Positions 1-64,000 of a stretch of DNA of 64,000 bases are shown piece by piece. The translations under genes were made by a program, and so were the position numbers. Each line of letters opens with the position of its first letter. Within the stretch, counting starts at the first letter, position 1. This stretch comes from Gemmatimonadaceae bacterium (GTDB taxonomy: Bacteria; Gemmatimonadota; Gemmatimonadetes; Gemmatimonadales; Gemmatimonadaceae), in assembly GCA_045803545.1 (NCBI GenBank), contig JBJMOW010000004.1, positions 960,001-1,024,000 on the forward strand, read 5' to 3'. The notes beneath the pieces were generated by a model. The model was not told the origin of the DNA and ran no database searches. It saw only the letters and a list, made by a program, of their open reading frames with translations.

Positions 1-246
1 ACAAATCTCTTCATGAAACTCCCCTCGAATCACAGGAATGCCGGTCGTGCCGGCGTGTCCATCGGCGACGGGTGCCGACGGTGCAGATTGGATGAGGCGT
101 ATCTATGACAAACCCGCGGCGCAGACTGCCCGCGGGGTCGGTTCGTGAGGAGATCAAGCGCTAAGAGCGCTCAGCAGCCCTGTCGGAAATATCCCGGAAG
201 CGGAGGCAAACATATGGAATCGCGTCCGGGCGTCAAGTGTTTGCTC

Positions 247-1410
247 CTAGATCAGCTTCCCGACCCACCCACCGACGAAGTAGCCGACTGCTGCCACGCC
301 AACGCCGACCACGAACATGTCGAGGCCTGAGCGGAATGCGCTGCGACCTGTGAAAACCGAGCGGGCTGCGCCGACCAGGAAGTGCGACAACATCGCCAGC
401 GCGAAGGAAATCACGATGGCCGTCGTGCCATGCCAGATGAGGAAAGGAAAAACGGGAATCGCGGCGCCAAACGCTGTCGCGAGTCCGGTCAGCCACCCTT
501 CACGGAGTGGCGACATCCCGTACTCGCCGATCTTCAACTCTTCCTGCACCTGCTCCTTCAGCATTAGCGCGGGATCGGCCATGATCTGCGTCGCAAGCTG
601 ATGCGCCGAGTCGCGATCCATCCCCTTCGCTTCGTAAATCACCGCCAGCTCGTCGCGCTCGATCTCCGGCATCAGCTCGACTTCGGTTTTCTCCATCGAG
701 ATCTCGTAGTCGTAGACCTCGCGCTCGCTCTTGCTGGCGAGATAGCCGCTCGATCCCATCGACAACGCGTCGGCGATGAGTCCCGCAACTCCGGCAAGAA
801 CTACAGCCTGGTGTTGATTGACAACCGCCGCGCCGATGACTCCGGCGACCAGACCGAAGTTCGCCGTGAGGCCATCATTGAATCCGTACACGACGTTGCG
901 CAGGAATCCACCGGATGCTGTCTTGTGCCAGGGTTCCGCGCCCTTGCCGGCGATCTCACCAAGCGTGGTCGCATGATCCGCGGACTCGCGCGCAAGGAGC
1001 AAAGCCTCGGGACCGCCGGGCGCGCCACGTGGTGTACCGCGATGCATGTCGAGGTAAGCCTTTACTTCACGCCCTTCTTCCTCGAGCAACATCGGCAGCA
1101 GGAAATTCGGACCGAACATCTTGCCGAGTGAGGCAAGCAGTCGCGCGCGTCCACTCGGCTTGAAATCACCCGGCGGATGACCGTGTGTTGTTAGCAGCTC
1201 CGTCCAGATGGTGACGTGCCGATCCTCGACGCTGGCCAGCCGAGCGTAGACGTCACTCTTCTTTGGGTCAGACTCGGCCTCTGCGAGAAGCCGATAGAGA
1301 TAGGCGGCATCGGCTTCGTCCTGCCAGTGATGCTCGAAGGAGTGAATATCAATCGCGGTATCCGGCCGGGCGTCGGGGGCGGGGCGTGGTGGTTCCAACG
1401 TCGTCGACAT
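247..1410 (-). CDS. VIT1/CCC1 family Fe/Mn transporter with N-terminal rubrerythrin/ferritin-like domain
   Basis: N-terminal helical domain with ExxH motifs (EDRH, ESADH); C-terminal VIT1 motifs VYGFNDGL and ALSMGSSGYL with multiple TM segments. Confidence 0.9.
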   Translation of the reverse strand: MSTTLEPPRPAPDARPDTAIDIHSFEHHWQDEADAAYLYRLLAEAESDPKKSDVYARLASVEDRHVTIWTELLTTHGHPPGDFKPSGRARLLASLGKMFGPNFLLPMLLEEEGREVKAYLDMHRGTPRGAPGGPEALLLARESADHATTLGEIAGKGAEPWHKTASGGFLRNVVYGFNDGLTANFGLVAGVIGAAVVNQHQAVVLAGVAGLIADALSMGSSGYLASKSEREVYDYEISMEKTEVELMPEIERDELAVIYEAKGMDRDSAHQLATQIMADPALMLKEQVQEELKIGEYGMSPLREGWLTGLATAFGAAIPVFPFLIWHGTTAIVISFALAMLSHFLVGAARSVFTGRSAFRSGLDMFVVGVGVAAVGYFVGGWVGKLI

Positions 1411-1502
1411 GCTTCAATATCATCCGCCGAGCCACCTTTTGCACCCTTGGCAACCATTGCACGGAAGAGTTTGTCCTATCGGACAGAACACTAAAGGAGC
1501 AA

Positions 1503-2348
1503 ATGATGAAGTCACCGCTAATTCTTTCGGCGCTGGTCGCCGCGATGGGCGTTGCTGGCGCTCAGGACAAGACTGTCCAGCCTGACTCGACCTGCACCAA
1601 ATACTCGAACGGTCGCGTCGAGTGTCGGGTCTACCGACACTTTGGATCAGACAGTCTGATGCGAAGAATGAGCTTCCGCATGGACTCAGTATTGGCCAAC
1701 CGCGCGGCACTGGGCCTGGAAGTTCGCTCGACCGGCAACAAGCGCGATACGCTCGGCGTTTTTGTCGAGGGCGTGACGTCGAAGGGGCCGGCTGAAGCAG
1801 CCGGCATCGTCGAAGGCGATCGGATTGCGTCGATCAACGGCATCGACCTTCGTACCGCGCCGGCCGACGCTGATGATGAATTCGACAGCGGAATCGGAGC
1901 GCGCAGATTGAGTCGCGAAGTGCAGAAGCTCAGTCCAGGCGCGCGCGTCAGTCTGCGGGTTTACTCGGGCGGCCGCTTTCGCGATGTGCAGGTGACTGCC
2001 GGAAAAGCCGGCGACCTGATGCGCCTGAGAACGGCGAACGGCAGATTCCCTGGCGGTGGTTTCGAGTTCTACGGGCCTGACAGGATGATCGGTCCCGAAC
2101 AACTGATGATGCACGAGGATTTCGAACCGCTGATGCTCGAGCGGATGCAGCCGATGCTCGACCGGATGCAGCCGATGCTCGAGAGGATGCAGCCGATGTT
2201 GGAGGAACGCCTGCGCGATTTACCTGAGCGGATCGAGTTGCGCATGGCGCCCGGGGTCCGGACGTTTCGGACGCTACCCCGCACTTACCGTGTGGAGCGT
2301 GGTACCGAGGAGCAGCGCGCCGCTGCCCAGCAGGGATTCATCCATTAA
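1503..2348 (+). CDS. Secreted PDZ-domain protein
   Basis: SD AAGGAG before ATG 1503, which is in frame with ORF 1263; signal peptide; PDZ motif GPAEAAGIVEGDRIASING. Confidence 0.8.
   Translation: MMKSPLILSALVAAMGVAGAQDKTVQPDSTCTKYSNGRVECRVYRHFGSDSLMRRMSFRMDSVLANRAALGLEVRSTGNKRDTLGVFVEGVTSKGPAEAAGIVEGDRIASINGIDLRTAPADADDEFDSGIGARRLSREVQKLSPGARVSLRVYSGGRFRDVQVTAGKAGDLMRLRTANGRFPGGGFEFYGPDRMIGPEQLMMHEDFEPLMLERMQPMLDRMQPMLERMQPMLEERLRDLPERIELRMAPGVRTFRTLPRTYRVERGTEEQRAAAQQGFIH
2130..2204 (+). repeat. In-frame 21-bp tandem repeat (about 3.5 copies) encoding (P/L)ML(E/D)RMQ
   Basis: ctgatgctcgagcggatgcag / ccgatgctcgaccggatgcag / ccgatgctcgagaggatgcag / ccgatgttggag. Confidence 0.9.
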
Positions 2349-2353
2349 TGCGA

Positions 2354-3022
2354 TTACGGAGTTTGCCGCGACAGCAGCTCGGGCCGCTCGAGTCGCGTCA
2401 GCGCCGCTTTTTGTGGCTGGAATTGTTTCGCTAACTCGCTGACGCGGGATTGCCAGCGCGATTGCAGCTCGGTCGCTGCTGATTGAACGCGCTGTTCCGC
2501 CGCAGTAGGGCCGGGCAGCGCGTTTTGCGTTGATTTCGCGGGCGTTGTTGGCGTCGCCGGAGGCGTTGCAGTGGGCGTGTCCGAACATCCGAAGCTCGGG
2601 GGATTTTTCGGATCGACGGCAGCATAACCGATACGGGGCAACACATCGGCTGCAATGAGAATCGTGCCAGCGAGCGCGATCGCGATCGAGACCAAATGCA
2701 TTCGGGGTAAGCGAGCGCGCCACGACGTGATGCCGATCCAGATGCCACCGATGACGATGACCGCCTCGGCACCCAGAAATCCAAACAGACCTGCACCGCA
2801 CGTATTGTTGTACGGCCAGAAGAGCAGAGCGACACCAACGGCGGCAACCAGAATCAGTCGCGCAGTAACGCCGATGAGAGCTGCGCGCTGAGCCGTACGT
2901 TCCTTGGCGCGCCGATCCTCTTCGGTCTGGAGCTTCTTGTACGCAAGCGACGGCTCCGGCGGCAATCCGTCGAATTCGCGCTCTATCTTTTTGAGTTGTG
3001 TCGACCAGTCGTCTTGAGCCAC
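2354..3022 (-). CDS. Hypothetical membrane protein (3 TM segments, Pro/Thr-rich linker)
   Basis: Hydrophobic segments in ORF 2354..3151; GTG at 3022 with upstream GAGG chosen to avoid overlap with hslR. Confidence 0.65.
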   Translation of the reverse strand: MAQDDWSTQLKKIEREFDGLPPEPSLAYKKLQTEEDRRAKERTAQRAALIGVTARLILVAAVGVALLFWPYNNTCGAGLFGFLGAEAVIVIGGIWIGITSWRARLPRMHLVSIAIALAGTILIAADVLPRIGYAAVDPKNPPSFGCSDTPTATPPATPTTPAKSTQNALPGPTAAEQRVQSAATELQSRWQSRVSELAKQFQPQKAALTRLERPELLSRQTP

Positions 3023-3086
3023 GCACGCCTCGGCAAAACCCCTGATATCTTCAAGACTCCGAGAGCCCGTTTTGGGCAACGATAAG

Positions 3087-3482
3087 ATGAGTTCCGACGA
3101 CATAACGCGAGTCAGACTGGATAAATGGCTGTGGGCCGCCCGTTTTTTCAAAACCCGGGGCTTAGCGGCTCAGGCGATAGAAACCGGCAAGGTCGAGGTC
3201 AACGGGGAGCGCGCAAAGCGCGCAAAGCAGCTACAGCTCGGAGATGAACTGCGGATCCGCCTCGGGCCGTATCACCACATCGTCAAAGTGCGCGGAATTT
3301 CCGAGCGCCGCGGTCCGCCTGCAGTCGCGGCTGAACTATTCGCGGAAACGGAGGAAAGCCGGAAGGCGCGCGAAGCGATGCAGCTCCAGGTTCGCGTCGC
3401 CCAATCAGTTCCCGGCTACGATCGAGGCCGTCCCACGAAAAAAGATCGCCGCGATATCGAAAGATTGAAGCGCCGGGAGTAG
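3087..3482 (+). CDS. hslR: Ribosome-associated heat shock protein Hsp15 (S4 domain)
   Basis: VRLDKWLWAARFFKTR and C-terminal GRPTKKDRR motifs. Confidence 0.93.
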   Translation: MSSDDITRVRLDKWLWAARFFKTRGLAAQAIETGKVEVNGERAKRAKQLQLGDELRIRLGPYHHIVKVRGISERRGPPAVAAELFAETEESRKAREAMQLQVRVAQSVPGYDRGRPTKKDRRDIERLKRRE

Positions 3483-5396
3483 CTAGAACTCCATTTGGGC
3501 GCCGAGCTCTACGACTCGATTCGGCGGGATTCCGAAAAACTCGGTCGCGGGGCGCGAGTTGCGCTGCATGAAAATGAAAAGCCGCTTGCGCCAGCGCGCG
3601 AGCGGCTTCGTTCCGGTCGGAATCAGGTTCTCTCTGCCAAGGTAGTACGTAGTTTCCGTCGGCTTCGCGATAACGCCACGCTCAGTAGAGAGCGACAAAA
3701 CTTCCGGCACGTTCGGCGTCTGCATGAAGCCATACTTGGCTTTAACGCGCGTGAAGTTATGTGGGAATGTCGTTACTTCGATTCGCTCAGTCGTCGGCAC
3801 TTCGGGAACAGGCGCCGAGACGACGGATAACAGCACCACGTGCTCGTGCAGAACCTTGTTGTGTTTCAGGTGATGCAGCAGCACCAGTGGTGCGTCCTTC
3901 GACTCCGACGTCAGGAACACCGCCGTACCTGGGACGCGAACCGGCTTGAAACGCTTATCCGGATTCTGGTCGCCCAGGTCGTTGAGCAACACGTCCAGCG
4001 GAATCGACGCGTCACGCAGCAATCCCCGCACGATCAGCCGGCCGCGCTGCCACGTCGTCATCAGGATGAACAACGCAAGCGCGACGGTGAGCGGGACCCA
4101 GCCACCGTCCTTCACCTTGAGGATGTTCGCGCTAAAAAACGACGCGTCTATAACGAAGAACGGTACCACCAGCAGTATCGTGCGCGTCCTACTCCATCCC
4201 CACCACGTGCGAGCAACGGTGTAGATAAGCGCAGTAGTTATCAGGAACGTACCCGTCACCGCTATGCCGTACGCTGCGCCAAGAGCGTCCGACGATCTGA
4301 AGTAGAGAACGACGAGGAGGCAGCCAATCATCAGCGCGCTGTTGACTTCAGGGATATAGATCTGCCCCGCCTCCTGCTTCGAAGTGTGAATGATGGTGAC
4401 ACGGGGGCTATAACCGAGTTGCACGCATTGCTGGGTGATCGAGAAAGCTCCCGAGATCAGCGCCTGAGATGCAATGATGGCAGCCAGAGTTGCCAGCGTG
4501 ATGAGCGGATAAAGCATCGGACGCGGCGCCAACAGGTAAAAAGGATTTGACGCCGCGGTTGGGTCGTGGAGGAGCAACCCGCCCTGACCGAAGTAATTGA
4601 GAATGAGTGCTGGAAAGACAATGGTGAACCAGGCGATCCGAATCGCGCGCTTTCCAAAGTGACCCATGTCGGCGTAGAGCGCTTCAGCACCCGTTACAAC
4701 GAGTACGACTGCGCCGAGTATCACGAACGAGTGCGCGCCGTGCAGCGCGAAAAAGTCGAGAGCATACCAGGGATTAATTGCCAGCAGGATTCTCGGCTCT
4801 TTCCCAATCTCGGCCGCGCCAAGGAGTGCTATCGCGATGAACCATATTAGCGTGATCGGTCCGAAGATTCGCCCGACTTTCCCGGTGCCCCACTTCTGAA
4901 AGAAGAAGAGAGTGAAGATGATGATAAGGGTGAGTGGTACCGCCAATCTGGCCAGCAGCGGTTCGACTACACCCAAACCTTCCGTCGCACCGAGCACCGA
5001 GATTGCCGGAGTTATGATTCCGTCGCCGTAGAGAAGTGCAGCGCCGATCAGCCCGATAGCGGTGATAATGACTTTGGCGCGCCTGTCGGCATCGCGGTTC
5101 AAGCGCTGAGCAATCAGCGCTACCAGCGCGAGAATTCCGCCTTCACCATGGTTGTCCGCACGCATGACAACGATGATGTACTTGATGCTGACGACGGCGA
5201 TCAGTGACCAGACGATCAGCGACAGAACACCGTAGATGTTGGCTGGAGTGGGCGTGAGCCCGTACTCGGGCTTGAAGCATTCTCGCAGTGCGTAAAGCGG
5301 GCTGGTACCGATGTCGCCATAGACGACGCCGAGCGCGAGAAGAGTAAGTTTTGCGAGACGGCGGCCGCTCGGACGAGCTTCCAGGTTAGTACTGAT
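3483..5396 (-). CDS. kup: KUP/HAK/KT potassium transporter; start probably non-canonical (ATC at 5396)
   Basis: MRADNHGEGG, TGAEALYADMGHFG and AAAYGIAVT-like motifs; the conserved N-terminal LGVVYGDIGTSPLYA lies upstream of the ORF-track ATG (5165) in the same open frame. Confidence 0.9.
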   Translation of the reverse strand: MSTNLEARPSGRRLAKLTLLALGVVYGDIGTSPLYALRECFKPEYGLTPTPANIYGVLSLIVWSLIAVVSIKYIIVVMRADNHGEGGILALVALIAQRLNRDADRRAKVIITAIGLIGAALLYGDGIITPAISVLGATEGLGVVEPLLARLAVPLTLIIIFTLFFFQKWGTGKVGRIFGPITLIWFIAIALLGAAEIGKEPRILLAINPWYALDFFALHGAHSFVILGAVVLVVTGAEALYADMGHFGKRAIRIAWFTIVFPALILNYFGQGGLLLHDPTAASNPFYLLAPRPMLYPLITLATLAAIIASQALISGAFSITQQCVQLGYSPRVTIIHTSKQEAGQIYIPEVNSALMIGCLLVVLYFRSSDALGAAYGIAVTGTFLITTALIYTVARTWWGWSRTRTILLVVPFFVIDASFFSANILKVKDGGWVPLTVALALFILMTTWQRGRLIVRGLLRDASIPLDVLLNDLGDQNPDKRFKPVRVPGTAVFLTSESKDAPLVLLHHLKHNKVLHEHVVLLSVVSAPVPEVPTTERIEVTTFPHNFTRVKAKYGFMQTPNVPEVLSLSTERGVIAKPTETTYYLGRENLIPTGTKPLARWRKRLFIFMQRNSRPATEFFGIPPNRVVELGAQMEF

Positions 5397-5591
5397 TTGC
5401 GCGACCTATAGAGGTAGTTCAGGCCACTGTTTCTGCAGTGCTACTTAATCTGGTGGCTTGACCTCGGAATTTCCGTAGGCACGGCACCGTTTGCAAGGTC
5501 GGTACCTCCGCGGGGTGAAAACATGCTGCTAACAGGGCATGTCACTTGCGTTTATAACGCCCGCAAGTACCTGACTAAATGGAGGAAGAAA

Positions 5592-5792
5592 ATGGCAGAT
5601 CTCAACGAAAGAGGTCTCAAGAACCAGGTCAAAGGGACCGGCAAGGAGATGAAAGGGAAGCTTCGCGGTGACCTCGGCGACGCTACCGACAACAGCAGCG
5701 AGCACATCAAAGGTCGCGCTGAACAACTGGAAGGAAAAATCCAGAAAAACTTCGGCAAGGGTGAACGCGACGCGGATCCCGACAACGTCTAA
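5592..5792 (+). CDS. CsbD-family stress protein
   Basis: SD GGAGG; KGTGKEMKGKL..GDATDN..GRAEQLEGKIQ pattern. Confidence 0.85.
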   Translation: MADLNERGLKNQVKGTGKEMKGKLRGDLGDATDNSSEHIKGRAEQLEGKIQKNFGKGERDADPDNV

Positions 5793-5812
5793 GTCCTCCA
5801 TCCAAAACTGAG

Positions 5813-5855
5813 AAAAAAACAAAGGCCGGTGCATTGCACCGGCCTTTTTGTTTTT
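5813..5855. terminator. Bidirectional intrinsic terminator
   Basis: A-tract, AAAGGCCGGTGCA-T-TGCACCGGCCTTT stem, T-tract, between convergent genes. Confidence 0.9.
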
Positions 5856-5861
5856 CATATC

Positions 5862-6299
5862 TCAATAGCGCGGCGGACTTCCGGGTCCACTCGGTCCGCC
5901 GAGTGTATCGCCGCCGCGTCGTTCGGCCAGATCCTTTCGCGCGGCCGCTCGAAGCTTGTCGAGTTTCGCGGCCTGCTCAGGAGTCAGCAAGCGCTTGATC
6001 TGCGCGTGAGTGCTGTCGCTCACGACTCGCGCCTGCTTGGCAATCGAGTCGAGCTGCGGCTGAATGGGCTTATACAGCGCGACGATCTGCCGGTGCTTCT
6101 GTTCGATCAGTGTGTCGACGGCGGCTGCCTGCTGTGGCGTCAAGCTCAGCTCTTCCGCCATGCGCTGCCTAGAGGCGCGGGGTCCACGGACGTGCTCGCG
6201 CTTCGCGTCCATCACTCGGTCTGCTGTAAAGCCCAGCGCGCCGCCCGTGATGAAGGCGCCAAGCAGGAACATCAGCGCGTAACCCTTAGAGCGTTCCAT
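5862..6299 (-). CDS. Membrane-anchored periplasmic helical protein (Spy/CpxP or heavy-metal-sensor-like)
   Basis: N-terminal TM; LSLTPQQ and LLTPEQ motifs; third gene of an ECF operon. Confidence 0.65.
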   Translation of the reverse strand: MERSKGYALMFLLGAFITGGALGFTADRVMDAKREHVRGPRASRQRMAEELSLTPQQAAAVDTLIEQKHRQIVALYKPIQPQLDSIAKQARVVSDSTHAQIKRLLTPEQAAKLDKLRAAARKDLAERRGGDTLGGPSGPGSPPRY

Positions 6300-6306
6300 C
6301 GCGACC

Positions 6307-6723
6307 TCAGTGTGACATGACGTAGCGGAACGTCGCTTCCCGCTGCGACGATCCGTCGTGCGGAGCCTGAACTACCTGCACCGCACCAGGCAGTAGTTCG
6401 TACGACAGGGAATCGGTGACTGCCTCGTAGCTGACGCGCAAATCTTCGTCTTTCTGTTTCGACAAAACCAATCCGGCGGCGACAAACAGCAACGCAGCGG
6501 CTGCGAGTCCGGGACCGGCCCAGCTCGCCAGATCAGACCACCAATTCACGGGGATCACTGCTGCGCCGCGATCCCTGACATATGACATGATCTGCTGCTC
6601 GAAGCCGTCCCAGTAGGACGTAGCGGCAGGCGCCGCATAAATCTCACGAAGTGCCTTCGTGAGCTCTGCGTCCGGCCCGTCTTCGTTCTCGAGTCGCAAA
6701 TCGAATCTTTCGTCCATCTTCAA
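6307..6723 (-). CDS. Putative anti-sigma factor (single TM)
   Basis: Overlaps the ECF sigma stop (ATGA); central TM helix. Confidence 0.65.
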   Translation of the reverse strand: MKMDERFDLRLENEDGPDAELTKALREIYAAPAATSYWDGFEQQIMSYVRDRGAAVIPVNWWSDLASWAGPGLAAAALLFVAAGLVLSKQKDEDLRVSYEAVTDSLSYELLPGAVQVVQAPHDGSSQREATFRYVMSH

Positions 6724-7307
6724 TCCCTCAGATTTCCCAGCAGCACCCGCAACTTCTGTCGCGCGTGGTGCAAATCCGACCGGGCAGTGCCGCCCGGTAT
6801 ACCCAACATCTCTCCAATTTCCGCGTGCGTAAAGCCCTCGACATCATGGAGAACTATCACCGACCGCGCCCGATCGGAAAGCTTCGCTAGCGCAGCCTTT
6901 AACCGTTCCCGCAACTCGTCGCCTTCGGCGGGATCGCGAAAAGGAGTTGCCATCGTGTCCGACAGCTCTTCCGCGTTCCTGACCTTACGGCGACGGGCCA
7001 GATCCAGCGCTGCGTTTGCGACGATGCGATTGAGCCAGGCTCCGAATGCCTGCGCGGGATCGAAACGATCCAACGCCTGGTGCGCCCGCAGAAACCCTTC
7101 CTGCACCGCGTCTTCCGCATCCTCGTGCGTCAGCACTATCGAGCGTGCTACCGCATACGCCCTTCTCTGATGCAGTCGAACCAGCCCTGCAAAACCCCGG
7201 TCGTCGCCCGCCCTGGCAAGGCGAACGAGCTCCTTCTCTTCATCAGAAATACGAACGGGCTGACTGGACTGTTGGGACAGATGCGGTTCCCCCGGGTTCT
7301 GCTCCAA
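6720..7307 (-). CDS. ECF RNA polymerase sigma-70 factor (start uncertain)
   Basis: DAEDAVQEGF, FGAWLNRIVAN (region 2); EIGEMLGIPGGTARSDLHHAR (region 4). Confidence 0.9.
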   Translation of the reverse strand: MEQNPGEPHLSQQSSQPVRISDEEKELVRLARAGDDRGFAGLVRLHQRRAYAVARSIVLTHEDAEDAVQEGFLRAHQALDRFDPAQAFGAWLNRIVANAALDLARRRKVRNAEELSDTMATPFRDPAEGDELRERLKAALAKLSDRARSVIVLHDVEGFTHAEIGEMLGIPGGTARSDLHHARQKLRVLLGNLRD

Positions 7308-7363
7308 ACCTACTGGAGGCCCGCCGGGTGCGTCTGCAGAATCGATGCGGGGCAAGGATCCGC

Positions 7364-8950
7364 CTAGTGTACGGGTCCCATCGACCCGCGGGCGCGGCCA
7401 GTTCTGAACAGCAGGAGCAACGGCAGCGCACAAAGGAGGACCAGACCGCTATACAGGTAGATCTTCGAGAACGCGAGCATGCTCGACTGCAGAGTGACCT
7501 GACGGTCCAGAATCGCCAGCGCCTGCTGCTGCGCCACCATCGGGTTTATTCCGCGGGAGATCAAACCGCGAGTGAGCATGGAGATCCGGCCAAGGGTCTC
7601 CGGATCGTTGTTGCCAACGTGCTCGACCAGGACTGCCTTTTCAGCCGCCATGAAGCGCGCGAGCAATGTCGCCATAACCGCAATGCCCAATGAGCCGCCG
7701 AGCTGACGCATCAAGTTGAACATCCCAGTTCCTTGCGCCAGGTCCTTCACCTTTAGGTCGGCCATCGTCGCATTCGTAAGCGGCACAAAGATCAGGCCGA
7801 GGCCCATGCCGCGCAGGATCAACGGCCAGAACAGATCCTGGGATCCGCTCGCCGATGTCAGGTGCGACAGCTTCAGCATCGACAGGAAGAACAGGAATGC
7901 GCCAGCTATCACGGTATAGCGTGCGTCGAGTCGCATCGCATTGCGCCCAACGACCGCCATCGTCACAGCGGATGCAATCGCACCTGGCAGGATGATCTTT
8001 CCGGTCTGCCACGCCGTCATCTGCAACAACCCCTGCAGAAATACCGGCAGGATGAACACCGACCCGTAGAGCGCGAATCCGAGCAGCAGACCAATGCTGA
8101 TACCGGCCGTGAGCTGGCGGCTCTTGAGAATCCGAAAGTTGATGACGGGCTCGTCGGTAGTCAGCTCGTGCCAGATCAGCGCGACGCCTGCGACGGCTGC
8201 GGTGACGGCCAACGCGGTGACAGAGCGTGATTCCCACCAATCGTAGCGCTCGCCGCGCTCGAGCATCCACTGCAATGAGCCGACGCATAACGCCAACAGC
8301 CCTATCCCGAGATAGTCGATCTTATCGGCGCGCTCCTGGTGCGCGGCGTCGTGGACGTAAGTCATCGTCAGGATCGCCGCGATAATGCCGAGCGGAACGT
8401 TGATGTAGAAGATCCACGGCCAGTTGTAATTGTCCGTGATCCAACCGCCAAGTGTAGGCCCGAGCGTCGGCCCGACCATGACGCCGACGCCGAAGATCGC
8501 CATCCCGGTGCCGGCTTCTTCGGGCGGGAAGGATTCGTAAAGTGTCGCCTGCGCGGTGGACAGCAGAGCGCCACCTCCGATCCCCTGGATTACGCGCCAG
8601 AAAATGAGCCCGAGCAGCGAGTGCGCAGCGCCGCAGAAAAACGACGCGACGGTAAAAAGCGCAATCGATCCGGTGAAGTAGCGCTTTCTGCCGAAATAGG
8701 CAGAGAGCCATCCAGACATCGGAATGACGATGACGTTGGCGATGATGTAGGCCGTCGACACCCATGCGATTTCGTCGAGGGTGGCGCCGAGGTTCCCCAT
8801 CATGTGCGGGATGGCGACGTTGACGATCGAGGTGTCGATCAGCTCCAACATCGCCGCCATCGTGACGGTGGCGGCGATGATGTATTTATGGGCGTACTTA
8901 TCCTCGACGGATGTAGAAATCCCCGTCGACCGCAGTACGGCGGTGCTCAC
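7364..8950 (-). CDS. emrB: DHA2 (EmrB/QacA) MFS efflux permease
   Basis: ELIDTSIVNVAIPHMMGNLGA and GPTLGGWITDNYNWPWIFYINVP motifs; GTG start overlaps the upstream stop (GTGA). Confidence 0.92.
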   Translation of the reverse strand: MSTAVLRSTGISTSVEDKYAHKYIIAATVTMAAMLELIDTSIVNVAIPHMMGNLGATLDEIAWVSTAYIIANVIVIPMSGWLSAYFGRKRYFTGSIALFTVASFFCGAAHSLLGLIFWRVIQGIGGGALLSTAQATLYESFPPEEAGTGMAIFGVGVMVGPTLGPTLGGWITDNYNWPWIFYINVPLGIIAAILTMTYVHDAAHQERADKIDYLGIGLLALCVGSLQWMLERGERYDWWESRSVTALAVTAAVAGVALIWHELTTDEPVINFRILKSRQLTAGISIGLLLGFALYGSVFILPVFLQGLLQMTAWQTGKIILPGAIASAVTMAVVGRNAMRLDARYTVIAGAFLFFLSMLKLSHLTSASGSQDLFWPLILRGMGLGLIFVPLTNATMADLKVKDLAQGTGMFNLMRQLGGSLGIAVMATLLARFMAAEKAVLVEHVGNNDPETLGRISMLTRGLISRGINPMVAQQQALAILDRQVTLQSSMLAFSKIYLYSGLVLLCALPLLLLFRTGRARGSMGPVH

Positions 8951-10089
8951 CGGGATGTATCCACGTGCACGTCCACGGATAGACCCGGACGCAACGGACG
9001 ACTGCCGCCGCACGGCTTGGTGACCGCGATTCTCACCGGCACACGCTGCACGACCTTGGTGAAGTTACCGGTCGCATTGTCGGGCGGAAGCAGCGCGAAC
9101 TTGGCGCCCGTCGCACCGCTCACACTTTCCACTTTACCTTCCGCGGTGCAACCGTAGGCGTCGACCGAGAACTCAACCGGCTGTCCCGGATGAATCTTGG
9201 CGAGCTGCGTCTCCTTGAAATTCGCGGTCACCCAAACACCGGTGTCGGCGACGATGCTGAGGAGCGGCTGTCCAGGATTCACGAGTTGTCCAACTTCTAC
9301 CTGCTTGCGCGAGATTTCCCCGGACGCCGGAGCAGTGATTCGGGTGTAGTCCAATTGCAACTGCGCGTTCGCCGTAGCTGCGCGCGCGGCAAGTGTGCGC
9401 GCACTCGCGACGCGGACACCAGCCTCGGCGGTGTTCACGGTACCCCCCGCGGCCGAGGCCTGACGCTCAGCGGCGAGGAGATTCGCGTGCGCGACCTCGG
9501 CCGCGGCCTGCGAAGCATCGAGTTGCTGCTTGGAGATGATCTGCTTGCCAGCCAACTCCTTGGCGCGGGCGAGATCCAAGTCAGCCTTGTTGGCGTTGGC
9601 GCGAGCAGCACCGATCTGCGCATCGAGTGCAGCGCGCTGGCCGGCGGCGCTTTGCACCTGAGCCTGAGCCTGACCAGCGAAGCCGGCGCTGCCGGCGGTT
9701 GCTTCGGCGGCAGCGAGATCCGCCTGCGATTGCTGCAGCCGCACGACGTAGTCGGCGTCGTCGAGCTGGACGAGTGGCTGGCCAGCGTTCACGTGATCGT
9801 TCTCGTTGACCGAAACAGATTTCACGTAGCCGCCGACTTTCGCCAGTACCGGCACGATGTGACCGTCGACCTGTGCGTTGTCAGTCGACTGGTGGGAGCG
9901 ACCGTAGTTCCACTTCTGGAACGCCCAGAAGAGAACGAGCAGTGCGACGACACCAACGATCGGCAGCACGAATTTCTTTTTGTTCGATCCTGTGGTCGTC
10001 TCGGTCACGTGATCCGTTCGAGTCTGGGAAGTACGAGAGCCGTTCCCACTCGGGGTCTGCGGCGCTTCGGTTTCGATTGCGGTGGCCAT
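8947..10089 (-). CDS. emrA: EmrA/HlyD membrane fusion protein
   Basis: STDNAQVDG, VTANFKETQL and FALLPPDNATGNFTKVVQRVPV motifs. Confidence 0.93.
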   Translation of the reverse strand: MATAIETEAPQTPSGNGSRTSQTRTDHVTETTTGSNKKKFVLPIVGVVALLVLFWAFQKWNYGRSHQSTDNAQVDGHIVPVLAKVGGYVKSVSVNENDHVNAGQPLVQLDDADYVVRLQQSQADLAAAEATAGSAGFAGQAQAQVQSAAGQRAALDAQIGAARANANKADLDLARAKELAGKQIISKQQLDASQAAAEVAHANLLAAERQASAAGGTVNTAEAGVRVASARTLAARAATANAQLQLDYTRITAPASGEISRKQVEVGQLVNPGQPLLSIVADTGVWVTANFKETQLAKIHPGQPVEFSVDAYGCTAEGKVESVSGATGAKFALLPPDNATGNFTKVVQRVPVRIAVTKPCGGSRPLRPGLSVDVHVDTSR

Positions 10090-10134
10090 TGGATTCCTGT
10101 TCTTAGTCTGAATTTAGTGCTGAAATGTCGCTGA

Positions 10135-11523
10135 TTATCTCAAAGTCGTCACACTGCCGGTCGCACGAGCGAGCGCGACACGAGCGAGCTGATACGCAGT
10201 TTCGGCGTCGTTCACCAACGTCCGCGATGCTGTGAGCGCAAGCGATGCATTCACAACGTCTGCGTTCCCTGCCACTCCGGCGTTGAAGCGATCCCGCGCC
10301 TGTGCCAGCTCCTGCTGGGCCAGACTAAGTCGCTCCGTTGCCGCGGCTACCTGCTCGGTGGCGTTCGCCAGATCTAGGAGAGCCCCGCGGACATCCGCCT
10401 CTGCCTGCTGCTCGAGATCGCGGCGCCGAATTTCCGCTTCTTTCACCACGGATCGCTGTTCCTGAACGCGAGCCTCGCGACGGAATCCGTCGAAAATCGG
10501 CAGGGAGACCTGCAGGCCCCAGGTGTAAGTGCCCAAAAGCTTTCCTCCGGTCTTCCCAATTACACCGTCATCGGCGACAAGCCCCAGAGTAGGCAACCGT
10601 TCCGCTTTGATAGCTGAGAGTCCCTGCTTCGCGGCACGCACCCGCTCTTCTTCGGCGATCAGATCTGGCCGATTGCGTATGGCCTGGCTGACCAGCGTAG
10701 CCTCATCGGGCAAAGTCTGACGTGCTGCCGTCGGGGATAAGGAATCAGCGAGAACGACCTCGGTCCCGACCGGAAGCGAGAGCGCGCGAAGCACATCGAG
10801 ATGCGCGTGATCGCGTGCGTTCCGTGAGCTAATCAGGCTGGCGCGCGTGGCGGCCAGCTGCGCCTTGGCGCGCGTGACGTCCAGTCCGACTCCGGTGCCC
10901 GCCTGAAGCTGGGACTGCGCGATGCGAAGGAGCTCGGTCGCCAGGACGGTATCGGCCTGTCGAGCCCGCAAATCTGCGTCAGCGCGCATTGCTCTCACGT
11001 ATGCGGTTGTCGCAGTGGTCGCCGCCAATTCGGCGCTCGCATCCGCATCAGCGTTGGACGACCTCGCCTGCGCCTGTGCAGATCTCACGCGACCAATCGC
11101 ACTGAAGTCGAGCAGATTTTGCTGCACGCGACCGCGAATGTCGACGAGATTAACCGGGCCTTCCACCTGGCCAGCGGGATCGAAAATCGGTGGTTGGCCG
11201 GGGGGCGAGGGAAAATCGATGCCGAAGGTGGCGGTGTTGAAGGTGTGCCCTGATTGATTCGCGTACGCGGTCAAATTCGGAAGCAGGTCCGCGCGACGCT
11301 CGCGTACGCGAGCCTGGGCTTCATCAGCGCGAAGGCGCGCGCCCAGGGCAACGGCGCTTTGTCGCGCGGCCAAACGCGCAGCTTCGCCGAGTGAAAGCGT
11401 AACGAGACCGTCGACCGGGCGAGGCAACGAATCGACGTTTTGGGCCAATAGTGGAGGCGATACGATTGCAATCGTTGCGGCGACAGCGATCGCGCGCCGA
11501 ACGCTAGAGAAAATCTCAGTCAT
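10135..11523 (-). CDS. TolC-family outer membrane efflux protein
   Basis: Signal peptide, two OEP-like repeats, LQVSLPIFDG; in operon with emrAB. Confidence 0.88.
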   Translation of the reverse strand: MTEIFSSVRRAIAVAATIAIVSPPLLAQNVDSLPRPVDGLVTLSLGEAARLAARQSAVALGARLRADEAQARVRERRADLLPNLTAYANQSGHTFNTATFGIDFPSPPGQPPIFDPAGQVEGPVNLVDIRGRVQQNLLDFSAIGRVRSAQAQARSSNADADASAELAATTATTAYVRAMRADADLRARQADTVLATELLRIAQSQLQAGTGVGLDVTRAKAQLAATRASLISSRNARDHAHLDVLRALSLPVGTEVVLADSLSPTAARQTLPDEATLVSQAIRNRPDLIAEEERVRAAKQGLSAIKAERLPTLGLVADDGVIGKTGGKLLGTYTWGLQVSLPIFDGFRREARVQEQRSVVKEAEIRRRDLEQQAEADVRGALLDLANATEQVAAATERLSLAQQELAQARDRFNAGVAGNADVVNASLALTASRTLVNDAETAYQLARVALARATGSVTTLR

Positions 11524-12223
11524 TGTGAAAAGGGAAGAACGAAACTGCAGGGGCGCCGTCAGCCTGTTCGCAGGCGCCGATGGATGTGGTGAGGGAGTGT
11601 AGATAGAACTGCGCCAGCTCGCGAAAAACTTCCTCGCGCTTCTTGTGGCAAAGGAGCGGGACGCCGGTGTGCTCGTCGCTCCAGATGGCGTTCATCACCG
11701 TGAGTGCGACCAGCATGCGCGCGGCAACCATTGGATCGACTTCGCGAAATTCGCCGGCCTCGGTGCCGCGGCGGATGATACCGCTGAGCAGCCTTAGTCC
11801 GCGGGCAGTGACTTCATCGGCGTAGAAACGCGCGAGGTCGGGGAACCGATGCAGCTCGCCGAGGACCAGGCGGTGCAGGGTATTGAAGAGTGGAGAGCTA
11901 ACGAAAGCCCAGTACCCGCGCATTGCGCCGTAAAGCTGTTCGCTGGGCGATCCGCCCTGGCTCGCAGTTTTTTCGCCCGTTTCAATCGCGGCGACGGCGG
12001 TTTGGCGGACTACTTCCCGGAAGAGCTCTTCCTTGTTCGGGAAGTAGAGGTAGATGGTTCCCTTGGAGACTCCGGCGCGGGCGGCGATATCCTGGAGGCG
12101 GGCCTTGGCGAGTCCGCACTCGCCGAAGACCTCTAGTGCGGCCTCGATGATCTGCTGGGGCCGGTGCTCGGGTCTTCTGCGCCACTTGGGCGATTTTGCG
12201 ACGGCTGGTATGGTAGCGGACAT
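11516..12223 (-). CDS. TetR/AcrR family transcriptional regulator
   Basis: HTH IAARAGVSKGTIYLYFPNKEELF. Confidence 0.92.
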   Translation of the reverse strand: MSATIPAVAKSPKWRRRPEHRPQQIIEAALEVFGECGLAKARLQDIAARAGVSKGTIYLYFPNKEELFREVVRQTAVAAIETGEKTASQGGSPSEQLYGAMRGYWAFVSSPLFNTLHRLVLGELHRFPDLARFYADEVTARGLRLLSGIIRRGTEAGEFREVDPMVAARMLVALTVMNAIWSDEHTGVPLLCHKKREEVFRELAQFYLHSLTTSIGACEQADGAPAVSFFPFHND

Positions 12224-12241
12224 TGCGGTAAACACATAGTA

Positions 12242-12255
12242 ACTGACCGGTCAGT
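12242..12255. promoter_or_regulatory. Perfect 14-bp palindrome, likely TetR operator
   Basis: ACTGACCGGTCAGT about 20 bp upstream of the tetR-tolC-emrAB operon start. Confidence 0.7.
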
Positions 12256-12365
12256 AAGATATATTGAGTCATCTCTGGAGTAAAGGGGAACAACGACGCT
12301 TGCTGCTGCCTGCTTCGGCTAGCCGCCGAGCAGCTGGCTCAAAGCCCAGCGGCCAGCGCCGTTTG

Positions 12366-12521
12366 TTAATGCCTCGTTATCGCTTTTGACTCCTCGAGAT
12401 GCCTGTACTTCGCATTCGTCAGCAGCACGATCGAAGTCAGGATGAGGAATAGGGTCACCGCGCTGAGGATGAAGCCGGTGAGCGCAGCAGCGAGATCGGT
12501 TTTCTTTTTGATCGCCATCAT
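12366..12521 (-). CDS. Small single-TM membrane protein (51 aa)
   Basis: ATG overlaps the PPIase stop (ATGA); MMAIKKKTD followed by a hydrophobic helix. Confidence 0.55.
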
Positions 12522-12997
12522 TTCGCTCCCGGCTCGCTCGCCACGCGTGCCTTCGACAGGGTGTCGTTCTGATTGATCTTCGGAATCACCTCGAGCCCTT
12601 CGACCACCCGCCCGAAAACTGTGTGCACCCCGTTCAGGTGTCGAGTGTTCGCCTCGCTGAGCACGATGAAGAACTGGCTGCCGCCGGTATCCTTGCCCGC
12701 GTGCGCCATCGATAGTGCGCCAACCTGATGCTTGTTCGGATTCCCGGACGTTTCGCATTTGATCTTGTAGCCAGGCCCACCGGTTCCAACCGGTCCTTTC
12801 GCCTCGGCGCCGCCTTTCGAGTACGGGTCGCCACCCTGCACCATGAAATCCTTGATCACACGGTGGAACTTCGTTCCGTCGTAAAATCCTGAGTTCGCCA
12901 GCTTCTCGAAATTGGCGACAGTATTCGGCGCGTCTTTCTCGAACAGCTCGGCGCGCATAGTTCCTTTGTTCGTTTCGATTGTGGCGATTTTCGTCAT
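12518..12997 (-). CDS. Cyclophilin-type peptidyl-prolyl isomerase
   Basis: [34 protein letters not shown] and HTVFG motifs. Confidence 0.96.
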
Positions 12998-13032
12998 TAG
13001 TCGAGGAAGGGAATTGCTAAAACTAACACACA

Positions 13033-13090
13033 GATTGAGGCGTTCGGACCAACAGCCTGAACTGGCTGTTTTAGTCCGAACGCCTCAATC
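13033..13090. repeat. 58-bp hairpin element, minimal copy of the GATTGAGGCGTTCGGAC IR family
   Basis: Perfect 17-bp terminal IR plus inner AACAGCC/GGCTGTT stem; first 25 bp identical to the copies at 30676 and 56071. Confidence 0.92.
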
Positions 13091-13754
13091 ATTTCCGCGC
13101 GGCGCGAAATCCGGCGGGTCGTTCCCGGCTCGCCTGGTCGAGCGCGCGACGCACGCCCGCCGCATCAAAGTCGGTCCCATACACCGGAGATCCCGGCTGC
13201 TGCTTCCATGACTCGTCGAGTCCGCCCGCGTCAACAGCGTCAAATCCCATCTCGTCGAGCAGCTTGATCACGACATCCTTGGCTTGCTTGTCGTCGCCGG
13301 CCACCGGCAACGCAATGCGTCCGGGCGTGCCACGTGGTTTACCGCGGTCCAGCAGATGCTTCGCGTAGATGTTGTTAAATGCTTTCACAACCGGTCGTCC
13401 GAGCTGCTGCGCTACCCACCGACTCTCGGTCGTTCCTGATTCGATGTCAGACAGGTAGCCGTCTCGCTGAGGGTAATAATTGCCGGTGTCGACTATCACT
13501 GCGGTTGCAGGTGTGTCAGCGAATAGATCGCGCGGCAACCTGGGGATGCTCTTCTCCGGAATGGTGACTATCACAACCTCACCCTTCCGCGCCGCTTCGC
13601 TCGGTGTCACCGCTTTGGCGCCAGTCTCGCGCGCGAGACCGTCCAGGGTCTCCGGACCACGAGAGTTCGCGACATAGACCTCGTGACCAAGCTGACTGAG
13701 ACGGCGAGTAAGATTGCCGCCAATGTGTCCGGCTCCGATGATTCCGATTCTCAT
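13089..13754 (-). CDS. NADP(H)-dependent oxidoreductase, F420_oxidored-like family
   Basis: GIIGAGHIG Rossmann motif; VDTGNYYP, VVKAFNNI and GFDAVDAG. Confidence 0.88.
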   Translation of the reverse strand: MRIGIIGAGHIGGNLTRRLSQLGHEVYVANSRGPETLDGLARETGAKAVTPSEAARKGEVVIVTIPEKSIPRLPRDLFADTPATAVIVDTGNYYPQRDGYLSDIESGTTESRWVAQQLGRPVVKAFNNIYAKHLLDRGKPRGTPGRIALPVAGDDKQAKDVVIKLLDEMGFDAVDAGGLDESWKQQPGSPVYGTDFDAAGVRRALDQASRERPAGFRAARK

Positions 13755-13764
13755 ATCTGCTCCG

Positions 13765-14466
13765 TTAAATAGTGCTCGACGGGCAAATCTCGACCAGCGT
13801 GCAGCTCACACACTGCGGTGAGCGGGCGAAACAGACTCGACGCCCGTGAAAGATCAACACGTGGGCGAGCATCGTCCAATCGTCGCGCTCAATGAGACCC
13901 ATCAAATCCTGCTCGGCTTTCACGGGATCGGTTTGACGCGTGAGGCCAAGTCGCACTGCGAGCCTGCCAACGTGAGTGTCGACGACCACGCCTTCGTTCT
14001 TGCCGAACGCATTGCCGAGTATGACGTTGGCGGTCTTGCGACCAACGCCGGGTAGTTTGACCAGCTCCTCCATCGAGTCGGGGACTGCGCCCTTGTGCCG
14101 CTCGACCAGCGCCTTACCGAGCGCGATCAGGCTCTTTGTCTTGTTGCGAAAGAATCCGGTGCTCCTGATCATCTCCTCCAGCACCGTCGGATTCGCATCG
14201 GCGAGCGATTGAGCCGTCGGAAAAGCCTTGAACAGCGCTGGCGTCACCAAGTTGACGCGCTTGTCGGTGCACTGAGCGCTGAGGATGGTTGCTATCAAGA
14301 GCTCGAGCGGGGTGGAGTAATCCAGCTCGACGTGCGCGTCGGGATAAAGGTTGCGCAGCCGCGTGTACAGCTCGCGGGTGTGGGCCGGGATCTGCGCTTT
14401 CGCAATCGAACGTCTGCGCCGGCTGGCAATCGCCTTCTTCAGTTTCTTGACGATCGTTTTTTTCAT
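13765..14466 (-). CDS. nth: Endonuclease III
   Basis: LSAQCTD, Hh[16 protein letters not shown] and C-terminal 4Fe-4S cysteine cluster. Confidence 0.96.
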
Positions 14467-16196
14467 TTACGCCTTTTTCGGGCGAACGCTAGTACATCGT
14501 CCGCGCCGCGGGTGTTGAGGATCTCTACAGACTCGAGCCACGCCTTCCGGGCGAGGCCGATTCCGAAGTGAACATTGTCGAGCCCGGGCACCGAATGCGC
14601 GTCCGGGCCGATCTCGATCGTCACTCCCAATTCCTTCGCGCGACGGCAATAGCGCCAGTCGAGATCGAGCCGATGCGGATCGGCGTTGAGCTCGACCGAC
14701 ACACCGACTTGAGCGGCCTTTTCGAGCACGGCCTCGACATCAAGTGCGTACGGCTCGCGCGACAACAATAATCTTCCGGTCGGATGCGCGAGAATCGTAA
14801 GGTGTGGGTCGTCGAGCGCAGCGAGTACACGCTTCGTCATTGCATCGCCGTCCATGCTAAAGCGCGAATGGATCGAGCCGATGACGTAGTCGAAGGTATC
14901 CAGAACGTCGGAGTCGTAGTCGACGCGGCCGTCGGCGAGAATGTCGGCTTCGATTCCCTTGAGAATCCGGAAGTTCTTGAGCCGGACGTTGATCTCGTCG
15001 ATCTCCTCATGTTGGCGCAGCAAACGATCGCGCTTCAAGCCGCGAGCGTAAAACGCAGACTCCGAGTGATCGGAGATGCCGATGTAATCCCAGCCGCGCT
15101 CAATCGCGCCCTCGGCCAGCTCCTCGATCGTCGCGACACCGTCGGAGTAATCCGAATGGCAGTGAAGGATGCCTCGCAAGTCTTCATAGACGACGAGATC
15201 GGGCAGCTCGTGGCGGGCGGACGCTTCGACTTCGCCCATGCCCTCGCGCATTTCGGGCGGAATCGGCAGGAGATCTAGCGCGGTGAAAAACGCATCCTCA
15301 TCCTCGACCGGAATTCGCTTTCCGTCGGGTCCGATCAACGAGTTGCCGCGAATTTCGAAGCCGCGCTCCTTTGCCAGTTCGCGCACCTCGTCGACGTGCG
15401 GCGAATTGCCCGTCGCGCGCCATAGGGCTACCGGATAGTCGGCTTTGGTGACGCAGTGAATGTCGAGATGGGTTCCGTCAACGAATCGAATCTGGACCGA
15501 GCCCGGCTCATCGGGCTTCGAGGTCGCCTCGCGCACACCCGGCGATCTCGCAAAGGAATCGGCAACCTTGACCGGATCCTTCGTGCACTCGGCGACGATG
15601 TCGACGTCAGCGACGAGCTCATTGTGCCGCCTGATCGAGCCGGCGATTTCCGCGTGGTCGACGTCGGGATGGCGGTCGACATTTGTCGCGAGCATGTGGG
15701 CCTGGATGATCGCCGCCGGGAATCGCTGCAGATGCGCATCGCGTCGCACGACCTCGATTCCGCGAAGTATCTTGTGGGCCGTCTTGTCGCCGAACTTCGG
15801 CAGCTTGGCGAGCTCACCGTTCTGAGCGACGCGTTCGAGATCTTCGAGGGTCTGGACGCCGAGCTCGGCGTGAATGAATTGGATTTTTTCGGCATTGAGT
15901 CCGGGGACGCGCATCAAATCCACCATCCCCGACGGCATTCCTTCGCTGAGCTGATTCAGGTATCGCGATTCGCCAGTCTCGACGAGGTCTCGGACGACCG
16001 AGAGCGTAGCGGGGCCGATACCGGGTGTGTCAGCGAGCTCGCCGGAACGGAGCAGCGGACCCAGGTCATCGGTGTCGAGCGCGATCAATGCGCGCGCGGC
16101 CCCCTGATACGCTTTAGCCTTGAACCTTTGTTCGCCTTTCAAACGAAGAAGCGAACCGATTTGGGAGAGAACGTGCGCTGCTGACCGCGAATCCAT
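14463..16196 (-). CDS. polX: DNA polymerase X with PHP exonuclease domain
   Basis: HhH motifs, AGSIRR..DVD catalytic motif, ATGN, PHP motif HCHSDYSDG, and GPDAH. Confidence 0.93.
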
Positions 16197-16250
16197 TCCC
16201 GCAATTTAAGCGGGATGCCTGCCCGTCTCCTTCCTTAAGGAAGGGCGAAA

Positions 16251-16712
16251 TCAGGTCGCTTCTTCGACGCCGGCGTGGAAGGGGAGGGTCTTCACGATCT
16301 CCTCTATCTGCTTCTGAATCAGCTCGAGCTCCTGGCTGGCGCCCTCACTGTCCAGCATGCCGTGCCGCATCGTCACGGCCACCCGGTTCATGTACTTGAT
16401 CTTGGTGATGATTTCTTCGGTGGCCCGACGGAGTCGGATATAGCGACGCTTGTCCGCCAGTGCGCGGTGGCAACGCCGCTCGAGATCCTGGGGAGTGAGC
16501 TTACGCGCCGTCTCGACGGCTTCGGCGATGGTACGACCGGGAACAGCGCCGTGATCGGGGATTCCCATTTGGTCGCTGTTTGGATCGCTGAACCAGAGCC
16601 TGCCGATGTATTCGACACCGTCATAGGCGAGACGGAGCGCTACTCTGTATTCCTTGCCGTCAACCGTGATCGAGCTGATCGCGTGCTGCGTTACGCCGGA
16701 ATCTGATGTCAT
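16251..16712 (-). CDS. Hypothetical protein
   Basis: ORF co-directional with its neighbours, with protein-like composition; no recognised motif. Confidence 0.7.
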   Translation of the reverse strand: MTSDSGVTQHAISSITVDGKEYRVALRLAYDGVEYIGRLWFSDPNSDQMGIPDHGAVPGRTIAEAVETARKLTPQDLERRCHRALADKRRYIRLRRATEEIITKIKYMNRVAVTMRHGMLDSEGASQELELIQKQIEEIVKTLPFHAGVEEAT

Positions 16713-16721
16713 GGCTGAATT

Positions 16722-17645
16722 TCAGCGTCGTACAGGCGGATTTGTCTCATCCAGGAATGGTTCGAGTGCCGCGAAAAGCCGGTCCGGTTGTTCAACGTAC
16801 GGCACATGCCCGCAGTCGTCCAGCACCACCAGGTCCGTTCCGAGGGCGTTAGCAGCGTCACTGGAAGACGCTAATGGAATAGGATCGTCACGCCCGTGGA
16901 TCACAATTGAAGGGATTTTAATCGCTTCCAGGTCAGGAAACAGGTTGAAATCACCGAGACTTTGCCACACAGACTGCTGGATCCTGCCGATGACCCGGAA
17001 GGGCGTGAGGTCGGTTGCCTTGCGCGGATCGGAGAAATACCCGGCAACGCTCAACTCAAACGCGCGGTGGCGGTTGGCTTCCGGATCGCGTTCGCGCAAA
17101 CCAGACGCGTTCAGCTCGTCGCGCAACCGCTGGATTTCAGGACTCGCCTGCCTGCGTGCAAACTCGGCGTCGAACTGTGCGCGATACTCGCGGGTCAGTG
17201 GCGCTGGGTTGATCAGCGCCAGCCGTGCCGGTGGGATCAGATGCGGGTTTCTCCGCTGTTCGATCGCGTACAGAAGCGCCAGCATCGCACCCCAGGAGTA
17301 TCCAACGATCGAAAGTGGTTCGAGCCGGTGCTCGTCGGCAATCCGTCCCAGATCATCGACGTGAGTCCGCCACGTCACCTGCATCCGCGCGTCGGTTCGC
17401 GATCGTCCGCCACCGCGCTGATCGTAAAAGGTGAGATCGTATTTCTCGCCGAGCCGCAGCATTTGCGGCAACAGATAACAGTGATCGGCGCCCGGCCCGC
17501 CGTGCAGGACTATGAGCTTTGGTGCGCCGGTCTTTCCGTACCTGGCCCAATAGATCGGGACTTCGGTTGAAGTTGTGAAGCCCTCCTCGCGCGGAGGCGG
17601 AATGCGGGAGGCGCGAGACGGGAGGCGGGAGGCGGAACTGCTCAA
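16722..17645 (-). CDS. Alpha/beta hydrolase (proline iminopeptidase-like)
   Basis: LHGGPG, YDQRGGGRS, GYSWG nucleophile elbow and CGHVP; the N-terminus overlaps a heptamer repeat, so the start is uncertain. Confidence 0.88.
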   Translation of the reverse strand: MSSSASRLPSRASRIPPPREEGFTTSTEVPIYWARYGKTGAPKLIVLHGGPGADHCYLLPQMLRLGEKYDLTFYDQRGGGRSRTDARMQVTWRTHVDDLGRIADEHRLEPLSIVGYSWGAMLALLYAIEQRRNPHLIPPARLALINPAPLTREYRAQFDAEFARRQASPEIQRLRDELNASGLRERDPEANRHRAFELSVAGYFSDPRKATDLTPFRVIGRIQQSVWQSLGDFNLFPDLEAIKIPSIVIHGRDDPIPLASSSDAANALGTDLVVLDDCGHVPYVEQPDRLFAALEPFLDETNPPVRR

Positions 17646-17676
17646 AGAGCCGGAGGTGGAGGCGAGAAGCGGGACG
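17591..17676. repeat. Degenerate 7-bp tandem repeat (CGGGAGG/CCTCCCG)
   Basis: gcggagg cggaatg cgggagg cgcgaga cgggagg cgggagg cggaact ... cgagaag cgggacg. Confidence 0.8.
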
Positions 17677-17677
17677 T

Positions 17678-18745
<1,068 letters not shown>

Positions 18746-18924
18746 GCGTGGTAAAGTTGACAGGTTTGGGCAGACACGGCCTCGAGGACGTGACGAGCGA
18801 GGAGAAGCAAAATGTATAGCAACAGGGACCTAAAATGACGTTGTAAGCGTGCGGGGCTGGCCTTCGCGAACGACTCTTGCAACTCGACGCGCGGTATCAA
18901 TCACTAGTACAGCGCTTGTTCATC

Positions 18925-20742
18925 ATGAGAAACGCCCTTCCGCTGCTGCTTGCATCTTTCTTCGCGACAGCAGTCCAATCGTCACCAGCGGCGGCACAAG
19001 CGGTCGCGACTTCCGCGCCAATCACCGATGTGCGCTACGAGGTGACCTTCACTCGCGCAAACGGTGAGCAGCGGCGCGTCGGTTCGGCGATGACCTTTAC
19101 CGTTGGAGGCATCGATCCGGTTGTGCTGGCGCTCCCGAAATGGACGCCGGGCGCCTACGAAATTGCCGATTTTTCGCGCGATGTGCTGAATTTTTCGGCC
19201 GAGCAGGCGGGCGCATCGCTGGCGTGGGATAAAGCGGGCCCCGACACGTGGCGTATTCGTCCACGTGGAGTTGGTGAAGTGACGGTACGGTTCGAATATC
19301 TCGCGGACAGCCTCGACAACGCCAACACGTGGGCGCGTCCCGACTTTCTTCTCTTCAACGGCACCAACCTCTTCCTCTATCCGGCGGGCCGGGGATTCGA
19401 TTTTCCAGCGTCAGTATCGGTGAATACCGAAGCTGGGTGGAAGGTGGTCACGGGGATGCGATCGGCGAGCCCACGACAATATTCGGCTCCGAACTACCAT
19501 GATTTGGTCGACTTCCCGTTTTTCGTCGGACAATTCGACGTCGACAGCGCCCAGATTTCGGGCACCTGGGTTCGCTTCGCGACTTACCCATCAGGCAGCG
19601 TGACTGGTGGTGCGCGCATCGCGGTATGGGAAGCGCTGAAGCGTGTCATTCCAGCCGAAGTCAAGGTCTTCAAAGAAGTGCCGTGGACGACATACAGTGT
19701 GCTTCAGATCGCGGATCCCAGCTACGGCGGCGGCTCCGGGTTGGAGCATCAGAACTCCCACGTTGACGTGCTCGGTCCCGGGATGCTGGGGACACCGGTG
19801 CTGCCCTCACTCTATGCCCACGAGATCTTTCACGCCTGGAACGTAAAGCGCCTACGGCCGGCGGACCTTTGGCCGTACCGCTACGACCAGGAGCAGCCAA
19901 CGACCTTACTGTGGGTCAGCGAAGGCATCACCGATTATTACGCGGATCTCGCCGAGGTACGCGGCGGAGTCATAAATCCGCAGGGATTCTACGAGGCGAC
20001 GAGTGACAAGATCTCGCAGGTGGAGCAGCTTCCGCCGACATCGCTCGAGGATGCATCACTGTCGACGTGGGTGCATCCGCGTGACGGCACCGAGTACATC
20101 TACTATCCGAAGGGCTCACTCGCCGGGTTGCTGATCGATATCATGATTCGTGACGCGAGCGGCAATCACAGCTCGCTCGACGATGTGATGCGCAACCTGT
20201 TCAACGCGGACTACAAGGGTGGGCGTGGATTCACCAATGAGGAATGGTGGGCGGCTATAACATCCGCCGCCAACGGAAAATCATTCGCCGATTTTTCTGC
20301 GCGCTACATCGACGGGCGCGAGCCGTTTCCTTACGAGCGAGTGCTGCCATTGGCGGGCTTGCGGCTCGCCCGCGATACCGCCCGAGTGCCGCAATTAGGC
20401 ATTGCGAGTCTGCAGGATTCGACGGGATTGCGAGTTACCGAAGTGATTCCCGGGAGTGCAGCCGCTACTGCGGGAGTACAGCCTGGTGATCAGCTCGTTT
20501 CAGTAGCGGGGTTCGACGCTGCCGATCCGAATTGGACCGATCGCTTTCGCGCCCGCTACTCGAGCGTGGCTGAGGGAACAGATCTGCCGGTAGTAATCAA
20601 GCGCGACGGTCAGCAGCAAACCCTGATGGCGCATCTGCATTTTGTGCTGCGGATCGAGTCGCGCGTCGTCGAGGATGTCAGGGCGTCGGCCAAGGCGAAA
20701 AGGATTAGATCGGGATTGCTGACGGGAACGACCAGTCCGTGA
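18925..20742 (+). CDS. M61 glycyl aminopeptidase-like metallopeptidase with PDZ domain
   Basis: Signal peptide; WTPGAY, GLEHQNS, HEIFHAWNVKRLRP, SEGITDYY, YYPKG; C-terminal PDZ. Confidence 0.92.
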   Translation: MRNALPLLLASFFATAVQSSPAAAQAVATSAPITDVRYEVTFTRANGEQRRVGSAMTFTVGGIDPVVLALPKWTPGAYEIADFSRDVLNFSAEQAGASLAWDKAGPDTWRIRPRGVGEVTVRFEYLADSLDNANTWARPDFLLFNGTNLFLYPAGRGFDFPASVSVNTEAGWKVVTGMRSASPRQYSAPNYHDLVDFPFFVGQFDVDSAQISGTWVRFATYPSGSVTGGARIAVWEALKRVIPAEVKVFKEVPWTTYSVLQIADPSYGGGSGLEHQNSHVDVLGPGMLGTPVLPSLYAHEIFHAWNVKRLRPADLWPYRYDQEQPTTLLWVSEGITDYYADLAEVRGGVINPQGFYEATSDKISQVEQLPPTSLEDASLSTWVHPRDGTEYIYYPKGSLAGLLIDIMIRDASGNHSSLDDVMRNLFNADYKGGRGFTNEEWWAAITSAANGKSFADFSARYIDGREPFPYERVLPLAGLRLARDTARVPQLGIASLQDSTGLRVTEVIPGSAAATAGVQPGDQLVSVAGFDAADPNWTDRFRARYSSVAEGTDLPVVIKRDGQQQTLMAHLHFVLRIESRVVEDVRASAKAKRIRSGLLTGTTSP

Positions 20743-20780
20743 TGCGAGCCAACGATTAGTTGGCTCTCATCACGCAGCTG

Positions 20781-21944
20781 TTACTTGAGTATGGCTTTCG
20801 CGATGGTCTGTAGCTGCATGTTGGAGGTCCCCTCGTAAATCGTTCCGATTTTCGCATCGCGGTAAAACTTTTCGACCGGATAATCCTTCGTGTATCCGTA
20901 ACCGCCGAAAAGTTCGATGCACAATGAGGTGACGCGCTCGCAGACCTGTGACGAGAAGAGCTTCGCCATCGCGCCTTCGCGCGCGATGTCCTTGCCGGCA
21001 TCCTTGAGACGCGCGGCGTTATAGACCATCAGGCGCGCTGCCTCGACCTCGGTCGCGGCCTGCGCCAGCTGGAACTGGATTGCCTGAAAGTCTGCGAGCT
21101 GTTTGCCGAATTGCTTGCGCTCCTGCACGTACGCGATCGCTGCATTCAAAGCGCCCTGGGCGATACCAATCATCTGCGCGCCAATACCGATGCGCCCACC
21201 ATTCAGCGTGTTGATCGCGATCTTGTAACCCTGACCAACCGGCCCAAGGACGTTCTCCTCGGGAACTTCACAGTTGTCGAGTAGGAGCTCAGTGGTGCTC
21301 GAGGCGCGAATGCCAAGCTTGTCTTCCTTCTTGCCAACCTTGAATCCCGCGAAATCACGCTCGATGATGAACGCCGTAATTCCGCGGTAACCCGCCGACG
21401 GATCAGAATTCGCGAACACGACGAAGATTCCCGCCTCGGCGCCATTCGTGATCCACAGCTTCTGACCGTTGAGAATCCACTTATTGCCGCGCTTCTCGGC
21501 GCGCGTGGCGAGTCCAAATGCATCCGAGCCCGACCCTGATTCGGACAGCGCATAGGCGCCGATCACGTCCGAGGTCAGCTGCGTCACGTACTTCGCTTTC
21601 TGAGTGTCAGTGCCGTACTTGAGGATCGGGAAGTTGACGAGGGTGTTCTGCACATCGCACACGATCGCCGCGGCTGCGTCGACCTTGCTGATCTCCTCGA
21701 CGGCGAGCGTCAGCATGAACAGGTTGCCGCCCGCCCCGCCGTATTGTTCGGGTGCTTCAATCCCCATCAAGCCAAGCTCGAAGTACTTCGGGAGCAGGGA
21801 TGGATCGATCTTTCCGGCTTTCTCCATTTCCATCACGCGCGGCCGCACCTCGTCCTGCGCAAAAGCGGCAATCGCGTCGCGAAACATCATCTCCTCTTCG
21901 GAGAGGACTGTTAACGCATTCACTGCCCCCGCCTCTGTCTCCAT
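20781..21944 (-). CDS. Acyl-CoA dehydrogenase (short/branched chain type)
   Basis: ALSESGSGSD, NGQKLWITN, KLGIRASST, GGYGY and IYEGTSN motifs. Confidence 0.95.
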   Translation of the reverse strand: METEAGAVNALTVLSEEEMMFRDAIAAFAQDEVRPRVMEMEKAGKIDPSLLPKYFELGLMGIEAPEQYGGAGGNLFMLTLAVEEISKVDAAAAIVCDVQNTLVNFPILKYGTDTQKAKYVTQLTSDVIGAYALSESGSGSDAFGLATRAEKRGNKWILNGQKLWITNGAEAGIFVVFANSDPSAGYRGITAFIIERDFAGFKVGKKEDKLGIRASSTTELLLDNCEVPEENVLGPVGQGYKIAINTLNGGRIGIGAQMIGIAQGALNAAIAYVQERKQFGKQLADFQAIQFQLAQAATEVEAARLMVYNAARLKDAGKDIAREGAMAKLFSSQVCERVTSLCIELFGGYGYTKDYPVEKFYRDAKIGTIYEGTSNMQLQTIAKAILK

Positions 21945-21946
21945 TC

Positions 21947-23998
21947 CTACCAGATCCTGGGCTGCATCGCAGCCGCACGAACCATCGGATCGCCTTCCTT
22001 GCAGCCCCATGCCGCCCTGAACTCCGGCATGTTGCTGAGTGGACCGTTAACCCGCCACTTGGACGGCGGATGCGGGTTCGAGCTGACGAGATAGCGCAAG
22101 AATTCCGGACGATCCAGCTCACGCCACACCTGCGCCCACCCGAGGAAGAAGCGTTGCTCGGGGGTGAATCCGTCGATTACCGGCTGTGGATGCGCCGCCA
22201 GGGCGCGCTTCATCGCAGCATATGCGACGGTGAGCCCGCCGAAATCTCCAATGTTCTCGCCAAGGGTGAGATTGCCCTGTACGTGCGTCGCGGTGTCGAG
22301 CACGGTGTACGCGTCGAACTGCGTGACGATCTTGTTGGCTTCGGTCTCGTACTTCGCCGCGTCTTCCTTCGTCCACCAGTCGCGCATGTTGCCGAACTTG
22401 TCGTACTGGCGACCCTGGTCGTCGAAGGCGTGTGACATCTCGTGACCGATCACTGCGCCCATCGCTCCATAGTTCAGCGCGTCGTCCGCATTGGGATCGT
22501 AAAATGGTGGCTGGAGAATACCTGCCGGGAACACGATCTCATTGAGCAGCGGATTCTCATAGGCATTCACAGTGGGCGGAGTCATTCCCCACTCGGTGCG
22601 GTCGGTCGGCTTACCGATCTTCGCCCAGTCGCGCTGCGACAGGAATTGATTCGCCGCGACGACATTTGCGTAGTAGCCCCCTGGCGTGATCTGCAGCTTC
22701 GAGTAGTCGCGCCATTTGTCGGGATATCCGATCTTTCGATTGAACGCGTCGAGCTTGACCAGCGCCTGCTGCTTGGTATCCGGGCTCATCCACTGCAACT
22801 GCTCGATGCGCGAACGCAGCTCGCGGACGAGATTGTCGACAATCGTGACTGCGCGGGCCTTGGCGGCAGGAGTGAATCTTCGGGCGACGAACTCCTGGCC
22901 AAGAACCTCGCCTAGATAATTGTCAGCAGCGTTGGTGCACCGCTTCCAGCGCGGACTGATCTCCGTCGCGCCGGTGAACAGCTTGTTGAACTCGAAATCC
23001 TGTTGCACGAACGGCGTGCTCAGCGATGCCGCGGAGCCGTGGATCAGCCGCCAGCGAAGCAGCGTCTTCCAGTCGGCGAGCGGGATGCTGGTAAGCATCT
23101 TGTCGAACGCCTGGAAAAACTCCGGTTGACCGACGTTGATCTTCTGTGGTGGCGTGATCCCAAGCGCGCGATAGAAGTCTTCCCACCTGAAATCCGGGGT
23201 CAGCGAATCGACCTGCCGCAGTGTCAGCCCATGATAGTTGTTGACGACATCTCGCAGCTGAATCGGCGTCCGCGACGCTTTCGCGAACTGGGTCTCGACG
23301 GCGAGGACTGTGTTTGCTTCAGCTTTCGCCTTGGCTGGGTCGTCGCCCACCAGTCGGAACATTCCAGCGATGTTGTCGACGAACTTGGCGCGCAGATTTG
23401 TCGACGCGGTGTCGGTCTTTGAGTAGTACTCGTTGTTGGGCAGCGACAATCCGCCCTGGTACAAACCGGCGATGGTGTTTGCAGCGTCTTTAGCGTCCTG
23501 AGCCGAGCCTTCGGAGATTGGCGCCAGCCCATAACTGTGCTCGAGCTCTCCGAGCGCTCGTTTCAGGTCGTCAACGCTATTGATCGCAGCAATGCGAGCG
23601 AAGCCGGGTTTAAGCGGCGTTGCGCCTAGTCGCTCGATGGCGACGGTGTCCATGCAGCTCGAATAGAAGGCGGCCATCTTGTAGTTGTCGGTCGCCGGCT
23701 TGTACTGGCCGGCCTTCAACCTGACAACGCTGGTATCGAGAATCTCCCGCAACAGCGCCTGGTTCTGATCGAACAGCTGATCGAACGCTCCGTAACTCGA
23801 ATAATCTCCGGGGATCTTCGCGGTCTGCAGCCAGCCACCGTTGGCATAAGAGTAAAAGTCTTCGCACGGACCGCACGTGGTATCCATGTTCGCGCGATCG
23901 AACGGTTTGGTTTGCACGGGTGCCTGCGCGCCCAAAACACTCGCAAACGCCAGCGCAAGAAACAGTGGGTGGGCCAGGGTTCGACGAGAGCAAATCAC
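21947..23998 (-). CDS. M13 (neprilysin/PepO) metallopeptidase, secreted
   Basis: CEDFYSYANGGW, VNAY, GHEMSHAFD and GENIGD; AGGAGG 6 nt before GTG 23998. Confidence 0.94.
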   Translation of the reverse strand: MICSRRTLAHPLFLALAFASVLGAQAPVQTKPFDRANMDTTCGPCEDFYSYANGGWLQTAKIPGDYSSYGAFDQLFDQNQALLREILDTSVVRLKAGQYKPATDNYKMAAFYSSCMDTVAIERLGATPLKPGFARIAAINSVDDLKRALGELEHSYGLAPISEGSAQDAKDAANTIAGLYQGGLSLPNNEYYSKTDTASTNLRAKFVDNIAGMFRLVGDDPAKAKAEANTVLAVETQFAKASRTPIQLRDVVNNYHGLTLRQVDSLTPDFRWEDFYRALGITPPQKINVGQPEFFQAFDKMLTSIPLADWKTLLRWRLIHGSAASLSTPFVQQDFEFNKLFTGATEISPRWKRCTNAADNYLGEVLGQEFVARRFTPAAKARAVTIVDNLVRELRSRIEQLQWMSPDTKQQALVKLDAFNRKIGYPDKWRDYSKLQITPGGYYANVVAANQFLSQRDWAKIGKPTDRTEWGMTPPTVNAYENPLLNEIVFPAGILQPPFYDPNADDALNYGAMGAVIGHEMSHAFDDQGRQYDKFGNMRDWWTKEDAAKYETEANKIVTQFDAYTVLDTATHVQGNLTLGENIGDFGGLTVAYAAMKRALAAHPQPVIDGFTPEQRFFLGWAQVWRELDRPEFLRYLVSSNPHPPSKWRVNGPLSNMPEFRAAWGCKEGDPMVRAAAMQPRIW

Positions 23999-24012
23999 CG
24001 ACATCCTCCTTT

Positions 24013-24504
24013 TTATGTAGCGGTTTGTCGCGATGTTGCGGTCTGACGCGCCGTCTTGGCGCGGCATGCGTCACCGCAGAGTGTCTCGGAGCAATCTGGA
24101 TCCCAGCAGCGGTCCGCCTCGGCTCCGACAAAGGCCTTGATCGGTTCGATGCCGGCGCGCTCCAGAATCAACTCTCCGAGCTTTTCGTGGACGCCGAAGG
24201 CAGGCGTCACGCTGAATGTCACGTGAGGGAAGGGTCGCGCGGCAGCGGCCACCATCTGCGGAATATCGGTGGTGGAATGGCGACCCGGCGACAGCATGTA
24301 CGGGAAAACGATCACATCGTCTGCCCCGCGAGTCACGCAGTCTGCAAAACCTGCGTTGATATCGGGATCGGCAAGATCCATATGGGCGAAGCTGACAACG
24401 ACGTCGGAACCAGTCATCGTCTGCAGCAGGTTGGCCATGCACCGCATCATGCCGTTCGCCTCGGCGCGAACCGAGCCGTGATCGACGATGAGAATTCCTT
24501 TCAT
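24013..24504 (-). CDS. CbiX/SirB-like single-domain chelatase with Cys-rich C-terminus
   Basis: ILIVDHGS and PYMLSPGRHSTTDIP motifs; tail CWDPDCSETLCGDAC. Confidence 0.8.
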   Translation of the reverse strand: MKGILIVDHGSVRAEANGMMRCMANLLQTMTGSDVVVSFAHMDLADPDINAGFADCVTRGADDVIVFPYMLSPGRHSTTDIPQMVAAAARPFPHVTFSVTPAFGVHEKLGELILERAGIEPIKAFVGAEADRCWDPDCSETLCGDACRAKTARQTATSRQTAT

Positions 24505-24536
24505 CTTTGCAAAATGGCGGTCAACACGCTGCGAGA

Positions 24537-25082
24537 CTAGTGCGGAGCTTCGTCCAGGCTGGTGCCGCGATGCCAGGTAGGTACGGCAAGGCCGCCCGCG
24601 TCCTCGTAAAAATGGATCTTGTTGGGCGCGTACATTTTGGTGAGGAAAATGATCTGCCCAGTGTGCATCGCGAAATGCTCCACGACGTGATAAACAGCGG
24701 CGAGGACCGTCGTTTCGCGATCCTGAATCACCAAGGGTCGTTCAAGATCTCGGGGCGTTAGCTGCGCCAGGACTGAGTCAGCTTCACGTAAGATTTGTTC
24801 GAGACCGTCCAGTAGTGTGCGCGCGTCGGCACCCTCCTGCTGGGCGAATTCTGACGCACGATGCCGGTGGTATTGCCGCCCGCCCACGCCGCCGAGGATC
24901 CACTCGGTGACATTCCCCGTGAGGTGCACCAGCAGATTGCCGATGCTGTTGCAACCGTCATCCGGACGAGTCCACACTGCCTGCCGCGGCAGCGCCTCGA
25001 CACAATGCCGAAGCTTGATCGGGTATTCCTTGGCCAGCCAGTATCTGGACCGAGCGATGAAATCGTCGGCGATCGACATCAC
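24537..25082 (-). CDS. DinB-superfamily protein (DUF1572/DUF664-like)
   Basis: NSIGNLLVHLTGN and HFAMHTGQI metal-binding His pattern. Confidence 0.85.
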   Translation of the reverse strand: MMSIADDFIARSRYWLAKEYPIKLRHCVEALPRQAVWTRPDDGCNSIGNLLVHLTGNVTEWILGGVGGRQYHRHRASEFAQQEGADARTLLDGLEQILREADSVLAQLTPRDLERPLVIQDRETTVLAAVYHVVEHFAMHTGQIIFLTKMYAPNKIHFYEDAGGLAVPTWHRGTSLDEAPH

Positions 25083-26974
25083 GCCGTCTTCGCCTCGGTG
25101 GCAGCCAGGGTATCACGGAAGACATCGAGCGCGAGCTCCACTTTTCCAAATGGCGCCGACACCTGCACACCCTGGACATGCGGTCGCACGCGTTCGAGCA
25201 TCTCGCGAGCAATGGCGATTCCTTCGGCGACGCCGTGCTCCTTCGACTTCGCGCTTGCAGCCCGCATGCGCTCGATGATCTTCGGTGGCACGACGACGCC
25301 GGGGACTTCGTTGGCGAGGAACTCGGCGTTGCGCAAAGAGACGAGCGGCCAAATGCCGGCCACGATCGGAATCCGCACGTGGTCGATCGTGGAAAGGAAT
25401 TTGTCCAGCTGATTCACGTCAAACACCGGCTGTGTAATGGCGTATTCGGCGCCCGCTTCGACCTTCCACTCAAACCTCTTTAGTTCATGAGCGGGATCGA
25501 TCGCCGCCGGATTCACGCCGACGCCGATGGTGAACTTCGTCGGCTGGCCAATCGCGTTGGCGCCGGGATCGAGGCCGTGATTCAGGTTGCTCACCAGATT
25601 GGTGAGTCCGATCGCATCGATGTCGAAAACGGCGGTCGCATTAGGATACGGACCCATTTTCGGCGGATCGCCCGTGATCAGTAGCAAGTTGCGGAGGCCG
25701 ACCGCCGACGCTCCCAACAAATCGCTTAACATCCCCAGCAGATTGCGATCGCGACAGCAGTAATGGATGACAGTCTCGATTCCGACCTGCTGCTCGATGA
25801 GAATGCTGCAGAGGAGTGCACCCATCCGCGACTGAGCGCGCGGGCCGTCAGGGACGTTGACCGCGTCGACGCCTGCATCACGCAATGCAGCGGTGTCGCG
25901 AATCATCTTTGCCGCATCGACACCGCGCGGTGGAACGATCTCGACAGAGGTTACGAACTCTCCAGTGGCGATCTTGCGCCCCCACTTCGAACGCTCCGCG
26001 AGTGGCACGGGCTGGACCCCCGGATTCTCCGGCGGCACATCGGGATGACTCTGCCGCCTCTCCTTCATCGGCACGCGCGCCTGGCGTGGCGAAAGGGGAC
26101 GCACTCCCTCTACCATCGCCGCGATGTGCTCCGGCGTTGTTCCGCAGCAGCCCCCGACGATCTTGGCACCGGCCTGGACCAGGTGATGGGCATAGGTGGC
26201 CATGTACTCGGGGCTCGCCATGTACATGCTGCGACCGCTTACGTCGCGTGGCATGCCTGCGTTCGGCTGAGCAGATAATTTCCGCCGCGTAACCTGCGCC
26301 ATCTTTTCGATCGCATCGAGAATGATCTGCGGACCGACGGAGCAGTTGAGGCCGATGACGTCGGCGCCGAATGCGTCGAGCGTTTGCGCGAGATCTTCGG
26401 GCGTTACTCCATACGGAGTGTGACAATCAGAACCGATCGTCATCTGTGCGATGACAGGTATAGTCGCATCGACTTCGCGTGCGGCGAGAATCGCCTGCTC
26501 GACTTCGTGGATATCAGCGAAGGTCTCTAGGAGGAATAAATCGCAGCCCCCGTCCTTGAGCGCCTGCAACTGTTCACGGAATGCGGCGCGCGCCTCATCG
26601 AGACTGGTCGGACCAAAAGGCTCGATGCGAAGACCGAGCGGACCGACGGCGCCCGCCACAAGCAGCTCACCGTCCGCAACTTCGCGCGCCAGCTTTGCGG
26701 CAGCGCGATTGATCTCCGCCACCTGCGCGACGAGTCCGTATTGCTCGAGCTTGAAGCGATTGGCGCCGAAGCTATTGGTCTCCAGCACCTCGGCTCCCGC
26801 TTTCTTGTACGCCTTGTGGACGTCGCGCACGAGATCCGGCGCCCTAAGGTTAAGCTCGTCGTAGCACTGATTGATGAAGACGCCCTTGTTGTACAGCATC
26901 GTCCCCATCGCGCCGTCGAAGACGACGACCTGAAGCGGATCGAGAAGTCGCGACAGCAGCGGATTGTCAGGCAA
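25079..26974 (-). CDS. yitJ: Bifunctional homocysteine S-methyltransferase / 5,10-methylenetetrahydrofolate reductase (YitJ-like)
   Basis: DGAMGT, GLNCSVGP, GGCCGTTPEHI, then MTHFR domain (CRDRN, ITGDPP, ITQP); GGAGG plus TTG start at 26974 overlapping the metH stop. Confidence 0.9.
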   Translation of the reverse strand: MPDNPLLSRLLDPLQVVVFDGAMGTMLYNKGVFINQCYDELNLRAPDLVRDVHKAYKKAGAEVLETNSFGANRFKLEQYGLVAQVAEINRAAAKLAREVADGELLVAGAVGPLGLRIEPFGPTSLDEARAAFREQLQALKDGGCDLFLLETFADIHEVEQAILAAREVDATIPVIAQMTIGSDCHTPYGVTPEDLAQTLDAFGADVIGLNCSVGPQIILDAIEKMAQVTRRKLSAQPNAGMPRDVSGRSMYMASPEYMATYAHHLVQAGAKIVGGCCGTTPEHIAAMVEGVRPLSPRQARVPMKERRQSHPDVPPENPGVQPVPLAERSKWGRKIATGEFVTSVEIVPPRGVDAAKMIRDTAALRDAGVDAVNVPDGPRAQSRMGALLCSILIEQQVGIETVIHYCCRDRNLLGMLSDLLGASAVGLRNLLLITGDPPKMGPYPNATAVFDIDAIGLTNLVSNLNHGLDPGANAIGQPTKFTIGVGVNPAAIDPAHELKRFEWKVEAGAEYAITQPVFDVNQLDKFLSTIDHVRIPIVAGIWPLVSLRNAEFLANEVPGVVVPPKIIERMRAASAKSKEHGVAEGIAIAREMLERVRPHVQGVQVSAPFGKVELALDVFRDTLAATEAKTA

Positions 26975-29900
26975 CGGCGGCCTCCGGCGCGCCGGCTTGC
27001 GCACCCGTGCCGCGCACGGCGTAGTACTTCGCCTCTGGATGGTGCATGATCACTGCGGCGGTCGATTGTTCGGGCAGCAGCTGGAACGCTTCGGTGAGAT
27101 CCATGCCGAGCGCTTCTTTTGCGGGAAGCAGTTTGAACACGACGGTGTGATCGTCGAGATCGGGGCATGCGCCGTAGCCCCACGAGTATCTCTTCCCACT
27201 ATCTACGCCCAACTCTTTCTTGATGCGTCGATGCGCCCACTCGGCGACCGCTTCCGCCGATTCGACCGAGAGTCCGTGCGAGTAGAACGCTTCGGTGTAT
27301 TCGTTCCTGCCCTGGAGTTCGTCGAACCGCTTCGTCGCTTCGTCGCCGACGGTGACGACCTGCAGCGGTACGACGTCTACATCACCTGAATCCACGCTAC
27401 GCACATAGTCGGCGAGACAAAGCCGCTCGCGACCGACCATTCGCGGGAAGTGAAATCGCGCGATCTCGCGCAGCGAGCCGCCGTCGCTCGAGTATGCAGC
27501 CGGATCATAGATGATTACGTCGTTGCCCTTGGATTGGGCAGGGAAGTAGCCGTAGACGACTTGCGGTTTGATCCAACCGTTCTGCTTCGCATTTTTCTTG
27601 AGACGCTCGAGCGCGGGCTCGAACTCTTTCTTTACGGTTTGTTTGTAGGCATCGCCTGAGCCGCGCGCGCCCCACTGCAGGCGATATAGCTCGTCGAGAT
27701 CCAGCAGGTCGAATACTTCGTCGAGCGGAATGTCACGAATGACGCGGGTGCCCCAGAATGGCGGCTTAGGAACAGGATTGTTTGCCGCGACGTCGCTGCG
27801 CTCGCCACCTGCCTCGCCGACCGCGATGTCTTTGCCGACAGCAGTCTTCAGGAAAACGTCGTTGCGGGCGTCTTCGAGATTCTTGATCACGAATTCTTTG
27901 CGCTGCTTCGGATCCTGGAGCACGTCCATCGTCTCCAGTCCCTCGAAGGCATCCTTGCAGTAGAAGACGCCGGAACCGTAGTGTCGATCGCCGTCGACGA
28001 ACAGCGCCCGGCGGCCGAACCGACGATTGATTGCCGCGCCGCCGATCAACACGGGAATCTTCATCCCGCGCTTGTCGAGCTCCTGAACGCATAGCGGCAT
28101 CTGCTTCGACGTCGACACCAGCAGCGCACTCAATCCAATCGCATCAGCGCCAACTTCAACCGCCTTGTCCAGAATCGTGTTGACCGGAACTTGCTTGCCG
28201 AGGTCGTAGACGGTGTAGCCGTTGTTGGAGAGAATGGTGTTGACGAGCGATTTGCCGATGTCATGCACGTCGCCGTAGACCGTCGCGAGGACGACTTTGC
28301 CCTTGGTGAATCCCTCGGCCTTCTCGAGGAACTGCTCGAGATGTTTGACCGCCTTTTTCATTACTTCAGCGGACTGCAGAACGAAGGGGAGAATCAGCTC
28401 GCCAGCGCCGAACTTATCGCCGACTTCTTTCATCGCTGGCAGCAAGACATCGTTGAGCACCCGCACCGGATTCTCGCGCACGCCGGCGGTATCGAGCTGC
28501 TCTTCGATTCCTTCTTTCTTGCGGTGGAGGATCATCCAGTGGATGCGCTGATCCGACGTCATGCCCGCGGTCGGATCCTCTTTCTCGTTTTGCGTCGCCG
28601 CTGCGCCTGGTCCGGCCGCCGCGTAATGTTCGATGAAACGCTGAAGCGCGTCCGCCCGCTTGTTGAACACAAGATCATCGGCAAGCTCGCGCTCCGCCTG
28701 TGATATCTCGGCATAGGGCCGGATGTGCGCGGGATTGACGATCGCCGCGTCGAGCCCAGCCTGCACGCAATGGTGCAGGAACACCGAGTTGAGAACGCCC
28801 CGAGCATCCGGCGACAGACCAAAGCTGACGTTGGACACGCCAAGGATGGTCGATACGCCCGGGAGCTCGCGCTTTATGAGTCGAATGCCCTCGATCGTCT
28901 CTTTGCCCGACTCGATCCACTCCGCATCACCGGTCGCCAGCGTGAAGGTGAGCGCATCGTAGATGATATCCTCGGGTGCGAGGCCGTACTCATCGACAAC
29001 GATGTCGTAAATCTTTCTGGCGACCTCGAGCTTTCGCTCGCGGGTCTTTGCCATGCCGATCTCGTCGATGGTGAGCGCAATCACGGCTGCGCCGTGCTTT
29101 TTCACCAACGGCACCACAGCATCGATGCGCTTGCGGCCATTCTCCATATTGATGGAGTTCACGATTCCACGGCCGGGAATGTGCTCGAGCGCTTTCTCGA
29201 TGACGTTGGCTTCGGTCGAGTCGATGACGAGCGGCGTCTCAACGCTCATCGACAACAGCTTGACGACCTTCGACATCTGCTCGGCTTCGTCCGCGCGCTC
29301 GGTGAGCGCCACACAGACGTCGAGGACGTGCGCGCCCGAATCGACCTGATCGCGCGCCACCTCGAGAATGCCCTCGTAGTCGTCCGCGAGCAGGAGGCGC
29401 TTCACCTTGCGAGACCCCTGCGAATTGACGCGCTCCCCGACCAGAAGCGGCGGCGGATCCTGATGCAATGTGATCGCGCGCATCGCCGAGCTGACGCGTG
29501 GAACGTGACTCGGATGTTGAGGCTTCGATTCGGGCTCGGCTTTTCGAACCGCCTTGACGATCGCCGACAGGTGCTCGGGCGTCGTCCCACAACAGCCGCC
29601 CACGATACGAACACCGAAGTCGCGCACGAATTCCGAGAGCGCGGCCGCCATTGGTGCCGGCTCGAGCGGATAAACAGCTTCGCCGACGCCAGTGTTGAGC
29701 GGCAATCCCGCATTCGGAATTACCGAGAGCGGCAGAGTGGCATGCTCCGAGAGATAGCGAATTGGCTCGCGCATGTGCTCGGGACCAGTCGAGCAATTCA
29801 GTCCGATGACATCGACGTTGAGCGCCTCGAGTGTCGTCATCGCGCTGGCGATGTCGGTGCCGAGCAGCATGCGGCCGCTGACGTCGAGCGTGACCTGCGC

Positions 29901-30497
29901 CTGGATCGGAACGCGACGCCCGATTTCCGCGAACAGCTGCTCGATGCCGGCGACTGCAGCTTTTACTTCGAGGATGTCCTGCGAGGTCTCGATCAGAAGA
30001 ACGTCGACGCCGCCTTCGACGAGATACTTCGCCTGCTCGTAGTAATTCGCCGCGAGCTCTTCGTAGGTGATTTTGGATAGGGCCGGATCGGAGCTGGAAG
30101 GCAGCATTCCGGTTGGTCCCATCGATGCAGCGACGAACCGCGGTTTATCCGGCGTTGAGAATTTGTCCGCCGCCGCTCGCGCGAGCCGCGCCGCCGCGAT
30201 GTTGACCTCGCGCACTTTGTCGCCCAATCCCCATTCGTGCAACCGGCGCGGAGTCGACTGGAATGTGCAGGTCTCCACGACGTCGCAACCGACTTTCAGG
30301 AAGGATTCATGGATTTCCTGAATGACATCAGGCCGGGTGAGGACGAGGTGATCGTTGCACCCTTCGAGCGCTTTGCCTCCGAAATCTTCGGCGGTCAAGT
30401 GATAGCGCTGGATGTTCGTCCCCATCGCGCCGTCATAAACGAGGACGCGGCGATTCAGTTCTTCGAGGTAGCGAGAATCAATCTTTCGTTCAGCCAT
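26967..30497 (-). CDS. metH: Cobalamin-dependent methionine synthase
   Basis: Hcy domain (GGCCGT), pterin domain (GERVN), B12 motif GDVHDIGK, reactivation motif RYSWGYGACPDL; start moved to ATG 30497 (SD GGGAG) downstream of the riboswitch. Confidence 0.96.
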   Translation of the reverse strand: MAERKIDSRYLEELNRRVLVYDGAMGTNIQRYHLTAEDFGGKALEGCNDHLVLTRPDVIQEIHESFLKVGCDVVETCTFQSTPRRLHEWGLGDKVREVNIAAARLARAAADKFSTPDKPRFVAASMGPTGMLPSSSDPALSKITYEELAANYYEQAKYLVEGGVDVLLIETSQDILEVKAAVAGIEQLFAEIGRRVPIQAQVTLDVSGRMLLGTDIASAMTTLEALNVDVIGLNCSTGPEHMREPIRYLSEHATLPLSVIPNAGLPLNTGVGEAVYPLEPAPMAAALSEFVRDFGVRIVGGCCGTTPEHLSAIVKAVRKAEPESKPQHPSHVPRVSSAMRAITLHQDPPPLLVGERVNSQGSRKVKRLLLADDYEGILEVARDQVDSGAHVLDVCVALTERADEAEQMSKVVKLLSMSVETPLVIDSTEANVIEKALEHIPGRGIVNSINMENGRKRIDAVVPLVKKHGAAVIALTIDEIGMAKTRERKLEVARKIYDIVVDEYGLAPEDIIYDALTFTLATGDAEWIESGKETIEGIRLIKRELPGVSTILGVSNVSFGLSPDARGVLNSVFLHHCVQAGLDAAIVNPAHIRPYAEISQAERELADDLVFNKRADALQRFIEHYAAAGPGAAATQNEKEDPTAGMTSDQRIHWMILHRKKEGIEEQLDTAGVRENPVRVLNDVLLPAMKEVGDKFGAGELILPFVLQSAEVMKKAVKHLEQFLEKAEGFTKGKVVLATVYGDVHDIGKSLVNTILSNNGYTVYDLGKQVPVNTILDKAVEVGADAIGLSALLVSTSKQMPLCVQELDKRGMKIPVLIGGAAINRRFGRRALFVDGDRHYGSGVFYCKDAFEGLETMDVLQDPKQRKEFVIKNLEDARNDVFLKTAVGKDIAVGEAGGERSDVAANNPVPKPPFWGTRVIRDIPLDEVFDLLDLDELYRLQWGARGSGDAYKQTVKKEFEPALERLKKNAKQNGWIKPQVVYGYFPAQSKGNDVIIYDPAAYSSDGGSLREIARFHFPRMVGRERLCLADYVRSVDSGDVDVVPLQVVTVGDEATKRFDELQGRNEYTEAFYSHGLSVESAEAVAEWAHRRIKKELGVDSGKRYSWGYGACPDLDDHTVVFKLLPAKEALGMDLTEAFQLLPEQSTAAVIMHHPEAKYYAVRGTGAQAGAPEAAVA

Positions 30498-30532
30498 CGG
30501 TTCCCAGCTCCCGCTCTTAACTGAGCGGTAAC

Positions 30533-30559
30533 AAAAAAGCCCGCGCATAGGCGCCGGGC
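30533..30559 (-). terminator. Intrinsic terminator in the metH leader (riboswitch expression platform)
   Basis: Minus strand GCCCGGCGC-CTAT-GCGCGGGC-TTTTTT directly after the aptamer. Confidence 0.75.
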
Positions 30560-30564
30560 CAGCG

Positions 30565-30612
30565 CTTTAGCGGATTGTTTAACGTGGCCGCAAGTTGCTT
30601 TAAATCGCCACG
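30565..30612 (-). ncRNA. SAM-II (SAM_alpha-type) riboswitch aptamer
   Basis: Minus strand CGTGGCGATTT-AAAGCAACTTGCGG-CCACG-TTAAACAATCCGCTAAAG matches the SAM-II pattern (CGUGG/CCACG P1, GAUUU, UAAA..GCUAAA); located 5' of metH. Confidence 0.88.
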
Positions 30613-30634
30613 ATTTCGATTAACACCCTTCGCT

Positions 30635-30663
30635 ATTGTAGTGAGGAGATCGGCGCTCGGCAA
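30635..30663 (-). promoter_or_regulatory. Sigma70-type promoter of the metH leader
   Basis: TTGCCG-17 nt-TACAAT on the minus strand, upstream of the aptamer. Confidence 0.7.
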
Positions 30664-30675
30664 GTTCTTGATGCG

Positions 30676-31300
30676 GATTGAGGCGTTCGGACCAACAGCC
30701 ATTCCGGAGTTCGGATTAATTGAGGGCCGAGGGGTAGACCCGCAATCGAAGGGTAGTTGGCACGCGCGAAAGGTTCTTGAACGCTTGGGCGACCACATAG
30801 CTTAGCGGCGTGAGTCATAAGCTATCGCCCGTGAGTGCAGATACTTCGAACGACCCGCTGCTCAGAATGCGAGCTTACACTCTTGGCCAGGAGTTACTCG
30901 ACGTGGCCTGGGTGGATGCAAAAACACTGAGTGGTGACGCGCTCACAGAACAGATTTCCGGACAACTTTACGCAGCAATCGCTTCGATTTCTGCGAACAT
31001 TGGCGAGGGATATTCTCGCAGTTCCGGCAAAGATCGTTCGAGAATATTTGAGTACGCGCTCGGCTCGGTTCGTGAAGCGATGGTCTGGTACCGAGCAGCG
31101 AAGCCAGTCATTGGGGAGGTTTCGACCGAACGACTCAACAAGTTGGAAGAGATTCGGCGCATGCTTCTGGTCATAATCCCGCGAGAACGCGGCAAGACTA
31201 TTCGTCCAAAGAATCGCCCGGGCTTAACTAACTAAAGTTAGATCCTCGCCCCTCAATTAATCCGAACTCCGAACTGGCCGTTGGTCCGAACGCCTCAATC
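30676..31300. mobile_element. 625-bp inverted-repeat-bounded cassette carrying a four-helix-bundle gene (putative mobile element)
   Basis: Arms 30676-30732 and 31244-31300 are reverse complements at 53/57 positions; empty copies exist elsewhere in the window; mobility is inferred. Confidence 0.7.
30810..31235 (+). CDS. Four-helix-bundle protein (23S rRNA intervening-sequence protein / S23 family)
   Basis: QLYAAIASISANIGEGYSRSSGKDRSRIFEYALGSVRE fits the family signature QL..A..SI.ANI.EG..R.S.KD...F...A.GS..E. Confidence 0.9.
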   Translation: MSHKLSPVSADTSNDPLLRMRAYTLGQELLDVAWVDAKTLSGDALTEQISGQLYAAIASISANIGEGYSRSSGKDRSRIFEYALGSVREAMVWYRAAKPVIGEVSTERLNKLEEIRRMLLVIIPRERGKTIRPKNRPGLTN

Positions 31301-31712
31301 AAAACTGTACCTGATAATCCTCCCCGCCAATTTCCCTCTGCGATCTGCCCGTCGTCCTCGATCTGCAATCAAACGACTGTACCAACGCCATCAAGCGCTG
31401 CCTCTCCAACGGCAAAACCAAATGCGCCAAAGTCGCCCGCTGCAGCTTCGGCGGCAGAAAGAGATGCTCTCCATGCGATTTTCCGTAGACGATCAACGCG
31501 GCGTTAGTAGTGAGGGGAAGCGATGCGGCCTGACCGGCTTCCGTTACCTCCTCACTCGATACGACTACAACCTCGGTTTCGTCCGCGCGCATCATAGCTG
31601 CCGCGTCCGGGAGCGTTGCCGCGAACTCGACATCGTGACCGCAGCCGAGCAGGGTTTGCGCTAAGCCCTCGAGCAGCGCGACGTCGGCGCCGACGAGTAT
31701 CACCTTACACAT
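31299..31712 (-). CDS. Hypothetical protein, possibly a degenerate receiver-like fold
   Basis: KVILVGADVALLEGLAQTL..GHDV alpha/beta pattern without the conserved Asp residues. Confidence 0.6.
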   Translation of the reverse strand: MCKVILVGADVALLEGLAQTLLGCGHDVEFAATLPDAAAMMRADETEVVVVSSEEVTEAGQAASLPLTTNAALIVYGKSHGEHLFLPPKLQRATLAHLVLPLERQRLMALVQSFDCRSRTTGRSQREIGGEDYQVQF

Positions 31713-31831
31713 CGCAGCAAGCCTCAGCCATTCTTTGAATCGACTCGGGGTGAACTCTTGTGCGCCTCTACTACCTTTCGTGACGCGGGTCGCTCACGAT
31801 GCACACATTGCGCCGTGAGTGGTGCGCCCGC

Positions 31832-32422
31832 TCATACCAGTCGCAACAATCCTGACTGGATGATGCCGAGTAGGATGTAGGCGATGATCGGCGTGATGTC
31901 GAGCCCGCCAAGCACCGGAACTATTCGCCGCAGCGGCGACAGGATCGGCTCGCTCAGTCGGTAACTCCAGCTGACCCAGGGCGAGTAGGGAGAGATCGGG
32001 AGCCACGAGCTGATCACTCTCACGATCAGCGCAGTCTTGAGAATGGTGAACGTCCAACTCACCAGCAGCTGGAAGATGCCCGCGGAACCTGCCTCTGCGG
32101 CGTAAACCGACTTGACTACCTGGAGTCGAATAATGTCGACGACAGTCAGCAGCAAAATTCCACCGATCACGACAGCCGCCAATGCCCATAACGGTGCAGA
32201 TGCAGGGGCACCCCCCGCCCGCACTACTCGGCGCTCGATCGGCGCGATGAATGGATCGACAGTCGAGCGACAAAAGCGCGCGACTGAGTTGAACGGACTG
32301 ATTTTTCTGGTGCGCACTGCCCAGTCCAGCAGGCAGATGGCGCCGAATACGGCCGCGAGGGACAACAGCACGGTACGCAGTATTTGAAGCACTGCATCCG
32401 CGCCGTTCAGGAATGTCTCCAT
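31832..32422 (-). CDS. yggT: YggT family membrane protein
   Basis: Two YGGT repeats; SEPILSPLRRIVPVLGGLDITPI. Confidence 0.9.
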   Translation of the reverse strand: METFLNGADAVLQILRTVLLSLAAVFGAICLLDWAVRTRKISPFNSVARFCRSTVDPFIAPIERRVVRAGGAPASAPLWALAAVVIGGILLLTVVDIIRLQVVKSVYAAEAGSAGIFQLLVSWTFTILKTALIVRVISSWLPISPYSPWVSWSYRLSEPILSPLRRIVPVLGGLDITPIIAYILLGIIQSGLLRLV

Positions 32423-32439
32423 CTAGTGGAGAAGCTCCA

Positions 32440-34737
32440 TTACTGGAGAGTTGGCTTCATGTGCAGCTCTTTCACCAGGAATGCAAATCTATCAGCCGCT
32501 TCGTCGATCAGCTTGGTCGTCGGCCGTCCTGCGCCGTGGCCTGACTTGGACTCGATGCGCACCAGAATCGGGTTGTTGCAGCTCTGCGCCGCCTGCAACG
32601 TCGCGACGTACTTGAAGGTGTGACCCGGTACCACGCGATCGTCGTGATCGGCGGTGAACGCCAACGTCGGCGGATAGCAGGTGCCGGGCTTGATGTTGTG
32701 CAACGGCGAATAGGCGCGAAGATAGTTAAACGCGGTCGAATCGTCCGACGAACCGTAGTCAGATGTCCACGCCCAGCCGATTGTGAACTTCTGGAATCGC
32801 AGCATGTCCATCACGCCGACCTCGGGGAATGCCGCACCGAACAGGTCGGGCCGCTGATTCAGCACCGCGCCAATCAGCAAGCCCCCGTTAGACCCGCCGC
32901 GAATCGCCAGCTTGGGCGTGGAAGTGTACTTCTGGCTGATCAGATACACTGCGGCGCCGATGAAATCGTCGAACACGTTCTGCTTCTTCGCCAGCATTCC
33001 GCCCTCGTGCCACTCTTTGCCGTACTCGCCTCCGCCACGGAGGTTCGGCACCGCATAGATGCCTCCCATCTCCAGCCATTCGACGTTCGCCGGTGAGAAC
33101 GCGGGAGTGATCGAGATGTTGAACCCGCCGTAGGCATAGAGCAGCGTGGGATTGCTGCCATCGAGCGCGAGACCTTTCCTGGCTGTGATGAACATCGGCA
33201 CCCGTGTGCCGTCCTTGCTGTTATAGAAGACCTGCCGCGTCTCGTACGCGCTCGGATCAAAATCGACTTTGGGCGCGCGGAAGACCTGGTTTTGACGAGA
33301 CTTCAGATCGAAGCGATAGATCGTCGTTGGATAGAGGAACGACGTGAAGCTGTAGAACATCTCGTCGTCGCCCTGGCGGCCCTGAATCACATCAACGCTT
33401 CCGATGTCGGGGAGCTGTAGCTCGCCGCGCAAAGCAAATCCACCAATTGCCTGCGGACGCTCGCGCGTCACAATCGGCGCAGTGCTCGTGTCGTCGTAGA
33501 CACTGCCTGGATTACGTGGCCGCTGATCCTGCGGGTTGCGGGGGCGCTCGTCCCGCCTGGTGTCGCGGCCACCGCTGTAAAAGCGTACCGTCGAGTGCGC
33601 GTCCTGCAAATACTTCGCAGCGATGTCGTCGCCGACCGTCGTCGCGCTAACCAGCGCGTCCTTGCTCTCGGGAATGAGCGTCGTCCACCGCTCCTCCCGC
33701 GGATTCTCAATGCTGATCCCAATCACGCGACCCTTCGGCGCATTCTTGTCAGTGCGTACGTAGAAGATGGTGCCCCTGTTTCCAACGAAATCGTATTCGG
33801 CGTCCAGCTTGTCGATCAACCGCACGACCGGGTTGTCGATTTTCGGCTTGCCCGGGTTGTCGAGATCGATGAAGTAGAGGCGCGTTCTGACGTCCGTGCC
33901 CTGCGAAACGTTGATGATCAGGAACTGGCCGTCGTCGGAAACGGTGCCGTTGAACAGCCAATCCGGCTGGTCGGGACGATCGTACACGAGCTCGTCGCGC
34001 GACTGAGGCTGACCAACGCGATGGTAGTAGAGCTTATGGTCCTTGTTGGCGTTGGTCATCTTGTTGCCCGACGTCGGCTCGTCGTATCGCGAATAGAAAA
34101 AGCCGCGATTGTCGTGGGTCCAGGCGATGTTGGAGAATTTCACCCACTTCACAGTGTCGGACAGATCGCGACCGGTGGTAACGTCGCGCACGTGAATCTC
34201 CTGCCAGTCTGACCCACTGGTTGACAAGGCGTATGCGAGATAGTGCGCATCATCCGAAGCCGCCGTCCCGCCGAGCGCGACCGTACCGTCCGGGGAGAGC
34301 ACGTTCGGATCGAGCAGAACTCTCGGCCTCGCATCGCGGCCGTCCTGCACGAACAGCACGCTCTGATTCTGCAAGCCGGTGTTCTGGAAGTAGAAGTAGT
34401 GATCGCTTTCCTTGAACGGCGTCGAGTAACGCTCGTAATTCCACAGCTTCGTCAGTCGATTTTTGATCGCTGTCCGCTCTGGAATCGATGCCAGGAAGGA
34501 GTCGGTCAGCCGGTTTTCCGCCGCCACCCACGCCGCAGTCGCCGGTGCGTCTACATCTTCCAGTGATCGATACGGATCGGCGATACTGACACCGTGATAA
34601 ACATCGACTTGGGCACCCTTCGGCGCGGCTGGATAAGCGAGCGCCGGATTGGGAGCCGTTTGCGCTGTCGCGCCGGCAGCGATAACAAATAAAGAAACGA
34701 CGGGTGCAAGGCGCGCCCGGAAGCGGTGGCGATCCAT
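32440..34737 (-). CDS. Prolyl oligopeptidase (S9A), secreted
   Basis: ADPYRSLED, SGSDW, YGGFN, RGGGEYG, GGSNGGLL, DDRV and SGHG motifs. Confidence 0.95.
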   Translation of the reverse strand: MDRHRFRARLAPVVSLFVIAAGATAQTAPNPALAYPAAPKGAQVDVYHGVSIADPYRSLEDVDAPATAAWVAAENRLTDSFLASIPERTAIKNRLTKLWNYERYSTPFKESDHYFYFQNTGLQNQSVLFVQDGRDARPRVLLDPNVLSPDGTVALGGTAASDDAHYLAYALSTSGSDWQEIHVRDVTTGRDLSDTVKWVKFSNIAWTHDNRGFFYSRYDEPTSGNKMTNANKDHKLYYHRVGQPQSRDELVYDRPDQPDWLFNGTVSDDGQFLIINVSQGTDVRTRLYFIDLDNPGKPKIDNPVVRLIDKLDAEYDFVGNRGTIFYVRTDKNAPKGRVIGISIENPREERWTTLIPESKDALVSATTVGDDIAAKYLQDAHSTVRFYSGGRDTRRDERPRNPQDQRPRNPGSVYDDTSTAPIVTRERPQAIGGFALRGELQLPDIGSVDVIQGRQGDDEMFYSFTSFLYPTTIYRFDLKSRQNQVFRAPKVDFDPSAYETRQVFYNSKDGTRVPMFITARKGLALDGSNPTLLYAYGGFNISITPAFSPANVEWLEMGGIYAVPNLRGGGEYGKEWHEGGMLAKKQNVFDDFIGAAVYLISQKYTSTPKLAIRGGSNGGLLIGAVLNQRPDLFGAAFPEVGVMDMLRFQKFTIGWAWTSDYGSSDDSTAFNYLRAYSPLHNIKPGTCYPPTLAFTADHDDRVVPGHTFKYVATLQAAQSCNNPILVRIESKSGHGAGRPTTKLIDEAADRFAFLVKELHMKPTLQ

Positions 34738-34838
34738 AGATGCTAACCTGCTGGAGTTGGTGGTTATGATGTATCTCAATCTACGGTCTATCGACACTTA
34801 GGTTCCACTGTCGCCTACCAATGGAGGTGTTGCACTGA

Positions 34839-35345
34839 ATGGCAAAGGTTACTCAAGGCGCCCACAAAGACCGGCAATACTGGCTCCTCAAATCCGACGC
34901 GGACGCGTTTTCATGGGACGACTTCTGGAACGCGCCCAATCGAACCACGCACTGGGATGGCGTGCGGAATTTCCAGGCGCGGAACTACATGCGCGACGAG
35001 ATGAAGAAGGGCGATCTCGCTTTCTTCTATCACTCCGGTGGTGACAGTCCCGGCATCATCGGCATCGCCGAGATCGTGCGCGAGGGCTACCCGGACAGCA
35101 CCGCCATAGACCCCAAGGATCCCCATTACGACCCCAGGAGCAAAAGCGGGGAATCGCAGTGGTCGATGGTAGACATCCGGGCGGTCGAGAAGCTGCAGCG
35201 TGCCGTCACCCTGGCTGAGATGCGGATGCGTCCAGAGCTCCAGCACATGCCGCTGCTCCAGAAGGGCAATCGGCTGTCCGTCCAGAAGGTTGGCCCGGCC
35301 GAGTGGAACGCCGTCATTGCCTTGGCGAAGGAGACACCGGGTTAG
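34839..35345 (+). CDS. EVE domain protein
   Basis: YWLLKS, WDGVRNFQARNYMRD, GDLAFFYHS and RLSVQ. Confidence 0.93.
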   Translation: MAKVTQGAHKDRQYWLLKSDADAFSWDDFWNAPNRTTHWDGVRNFQARNYMRDEMKKGDLAFFYHSGGDSPGIIGIAEIVREGYPDSTAIDPKDPHYDPRSKSGESQWSMVDIRAVEKLQRAVTLAEMRMRPELQHMPLLQKGNRLSVQKVGPAEWNAVIALAKETPG

Positions 35346-35493
35346 CCAGGGCCGATGGTTCGATACGGTACGCAGCCGCGACCGCTCGCTGGCGGCTGCT
35401 ACTATAGTGTTGTTACCTGCGGGGGTTTTTGTTCTTCCCTCTGCTATGACCCTCTCAGCATCGCAGCTCCTGCCCCCCTTCGTCGGCTAACCC

Positions 35494-37572
35494 ATGGCCG
35501 GACCCGTCAAAGTCCTGGTGGCGGGATTGCCCGCGGAAATGGTTCGCGAGATCGGGCTAAGGCTCCGGGACATCACGATCAGCGAGTTCGACAACGCTCA
35601 GCAGATGGGGCGCGCCGCCGCGCACGGTGAAGCGCGGCTGGTAATTCTCAGCGACGCTCTTCCCACCGAAGACGCGATCTACGTCGCTCGCCGAGCCGAT
35701 GATGCGAGCGATGACATGCGCGTCGCTTTTCTCGTCGCCATGCAGCAGGCAGAAAACGCTCTTAGTGCGCTCAAGGACGCGCCCATCGATCGGTTCTTCC
35801 TCGTGCCTGTCGATACCGAGGAAATGCTCCGTGAGCTGGCGAAGATGGCGGGGGTCGAGGTGCTTCCGGCGGAGGCGTCGCACGCTGAGCACATCGCATC
35901 GGCGGTGTTCGCCGCCTGGGATCGCGTTAAGCCCGCGACCTTCCAGAAAATCGACAAACTCGACGACGCTGCGATTGCGCTGCTCGACAACAAGCTCGCT
36001 GATGAAGAAAAGTCATCAGCGACCCAGGAAGCGCTGGCCGTCGCCGAGGTCGCGACCCGATTTGGCTTCCCGAAAGCCGTCGGCGTCGCTCGCGAGCTGT
36101 CTGAGCGTTTTAGCAGTGGCTCGCTGTCGGCCGTCGATGGACTAGCAGTATCAGAGCAGCTGCTCGCGCTCCGTCAGCATCTCGCCGGTCAACCCACTCC
36201 GCCCGCGCCGAGTTCTGGCGATGGTGCTCGACTGACTCCGCCGCACATCGCCGCCGCCCTCGAAGAAGCGCAGCTGGAGGGCAAACGCATTCTCGTCGTC
36301 GACGACGAGCAGCTCGTCACTCGTGGACTTTCCTCTTTGCTCAGCCGACGCGGGCTCGTCGTGACTGCGCTCAACGACCCGCTGAAGTTCTGGACGGTAA
36401 TCGAGGAAGCGAAACCAAATCTGGTGCTGCTCGATCTCGAGATGCCGAAGATGAGCGGTGTCGAGCTCTGTCGTGTGATTCGGAACGATCGACGTTGGAG
36501 CGAGCTGCCGGTGATCTTCCTCAGCGGTCATACCGACCAGGTGAGTGTGCACCGGGTGTTCAGCGCCGGTGCCGACGATTACGTCGGCAAGCCGTTCGTG
36601 CCCGCCGAGCTGATGATGCGCATCGAGAGTCGGCTCACCGGGGTCAAAGCTCGCAAGGCTCCCGTGGAGACTGACCCGCTAACCGGACTCGCCGTGTCGA
36701 ACAAAGCGACCGAGCTGATGGATCGCTTCCTTCGGCTGGCGCGCCGCAAGTCGGATCCGTATTCGATCGCGGTGCTACAGATCGATGCGTTCGCCAACCT
36801 GTCGCAGAATTTTGGTCGCGCACTGACCGACAGCGTCCTGCGCGGAATCGGCGGATTGCTGCCGAAGACTTTCCGCGCTGAAGACGTGCCCGGTTGGTGG
36901 GGCGGTCCCGACTTCGTGGTCGGCATGTACGGGAGCCCCAAAGACGCCGCTGCAGTCAAGCTCACCCAAGTCTGCGCCAAGGTCGCCGAGCTGAATTTTC
37001 TTACTGAAGATGGGCGACGCGTCCACGTCTCGTGCAGCGGCGGCGTCGCGCAGTACCAGGTGGACGGCGACAATGTCACGGACCTGCGCGGCGAAGCGAT
37101 CAAGGCAATGGAGATGGCGAGAGAAATCGGCGGCACGCCGGTCGGCATTTCCGGCGTCCAGCAAATGGGCCCGATGACACGTCGCGTCGATGTCGCAATC
37201 ATCGACGACGATCCGGTGCTCGTCGCATTGCTTCAGCACGCGATGGAGAGTCGGAGCATGCGAGTGGCTGCCTATGGCGACGGTGAGACTGCGGTGGCTG
37301 CGCTTTCGGGCAAGTCTCCGGAGGTGCAGGCATCGATGATTCTGCTCGACGTCGATCTACCCGCACTCAACGGGATAGAAGTACTGCGACGCCTCAAGGC
37401 CGGCCCAATCAGCAAGCTGAGCAACGTCATCATGCTCACCGCTCGCACCGGTGAGCGCGATGTCTTGACCGCTCTCGAGATGGGAGCGACCGATCACATC
37501 ACGAAGCCGTTCAGCGTTCCGGTGCTGATGCACAAGCTTCGCGCGGCTCTAAAGCAGACTCAGACATGGTAA
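35494..37572 (+). CDS. Multidomain signalling protein: pseudo-REC, degenerate Hpt, REC, degenerate GGDEF, REC
   Basis: REC motifs (ILVVDDE..LLDLEMP..GADDYVGKP; LLDVDLP..GATDHITKP), TDPLTGL, and RAED-x5-GGPDF. Confidence 0.85.
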   Translation: MAGPVKVLVAGLPAEMVREIGLRLRDITISEFDNAQQMGRAAAHGEARLVILSDALPTEDAIYVARRADDASDDMRVAFLVAMQQAENALSALKDAPIDRFFLVPVDTEEMLRELAKMAGVEVLPAEASHAEHIASAVFAAWDRVKPATFQKIDKLDDAAIALLDNKLADEEKSSATQEALAVAEVATRFGFPKAVGVARELSERFSSGSLSAVDGLAVSEQLLALRQHLAGQPTPPAPSSGDGARLTPPHIAAALEEAQLEGKRILVVDDEQLVTRGLSSLLSRRGLVVTALNDPLKFWTVIEEAKPNLVLLDLEMPKMSGVELCRVIRNDRRWSELPVIFLSGHTDQVSVHRVFSAGADDYVGKPFVPAELMMRIESRLTGVKARKAPVETDPLTGLAVSNKATELMDRFLRLARRKSDPYSIAVLQIDAFANLSQNFGRALTDSVLRGIGGLLPKTFRAEDVPGWWGGPDFVVGMYGSPKDAAAVKLTQVCAKVAELNFLTEDGRRVHVSCSGGVAQYQVDGDNVTDLRGEAIKAMEMAREIGGTPVGISGVQQMGPMTRRVDVAIIDDDPVLVALLQHAMESRSMRVAAYGDGETAVAALSGKSPEVQASMILLDVDLPALNGIEVLRRLKAGPISKLSNVIMLTARTGERDVLTALEMGATDHITKPFSVPVLMHKLRAALKQTQTW

Positions 37573-38609
37573 ACGAGCATCTGCTCAACGTGATCATGCT
37601 GATCGAAGTCGGCCTGCTTGCGCTGGCCGTCGGTCTTTTCTTTTTGCACGGACTTTGGCTGCATTTCACCGCGCGCCGCGTAAAGCGGCTCTCCAAGGCG
37701 GGTCATGAGGCGCTCGCTCGACTGGTGAACCGCGGCCACGTCAGCCTGGAAGACGTGGAAGTGCTGAAGGCGATGCCTCCCGATGTTCAGACGATCACTT
37801 TCCTCGAGATCTCGCGCAGCGTCAGCGGAACTGGAAAGGAGCGTCTGAGCTTCGTTGCGCAGCAGGTCGGCGTCGTCGATCGGGCGCGCCTGCTTTGCCA
37901 TCACCGTTGGTGGACTCGACGGCTACGCGGCGCGCGTATCCTCTCGCGTCTGGGCGTGCCAGATCCACTGGTGCAGACACTGCTTGCCGATCCGCATCCC
38001 GCGGTCCGCGCGCAAGCGGCGGAGTGGGCAGCCACTCAGCCGTCGGTCGAAACGATTTCGTCGATGCTCGAGCTGCTCGCCGATCCCGCAACGCAGGCGA
38101 GATTTGCCGTGCAGAACGCATTGCTCCGCATGGGCAACGTCATTGCCGAACCCTTGGCGGCTTTTCTCGAGACCCACTCGGGTCGCTCTGCCGAGGCCGG
38201 ACTTCGTGTGGCTGAATCCGTCGCGGTGCCCGCCTTTCTTGGTGCCGCACTGCGACATTCGCGCGCTCAAGAACCGGGCGTGCGGGAAGCGGCGGCAAAA
38301 CTGCTCGGCGGCATCGCGGGTGCCGAAGCTGGGGCTCGTCTGATGGAGATGCTTGGCGACGGCGAATCGAATGTCAGAGCTGCAGCCGCGAGCGGGCTGG
38401 GAAGAATGCGTTACTGGCAGGCGGGGACGCTTCTCGCCGAAGGGCTGCGAGATCAGCGCTGGCGCGTGAGGCGTGAAGCAGGACTTGCCCTGCGTGGACT
38501 CGGCGCTGCCGGCACGCTGTTCCTGCGCCGCGCGCTGAAAGGCGACGATCGCTTCGCCGCAGATATGGCGGAGCAGGTGCTGGAGTTACCGGAGGCAGCC
38601 GCGGGATGA
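37566..38609 (+). CDS. Membrane-anchored HEAT-repeat protein
   Basis: N-terminal TM; repeated L.D....VR..AA..LG units. Confidence 0.85.
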   Translation: MVNEHLLNVIMLIEVGLLALAVGLFFLHGLWLHFTARRVKRLSKAGHEALARLVNRGHVSLEDVEVLKAMPPDVQTITFLEISRSVSGTGKERLSFVAQQVGVVDRARLLCHHRWWTRRLRGARILSRLGVPDPLVQTLLADPHPAVRAQAAEWAATQPSVETISSMLELLADPATQARFAVQNALLRMGNVIAEPLAAFLETHSGRSAEAGLRVAESVAVPAFLGAALRHSRAQEPGVREAAAKLLGGIAGAEAGARLMEMLGDGESNVRAAAASGLGRMRYWQAGTLLAEGLRDQRWRVRREAGLALRGLGAAGTLFLRRALKGDDRFAADMAEQVLELPEAAAG

Positions 38610-40060
38610 GCCAGCACATCGCGTCATTCGTAAATGTCTTCCTTCTCAAAGGCCAATTCGGCGTTTTACTGTATTTCCTCGGCGTCAATGGCTGGTACCT
38701 GATTCTGCTGGTAAGCTCGCTGCTGGAGCTTCGTCGTCACATGCTGCTGATCGCAGACGAGAGCCGGCATTTGCTACTCAGCTCGACACTTTCGCCGACG
38801 ATCTCGATTCTGGCGCCCGCTTACAACGAAGAAGCGACGATCGAGATAAGCCTGCGTGCGCTGTTAGCACTGCACTATCCGAGTCTGGAGGTCATCGTCA
38901 TCAGCGACGGGTCGAAAGACAAAACCGTGCAAGTGCTGATCGAGAAATTCGATCTGGTGCCGGTAAAGACGATTTACGAGCGGAAGATCGAGACGAAGCC
39001 CGTCCGCACACTTTACAGATCTTCGACTTATCCGGGTCTGGTGGTGGTCGACAAGGAGAATGGCGGCAAGGCCGACGCGCTCAACGTCGGCCTCAGCTTC
39101 GCGCGTGGCGAGCTGGTGTGCGCGATGGATGCTGACACGTTGATCGAGCAGGACGGTTTGCAGCGAATGGTACGTCCATTCCTGTACGCGACTGATGTTG
39201 TTGCGACGGGTGGAACGATCCGCGTCGTCAACGGCTCCCAGGTGAAACACGGTCGCGTCGAGAAAACGGCGGTGCCGACCAACCTTCTTGCCGGCGTTCA
39301 AGTGGTGGAATATCTGCGCGCATTTCTGTTCGGCCGACTCGGCTGGAACAGGTTGGGCGGCAACATCATCATCTCGGGCGCGTTTGGTTTGTTTCAGCGC
39401 GAGGCAGTTCTCAACGCCGGCGGCTATCTGCATGACACGGTCGGTGAGGACATGGAGCTCGTCGTTCGACTGAAGCGCCTGTCATATGAGAATGGTGGTC
39501 CCGGAAAAATCGCGTTCGTTCCTGATCCGGTGGCGTGGACCGAAGTGCCAGAGACTGCAAAGGTCCTGGGTCGTCAGCGCGATCGCTGGCACCGCGGATT
39601 GGCGGACGTGTTGTGGCGGCATCGCCGGATGCTTCTTAATCCGCGCTATGGTGTCACGGGGTTGGTTGTCTATCCGTACTACGCCTTCGTTGAGCTGCTG
39701 GCACCCGTGATTGAAGCGATCGGGCTTCTGGGATTAGCACTCGGTCTGATTTTTGGCGTAGTCGACTGGACCTTCGCCGGTCTGTTCTATCTCACTGCGT
39801 ACGGACTGGGAACCGCGCTGACCGCATTCACTCTGATTCTCGAGGACCTGAGCTTCCATCGCTACAACTCATTCCGCGACCGCGCATTGTTGTTCTGGTG
39901 GGCTTTGCTCGAGAACATGGGCTATCGCCAGCTCACGGTATGGTGGCGACTGCGCGGACTTTGGAAGTTCGTTCTCGGCAGAAAGGACTGGGGTGCAATG
40001 GAGCGCAAAGGATTTCAGACAGCACCCGCAGCGGTGAAGTCACCGGGCGCAGCCGCTTGA
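38606..40060 (+). CDS. GT2 processive glycosyltransferase (PgaC/IcaA-like)
   Basis: APAYNEE, DGSKD, GGKADALN, DAD, GED and QRDRW motifs; C-terminal TM segments. Confidence 0.92.
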   Translation: MSQHIASFVNVFLLKGQFGVLLYFLGVNGWYLILLVSSLLELRRHMLLIADESRHLLLSSTLSPTISILAPAYNEEATIEISLRALLALHYPSLEVIVISDGSKDKTVQVLIEKFDLVPVKTIYERKIETKPVRTLYRSSTYPGLVVVDKENGGKADALNVGLSFARGELVCAMDADTLIEQDGLQRMVRPFLYATDVVATGGTIRVVNGSQVKHGRVEKTAVPTNLLAGVQVVEYLRAFLFGRLGWNRLGGNIIISGAFGLFQREAVLNAGGYLHDTVGEDMELVVRLKRLSYENGGPGKIAFVPDPVAWTEVPETAKVLGRQRDRWHRGLADVLWRHRRMLLNPRYGVTGLVVYPYYAFVELLAPVIEAIGLLGLALGLIFGVVDWTFAGLFYLTAYGLGTALTAFTLILEDLSFHRYNSFRDRALLFWWALLENMGYRQLTVWWRLRGLWKFVLGRKDWGAMERKGFQTAPAAVKSPGAAA

Positions 40061-40112
40061 AACAGACCTGAAATGCTGCCATCTCTGGTCGGGGCTTACG
40101 ACCGGAGCGACA

Positions 40113-40622
40113 ATGAACCGCGCGATTGTGTTAACGCTGGCACTGGTAGCGACGACATCGGCTGCATGCGCCCGCAACACGCCGGGAATCGAGCTCAGAT
40201 CGAGTGATTTCGATTTAGACCCGCTCGTCGGTCAGTGGCGCGGCGACTTCATCAGCACTCAGCCGGGTCGCACGGGCACCATCGCGTTCACTTTGCGCGC
40301 GGGTGAATCGGCCGCATCCGGCAATGTCGTGCTGATTCAAAAACCGGATTCTCTGCTCACGCCGGAAGAGCGGGAGATGATGGCGAATGTTCCGGATCGC
40401 AGCGTACTCAAGATCCATTTCCTGCGCAAAGAAGGCGGCAGCGTGAACGGCGCCCTCGACCCGTATCACGAGGCCGAGTGCGACTGCACCGTTACGACGA
40501 CGTTTCAGGGCACCTTCACCGATCCGACGACGATCGCAGGCGACTACACCACCGTCCGTGCAAAGCCGGGCACCGACATCATTCGCGGCAGGTGGAAGGT
40601 CACGCGGGTCAAGAAGCTCTAG
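40113..40622 (+). CDS. Hypothetical lipoprotein
   Basis: SD GGAG; signal peptide ending SAAC. Confidence 0.7.
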   Translation: MNRAIVLTLALVATTSAACARNTPGIELRSSDFDLDPLVGQWRGDFISTQPGRTGTIAFTLRAGESAASGNVVLIQKPDSLLTPEEREMMANVPDRSVLKIHFLRKEGGSVNGALDPYHEAECDCTVTTTFQGTFTDPTTIAGDYTTVRAKPGTDIIRGRWKVTRVKKL

Positions 40623-40635
40623 CTGCGTCCCGCGG

Positions 40636-41052
40636 TCATTCGCTGTCGTGTGAGGCGAGCTCGAGGTGGAAGCGATGGAGGAAACGGTGGAGCACGGGGG
40701 CGAATAGCACACCGACCATCGTTATGAAAGTGACGCCGCTAAACAGCGCGTAAACGCCGGCGAACAGGTGCAAGCGACCGATCTGCGCAGCGTTCAAACC
40801 GGTAGGATCGGCCGGCGGTCCTTCCCCCGCCAGTATCATCGACGCGTAATAGAAGGATTCGCTCCAATTCACGCGGCCGAAGTTGTGATAGCCAACCATT
40901 CCCAGGAGCAGTCCGCCGCCAATAACGGAGGCCGCGATGCCGAAGCTGCGCGCGAGCTTGCGGTAAAGGACCCCGCGGCCTGGCATCGGCGCCATCGCCA
41001 GCAGAGCGTCGGCATCCGAGACCAGCGGCTGATGTCTTCGTGTTGAACCCAT
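40636..41052 (-). CDS. Small two-TM membrane protein with ion-channel pore-like segment
   Basis: TM1, then WSESFYYASMILAGEG, then TM2; start uncertain. Confidence 0.6.
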   Translation of the reverse strand: MGSTRRHQPLVSDADALLAMAPMPGRGVLYRKLARSFGIAASVIGGGLLLGMVGYHNFGRVNWSESFYYASMILAGEGPPADPTGLNAAQIGRLHLFAGVYALFSGVTFITMVGVLFAPVLHRFLHRFHLELASHDSE

Positions 41053-41188
41053 CACGCTCCTGGTGTGGTTGCTTCGTATTTGTTGCTCTACGGGCAGCAG
41101 CGCAAGTGATGCAAGCCAGGCGAGCATGCCGCTCGGTCACAAAAACGGCCGCATTTCGCTAAATTGAGTAATCACTGGAGAACAGGAA

Positions 41189-42610
41189 ATGCCGAAGACC
41201 GGTACGACCGCAGCACCCCCCACCAAGAAGAAGGGTTCCAGCGACGGTAATGAAGCCGCAGCAGCCAAAGGCTCAGCAAAAAAGGCTGGCGCGCCATCGT
41301 CGAACGGGGCCACAATCGACATAAAAGACAACCGTAACAACAAGAGCTACTCCGTTCCAATTGTCGAGTGCGCAATTCGCGCCACCGAGCTCAAGAAGAT
41401 CAAGACTGACGACCCGAATGACTCGGGTCTCATGAGCTACGATCCTGCCTTTCTGAACACGGCTTCGTGCCGCAGCGCCATTACCTACATCGACGGCGAC
41501 AAAGGCATTCTGCGTTACCGCGGCTATCCGATCGAGCAGCTAGCCGAAAAGGCAAGTTTCCTCGAAGTAGCGTGGCTGCTGAGGAAGGGTGAACTCCCGA
41601 CACAGCAGGACTACGATCGGTTCGTACACGACGTGACGTGGCACACCTATGTCCACGAGAACTTCCGCAAGTTCCTCGAGGGCTTTCGCTACGACGCGCA
41701 TCCGATGGCAATCCTCAACAGCGGCATCGCGGCGCTGGCATCCTTCTATCCGACATCCCGGAATATCTTCGACGAGAGAGAGCGCGACATCTCCATGGTC
41801 CGCCTCCTCGCCAAGACGCCGACGATCGCCGCCTTCTCATATCGGCACGTTAAGGGAATGCCGTTCGTCTATCCTGACAATCGGCTTTCGTACGTCGAGA
41901 ACTTCCTCTCGATGATCAACCGGATGAGCGAGTCGAAGTACGAGGCTAATCCGGTTTTCGTGCGCGCACTGGAGATTCTGTTCATCCTCCACGCCGACCA
42001 CGAGCAAAACTGCTCCACCAGCGCTGTGCGTGCTGTGGGATCGTCACACGTCGATCCATTCTCGGCGATGTCGTCTGGGGTGGCGGCGTTGTTCGGGCCG
42101 CTCCACGGCGGCGCCAACGAGCAGGTCCTCCGCATGATCACCGAGATCGGCAACGTGAAGAACGTGCCGAAGTTCATCGAGGGCGTGAAGAGTGGGGAGG
42201 GCGGCCGCCTGATGGGATTTGGCCACCGTGTTTACAAGAGTTACGACCCGCGCGCCAAAATCGTGAAGAGACTTGCCGATGATGTGTTCAAGATCGTTGG
42301 CGTCGACAAGGATCTCGAGATTGCCCTCGAGCTGGAGCGTATTGCGCTCTCCGACGAATACTTCGTTTCGCGCAAGCTGTATCCTAACGTCGATTTCTAT
42401 ACCGGATTGATCTACCGGTCGATGGGATTTCCGACGGATTTCTTCACGGTGCTGTTCGCGATTGCACGAATGTCGGGGTGGCTTGCTCAGTGGGAGGAGA
42501 TGCTGCTCGATAAAGAGCAGAAGATTGCGCGGCCGCGGCAGATCTACATTGGCCCGTCCGAGCGACCCTACGCCAGCAAGCTCAGTAGAAAGTCCGGCAG
42601 CGCGAGCTGA
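41189..42610 (+). CDS. gltA: Citrate synthase
   Basis: ITYIDGDKGILRYRGY, LHADHEQNCST, GPLHGGAN, GFGHRVYK and YPNVDFY. Confidence 0.97.
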   Translation: MPKTGTTAAPPTKKKGSSDGNEAAAAKGSAKKAGAPSSNGATIDIKDNRNNKSYSVPIVECAIRATELKKIKTDDPNDSGLMSYDPAFLNTASCRSAITYIDGDKGILRYRGYPIEQLAEKASFLEVAWLLRKGELPTQQDYDRFVHDVTWHTYVHENFRKFLEGFRYDAHPMAILNSGIAALASFYPTSRNIFDERERDISMVRLLAKTPTIAAFSYRHVKGMPFVYPDNRLSYVENFLSMINRMSESKYEANPVFVRALEILFILHADHEQNCSTSAVRAVGSSHVDPFSAMSSGVAALFGPLHGGANEQVLRMITEIGNVKNVPKFIEGVKSGEGGRLMGFGHRVYKSYDPRAKIVKRLADDVFKIVGVDKDLEIALELERIALSDEYFVSRKLYPNVDFYTGLIYRSMGFPTDFFTVLFAIARMSGWLAQWEEMLLDKEQKIARPRQIYIGPSERPYASKLSRKSGSAS

Positions 42611-42629
42611 TCGAAGAATACAAAGACAG

Positions 42630-42659
42630 AAGCCCGGGACTTTCCGGGCTTTTCTTTTT
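42630..42659 (+). terminator. Intrinsic terminator after gltA
   Basis: AAGCCCGG-GACTTT-CCGGGCTT followed by a T-rich tail. Confidence 0.8.
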
Positions 42660-42692
42660 ATGAGTCAGCGATCTTCCCGCACCCGATGCGCA

Positions 42693-43625
42693 TCACTCAA
42701 GCACCGCTCCATCGACCATTTTATCAGTGACGATTACCTCAGCGGCGTGCCCGAGTGACTGCCAGGCGGACTGCATCGCGACGCCGACTTTCGTCGCCGT
42801 TGCTCGTGGCGCTACTGCGACGATTGTCGATCCGGAACCGCTCAGAGTCGCCCCGAACGCGCCAATTTTCACCGCAGCGTCGACGATTGAGTCGTAGCCA
42901 GGCATCAGTTGCCGGCGAAATGGGACGTGGAGCAGGTCATCGAGCGCAAAGCTCAGTAGAGTTTTGTCTCCGCTGCTCATTCCCTCAATGAGTGCTGCGG
43001 ATTTGGCAGCAGCTGTCACTGCGATGGCGTGCGAAACCGTCTTCGGGAGTACAGCTCGAGCCTCCGACGTGAGTAGCTCGAGATCAGGTACAGCAAACAC
43101 CAGGGCAAGTCCGGCATGAATGCGCAGCCGAGCAAAGGCGTACTTCCCCCTGTTATCCACGGGGATGCCGAGCATTGCGCCACCGAACACCGATGGCGCG
43201 GCATTGTCGGGATGACCCTCGTAACGTGCGCACAGCGTCGCGATCGCTTCGGGGTCGAGATCGAGATCGAGCGAGCCCTTCGCCAGAAAGGCGCCCGCGA
43301 CGAGAGCTGCCGCCGAAGCGCCAAGTCCGCGCGCGACGGGGATCGTCGATGTAACGTCGTATGCGACGCCACGAGGCACAGGCCTGTCGCAGGCATCGCA
43401 CGCCAGTCGAAATCCGACGTGCACGAGATCTCCCTCGGCGTCATGCGACAACCTGGCAATTGCTCCACCACGCGTCATTGTCACCGATGACGATTTGTCG
43501 CTCACTTCGACAGACGCGCTGAGCCATCGGTCGACTGCTACGCCGACACAATCGAATCCGGCGCCAAGATTGGATGTGCTTGCCGGAGCTCTAACGCGCG
43601 CCGTCGTCAGCGGCTTCGATTTCAT
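42693..43625 (-). CDS. thrB: Homoserine kinase
   Basis: PASTSNLGAGFD, IPVARGLGASAA, EGHPDN and SGSG motifs. Confidence 0.95.
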   Translation of the reverse strand: MKSKPLTTARVRAPASTSNLGAGFDCVGVAVDRWLSASVEVSDKSSSVTMTRGGAIARLSHDAEGDLVHVGFRLACDACDRPVPRGVAYDVTSTIPVARGLGASAAALVAGAFLAKGSLDLDLDPEAIATLCARYEGHPDNAAPSVFGGAMLGIPVDNRGKYAFARLRIHAGLALVFAVPDLELLTSEARAVLPKTVSHAIAVTAAAKSAALIEGMSSGDKTLLSFALDDLLHVPFRRQLMPGYDSIVDAAVKIGAFGATLSGSGSTIVAVAPRATATKVGVAMQSAWQSLGHAAEVIVTDKMVDGAVLE

Positions 43626-44923
43626 CGGCGCTGCCCGGTGCCAGACTCCAGGACTTGCTCGACTGCTTCGATCGAGGCGTCGATCTCAATTGGTGGATTC
43701 GCCAGCGCCTGCTTCCCATCCTTGTGGTAGTCGATCAGGATGCCAGGATCCTTGAGGATGTGCCCCGTGAGAACCGCGACGACCCGCTCTCCTTTGCGAA
43801 TGGTTCCGTCCCGAACGAGTCGGCGCACACCCGCCACGCTCGCCGCACTCGCCGGCTCACATCCGACCCCGTTGGCGTCGATGACGGCTTTCGCCTCAAG
43901 GATCTCCGCGTCCGGTACGTCCAGTACCACGCCGTCGTTCTCGCGAATTGCGCGCACGCCGCGTTCGTACGACGCCGGATCGCCAATCTTGATCGCTGTC
44001 GCAACGGTCTCAGCGTGAACAGCTTCGCGCTTGGCGAAGCCTGACCTGAAACTGCGCGCGAACGGCGCTGCTCCTTCTGCCTGCACCGCAGCGAGCCTGG
44101 GCGAAGAGTCAATCAATCCGTTCTCGCGAGCCTGGCGCAGCGCCGCCCCGAATGCCGCGGTATTCCCGAGGTTACCGGCCGGGACAACAATCCAGTCCGG
44201 TGCGCGCCAGTCGAGCTGTTGCAGCAGATCGAACACGATTGTCGTTTGCCCGGCGATCCGAAACGGATTTATGGAGTTCACCAAATAGACTCCCAGCTTC
44301 TCCGACGCCTCCCGAGCCAGGCGCAGACACGCGTCGAAATCGCCGCGCACCATCAAGGTTCGGGCGCCGTATGCCAGTGTCTGCGCCAGCTTGCCGAGTG
44401 CGATTTGACCGGATGGCACCAGCACAATCGCCGGAATCCCGGCGAGAGTTGCGTACGCTGCCAACGACGCTGAGGTGTTGCCCGTCGACGCACATGATAC
44501 GGCGCGCGCACCGATACGCTTCGCGTTGCTCACCGCGACCGTCATTCCGCGATCCTTGAAGGACCCGGTTGGATTGTGCCCCTCGTGTTTGAGCCAGAGC
44601 TCCGCTGAACCGGCCCATCGTGCGACCGTGTCGCGTTGGAGTAGTGGAGTGTTGCCCTCCCATTGAGTGACGATGTCTACATCGGCGATTGTCGGCAGTA
44701 CAAGCTCACGAAATCGCCAGACGCCGGATCTTCCCACGTCACTCCCGCCTCGAGCAGCAGACGGCGCCAAACGGCGATCGAACATCTCTCGCAGCACGAG
44801 ACCCCGCTCGTCCGGCGCGTCAGATTCCAGTGAAAGCAATCCGCCACATTTCCCACAGGCGGTCCTCGAGTCGAGCTCGCTCCACTCAGTCGCGCACGAC
44901 TCGCAACGCAAGCGTGTCGGCAC
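43622..44923 (-). CDS. thrC: Threonine synthase
   Basis: EGNTPL, NPTGSFKDRG, CASTGNT and PAGNLGN. Confidence 0.94.
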   Translation of the reverse strand: MPTRLRCESCATEWSELDSRTACGKCGGLLSLESDAPDERGLVLREMFDRRLAPSAARGGSDVGRSGVWRFRELVLPTIADVDIVTQWEGNTPLLQRDTVARWAGSAELWLKHEGHNPTGSFKDRGMTVAVSNAKRIGARAVSCASTGNTSASLAAYATLAGIPAIVLVPSGQIALGKLAQTLAYGARTLMVRGDFDACLRLAREASEKLGVYLVNSINPFRIAGQTTIVFDLLQQLDWRAPDWIVVPAGNLGNTAAFGAALRQARENGLIDSSPRLAAVQAEGAAPFARSFRSGFAKREAVHAETVATAIKIGDPASYERGVRAIRENDGVVLDVPDAEILEAKAVIDANGVGCEPASAASVAGVRRLVRDGTIRKGERVVAVLTGHILKDPGILIDYHKDGKQALANPPIEIDASIEAVEQVLESGTGQRR

Positions 44924-47440
44924 TCAGCGCGATCCTGCGAGCTTCAACACATCGTTGAGCACGCCTGCTGCGGTCACTGCCGCTCCAGCACCTGGCCCGG
45001 TAATGACTAACGGGTTCGCCCGATAGCGACGCGTGGTGAACGAAAAGTGGTTGTCAGTTCCCGCCAGCGACGCCAGCGAGCTCTTCGCGTCGACCGCCAC
45101 GATTCCGACCCGCGCCTCTCGCTTCGTTACGGTCGCGCGATAGCGAAGCACAGTACCGGCCTCGCGTGCGTCGCGGATGCGTGCCACCCAATCTGCGTCC
45201 GCTTCGCTCAGTCTTTTTAGGAAAACGTCGAGTGGAGCCTCGCGCATCGGTTCGGGCACCAGTGACTCGACTTCAACATCCGAAATCTCTCCGGAGAATC
45301 CGATGAGTCGGCCAAGAATCAGCGCTTTGCGCGCGACGTCCATGCCGGACAAATCGTCGCGCGGATCGGGTTCAGTGTAGCCGAGCTGCATTGCCGTTTT
45401 CAGCGCAACAGAAAAGGCAGTTCCTCGTCCCATCTCGCTCAACAAGTACCCAAGCGTCCCCGATGGAGAGCCCTCGACTCGCAGAATCTGATCGCCAGAC
45501 TCGGCCAGTTTCTGAATAGTGTCAATGATTGGCAGGCCGGCGCCCACAGTCGCTTCATGAAGTAGTCGTCGATCATGGGTCGCTGTTGCCACAGCCAACA
45601 TCTGCGCGTCAGTGTTGCTGCCTGCGAGTGGCCGCTTGTTGGCAAGGACGACGTCCATACCCCGCTCGATCGCATGTATGAGAACCGGCACAGTGTCGCC
45701 GGCTGTGACATCGACCAGTATGGGTCTGGACAGCGCGTGTCCCGTGATTGCGGCAATCGCCTCGTGTGCTGTCGCCCGCACACCTCGTCTCACGCCGGAG
45801 AGGGGCGTTCGCGCCGCCTTGGCGTCTGCTAACGCCTCCAGTCGCTTCGCCGAAAATCCGCGCGCATCGAAGACGTATCCGCTGCGATCCACGACTCCCA
45901 CGATGCGCGCCTGGCCGTCTGCTGCGTGCGCTGAGCGATTTGCCATCTGCATCGCCAGCTCGCGGCCAATCTGCCCAAAGCCGAGGATGACCACGTCCGC
46001 GTGTTCTGGATGGACGGCTGTCCCACCACCGATTTTGCCGAGGCGGAACGCGTGATGAATTGCGCGTTGGGCCTTCGCGGCGTCGTTGCCTTCGATGACC
46101 ACCGAGATGTTGAGCTCGCTCGCACCCTGCGCAATCGCCACGACGTTGACCTCTTCGTCGGCCAGCGCACCGAACAGCCGCGCCGCGACCCCGGGCGTGC
46201 CCGCCATGCCGAGGCCAACTACTGCGATTGTCGCCAGATCGGGACGCACTTCTATCGCGTCGATCTCGTGCCGCGCCAGCTCGGCGGCGAAGGCTTCGCG
46301 CAAAGCAGCCGCTGCAACATCGGCTGCCGTGCTCGGGATGCCCATGCAGATCGAATGTTCCGACGAAGCCTGCGAGATCAGCGACACCGAGACACCCGCG
46401 CGCTCGAGTGCGCCGAATGCGCGAGCGGCTACGCCGGGAACGCCAACCATGCCATTCCCCGCAATCGTTACCAGCGTTTGTCCCGAGATCGCGGTTAATG
46501 CTTTGACCGGACGTCGAGTACGGCGAGCACCCTCCCGTCGCTCTCTCTCTACGACAATCTCTGTTCCGGGTGCGGATGGATCTGCGTAAGGGCGAATGAC
46601 GAGACGCGTTCCCGGCTGCATTGCGATCAGCGATCGGGGATGCAACACCTTCGCCCCGTAATACGCGAGCTCCGATGCCTCGCGGATGTGCAGAGTCGGA
46701 ATCAGTCTGGCATCGGGTACGACACGCGGATCAGCGGTCAGCAGACCAGGCACATCCTTCCAGAGCACTACCTCCCGCGCGCCGAGCACTCTGCCGAGCA
46801 CGGTTGCAGTGAGATCCGACCCGCCGCGCCCCAGCGTGACTACCTCTCCATCCCGCGAGCGTCCAACGAACCCGGGCACCACTGGGACGACGCCTCGATC
46901 GAGGAGAGGGCGCAGTAGTTCGTTCGCCACTGCCATCGTTCGCTCGATATCGGGTGCAGCGTTGCCGTGCGGCCCGTCCGCGCGAATGATGTCGACGGCG
47001 TCGACGAACTGCGCTTGCGTGCCTGTAATGTTCAGCGCGGCTGCGAGCAAACGTGCAGAGAGGCGGTCACCGTAGGAAAGGAGTTCGTCGCTCAACGCTG
47101 AGGGAAACTCACGATGTGCTGCAAGGCGCGAGATGGCCTCTTTCAAAACATCGAAGACCTTGGCGAGCTCGGTCTTTAGTTCCTCGTCTATACCGAGTGC
47201 GCGACCAACGGCAATGTGTCTCTCTCGGAGCACGTCAATGGCGCTTGTTGAAGATTTGCGATCGGCTGCCGTATGCGCCATTACGACCAACTCGTCAGTG
47301 ACTCCGAGCATCGCCGATGCCACGATGAGTTTCTGCGATTTGTCGCGCGCGATAATAGCGATGACAGCGCGGATTGCGCCGGCGTCAGCGAGTGCGGCGC
47401 CGCCGAATTTGTGGATGTCGATGGTAGGCAGTGATCTCAT
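44924..47440 (-). CDS. thrA: Bifunctional aspartokinase / homoserine dehydrogenase
   Basis: KFGG, TLGRGGSD, two ACT domains, EATVGAGLP, GYTEPDPRDDLSG and GPGAG. Confidence 0.95.
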   Translation of the reverse strand: MRSLPTIDIHKFGGAALADAGAIRAVIAIIARDKSQKLIVASAMLGVTDELVVMAHTAADRKSSTSAIDVLRERHIAVGRALGIDEELKTELAKVFDVLKEAISRLAAHREFPSALSDELLSYGDRLSARLLAAALNITGTQAQFVDAVDIIRADGPHGNAAPDIERTMAVANELLRPLLDRGVVPVVPGFVGRSRDGEVVTLGRGGSDLTATVLGRVLGAREVVLWKDVPGLLTADPRVVPDARLIPTLHIREASELAYYGAKVLHPRSLIAMQPGTRLVIRPYADPSAPGTEIVVERERREGARRTRRPVKALTAISGQTLVTIAGNGMVGVPGVAARAFGALERAGVSVSLISQASSEHSICMGIPSTAADVAAAALREAFAAELARHEIDAIEVRPDLATIAVVGLGMAGTPGVAARLFGALADEEVNVVAIAQGASELNISVVIEGNDAAKAQRAIHHAFRLGKIGGGTAVHPEHADVVILGFGQIGRELAMQMANRSAHAADGQARIVGVVDRSGYVFDARGFSAKRLEALADAKAARTPLSGVRRGVRATAHEAIAAITGHALSRPILVDVTAGDTVPVLIHAIERGMDVVLANKRPLAGSNTDAQMLAVATATHDRRLLHEATVGAGLPIIDTIQKLAESGDQILRVEGSPSGTLGYLLSEMGRGTAFSVALKTAMQLGYTEPDPRDDLSGMDVARKALILGRLIGFSGEISDVEVESLVPEPMREAPLDVFLKRLSEADADWVARIRDAREAGTVLRYRATVTKREARVGIVAVDAKSSLASLAGTDNHFSFTTRRYRANPLVITGPGAGAAVTAAGVLNDVLKLAGSR

Positions 47441-47504
47441 CAGCCGATCAGACAGAACCTATGCGTGGTCGGCGCTTCGGCCAGACTGAACTCTGCGGAT
47501 TACC

Positions 47505-49154
47505 CTACCGGCGGTAACCCGGACCCCTCAGTGCCCGGCCCGGTAGCGCATTGGTCGGTTTACCACCGTCGAGGACCGCCACGCCATTCACGAAGACGTA
47601 GTTGATGCCACTCGCGATCTGCGACGGATTCTCAAAGGTGGCGTTGTCGATAACGGTGCTTGGATCGAACACCGTGATGTCGGCAAACATGCCCGGCTTC
47701 AATAATCCCCGATCTTCGATGCCCACACGCTGCGCCGCGAGCGAGGTCATTTTGCGGATCGCGAATTCCAGCGTAATCACCGAATCCTGTCGCACGTAGC
47801 GTCCAAGAATGCGCGGAAAGGTTCCGAAGCCGCGGGGATGGCCGCGATCCCGAAACTTGCCGGTCGAATCAGGACTCACCGCGCCGGCGTCCTGGCCGAC
47901 GGAAACCCACGGTTGGCGCATCGCATAACGGAGAGCGTCTTCGTTGAACGAGAAATAGATCGCGCTGGTCCGCGCGCTGTCAGCGATCAGAATGTCGAAT
48001 GCCGCGTCGTAAGCATCCTGCCCGCGCATCTTGCCGATATCAGTAAGAAACTTGCCCTGATAGATCTTCAGCGAATCGGCGCCGACCTCGTTGACCATCG
48101 TGCGTGCTGCCGTGCGAATGCCCTGCGCGCTGTCCGCACCAAGCTCCTCTTTCAGCCGCGCGCGGACCGCTGGTAACCTTAGTCGGGCGATGAGCGAATC
48201 GTCGCCGCCCTCCTGCACCCAGGTATTCAGCATTGCCTGCAGGCTGGTTCCGCTGGCGATGTAGGGGTATTGGTCAGCCGTGATGTCGATACCCGCGCGT
48301 CGAGCTGAATCGATCAATGCGACCGCCTGTTGCATCTGCTCCAGCGATCGAGACTTGATGTGTCGAATCTCGGCCCATGTATTCGCCCCGGCCGCGATGC
48401 GAATCGTCTCCCTGATTGCATCGAGAAGCCCGGCGCCTTCGCTCCTGATGTGCGCCGCATAACCGCCCTTGTACGGCGTCGCGTACTTCGTCAGCGCGAT
48501 CAGCTCGTCGGTCGAGAAGAAAGTGCTGGGCAGATAAATCAGTCCTGTGCCGACCCCAAACGCCCCGTCGCGCATCGCCGAGTCGATGAGAGCGCCCATC
48601 TGCCGCATCTCGGCGTCGGTCGGATGTCTCGTCGCATCTCCCATCACCGCTTCGCGCACCGAGCTCGTACCGACGTAGGTGCCCAGATTTATGGCGGTGC
48701 CGCTTTTCTCGAGAAACGCGAAGTACTCGCTGAGCGAGCGCCACGGATAACGCGGATTTGGCTGTCTCCCGAGCGCGACGTTGGGCCACGCCGACGACAC
48801 CTCGCCGGTTATCTCACTCGTGATCCCCTGAGTGGTTTTCGATACCGCGTGCGGGCCGCGCAGAATCACGAACTCGCTGTGGCCGAGCATGTCGATGAAC
48901 CCTGGCGCAACTACCTGTTCGTGCGCGTCGATCACCCGCGCTGCGGTCATTCCATTGAGCGCCGCGCCCACATAAGCAATGCGATCGCCGCGCGTCGCAA
49001 CCGCTCCCCGGTACCACGGATTCCCGGTACCGTCGACGATTCGGGCGTTGGTGATCAGAACGTCATATGACGCTGATCCAGGGGCGCGCGGCACCGATGC
49101 ACAGGCAACGACGAGTCCGATCGCGAGAGTTGGGAAGACTCCGGTGATTCGCAT
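47505..49154 (-). CDS. N-acyl-D-amino-acid deacylase family amidohydrolase (probable lipoprotein)
   Basis: IVDGTGNP, APGFIDM, HIRSEG and HPRGFGTFPRILG; lipobox-like VVAC. Confidence 0.9.
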   Translation of the reverse strand: MRITGVFPTLAIGLVVACASVPRAPGSASYDVLITNARIVDGTGNPWYRGAVATRGDRIAYVGAALNGMTAARVIDAHEQVVAPGFIDMLGHSEFVILRGPHAVSKTTQGITSEITGEVSSAWPNVALGRQPNPRYPWRSLSEYFAFLEKSGTAINLGTYVGTSSVREAVMGDATRHPTDAEMRQMGALIDSAMRDGAFGVGTGLIYLPSTFFSTDELIALTKYATPYKGGYAAHIRSEGAGLLDAIRETIRIAAGANTWAEIRHIKSRSLEQMQQAVALIDSARRAGIDITADQYPYIASGTSLQAMLNTWVQEGGDDSLIARLRLPAVRARLKEELGADSAQGIRTAARTMVNEVGADSLKIYQGKFLTDIGKMRGQDAYDAAFDILIADSARTSAIYFSFNEDALRYAMRQPWVSVGQDAGAVSPDSTGKFRDRGHPRGFGTFPRILGRYVRQDSVITLEFAIRKMTSLAAQRVGIEDRGLLKPGMFADITVFDPSTVIDNATFENPSQIASGINYVFVNGVAVLDGGKPTNALPGRALRGPGYRR

Positions 49155-49171
49155 GCGCTCAATTTGTGGAG

Positions 49172-50452
49172 TTACGAGATCTTCTGCGTCTTCTTCCGCA
49201 AGAAGTCCATCAGAATGAACTGCCCCAACGTCATCGTGTTGGTGAAATACGCTTTGCCGCGACTAATCTCAGACACGCGCTTTACGAATTCAACGAGCGC
49301 ACGGTCCCGCGCCAGCATGAAGGTGTTGATCAGAATGCCGGCCCGTCGACAATTCGCTACTTCTCGCAGCGTCGTCGCGATGACTGTACTGTCGAGTCCC
49401 ATCGAGTTCTTGTAGATCTGGCCGTTGGGCATCGTCATCGCGCTCGGCTTGCCGTCGGTGATCATCACGATCTGCCGCATGTCTTTCTTCTGCGCCATCA
49501 GAAGGCGGCGCGCGAGCTTCAGCCCTTCCGCGGTGTTGGTGTGATACGGACCGACCTGCGCTTGCGGCAACGTCGAGAGCGGAATCTCTTCAGCGGAGTC
49601 GTGGAACAGCACCACCTGCAGCGTATCGCCGGGAAACTGGGTGCGAATGAGATGCGTCAGCGCGAGCGCGACTTTCTTCGCCGGGGTGAATCGATCTTCA
49701 CCGTAGAGAATCATCGAGTGCGATGTGTCGAGCATGAGCACCGTTGCGCACGACGAGCGATACTCTGCCTGACGCACCATCAGATCCTCGTAGTCGATAT
49801 CCATCGGCACTTCGAGTGATCCGGTACGCAGGAGCGAGTTCTTGAGAGTCTCGTTGACATCCATGTTGAGAACGTCGCCGAACTCGTACGACTTGCTGTA
49901 GCCGTCGGCCTCGATTCCCGTCGCCAAATGAGGCGTGTCGTGCGATCCGAAGCTCGACTTGCCGAGCGAGCTGAGGATGTGGCGCAGGCTCTTGTAGCCG
50001 AGGAAGTCGATGCCTTTATCGGTGAGATTGAACTGCACGCTCTTCGACGCCGCTTGCGCCAGGCTTCCTTTGCCGGTGACTGGCTGATGACCGGCCGGCA
50101 TCTGCGGCGGGGCTTGAAGGTTCAGATAACCTTCCTGCGCCAGTCGCTGGATCAGCTGATCGAGGAGCTCACCGAGTTTCTGCTGTGATTCCTTGTTGCC
50201 GTCGCCCCGGAGCGCTTCCAGCAGATCGGGGGTGAACTGGCCGCTCTCGATAAGGGCGTCGAGTATCGCCTGCCGCAATGCTTCGACCGAGTGATCGGGC
50301 TCCGAATCGAAATCGTCAAAGTACGGATTGAAGCTCTGTCCGCCGGCGAAACCTGATTGCAGCAGAAAATCGGCGAGCTTATCCAGCAGCGCCTGCAGAT
50401 CGACGGCATCAGCAGCTTCCGGACTGAACTTCGAATAGGTGTGGAAGCGCAT
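49172..50452 (-). CDS. VWA domain protein
   Basis: MIDAS motif DTSHSM; YHTNT and ITDG. Confidence 0.88.
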
Positions 50453-50501
50453 AACCCAAACATACAGCCGGGGACGCAGAGCGTGTATAATCCTCTGCGG
50501 C

Positions 50502-51794
50502 ATGGCTAACCCGATTGGAGGCCCCGCGACCACACCGACCGCTCCCCGAAAATCGGTGCCGACGCCGCCCCGTGCCCGCCCGCGCTCGATCAACCCATTC
50601 AGAGCGCTTCAGGTCCACCGGAATTTCCGACTCTTCTGGATCGGTCAGACTGTCTCGCTGATCGGAACGTGGATGCAAACGGTTGGGCAGGGCTGGCTTG
50701 CACTCGAGCTCACCAACAGCGCTTTCCTGGTCGGCGTCGTCAGTGCAGCGGGCAGTTTTCCGGTGCTCCTCCTTTCGCTTTACGGTGGAGTCGTTGCCGA
50801 TCGCTACAACAAACTGCGTATCGTGATCGTGTGCCAGGCCCTGCTGCTCGCAGAGGCGGGAGCGCTGTGGTGGTTTACGTGGTCCGGCCGAATCGATTTC
50901 GTCTCGCTACTGGTTCTCACGACACTCAATGGCGTCATCTCGGCGTTCGAGATTCCCGCGCGCCAGGCGATGATCGTCGAGCTTGTAACGCGCGAAGATC
51001 TGGTCGATGCGATCGCGCTCAACTCCGGCGGATTCAATCTCGCTCGTATCATCGGGCCGTCCATTGCCGCGATCGTGCTCGCCAAGTGGGGAGTCGCTGC
51101 CTGCTTTGCCATCAACGCGGTCAGCTATTTCGCAGTGCTTGGGAGTCTGTTTCAGGTGCGGCTGCCGCGATGGGTCCCGCGAGAATACCTCGTCTCTCCC
51201 ATCGAGCAGTTGAAGCAGGGCTTCCACTACATCCGCTCCAACCGCGCAGTAACGGGCTTGATGGCAGTCGTCGCCGTGTATTCGATCTTCGGCTTTCAGT
51301 ATTTGTCGATGATGCCGGTGATCGCGCGCGATGTGTTGCACACGGGCGCCGGCGGCTACGGTTTGCTTCTTACGTTCGTGGGAATCGGTGCGCTGACGGG
51401 CGCACTCTCCCTCGCCGGACTCGGCGTGCGCATCAAGCGTGGCCGGCTCTACAACATCACCGCCTACGTTTACGCAGGCCTGATCATGCTGTTCGCCCTG
51501 ACACGCTCGGTCCATCTCGCAGCCGCAGCACTGCTGTTCCTTGGTCTGGCGATGTTGATCAATGGCGCGCTGTCCAACGGAATCATCCAGTCCGTCGTGC
51601 CCGACGAGCTGCGCGGCCGCGTCGTCGCCACCTACATCTTCGTATACGTCGGCTTTCCACCAATCGGCTCTTTCCTCGCCGGCCTGCTGGCCGACTACAT
51701 CGGAGTCGAGTGGGCGATATTCGGCGGGGGACTTGTGATGTTGATCTTTGGGATCTGGGCGTTCTCGAAGTATCCGGAGATAAGGTCTGTTTGA
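50502..51794 (+). CDS. MFS transporter (MFS_3/DUF894 type)
   Basis: NFRLFWIGQTVSLIGTWMQ, GGVVADR, FNLARIIGP and PDELRGRV. Confidence 0.92.
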   Translation: MANPIGGPATTPTAPRKSVPTPPRARPRSINPFRALQVHRNFRLFWIGQTVSLIGTWMQTVGQGWLALELTNSAFLVGVVSAAGSFPVLLLSLYGGVVADRYNKLRIVIVCQALLLAEAGALWWFTWSGRIDFVSLLVLTTLNGVISAFEIPARQAMIVELVTREDLVDAIALNSGGFNLARIIGPSIAAIVLAKWGVAACFAINAVSYFAVLGSLFQVRLPRWVPREYLVSPIEQLKQGFHYIRSNRAVTGLMAVVAVYSIFGFQYLSMMPVIARDVLHTGAGGYGLLLTFVGIGALTGALSLAGLGVRIKRGRLYNITAYVYAGLIMLFALTRSVHLAAAALLFLGLAMLINGALSNGIIQSVVPDELRGRVVATYIFVYVGFPPIGSFLAGLLADYIGVEWAIFGGGLVMLIFGIWAFSKYPEIRSV

Positions 51795-51893
51795 CATCTC
51801 GAAGCGCTTGGAGCTGGGCTCGTCGCTAAACAGCTCCCTAAACTGGTAGCTCCCGGCTTTAGTTCTTTGATTGCCGGCTACGTATCGCGATCT

Positions 51894-52244
51894 CTACGCC
51901 GAGATGTGCCCGCGAAACATGAAGAACACCGCCCCAACTATGCACAACGCCGCCCACAGAAAGTCCAGCCGGGGCGGCTGTCGCATGTAGAAAACGGCGA
52001 ACGGCACGAATACCGTCAGCGTAATCGCCTCCTGCAGAATCTTTAGCTGCGGGAGCGACAGCTCGGTCGCTCCGATTCGATTCGCCGGGATCATGAACAT
52101 GTACTCGAACAACGCGATTCCCCAGCTCAGGATGACAGCGATGTACCACGGCCGGTTGCTGAGATTACGAAGGTGAGCGTACCAGGCGAACGTCATGAAG
52201 ATGTTCGAGATGATCAGCAGGCTCGCCGTTCTGAGAAGTAACAT
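51894..52244 (-). CDS. DMT-family small membrane protein (DUF486)
   Basis: SNIFMTFAWYAHL, SWGIALFEY..PANRIG and QLKILQE. Confidence 0.9.
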   Translation of the reverse strand: MLLLRTASLLIISNIFMTFAWYAHLRNLSNRPWYIAVILSWGIALFEYMFMIPANRIGATELSLPQLKILQEAITLTVFVPFAVFYMRQPPRLDFLWAALCIVGAVFFMFRGHISA

Positions 52245-52277
52245 TTTGTTGTCGAGTGAAGTTAGGGCGGCAGCGAT

Positions 52278-52628
52278 CTAGGCTTTTATCCAGACGCGAA
52301 TCGCAATCAAAACCAGAAAAATCGCGAAGCCCCTCTGGAGCTGGGTGCCGGAGATCATTTGGGCCAGACGCGCGCCGAACCACGCGCCGATGAACAATCC
52401 GAGCGCGATCCACAGCGATGCTGCGATGTTGAGGTGTCCGCGGCGCCAGTACTCCCACGCGCCCAACGCGCCGACCGGGAGCAGTAAAGCACCCAGTGAG
52501 GTCCCTGTCGCGGTCTGCGGCTGAAACTTGGCCAGCAGAATCAGCGCCGGCCCGATGACAATCCCGCCGCCAATGCCAAAAATCCCTGCTATGACTCCGG
52601 CAAAGAGGCCGATCGCTATGAATAGCAT
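52278..52628 (-). CDS. Sulfite exporter TauE/SafE family, half-size
   Basis: GIFGIGGG..P and ATGTSL motifs; 4 TM segments. Confidence 0.85.
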   Translation of the reverse strand: MLFIAIGLFAGVIAGIFGIGGGIVIGPALILLAKFQPQTATGTSLGALLLPVGALGAWEYWRRGHLNIAASLWIALGLFIGAWFGARLAQMISGTQLQRGFAIFLVLIAIRVWIKA

Positions 52629-52660
52629 ACGGTTTTAACTCGCGTTGATTGTGAGCCGCA

Positions 52661-53959
52661 TCAGGATGGAATTCCTTTCTTCGCCGCTTCCAGCACTTTG
52701 TCCGCGAACAGATCGATCTCATCGAGCGTCGTGTAGACGTTGGGGGTAATCCGAATTCCCTTGAACTCCGCGTGTACGATCGGTGTGTTGACGATGCGAT
52801 GCTGATTGAACAGCCACTGCCCGAGCTTGATGTTGTCGATGCCGTCGACCTGGAAGAGCGCGATAGCGCCTGACTGCCGGTTGTCGAGCGGTGTCAGCAC
52901 AGTTATCCGCGGGCTCTCGGCGACGAGCCGCTTCGCCCAGCGATCACGCAGGTAGCGGAGCCGGGCAACCTTGCGCTCGATCCCGATGCCGCGGTGGAAT
53001 GCGAGTGCAGCTGAGATCGCGTTGTGATTGGCAGCTGGATGAGTTCCGATTTCTTCGTACTTCCTGATGTCGTTGTCCTGTTTCACGTCGGCGGCCATCA
53101 GCGGCCAGAGATTCTTCTGCTTGTTCTTCCGCACATAGAGGAAGCCCGTGCCAACTGGCGCGAGCAGCCACTTGTGGAGGCTCGTTCCGTAATAGTCGCA
53201 GTTGAGATCGTCGCGCTTGAACGGGAAATGGGCAAACGCATGCGCGCCATCGACGAACACTTCGATACCGCGTGGCCGCGCGAAGTCTACTAGCTGCCGA
53301 ACGGGCATTATCTGCCCAGTAAGGTTGGTGATGTGGGTGACTTCGATCACCCTGGTCTTCGGTGTCACTGCCGCCTTGAACTGATCGACCAGGTATTCGT
53401 CCGACGGCGGCGGCACCTTGAAAGAGACCTGCCTGACTACGATTCCTTCGCGCCGAGCTCGCTGGTCCCACGCCGTCAGCATGCGCGGGTAGTTCTGGTT
53501 GGTAACGACTACTTCATCGCCGCGCTTGAGATCGAGACCCATGATCATGATCTCGTTTGCCTCCGACGCGTTGCGCGTGATTGCCATCTCCTCCGGATCG
53601 CACCCGAACTCGCTTGCCAGATCGCGGCGAACACTCTCGACGCGCGGCTCGAGCACGCGCCACATGTGCTCGACGGGCAGCTCGTTCGAGAATCTCAGAT
53701 CGCGGATCATCGCCTCGAGCACGTGACTGGGTGTCGGGCTGCAGCCGCCGTTGTTGAGATTGATCATTGTACGATCGGCGTCGAACGCCCGCTGGATCTC
53801 CGACCAGTACGATTCATCGTCGGCGACTGCGTTCGGCGACCGTCCTGCGCCGATAGCACCCGCGCGTATGAGGGACTTGATCGCGCCCTCGCGGAAAATC
53901 GGCTGCGCCGTCAGACTGGCGGCAGCCATCCCCGCCAGAAACTCCCGTCGTGTCGTCAT
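52661..53959 (-). CDS. Class V PLP-dependent aminotransferase with Tat signal
   Basis: TTRREFL; VDGAH; SLHKWL PLP lysine; GT motif. Confidence 0.9.
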   Translation of the reverse strand: MTTRREFLAGMAAASLTAQPIFREGAIKSLIRAGAIGAGRSPNAVADDESYWSEIQRAFDADRTMINLNNGGCSPTPSHVLEAMIRDLRFSNELPVEHMWRVLEPRVESVRRDLASEFGCDPEEMAITRNASEANEIMIMGLDLKRGDEVVVTNQNYPRMLTAWDQRARREGIVVRQVSFKVPPPSDEYLVDQFKAAVTPKTRVIEVTHITNLTGQIMPVRQLVDFARPRGIEVFVDGAHAFAHFPFKRDDLNCDYYGTSLHKWLLAPVGTGFLYVRKNKQKNLWPLMAADVKQDNDIRKYEEIGTHPAANHNAISAALAFHRGIGIERKVARLRYLRDRWAKRLVAESPRITVLTPLDNRQSGAIALFQVDGIDNIKLGQWLFNQHRIVNTPIVHAEFKGIRITPNVYTTLDEIDLFADKVLEAAKKGIPS

Positions 53960-53977
53960 GGGTGAGCCTCACCGCAG

Positions 53978-54009
53978 AAAAAAGACGGTCATCGTGTGAT
54001 GACCGTCTT
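53978..54009 (-). terminator. Intrinsic terminator
   Basis: AAGACGGTCATC/GATGACCGTCTT 12-bp stem with a U-tract on the minus strand. Confidence 0.8.
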
Positions 54010-54041
54010 CAATAATACGCCGTGCGGGAAAGCTCGGTGAG

Positions 54042-55190
54042 CTACTGATACTGTATATAGAGAGGCTTCGGGTTCAGCATCAGTACTTCCGCTGGTGTCA
54101 GCAGCGGATCGCCCTTCTTCGTGTCGTTGTGATAAAAGAGCTTGAACCCGGTGTACTCGACGGGCTCGGCTTCGACATACGCGCGATACGAATCGTACTT
54201 GAGCCATGGCTGTCCCCAGCCATCCATGTTGATGATCACCTGCACCCGTGGATCGAGCTTTATCGCCTTCGAGTCACTGAGCATGCGTCGCGTGAATCGA
54301 TGCACTATGAGAATCTTCGGGGGCAGGTTGTACTGCTTGACGAGTCCCGACAGCAGGTTGATCGCGAAGTTGACGTCGCTCGCGGTCATGGTGCCGATCT
54401 TTGTACCGGGCTTACTTCCGTCCTTCATCGAGAACTCGGGATCGATCGCGAGCATCACGTCAGGACGCTGCAGAAATGGAACGAGCCGAGGCAATTCTTC
54501 CTGCACAGTGCTCTGTCCGACTTGTACATCCAGGAACAGGATTGCGTGCTTTTTCTGCGCCCAACCGTAGACCATGTTGATCAGGCTGTCGGTCATGCGC
54601 AGGCGATACTTGCCGTCCCTGCCGGGTGCTCCCTGCGCCACGACGGCGATTAGGTGCAGCGCCGGCTGCACTGGATGCGACGGATCCGCCCTGGTCCACG
54701 CCGCGATTTCCTTGTCGAAGCGCGCCAGCATTTGGTCGGGTGGCAGCTCGCCGAGGATACCCATCTTTTTAGAAAGCGGATTTCCGTAGTAGGCGACGAT
54801 TCTCTTTTGCGGGAGGATCGCGCCAGGTAGCGGTCGCGGCGCGGTCGTCACCGGCCAATCCTTGTTTGCCAATCCGGCTTTGACTGCGGCGACGAGAGCG
54901 AGGCTGTCCTTTTTCGTGCGCCCTTTGATCGTTGGCACGGTGATCGGCGGATCCTTGGCTGCGGAATCTTTGCCGACCCCCTTCACGGTGCTCGATGCAC
55001 TTGGGCTCGTTGTCGCGCTCGCCACAATTGCCGGCGTCGGCTGTGCAGCGAGCGCGGTCGGCGGGCTTTCTGGGGAAATCGTCTGGCCTGTCGGCGACGG
55101 AGTTGCGTCCTTGCTCGCCGCGCAGGCGAACGAGGCGATGACCGCTGCTGGAAGGATCGAGAAATATCTATTGAACAATGTTGAGCTCAT
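54042..55190 (-). CDS. Hypothetical lipoprotein
   Basis: Lipobox-like SFAC, P/T/S linker, then a globular domain (VAYYGNP..MGILGE, LAIDPEF, MDGWG, GFKLFY). Confidence 0.75.
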   Translation of the reverse strand: MSSTLFNRYFSILPAAVIASFACAASKDATPSPTGQTISPESPPTALAAQPTPAIVASATTSPSASSTVKGVGKDSAAKDPPITVPTIKGRTKKDSLALVAAVKAGLANKDWPVTTAPRPLPGAILPQKRIVAYYGNPLSKKMGILGELPPDQMLARFDKEIAAWTRADPSHPVQPALHLIAVVAQGAPGRDGKYRLRMTDSLINMVYGWAQKKHAILFLDVQVGQSTVQEELPRLVPFLQRPDVMLAIDPEFSMKDGSKPGTKIGTMTASDVNFAINLLSGLVKQYNLPPKILIVHRFTRRMLSDSKAIKLDPRVQVIINMDGWGQPWLKYDSYRAYVEAEPVEYTGFKLFYHNDTKKGDPLLTPAEVLMLNPKPLYIQYQ

Positions 55191-55255
55191 TAACTGATGA
55201 GATTTTTTGGTGAGGCGATGAATGTTTTACACCAATTCAACAATCACGCCGATGG

Positions 55256-55328
55256 CGGGATGAGGGATGGGGATGAGAGATGGGGTAGGAGCGATCCGTT
55301 TGTCGTGCATCCCCCATCCCGTATCCCG
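55256..55328. repeat. Inverted heptamer arrays (CGGGATG...CATCCCG)
   Basis: cgggatg agggatg gggatg agagatg, a spacer, then catcccc catcccg tatcccg. Confidence 0.75.
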
Positions 55329-55337
55329 GTCCAGTTA

Positions 55338-55366
55338 TTGCCTTCGGTATATATTCGGTATACTAT
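55338..55366 (+). promoter_or_regulatory. imuA promoter with conserved operator-like motif
   Basis: TTGCCT-17-TACTAT; CTTCGGnnTATATTCGGTATA is shared with 62366-62386. Confidence 0.7.
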
Positions 55367-55375
55367 AGCAGAGCT

Positions 55376-56065
55376 ATGTCCGATCGCAACGCCGCCCTCC
55401 GCGCACTCATCGAGCATCGATTTCCTGATGCAACACCGGTCACCCACCGGACCGCGGAGCCGGTGGCAACCGGGATCAGCGCGCTCGATGGAATTCTACC
55501 AGGACATGGCTTGCCGCGCGGAAGACTCACGGTCTGGATGCCGCAAGGTGGAGCAACTGCGGTACTGAGAGCGGCGTGTAACACCACCGTCGCACAGGGT
55601 GAGCGCGCAGTCTGGATCGATGGACTCGGCACTGTTGCCGGACCGTTCTGGGAAGAAGGCACGATCCTGGTTCGTCCAAAGACACGCAAACATGGATTGC
55701 GTGGCGCCGAAGAACTTCTGCGCTGTGGTGGATTCGCGCTCGTCGTCATCGCCGGCATCGAGCCGGAAGGAACGGAGACAGTTCGCCTCTCTCGTGCCGC
55801 GCGCGAAGGAGGAGGTGCGCTCGTCACTCTGACATCGCACGCCTCGATGGCCAGTTTGCGCATGACGTCGAAGATCCTACGCGAGACTTATCGCTGGAAA
55901 AAAACTCCATTCGGTGATCCAGCCGAAGCGCAGGAAGTGATGCTGCGCGTCCGCGCCTTCTCCCTCGGCTGGAACAAGAGCGCGGATTTCCCCGTACGGG
56001 TCATACCATATGACGTCCGCGACTCTTTGGAAGCGGGCCTCGTCGATCGACGGGGTGTCCGCTGA
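55376..56065 (+). CDS. imuA: ImuA-like RecA-superfamily accessory protein
   Basis: VATGISALDGILPGHGLPRGRLT, degenerate Walker A, VWID and AEELLRCGGFALVV; short RecA-like core. Confidence 0.75.
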   Translation: MSDRNAALRALIEHRFPDATPVTHRTAEPVATGISALDGILPGHGLPRGRLTVWMPQGGATAVLRAACNTTVAQGERAVWIDGLGTVAGPFWEEGTILVRPKTRKHGLRGAEELLRCGGFALVVIAGIEPEGTETVRLSRAAREGGGALVTLTSHASMASLRMTSKILRETYRWKKTPFGDPAEAQEVMLRVRAFSLGWNKSADFPVRVIPYDVRDSLEAGLVDRRGVR

Positions 56066-56070
56066 CTGAG

Positions 56071-56193
56071 GATTGAGGCGTTCGGACCAACAGCCAGTGC
56101 GGAGTCCGGATTAAGTGAGGAATTCGGAAAAGTTCTCTCACCTCAATTATTCCGAAATCCGCCGGTCTGGCAGTTTGTCCGAACGCCTCAATC
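56071..56193. repeat. 123-bp empty copy of the GATTGAGGCGTTCGGAC IR element
   Basis: Both roughly 50-bp arms of the 30676 element are present around a 20-bp spacer, with no ORF. Confidence 0.92.
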
Positions 56194-56282
56194 CGCACCC
56201 AAGCCCGGAGTCCTCGCCTCCACCGAACGGTTTAATGGATCTCCGTGTCGAAGGTAGTAAGCATGGTCGTGACGATCAGCGA

Positions 56283-56810
56283 GTGAACGAAGCGGAGCTT
56301 ATCGCCCGAATCATCGACGGAGATAGGCTGGCCGGGCGGGCGCTGTACGACATGCACGCACCCCGGGTGTTCTCGCTCGCTTATCGAATGAGTGGTGACG
56401 CAGAGAAGGCGCGGGAGTTTACGCAGGATGCATTCATCCGAGCGTTCTCGAGGTTGTCGCAGTTTCGCGGCGAAGCCGCTTTCTCAACGTGGCTGCACCG
56501 CATCGTCGTCACGGTCGTGTCGAATGCACGACGCAACGAGGTACGGTTTGGGCGCGAAGTAGCGCTGGACGAGGCTCACTCGATCGAATCCACCGCGGCG
56601 GAAGCCGAGCCCGACTTGAAGGAATCGATAGAGAGGGCGGTGAACAACCTGTCGGAAGCTTATCGCACCACGCTGATACTGCACGACGTTGAGGGATATA
56701 CCCACGCGGAAATAGCCGTCATGCTCGGTGTCCCCGAGGGGACCTGCAAGAGCCGGCTTTCTGTGGCAAGAGCGCAGCTGAGAGAAGCACTGGCTGCATT
56801 CAAGGAGTAG
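56283..56810 (+). CDS. ECF sigma-70 factor (start uncertain)
   Basis: QDAFIRAF, FSTWLHRI and HAEIAVMLGVPEGTCKSRL. Confidence 0.92.
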   Translation: MNEAELIARIIDGDRLAGRALYDMHAPRVFSLAYRMSGDAEKAREFTQDAFIRAFSRLSQFRGEAAFSTWLHRIVVTVVSNARRNEVRFGREVALDEAHSIESTAAEAEPDLKESIERAVNNLSEAYRTTLILHDVEGYTHAEIAVMLGVPEGTCKSRLSVARAQLREALAAFKE

Positions 56811-56814
56811 GACG

Positions 56815-57447
56815 ATGGACGAAGATCGTTTCGAAGAGGTGATTCGCGATTTGCCGCGGAGCTTCAACGCTCCGCCGCCGCCTCCACTCGACGAGATGTG
56901 GGGCGTGATCGAGGACGCTCACTTCAATTCGCCACAATCGAAATCGACATCGCGTAGCAGTTTTCTGACGACGCCGTGGCTTGCCGCTGCAACGTTGCTC
57001 GTCGGTATTGGTATTGGTGCGTTATTCCCGCGAGCCAAGCCGCCAGCGACGGTTCAGGCTCCCGTCGCACAGAGCGCCCTTCCGCGAGAGACATCGGCGG
57101 TCGCGGACGTGTATCGCGATCAGACTCAACAGTACCTCGGCCAGGCTGCAGCGCTTCTCATTTCTCTGCCGGCGAGGGACGGAAGCAAGACCGCTGATTC
57201 AGCGTTTGCCAACAAGGCCGCCGATCTTCTCGTCACGACGCGACTGCTGATCGATTCACCCGCGGCATCGCGCGATGTCAAACTGCGTTCGCTGCTCGAC
57301 GATCTGGAGTTGGTGCTGGTTCAGATCGCGCGCCTCCGTAACGAGCGTTCGCGCAGTGATCTCGATCTGATTCATCAGGCAGTCGAGCAGGGAGACGTGC
57401 TGTCACGCCTCAACTCCGCAGTCGCCACAACTCAATCCTCCGAGTGA
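56815..57447 (+). CDS. Putative anti-sigma factor (single TM)
   Basis: Follows the ECF sigma gene; central TM segment. Confidence 0.65.
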   Translation: MDEDRFEEVIRDLPRSFNAPPPPPLDEMWGVIEDAHFNSPQSKSTSRSSFLTTPWLAAATLLVGIGIGALFPRAKPPATVQAPVAQSALPRETSAVADVYRDQTQQYLGQAAALLISLPARDGSKTADSAFANKAADLLVTTRLLIDSPAASRDVKLRSLLDDLELVLVQIARLRNERSRSDLDLIHQAVEQGDVLSRLNSAVATTQSSE

Positions 57448-59222
57448 GAACCAGGATGACCAGAGCCACTCTTATCGCTGCAGCTTTCGTTTGCGCGCTG
57501 CCGCTTGCGGCGCAAAACCCGACTCCCGCGCCGCCGGCACCACCCGCGCCTGCCGCCCCGCCTGCTGATATCGACATCGAGATGCCGGACTTGCCCGACA
57601 TGCCGGACATCCCCGATATGCCGGACATCCCGGATATGCCGGACATCCCGGATATGCCGGACATGCCCCTGCTTGCACCAATGCTCATGGACCTGGATCT
57701 GATCGGACCAGCGTTGGCGCCTCTCGGCGCGCTCTCCGACATCGATTTCGATTTCGAGATGCCGGAAATGCCCGAGATCCCTGACATGCCCGGTGTACCG
57801 TACAGTCCCGACATCCCACCGATGGCGTTGGCTCCGCGCATTGCGATGCCGGCGGTGCCGATGATCGCAATGCGACCAGCTGTGCCAGGTGTAACGCCCC
57901 TCATCGCGATTACTCCCGCGGCAAGCATTGGCTGGCAATCCCGATTCGACCAGGCATTCAGCGGCATCACCTCCAATCCGCCCGAGTCGTGGGCGCAAAC
58001 AGACCCCGCCGATTCGCTTTATAGACTGGCGCGTACTGCGCTGAATCGAGGCGAGTATCGCCGTGCCGCCGATCTCTTCGGCCAGATCAGTCAGAAATTT
58101 CCGAACTCGGTTTATGCTTCCGACGCCCGATACTGGCGTGCCTTCGCGCTCTACCGAATCGGCGGACACGACGATTTGCGCGTCGCACTCGTTTCACTGC
58201 AGGACAGTGGGCGTGGGTTTCGTCAGCAATCGCTCCAGACTGACGCGCCGGTTCTCGCGGCAAGAATTCGTGGGGCACTCGCGCGTGACGGAGACGAAAG
58301 CGCTCGACAGGCGCTCCAGACCGCTGCCACCCAACCTGGCGTGTGCGATCGTGAAGATCTCGCCGTTCGCGTGGAGGCGCTTAACTCGCTCGGTCAGACA
58401 GACCCGGAGTCAACCACTCCGATTCTGCGCCGTGTTCTCGCCCGCCGCGACGACTGCTCGGCGGCTCTTCGTCGCGCCGCGCTGTACCTGCTTGGGCGTC
58501 GCACTGACGACGAAGCGCGCGATCTCATCATCTCCGCCGCGCGCAACGATCCCGACATTCAAGTCCGCGCCGATGCCCTTCGTTTTCTGGCCGCGATGCC
58601 GGGCGATCAGCCGATCGCCACAATTGAAGAGATGGTGCGCACTCCCGGCAATGAGCAGCTCCAACGCGCGGCGATCGCCGCGCTTGGCAGAAGCGATAGC
58701 CCCCGCGCCCGTCAGAGTCTGCACAACGTAATCGAGCGCACCGATCTCTCGGAGAGCCTGCGCGCCACTGCGCTCTTGAGCGTCAGCGCGGATCGCTCGG
58801 GGGACAACGGAGCCTACTTACGATCGATCTACCCGCGGCTCGACACCCCACGGCTGAAAGGAGAGGCGATTCGCGCGATCGCGCGGATCGGCGGCAACGA
58901 CAACGATCAGTTTCTGCTCTCGATAGTTCGCAATCAGAGCGAATCACCTGATGTGAGAGCGACCGCCCTGCGCTCGGTTGGCCGGTCTACTATCTCGATC
59001 GCGGATCTGTCGAAAATGTACGACGCAGCAGATGACCGTCGGCTGCGCGAGCAGCTGATCGGACTGTTCGCTCAGCGAGACGACCCGCAGGCGACGGACA
59101 AACTCCTCGAGATCGCGCGCAACGGAACCGATCCCGATATGCGCCGCTACGCCATTTCCGCTCTGTCGCGCAAGAATGATCCGCGCACCAAGAAGCTCTT
59201 ACTGGAGATCATCGACAAATGA
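57444..59222 (+). CDS. Secreted HEAT-repeat protein with a TPR-like segment and Pro/Asp-rich N-terminus
   Basis: Signal peptide; xPD repeats; ADSLY..Y.RAA..F...FPNS.YA..ARYWRA (TPR-like); multiple HEAT units. Confidence 0.82.
   Translation: MRTRMTRATLIAAAFVCALPLAAQNPTPAPPAPPAPAAPPADIDIEMPDLPDMPDIPDMPDIPDMPDIPDMPDMPLLAPMLMDLDLIGPALAPLGALSDIDFDFEMPEMPEIPDMPGVPYSPDIPPMALAPRIAMPAVPMIAMRPAVPGVTPLIAITPAASIGWQSRFDQAFSGITSNPPESWAQTDPADSLYRLARTALNRGEYRRAADLFGQISQKFPNSVYASDARYWRAFALYRIGGHDDLRVALVSLQDSGRGFRQQSLQTDAPVLAARIRGALARDGDESARQALQTAATQPGVCDREDLAVRVEALNSLGQTDPESTTPILRRVLARRDDCSAALRRAALYLLGRRTDDEARDLIISAARNDPDIQVRADALRFLAAMPGDQPIATIEEMVRTPGNEQLQRAAIAALGRSDSPRARQSLHNVIERTDLSESLRATALLSVSADRSGDNGAYLRSIYPRLDTPRLKGEAIRAIARIGGNDNDQFLLSIVRNQSESPDVRATALRSVGRSTISIADLSKMYDAADDRRLREQLIGLFAQRDDPQATDKLLEIARNGTDPDMRRYAISALSRKNDPRTKKLLLEIIDK
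57582..57668 (+). repeat. In-frame 9-bp tandem repeat encoding (M/I/L)PD x9
   Basis: Alternating atgccggac / atcccggat units. Confidence 0.92.
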
Positions 59223-60487
59223 CTGTCAGCCGTTTCGTAGCGATCGCGGTCGCTGGCGCGATCGTCGGCACCAGCGCGTCAGCGCAATCTCTGGCCAACC
59301 GCGTCGCGTCAGCGTCCGATCGTTCAGTGCAGTTCACCTACAAGGCGCGGCCGGGTGTATGCGGCGACGGTCGCACTTATATCTCCACTGGCCCGGGAAA
59401 CTTCTATGGCTTCAATTCGAGCGACAGGGCTGACCAGTGTCAGGCCGGTCCCGTGCGCGTGGTGGTCGACCTCGCCGACAGAAACGTTGTCGCGCTGCGC
59501 ACGTACGTCGGCATTCCGTCCACCGGCCTCGACGCGAGCGTTTCGAACCTCGGCAACGTAACTCCAACGGATGCCGCTGACTTCCTGCTGGGCGTAGCTG
59601 GGCGGGCCGATGGTCGCATCGGGCGCGACGCGATCTTTGCCGCGCTGCTTGGCGACAGTGTCGACGTCAGCTCGCGATTACTGACGATTGGCCGCGACGG
59701 CAATCGTCCATTGGAGACTCGTCGAGCCGCTCTCGCCGGCCTGGCGCGTACGGATTCGCGCCAGCTCGATGCGATTGGCTCGTCGCTCGTCCAGATCGCT
59801 ACCAACGAGAGCGATGTCCAGGGTGCGCGTGAGGAGGCGCTTCGAGTTCTGTCGAGACTCGATCACGGAGCCGGCATCCAGCCGCTGATTCGTCTTGCCA
59901 ACAGCAACGCGACTTCATGGATTGGTCGGGAGAGCATGCGTGTACTCGCGTCTTCGGGCGATCCGCGTGCCCGGGATTTTCTGCGCGCGACGGTGCAGCG
60001 CACTGACGTCCCCGATGAATTGCTTGCGTCGGCGATTCGTGGTCTCGGCCGCAACTATGTCACCGGACAGGATGCGACTTTGCTGCGCTCGCTTTATCCA
60101 AAGGTCACCGGAGATAAATCACGCGACGCCATCCTGGCGTCGCTAGCGAACCTGGGCGGCGCTGACAACGTGCAATGGCTCACCGATGTCGTCCGGAACG
60201 AGCAGCTTTCGCCTGACGCTCGTCGCCGAGCGCTTGTCTATCTCACCCGCGCCGGCGCGCCGACGCCCACGCTGGTTGCGCTCTACGATCCGCTCACCGA
60301 CTCACAGTTGCGTGGCGAGTTGATCAGCATCTACTCGCGCGCGGGCGACAAGTCAGCGACCGACAAACTCGTCTGGATTGCGCGCAATGAGCAGAACTAT
60401 CAGTTGAAGCGACGCGCGATCGGTGCGCTGTCGCGGAATTCAGATCCCGCGATCAGGCAGGCGCTGCAGGGTATTGTCGAGCGTTAA
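59219..60487 (+). CDS. Secreted HEAT-repeat protein
   Basis: Signal peptide; GVCGDG N-terminal motif; HEAT-like helical repeats; ATGA coupling to the upstream gene. Confidence 0.8.
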   Translation: MTVSRFVAIAVAGAIVGTSASAQSLANRVASASDRSVQFTYKARPGVCGDGRTYISTGPGNFYGFNSSDRADQCQAGPVRVVVDLADRNVVALRTYVGIPSTGLDASVSNLGNVTPTDAADFLLGVAGRADGRIGRDAIFAALLGDSVDVSSRLLTIGRDGNRPLETRRAALAGLARTDSRQLDAIGSSLVQIATNESDVQGAREEALRVLSRLDHGAGIQPLIRLANSNATSWIGRESMRVLASSGDPRARDFLRATVQRTDVPDELLASAIRGLGRNYVTGQDATLLRSLYPKVTGDKSRDAILASLANLGGADNVQWLTDVVRNEQLSPDARRRALVYLTRAGAPTPTLVALYDPLTDSQLRGELISIYSRAGDKSATDKLVWIARNEQNYQLKRRAIGALSRNSDPAIRQALQGIVER

Positions 60488-61080
60488 CCGGCGATCCGCC
60501 GGCGCTTGGCTGTAACTTCGGTATTCTCGACGAGGCGTGGAGCACTCCACGTCTTGTCGAGGACTTTCTGGAAGCAGCGCTTCGGAATGATCTCGACGCC
60601 CGATTTGGCGAGGGTGTCGTAGCGGGCCAGCTTCTCGGGGTAGCGCGAGATCGTGCAAGCCTTGTAGCCAAGCGACAGGAAGAAATTGTCGGTGAGGCTC
60701 AGCGCGAAAACTTCTTCGATGTCGCGCGCGCGAGCGAGCCGCTCGACGCCCAGCACCACCTGAGTGCCCAATCCCTTGCCGTGCTGGGTTGGCGATACGG
60801 CCACTGAGGATACCTCGGCCAGCGAGGGCGAATACTCCTCGAGCGCCGCGCAGGCGAGCACGCGACCGGCAGCGTCCGTTGCAACGACGTAGTTGTCGAT
60901 GCGCGAAGCGATCTGGTCCAGGGTGCGTGGCAGCATCAGCCCCTGAGCCGCGTACGGGGACACGAGCTCGAGGATCTGGGCCGCATCCGCCCGCGCTGCC
61001 CGGCGCACGATCTGCTGGGCCGGCTTGCGGCGATCAGAAAGCCCCCGGAGAGGCTTGGCTGCACTTGGGATTTTATGCAC
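60484..61080 (-). CDS. GNAT N-acetyltransferase (short ArgA-like)
   Basis: GLMLPR, LAEVSSVAV..HGKGLG and FFLSLGY. Confidence 0.85.
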   Translation of the reverse strand: MHKIPSAAKPLRGLSDRRKPAQQIVRRAARADAAQILELVSPYAAQGLMLPRTLDQIASRIDNYVVATDAAGRVLACAALEEYSPSLAEVSSVAVSPTQHGKGLGTQVVLGVERLARARDIEEVFALSLTDNFFLSLGYKACTISRYPEKLARYDTLAKSGVEIIPKRCFQKVLDKTWSAPRLVENTEVTAKRRRIAG

Positions 61081-61142
61081 GAAGAATGTATATATACACA
61101 GCCTTCGTGGCGCAAGAGTTTGAGGGAGGACTTGGACTGATA

Positions 61143-61317
61143 ACTACCGCGCTCGTAGCTGATAGCAGCAGGCTGTTAGCTGATGGCTGCCTGCAACCAG
61201 ACAGATCCCATAGAATAAAAGCGAGCAGAACGCTGTGCCTCTACGTTGTCGCGATCTGTCCCGTCGCCTGCAGCGAATAGCTATTAGCTAGCTGCTATCA
61301 GCTACCCGCGAGGTAGT
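61143..61317. repeat. Long imperfect hairpin built from TAGCTGA-type heptamers
   Basis: Perfect 15-bp IR GTAGCTGATAGCAGC (61155-61169) / GCTGCTATCAGCTAC (61291-61305); inner GACAGATC/GATCTGTC; outer ACTACC/GGTAGT. Confidence 0.8.
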
Positions 61318-61338
61318 GCGCTTTCAATGTCCGCGGTC

Positions 61339-61803
61339 CTAGTAGCTGGCGAACACCCGGTTCTTCCCATTCCGATCGAATGCGATGACCTGGTAGTGCT
61401 GCTTCATCGCTCCTTCCATCCCCGGTGATCCCATCGGCATTCCGGGAACAGCCAGCCCCTTCACCGCGGGCTTCGCTGCGAGCAATCGGTCGATGTCCGC
61501 TGCCGGCACGTGCCCCTCAATGAGGTAGCCCTCGACAACGGCTGTATGACACGATCTCAGATCGGGCGGTACGCCAAGCGTGGCTTTGATCTGCGCCATG
61601 TCGGGCGTGTCCTTGGCATCCACGCGGTAGCCGTGCTTGATGAGATGCTCGATCCAGTTTTTGCAGCAGCCGCAGCTCGGATCTTTGTAAACCGTGATCG
61701 TGGGTTTTTTCGGAGCAACCACGGTCGGTGCCGCAGCGGTCGTAACGGTCAGGGCAGCGGCGCAAACCGCGACCGCGAATAAGCTGAATGAGCGCTTGGT
61801 CAT
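61339..61803 (-). CDS. DUF411 periplasmic metal-binding protein
   Basis: YKDPSCGCC..W, SCHTA, EGHVP and GLAVPGMPMGSPGME; ATG overlaps the dinB stop. Confidence 0.92.
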   Translation of the reverse strand: MTKRSFSLFAVAVCAAALTVTTAAAPTVVAPKKPTITVYKDPSCGCCKNWIEHLIKHGYRVDAKDTPDMAQIKATLGVPPDLRSCHTAVVEGYLIEGHVPAADIDRLLAAKPAVKGLAVPGMPMGSPGMEGAMKQHYQVIAFDRNGKNRVFASY

Positions 61804-62339
61804 TGAGGCAGGGATTTGAGTGTGCGTTCGATTTGTTTGCGGTGTCGCGCTTCGTGGTGGCCGACGAAAATTAGCCACTGATACAGATCGAGCTCGCCAA
61901 GTACGATGTGGGTGTGCTTGATGTCGCCGATCGCCAACCCATCAGCAGAGACGACCGCCGACCGTAAAGCTTCACGCGAGGTCTCCAGTCCGTCGATTGC
62001 TTCATTGATGTCGACGTCGGTTCGTGGCTGAACGAGAGTGGGCGCCTGGAGTAATCCGGATTCCAGCTTGGCTGCGTGAGAGTCGAACGATCGCATTACC
62101 GACGATGTCGATGTTTCGTCCCGAAGGCCTTCTTCGCGCGCCTTCGCCACACGCTTGGTGATAAGGCGCGCGACACCCGACTCCACCATCCGCAGATGTT
62201 CGAGGATCTCCGCGACGGACCAGCCGCTTGGATCCGCTCGTTGGCAAAGTCTTGTGCCGGAGACGCCGGCGAAGCTGTTGAGCAGCTCGCGTCGCTTCTC
62301 CTCCACATAACTCATCGTTTCGGCGAGTCTGGGGTGCAC
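61800..62339 (-). CDS. DinB-superfamily protein
   Basis: WSVAEILEHL and HHEARH. Confidence 0.88.
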   Translation of the reverse strand: MHPRLAETMSYVEEKRRELLNSFAGVSGTRLCQRADPSGWSVAEILEHLRMVESGVARLITKRVAKAREEGLRDETSTSSVMRSFDSHAAKLESGLLQAPTLVQPRTDVDINEAIDGLETSREALRSAVVSADGLAIGDIKHTHIVLGELDLYQWLIFVGHHEARHRKQIERTLKSLPQ

Positions 62340-62361
62340 GTTTCTAATGTAGTCATGGGGC

Positions 62362-62390
62362 TTGGCTTCGGGTTATATTCGGTATATAAT
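62362..62390 (+). promoter_or_regulatory. imuB promoter with conserved operator-like motif
   Basis: TTGGCT-17-TATAAT; CTTCGGnnTATATTCGGTATA is shared with the imuA promoter. Confidence 0.72.
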
Positions 62391-62413
62391 TGATCCCCCC
62401 GCTTCGCTCTGCA

Positions 62414-63784
62414 ATGTTTATCTGCCTCTGGACTCCCGCTGCTTTTCCTGCTCTCCCGCTCTTCGCTGAGGAGGGAGTCGTCCAGGAGAGCGAGCTGCTC
62501 AATGAGCTGGTTCCGGAGCTCCTCAACGTCGCACCGCGCGTCACGATCGGCTCGAGAGGAGTTGTGTGGGCAGATGCCCGCGGACTAGATGCCGAGCTCC
62601 TCGCCAACGATCTTCTCGATGTCTTCCATCGACATGTTCCATCCTGCCTCCCGCCTCCCGCCTCCCGCCTCCCGCTTCCCGCGAGAGCGGCGATCTCGCT
62701 CGTACCAATCACCGCGGAAGTGGCAGCACTGCATGGCAACGGTGGGCTAGTCAGGATCCCGGTCGGCACCGAGCGGGAATTTCTGGCGCCGTTTCCGATC
62801 GGAGTGCTCGAAGCATCGCCGTTTCTGGCGTCGCTGCTCGATGGAATCGGAGTCGAGCGCTGTGCCGATCTGGCGAAGCTCGATCTGGAATCGATCGAGG
62901 TCCGGTTCGGCGCCGAAGGCGCCAATCTCTGGAGATTGGCGAGAGCCGACGACACGCGTCGCATCTTCAAGACGGTGCCGCGTGCGCTGCCGACTGCTTC
63001 GCTCGACTGGCTGGATTACACTCTGCGCGACGCCGAGCGTCTCGTCTTCATCATTAACTCGCTCGTCGGCAACATCACCACCGAGCTCAAGTCGCGCGGG
63101 CAATGTGCGCGTGAGATGACGTTGGTATTCTCGCTGGCAAACCGTGAGACCCTCGAGCAGCTGGTGCGCCCGGCGCGGTCCACGGCGAGCCACAAAGCGT
63201 GGATGAGATTGATGCGCTCGCACCTGGAGCGACTCTCTCTGCCCGACGGTGTCGTCGGCATTACCGTTCGCGTCGAGTCGGTAACCGGTGAGGTCGAGAA
63301 ACAGGGCGACATCTTCGATCGCGGCTTCGGCACCGCGCGCGCGGCCGAGGAGACCATCGCGCAGCTCCTCGATGACCAGGGCGCGGTGGTCGTCACGCCA
63401 CGAAATTCACAGCATCCGTTGATCGACCGCCGCACCGAGTGGGTCACTCAGGAGCCATCCCAGGCATCGGCGCGCATTCAGCTGCGGGAGCGAGTGGTGA
63501 AAGCGACGGCGGCCCCGCGTCTGACGCTGCAATTATTGCCAGAACCCAAGAGAGTGGCGGTAACGACACGCCGTCGTCGCGATCACGACATGCCGATCCA
63601 GTATCGCGACAAAGAGTGGGCAACTCTCGTCTCCGCCGCCGGTCCCGATCGTGTGTCAGGTGGCCAATGGACCGAGCCCTACGCGCGCGAATATTTCCGC
63701 TGCGTCACTGATGACGGAATGATGGTCTGGCTATTCCGCGATGCGCGCGATAGCGAGTGGTATTTGCACGGCTGGTGGGATTAA
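62414..63784 (+). CDS. imuB: ImuB-like inactive Y-family polymerase
   Basis: MFICLW, WADARGL, FLAPFPI..L..GIG....DLA, QGDIF clamp-binding-like motif, and C-terminal GPDRVSGGQW..REYF..WLFR..WYLHGWWD typical of ImuB. Confidence 0.85.
   Translation: MFICLWTPAAFPALPLFAEEGVVQESELLNELVPELLNVAPRVTIGSRGVVWADARGLDAELLANDLLDVFHRHVPSCLPPPASRLPLPARAAISLVPITAEVAALHGNGGLVRIPVGTEREFLAPFPIGVLEASPFLASLLDGIGVERCADLAKLDLESIEVRFGAEGANLWRLARADDTRRIFKTVPRALPTASLDWLDYTLRDAERLVFIINSLVGNITTELKSRGQCAREMTLVFSLANRETLEQLVRPARSTASHKAWMRLMRSHLERLSLPDGVVGITVRVESVTGEVEKQGDIFDRGFGTARAAEETIAQLLDDQGAVVVTPRNSQHPLIDRRTEWVTQEPSQASARIQLRERVVKATAAPRLTLQLLPEPKRVAVTTRRRRDHDMPIQYRDKEWATLVSAAGPDRVSGGQWTEPYAREYFRCVTDDGMMVWLFRDARDSEWYLHGWWD
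62640..62681 (+). repeat. Six 7-bp units (four perfect CCTCCCG) inside the imuB CDS
   Basis: catcctg cctcccg cctcccg cctcccg cctcccg cttcccg. Confidence 0.92.
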
Positions 63785-63950
63785 TTACTCAGAACTGCGC
63801 GCTGCTAGCCAACGAATCAGTCCCAGCTGCGAGCTAAGACCGAAATTCGAACCTATTGCGAGTTAAGAGCAAACGCTCCATCCAAGCTCGTACCTCGCAC
63901 TGGGCTCGCAAATCGGACTCAGATCGCACCTCGGATTCACCCGTATTGCA

Positions 63951-64000
63951 ATGAAGCGTCTCCTCCTACTTCTGCTTCTTACAGTTCCCAGCGTCGCGAG
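63951..64000 (+). CDS. 5' end of a probable secreted protein (runs off the window)
   Basis: ATG then MKRLLLLLLLTVPSVA, a signal-peptide-like sequence. Confidence 0.55.
   Translation, partial: MKRLLLLLLLTVPSVA

Follow-up and report, generated by a model that had tools for sequence, protein, structure and literature searches.

A four-helix-bundle protein gene enclosed in a long hairpin upstream of metH in Gemmatimonadaceae: an inverted-repeat cassette outside rRNA and its gene-less relatives

A hairpin-bounded cassette upstream of metH

Just upstream of the metH promoter in the genome of a Gemmatimonadaceae bacterium lies a 625-base unit (30676-31300) that consists of one small gene inside a long hairpin. 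The arms and the gene constitute a single unit, which is gained and lost as a block and occurs in unrelated genomic contexts, and gene-less copies of its arms are MITE-like and occupy different sites in sister species. Based on sequence comparison, we propose a reading to which we give about an even chance, namely, that the unit is a selfish hairpin-bounded cassette with the build of an rRNA intervening sequence (IVS), placed between protein genes; the encoded protein would act on the arm termini and drive the spread of the element and of its gene-less derivatives, and the stem would be processed by RNase III.

The studied window is a 64,000-nt stretch (positions 960001-1024000 of contig C2) of the Gemmatimonadaceae bacterium assembly GCA_045803545.1, hereafter G000, which comprises 3.70 Mb in 6 contigs and is 93% complete. 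The host belongs to a lineage of soil Gemmatimonadaceae. Coordinates below are window positions unless a contig is named. The metH region is organized as follows.

26967..30497, minus strand: metH (cobalamin-dependent methionine synthase), likely start at the ATG at 30497
30543..30621, minus strand: SAM-II riboswitch (SAM_alpha, RF00521) in the metH leader; 44.7 bits against a gathering score of 36, E 3.8e-8
30635..30663, minus strand: metH promoter; TTGCCG (30663-30658), 17-nt spacer, TACAAT ending at 30635; 9/12 matches in the promoter scan
30676..30732, unstranded: left arm, inverted repeat of 57 nt; the repeat family has its conserved terminus in the outer 14-17 nt (GATTGAGGCGTTCGGAC)
30733..30809, plus strand: inner spacer, 77 nt between the left arm and the start codon; poorly conserved
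30810..31235, plus strand: four-helix-bundle (23S-IVS-protein / S23p family) gene, 141 aa, GTG start; PF05635 and TIGR02436
31244..31300, unstranded: right arm, 57 nt; its last 2 nt lie within the stop codon of the upstream host ORF
31299..31712, minus strand: host ORF, 137 aa, conserved upstream of metH in the genus

The order of features on the minus strand is the 137-aa ORF, the cassette, a gap of 12 bp, the metH promoter, the SAM-II riboswitch, and metH. The ATG at 30497 is the likely start of metH, since a longer ORF (to 30548) would overrun the riboswitch. No Pfam or NCBIfam family was matched by the 137-aa ORF. The promoter sequence is kept in relatives both with and without the cassette. 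The original prediction placed the cassette next to a stop codon on one side and the metH promoter on the other, with 12 bp separating it from the -35 element; the promoter scan agrees, and two nucleotides of the stop codon belong to the right arm.

The arms had been predicted as 57-bp repeats around one 141-aa gene, and a repeat finder recovered them at exactly the same coordinates, with 53/57 positions complementary (93%) and 511 nt between them. The gene is the sole long plus-strand ORF between the arms. Shorter ORFs are found in other frames of the same stretch (30931-31176 on the plus strand and 30968-31195 on the minus strand). Two further claims, the lack of a transposase and the lack of a target-site duplication, held: there is no transposase-like ORF between the arms, and no direct repeat flanks the cassette (..GATGCG / arm ... 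arm / AAAACT..). No sigma-70-like promoter was called on the plus strand between the left arm and the start codon. In RNA folds of both strands the arms are paired (z -7.06 and -9.21).

The encoded protein

To our knowledge, the very large protein family found in the early 1990s in 23S rRNA intervening sequences has had no function assigned since its discovery, and its only characterized relative is Avd. The latter is reported to form a nucleic-acid-binding pentamer. The 141-aa gene is a member of this family, as originally assigned; its product passes the curated cut-offs of both PF05635 (40.4 bits, cut-off 33.8, E 3.8e-10) and TIGR02436 (51.4 bits, cut-off 24, E 1.1e-13). A phmmer search matched it by sequence to 2gsc (E 0.0045). 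The AlphaFold2 model of the protein (pLDDT 83.7) has four helices, formed by residues 16-41, 47-69, 73-101, and 104-128. The ten best Foldseek matches of the model are chains of 2rld and 2gsc, with TM-scores of 0.77-0.81 by target length, and are borderline, since E values start at 1.5e-3.

The family motif is given as GxxRxxxSxxxNxxE in the relevant part of PMC3936711. Residues S59, N63, and E66 of the motif are present in the 141-aa protein, with A55 at the Arg position and Q52 at the Gly position. The same two departures are seen in all nine aligned members of its subfamily; the five G000 genes of the other subfamily keep the motif Arg. According to the same source, family genes also occur in cas loci (PMC3936711), and ORFs of the family are described from rRNA insertions of CPR bacteria (PMC11270868).

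The start codon is ATG, not GTG, in the orthologue from the nearest relative (G014) and in two soil metagenome variants. The G000 and G014 genes are identical at 121/141 amino acids and 320/423 nucleotides, with pS 0.68 and dN/dS 0.058; the protein is under strong purifying selection. In one soil RNA library, two 151-nt contigs cover 31009-31288 (a portion of the gene and of the right arm) with exact identity, and others lie on the neighboring genes, with DNA carry-over possible. These are assembled contigs rather than raw reads and display no transcript ends.

Family genes bracketed by inverted repeats

The assembly contains eight TIGR02436 genes, one of which is split by a frameshift, and all eight are bracketed by inverted repeats of 22-126 nt. 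In the chance control, 5/400 random 320-bp segments of G000 were positive in the arm test, and one of these five is another cassette. The eight proteins form two subfamilies, namely, A, B, C, D, and H (37-60% identity) and E, F, and G (52-66%), and every cassette has its own arm sequence. Among five other genomes of the genus, 22 of the 26 testable family genes are bracketed, and two further genes lie at contig ends. In public genomes, the E/F/G subfamily is represented by 80 loci (78 labeled Gemmatimonadota), of which 69 have enough flank for testing; 66 of these lie between inverted repeats (median arm length, 66 nt; median cassette length, 692 bp). The predicted occurrence of the ORF-in-long-stem build outside rRNA is thus confirmed.

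A k-mer census of G000 yielded 57 hairpin elements. Together with cassettes B and E, absent from the census, they cluster into approximately 34 arm groups, a number that is over-split because some F copies fall apart. The largest group, (GCGGGAA)n, has 11 members and no four-helix-bundle member. The census units of at least 400 bp (n = 11) include six with a family gene, three with other ORFs, and two without an ORF. The three units with other ORFs (620-908 bp) encode a SnoaL-like protein (E 1.2e-10), a 128-aa membrane protein, and a 155-aa ORF, and therefore such arms are not strictly dependent on a family gene in cis. The view of the inverted-repeat cassette as carrying a four-helix-bundle gene as its only cargo stands for the metH locus and fails as a general rule.

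Search for mobility enzymes and a link to rRNA

Five families of transposases and reverse transcriptases, PF01797 (Y1/RAYT), PF00078 (RVT_1), PF01609 (DDE_Tnp_1), PF00665 (rve), and PF01548 (IS110), have no match in the 3.7-Mb assembly, and the same profiles are each positive in 3-9 of 14 control genomes (PF01797 in 6/14). An enzyme could lie outside the assembly, since the latter is 93% complete. Inspection of all 12 loci of the 57-nt arm in G000 revealed no other gene flanked by these arms. Hence the claim that no standard transposase with the same ends exists in G000 survived, with Y1/RAYT also absent. RAYT-driven mobility was rejected for G000, as its assembly lacks Y1_Tnp, and retro-mobility was rejected on the absence of RVT_1.

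These results bear on the possibility that some other unrecognized enzyme or host pathway mobilizes the hairpins and that the family gene is simply their most frequent passenger, e.g., an addiction, anti-defence, or RNA-chaperone gene that aids persistence. The three hairpin units with unrelated ORFs, the existence in G000 of hairpin families without a four-helix-bundle member, and the incompleteness of the assembly are all compatible with such a passenger, which we nevertheless regard as unlikely. From the side of the gene, the association with hairpins is near-total (8/8, 22/26, and 66/69), beyond that of a random passenger; strong purifying selection acts on the gene within the element; and none of the five enzyme families was matched.

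It is scarcely probable that the protein is an Avd-like accessory protein of a diversity-generating or other retroelement. The resemblance of PF05635 proteins to Avd, the accessory protein of diversity-generating retroelements (DGRs), is described in part of PMC10053308 and would fit this role, whereas RVT_1 is absent from the assembly, no direct repeats, and hence no template/variable repeat pair, were found within 30000-32000, and the neighbors of the cassette are metH and a small conserved ORF.

A tie of the cassettes to rRNA in the genus was considered as well and rejected. No 23S rRNA is assembled in G000. Partial 23S genes were available from 4 of the 61 genomes of the genus (a tally that includes one unpublished genome, G066, on which none of the conclusions rests), and their matched parts (positions 15-2044) contain no insertions; the cassette itself sits between the 137-aa ORF and the metH promoter.

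Presence, absence, and movement as a block

The metH site was compared in 14 relatives of G000. The cassette is present in three of them and absent in 10, five of which have both flanks conserved, and one relative (G016) is uninformative, in keeping with the predicted discrete unit of gain and loss that is not fixed in relatives. The G014 site contains the same cassette in the same orientation. In G012 and G017 the site is occupied by a cassette whose arms are related (77% identity over 47 nt) and whose gene lies on the opposite strand, which could reflect either a flip of the segment enclosed by the arms or an independent insertion; the proteins of these two cassettes are 61-63% identical to the G000 protein, no closer than its paralogue E (about 64-66%). 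Five relatives (G010, G011, G003, G015, and G009) keep metH, its promoter, and the upstream ORF and have neither cassette nor hairpin. Different neighbors of metH, with no cassette within 2.3 kb, were found in G007, G018, and G006, and no cassette was found before the contig ends in G005 and G001. In soil metagenome contigs from another study, the metH promoter is joined to the cassette, with 15 differences over 641 nt.

Similar differences were observed at other sites. At the positions of one cassette of G014 and one of G006, G000 has clean empty sites that lack a hairpin and show gaps of 8 and 20 bp. For one heptamer-arm cassette of G014, the G000 counterpart is a hairpin of the heptamer type without a gene. 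G000 and G014 have four cassettes in common (B, C, H, and F).

Five cassette pairs with at least 90% protein identity have no flank homology; their DNA similarity runs from arm to arm and ends at the outer arm ends. One such pair is located on two contigs of a single MAG (91% identity over 665 nt). The fraction of pairs without flank homology that have similar arms decreases with protein identity, from 5/5 (>=90%) through 25/31 (80-90%), 144/275 (70-80%), and 210/1087 (60-70%) to 68/909 (50-60%); the pairs in this tally are not independent, and linkage alone predicts co-divergence of arm and protein. The closest pairs are alike through the whole arms, which argues against hopping of the gene between foreign hairpins.

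The same comparison makes it quite unlikely that the cassette is a fixed, domesticated host module in which the stem would serve as a terminator, an RNase III site, or an insulator separating the metH promoter from the upstream ORF and the protein would bind nucleic acids as part of a cellular function. Such a module would account for the location of the cassette at the expected terminator position, where no intrinsic terminator is predicted, and for its persistence next to metH in G014 and soil populations, with a related-arm cassette in G012 and G017; the low dN/dS and the exact matches to part of the gene and the right arm in the soil RNA library also fit it. However, the five relatives named above keep the flanking genes and the promoter without cassette or hairpin, the same build with unrelated arms occurs at many unrelated sites that differ between sister species, and near-identical cassettes are found in unrelated contexts.

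Gene-less copies of the arm family

A BLAST search with the 57-nt arm identified 12 loci in G000, i.e., the full cassette and approximately 11 gene-less copies. The latter include five hairpins of 106-123 bp, one of 58 bp, two mini-palindromes of 29-43 bp, and three one-armed remnants. Two of the hairpins are located in the window and correspond to the empty relatives that had been noted near the cassette.

13033..13090, unstranded: gene-less hairpin, 58 bp; outer arm ends only
56071..56193, unstranded: gene-less hairpin, 123 bp; 50/57 arm positions and a short apical loop
C4:1175821, C4:1332111, and C2:296554-296602, unstranded: one-armed remnants, from the BLAST search with the arm

No partner arm was found for the three remnants within about 1.8 kb. 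The 25-nt arm end has five matches in the window, compared with zero expected from shuffles.

In nine gene-less copies, from G000 and G014, the outer 14 pairs are invariant, and the inner stem (CGGATTAATTGAGG) is nearly constant. They match the cassette over 50-51 of the 57 arm positions and then turn into a loop; the apical loops resemble one another, and one copy retains a 12-nt exact match to the cassette interior beside the arm. No direct repeats flank the eight gene-less copies whose flanks were inspected. The genome of G014 has six gene-less hairpins of the F type (the metH-site arm family), one at a site common with G000 and five at sites that are not; these copies are 86-96% identical to the G000 arm, and their flanking genes are 81-87% identical. 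Traits of MITEs are present in this set: conserved terminal inverted repeats, multiple copies, and differences in presence or absence among relatives.

The excess of gene-less copies, about 11:1 over the gene-bearing one, and their similar apical loops could also be read in the reverse direction, with a gene and its short flanks homing into the tips of pre-existing REP-like hairpins, so that the arms would be the target and not the element. Two details of the cassette fit such homing: it has 6-7 extra paired bases past the point at which gene-less copies form the loop, and this inner portion (TGAGGGCCGA) is similar to the arms of cassette E. We consider this reading very unlikely. In two cases the empty sites opposite cassettes have no hairpin; cassettes in different contexts are similar over the full length of the arms and no further; and arm similarity declines with protein divergence. 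Closely related genes (at least 90% identity) in unrelated arm families were not found among the five different-context pairs, and the 12-nt interior match in one gene-less copy is as expected of a deletion derivative.

Arm conservation and selection on the stem

Between G000 and G014, the two arms are identical at 50/57 and 49/57 positions, and the inner spacer at 34/78. Eleven arm positions differ between the two genomes; at three of them both arms have changed with pairing kept (compensatory double changes), and both genomes keep 53/57 arm pairs. Purifying selection on the gene together with compensatory pairing indicates a functional protein and a maintained stem.

In a set of 109 cassette pairs with 75-98% protein identity, the arms surpass the 5' spacer in conservation in 109 pairs and third codon positions in 108, with the reservation that semi-global alignments inflate short matches for arms and spacers and that repeat-rich arms align more easily, which may favor the arms. 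Slow evolution of the arms can also stem from a pairing constraint or from arm-to-arm conversion, with no involvement of the protein.

The fold of the host-ORF strand is informative for pairing as RNA, since G-U pairs suit one strand only. The fold on this strand was better in 10 cases and worse in six, with three ties (p 0.45). The suggestion that the element acts possibly via RNA therefore found no support, as the strand bias (10 vs. 6) is not significant and the assembly has no RVT_1.

Comparison with known systems and the proposed mechanism

The IVS of Coxiella burnetii 23S rRNA (helix 45) is 428 nt long, has a 28-bp stem, and is excised by RNase III, as stated in part of PMC4990558; a role of the IVS ORF as a mobility component is a 1993 proposal of Ralph and McClelland, cited in the same paper. 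The gene of the metH-site cassette is under purifying selection, whereas the Coxiella IVS ORF is described there as decaying and probably untranslated (PMC4990558). Like the 23S rRNA IVSs of Coxiella and Leptospira, the cassette has terminal inverted repeats, a long stem, one S23p-family ORF, and no transposase. Unlike them, it is located between protein genes, has a 57-bp stem, and is accompanied by a dispersed gene-less family.

REPIN/REP sequences are extragenic hairpin repeats of approximately 100-150 bp that are located near gene ends, form several families per genome, and have no target-site duplication, and the gene for the RAYT (Y1) transposase has inverted copies of its presumed substrate repeat on either side. 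The cassette resembles this system in its hairpin repeats near gene ends, a protein gene flanked by inverted copies, and the lack of target-site duplication. The difference is that a 141-aa four-helix bundle takes the place of the Y1 transposase and PF01797 is absent from G000.

Stems of Correia elements in mRNA are cut by RNase III, as reported in part of PMC10969869. The gene-less copies are similar to Correia-type MITEs in their conserved terminal inverted repeats, length of about 120 bp, large number of copies, presence/absence differences, and folding into a stem. The available portions of two MITE papers (PMC10969869, PMC5896051) contain no link of MITEs to a four-helix-bundle protein. 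The metH-site family differs from MITEs in that there is no target-site duplication and no transposase-bearing parent, and the only full-length relative carries the four-helix-bundle gene.

Finally, the cassette protein belongs to the same fold family as Avd, but the cassette lacks the reverse transcriptase and the template/variable repeats of the Avd system. We know of no description of Avd genes enclosed in hairpins.

In the selfish-cassette reading, which we prefer, the protein would form a pentameric ring, by homology to 2GSC, and this ring would recognize the 14-17-bp termini in the form of DNA (a hairpin or cruciform) or of RNA (a stem). The protein would be the factor needed in trans for the spread of both the cassette and its gene-less derivatives. 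Read-through transcripts would be cut in the 57-bp stem by RNase III, in the same manner as rRNA IVSs, so that neither the neighboring metH promoter nor the gene upstream would suffer. We propose that the protein binds or mobilizes the arms around its own gene on the grounds of the association of gene and arms, of arm conservation, and of the lack of another candidate enzyme.

Full-text literature search retrieved no description of such hairpin cassettes outside rRNA, and the 1993 proposal is known to us through the papers citing it. If the protein does act on the arms, a new kind of mobile element would be defined, the origin of rRNA intervening sequences would become testable, and some of the REP-like or MITE-like hairpin repeats that lack an enzyme would be accounted for. 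More tentatively, and with less than an even chance, four-helix-bundle (S23p/Avd-like) rings may be the mobility proteins of a widespread, hitherto unrecognized class of hairpin-moving elements, which would cause no target duplication, land by stop codons and at the tips of rRNA helices, and spawn gene-less hairpins. If it exists, this class would account for many orphan families of palindromic repeats as well as for the IVSs of 23S rRNA.

The metH locus is a good test case, as its 57-nt arms are unique and non-repetitive and have a conserved 14-17-bp terminus. It adds a series from the full copy through gene-less copies to mini-palindromes, empty sites in close relatives, and a contiguous genome without a match to the searched transposase families, in which individual sites can be compared with those of close relatives.

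Insertion sites at host stop codons

The elements tend to abut host stop codons. Considering host ORFs of at least 120 aa, a stop codon is located within 6 nt of an element end for 13 of the 16 curated G000 elements (6/8 cassettes and 7/8 gene-less F copies), compared with 134/5000 random intervals. The tendency is weaker in wider sets, i.e., 14/66 cassettes with automatically determined boundaries versus 171/3300 shifted controls, and 26/63 census elements within 10 nt. With a 20-nt margin, a host stop codon is found at the 3' (convergent) end only in 21 of the 66 cassettes, at the 5' end only in eight, and at both ends in 11. The arm end GATTGA itself provides a TGA in two frames.

Cassette Sites Shared With the Nearest Relative

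At three sites, G000 (the assembly under study, GCA_045803545.1) differs from its nearest genus relative, G014. At the first, which the two share, G014 has a 588-bp cassette (L016, contig C74) with an intact gene between arms of GGCGAGA/GGCGGGA heptamers; the corresponding position in G000 (G000:C4:669621-669720) holds just a gene-less heptamer hairpin of 100 bp. None of the 11 members of the (GCGGGAA)n heptamer-repeat arm family in G000 contains a four-helix-bundle gene. At the second, also shared, a frameshift splits the four-helix-bundle gene of the G000 cassette H (G000:C6:61266-61864); its G014 counterpart (L020, contig C141) is intact and encodes 123 aa. The third pairs a 640-bp G014 cassette (L036, contig C204) with a 57-bp gap in G000 (C4:609937-609994), within which AGCGCGGACTA matches the arm terminus of the G014 cassette; this may be a footprint of cassette loss.

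The metH Site

In two genus relatives, G017 (L003) and G012 (L004), a cassette with related arms also occupies the metH site, and its gene is on the strand opposite to that of the cassette gene in the window, where these features lie:

30676-31300: inverted-arm cassette, four-helix-bundle gene at 30810-31235 (+)
30543-30621 (-): SAM-II riboswitch (RF00521) in the metH leader
31299-31712 (-): 137-aa ORF upstream of metH

The opposite orientation reflects either inversion of the segment that the inverted arms enclose or a separate, second insertion. The riboswitch, found here in a Gemmatimonadaceae genome, belongs to a family whose name refers to alpha-proteobacteria, and is kept in those genus relatives that were read. 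The 137-aa ORF has no Pfam or NCBIfam matches and is retained beside metH in several genus members. Within the cassette gene, a 13-nt stretch (31126-31138) is identical to arm positions 3-15 at 12 of 13 nucleotides in inverted orientation, a similarity that may be due to chance.

Protein Subfamily and Distant Cassettes

In an alignment of nine proteins, the Gemmatimonadota subfamily comprising cassettes E, F, and G has lost the family motif's conserved Arg, with Ala at that position, and all members have the same IPRER motif at the C-terminus, which accounts for the weaker profile scores of this subfamily. Cassette proteins of L086 (on a contig labelled Thermoanaerobaculia) and L091 (Gemmatimonadaceae) are 95% identical and their arms are similar. 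The two MAGs carry labels of different phyla; the likeness stems either from inter-phylum transfer or from mis-binning of a 2.7-kb contig.

Hairpin Units With Other Cargo

Three hairpin-bracketed units of G000 (620-908 bp), all located outside the window, enclose cargo other than a four-helix-bundle gene:

G000:C2:39095-40002
G000:C4:1137713-1138409
G000:C2:177-796

The first encodes a SnoaL-like protein. In the second, arms belonging to the cassette-G family flank the gene for a membrane protein of 128 aa, and in the third, (GCGGGAA)n heptamer arms enclose an ORF of 155 aa.
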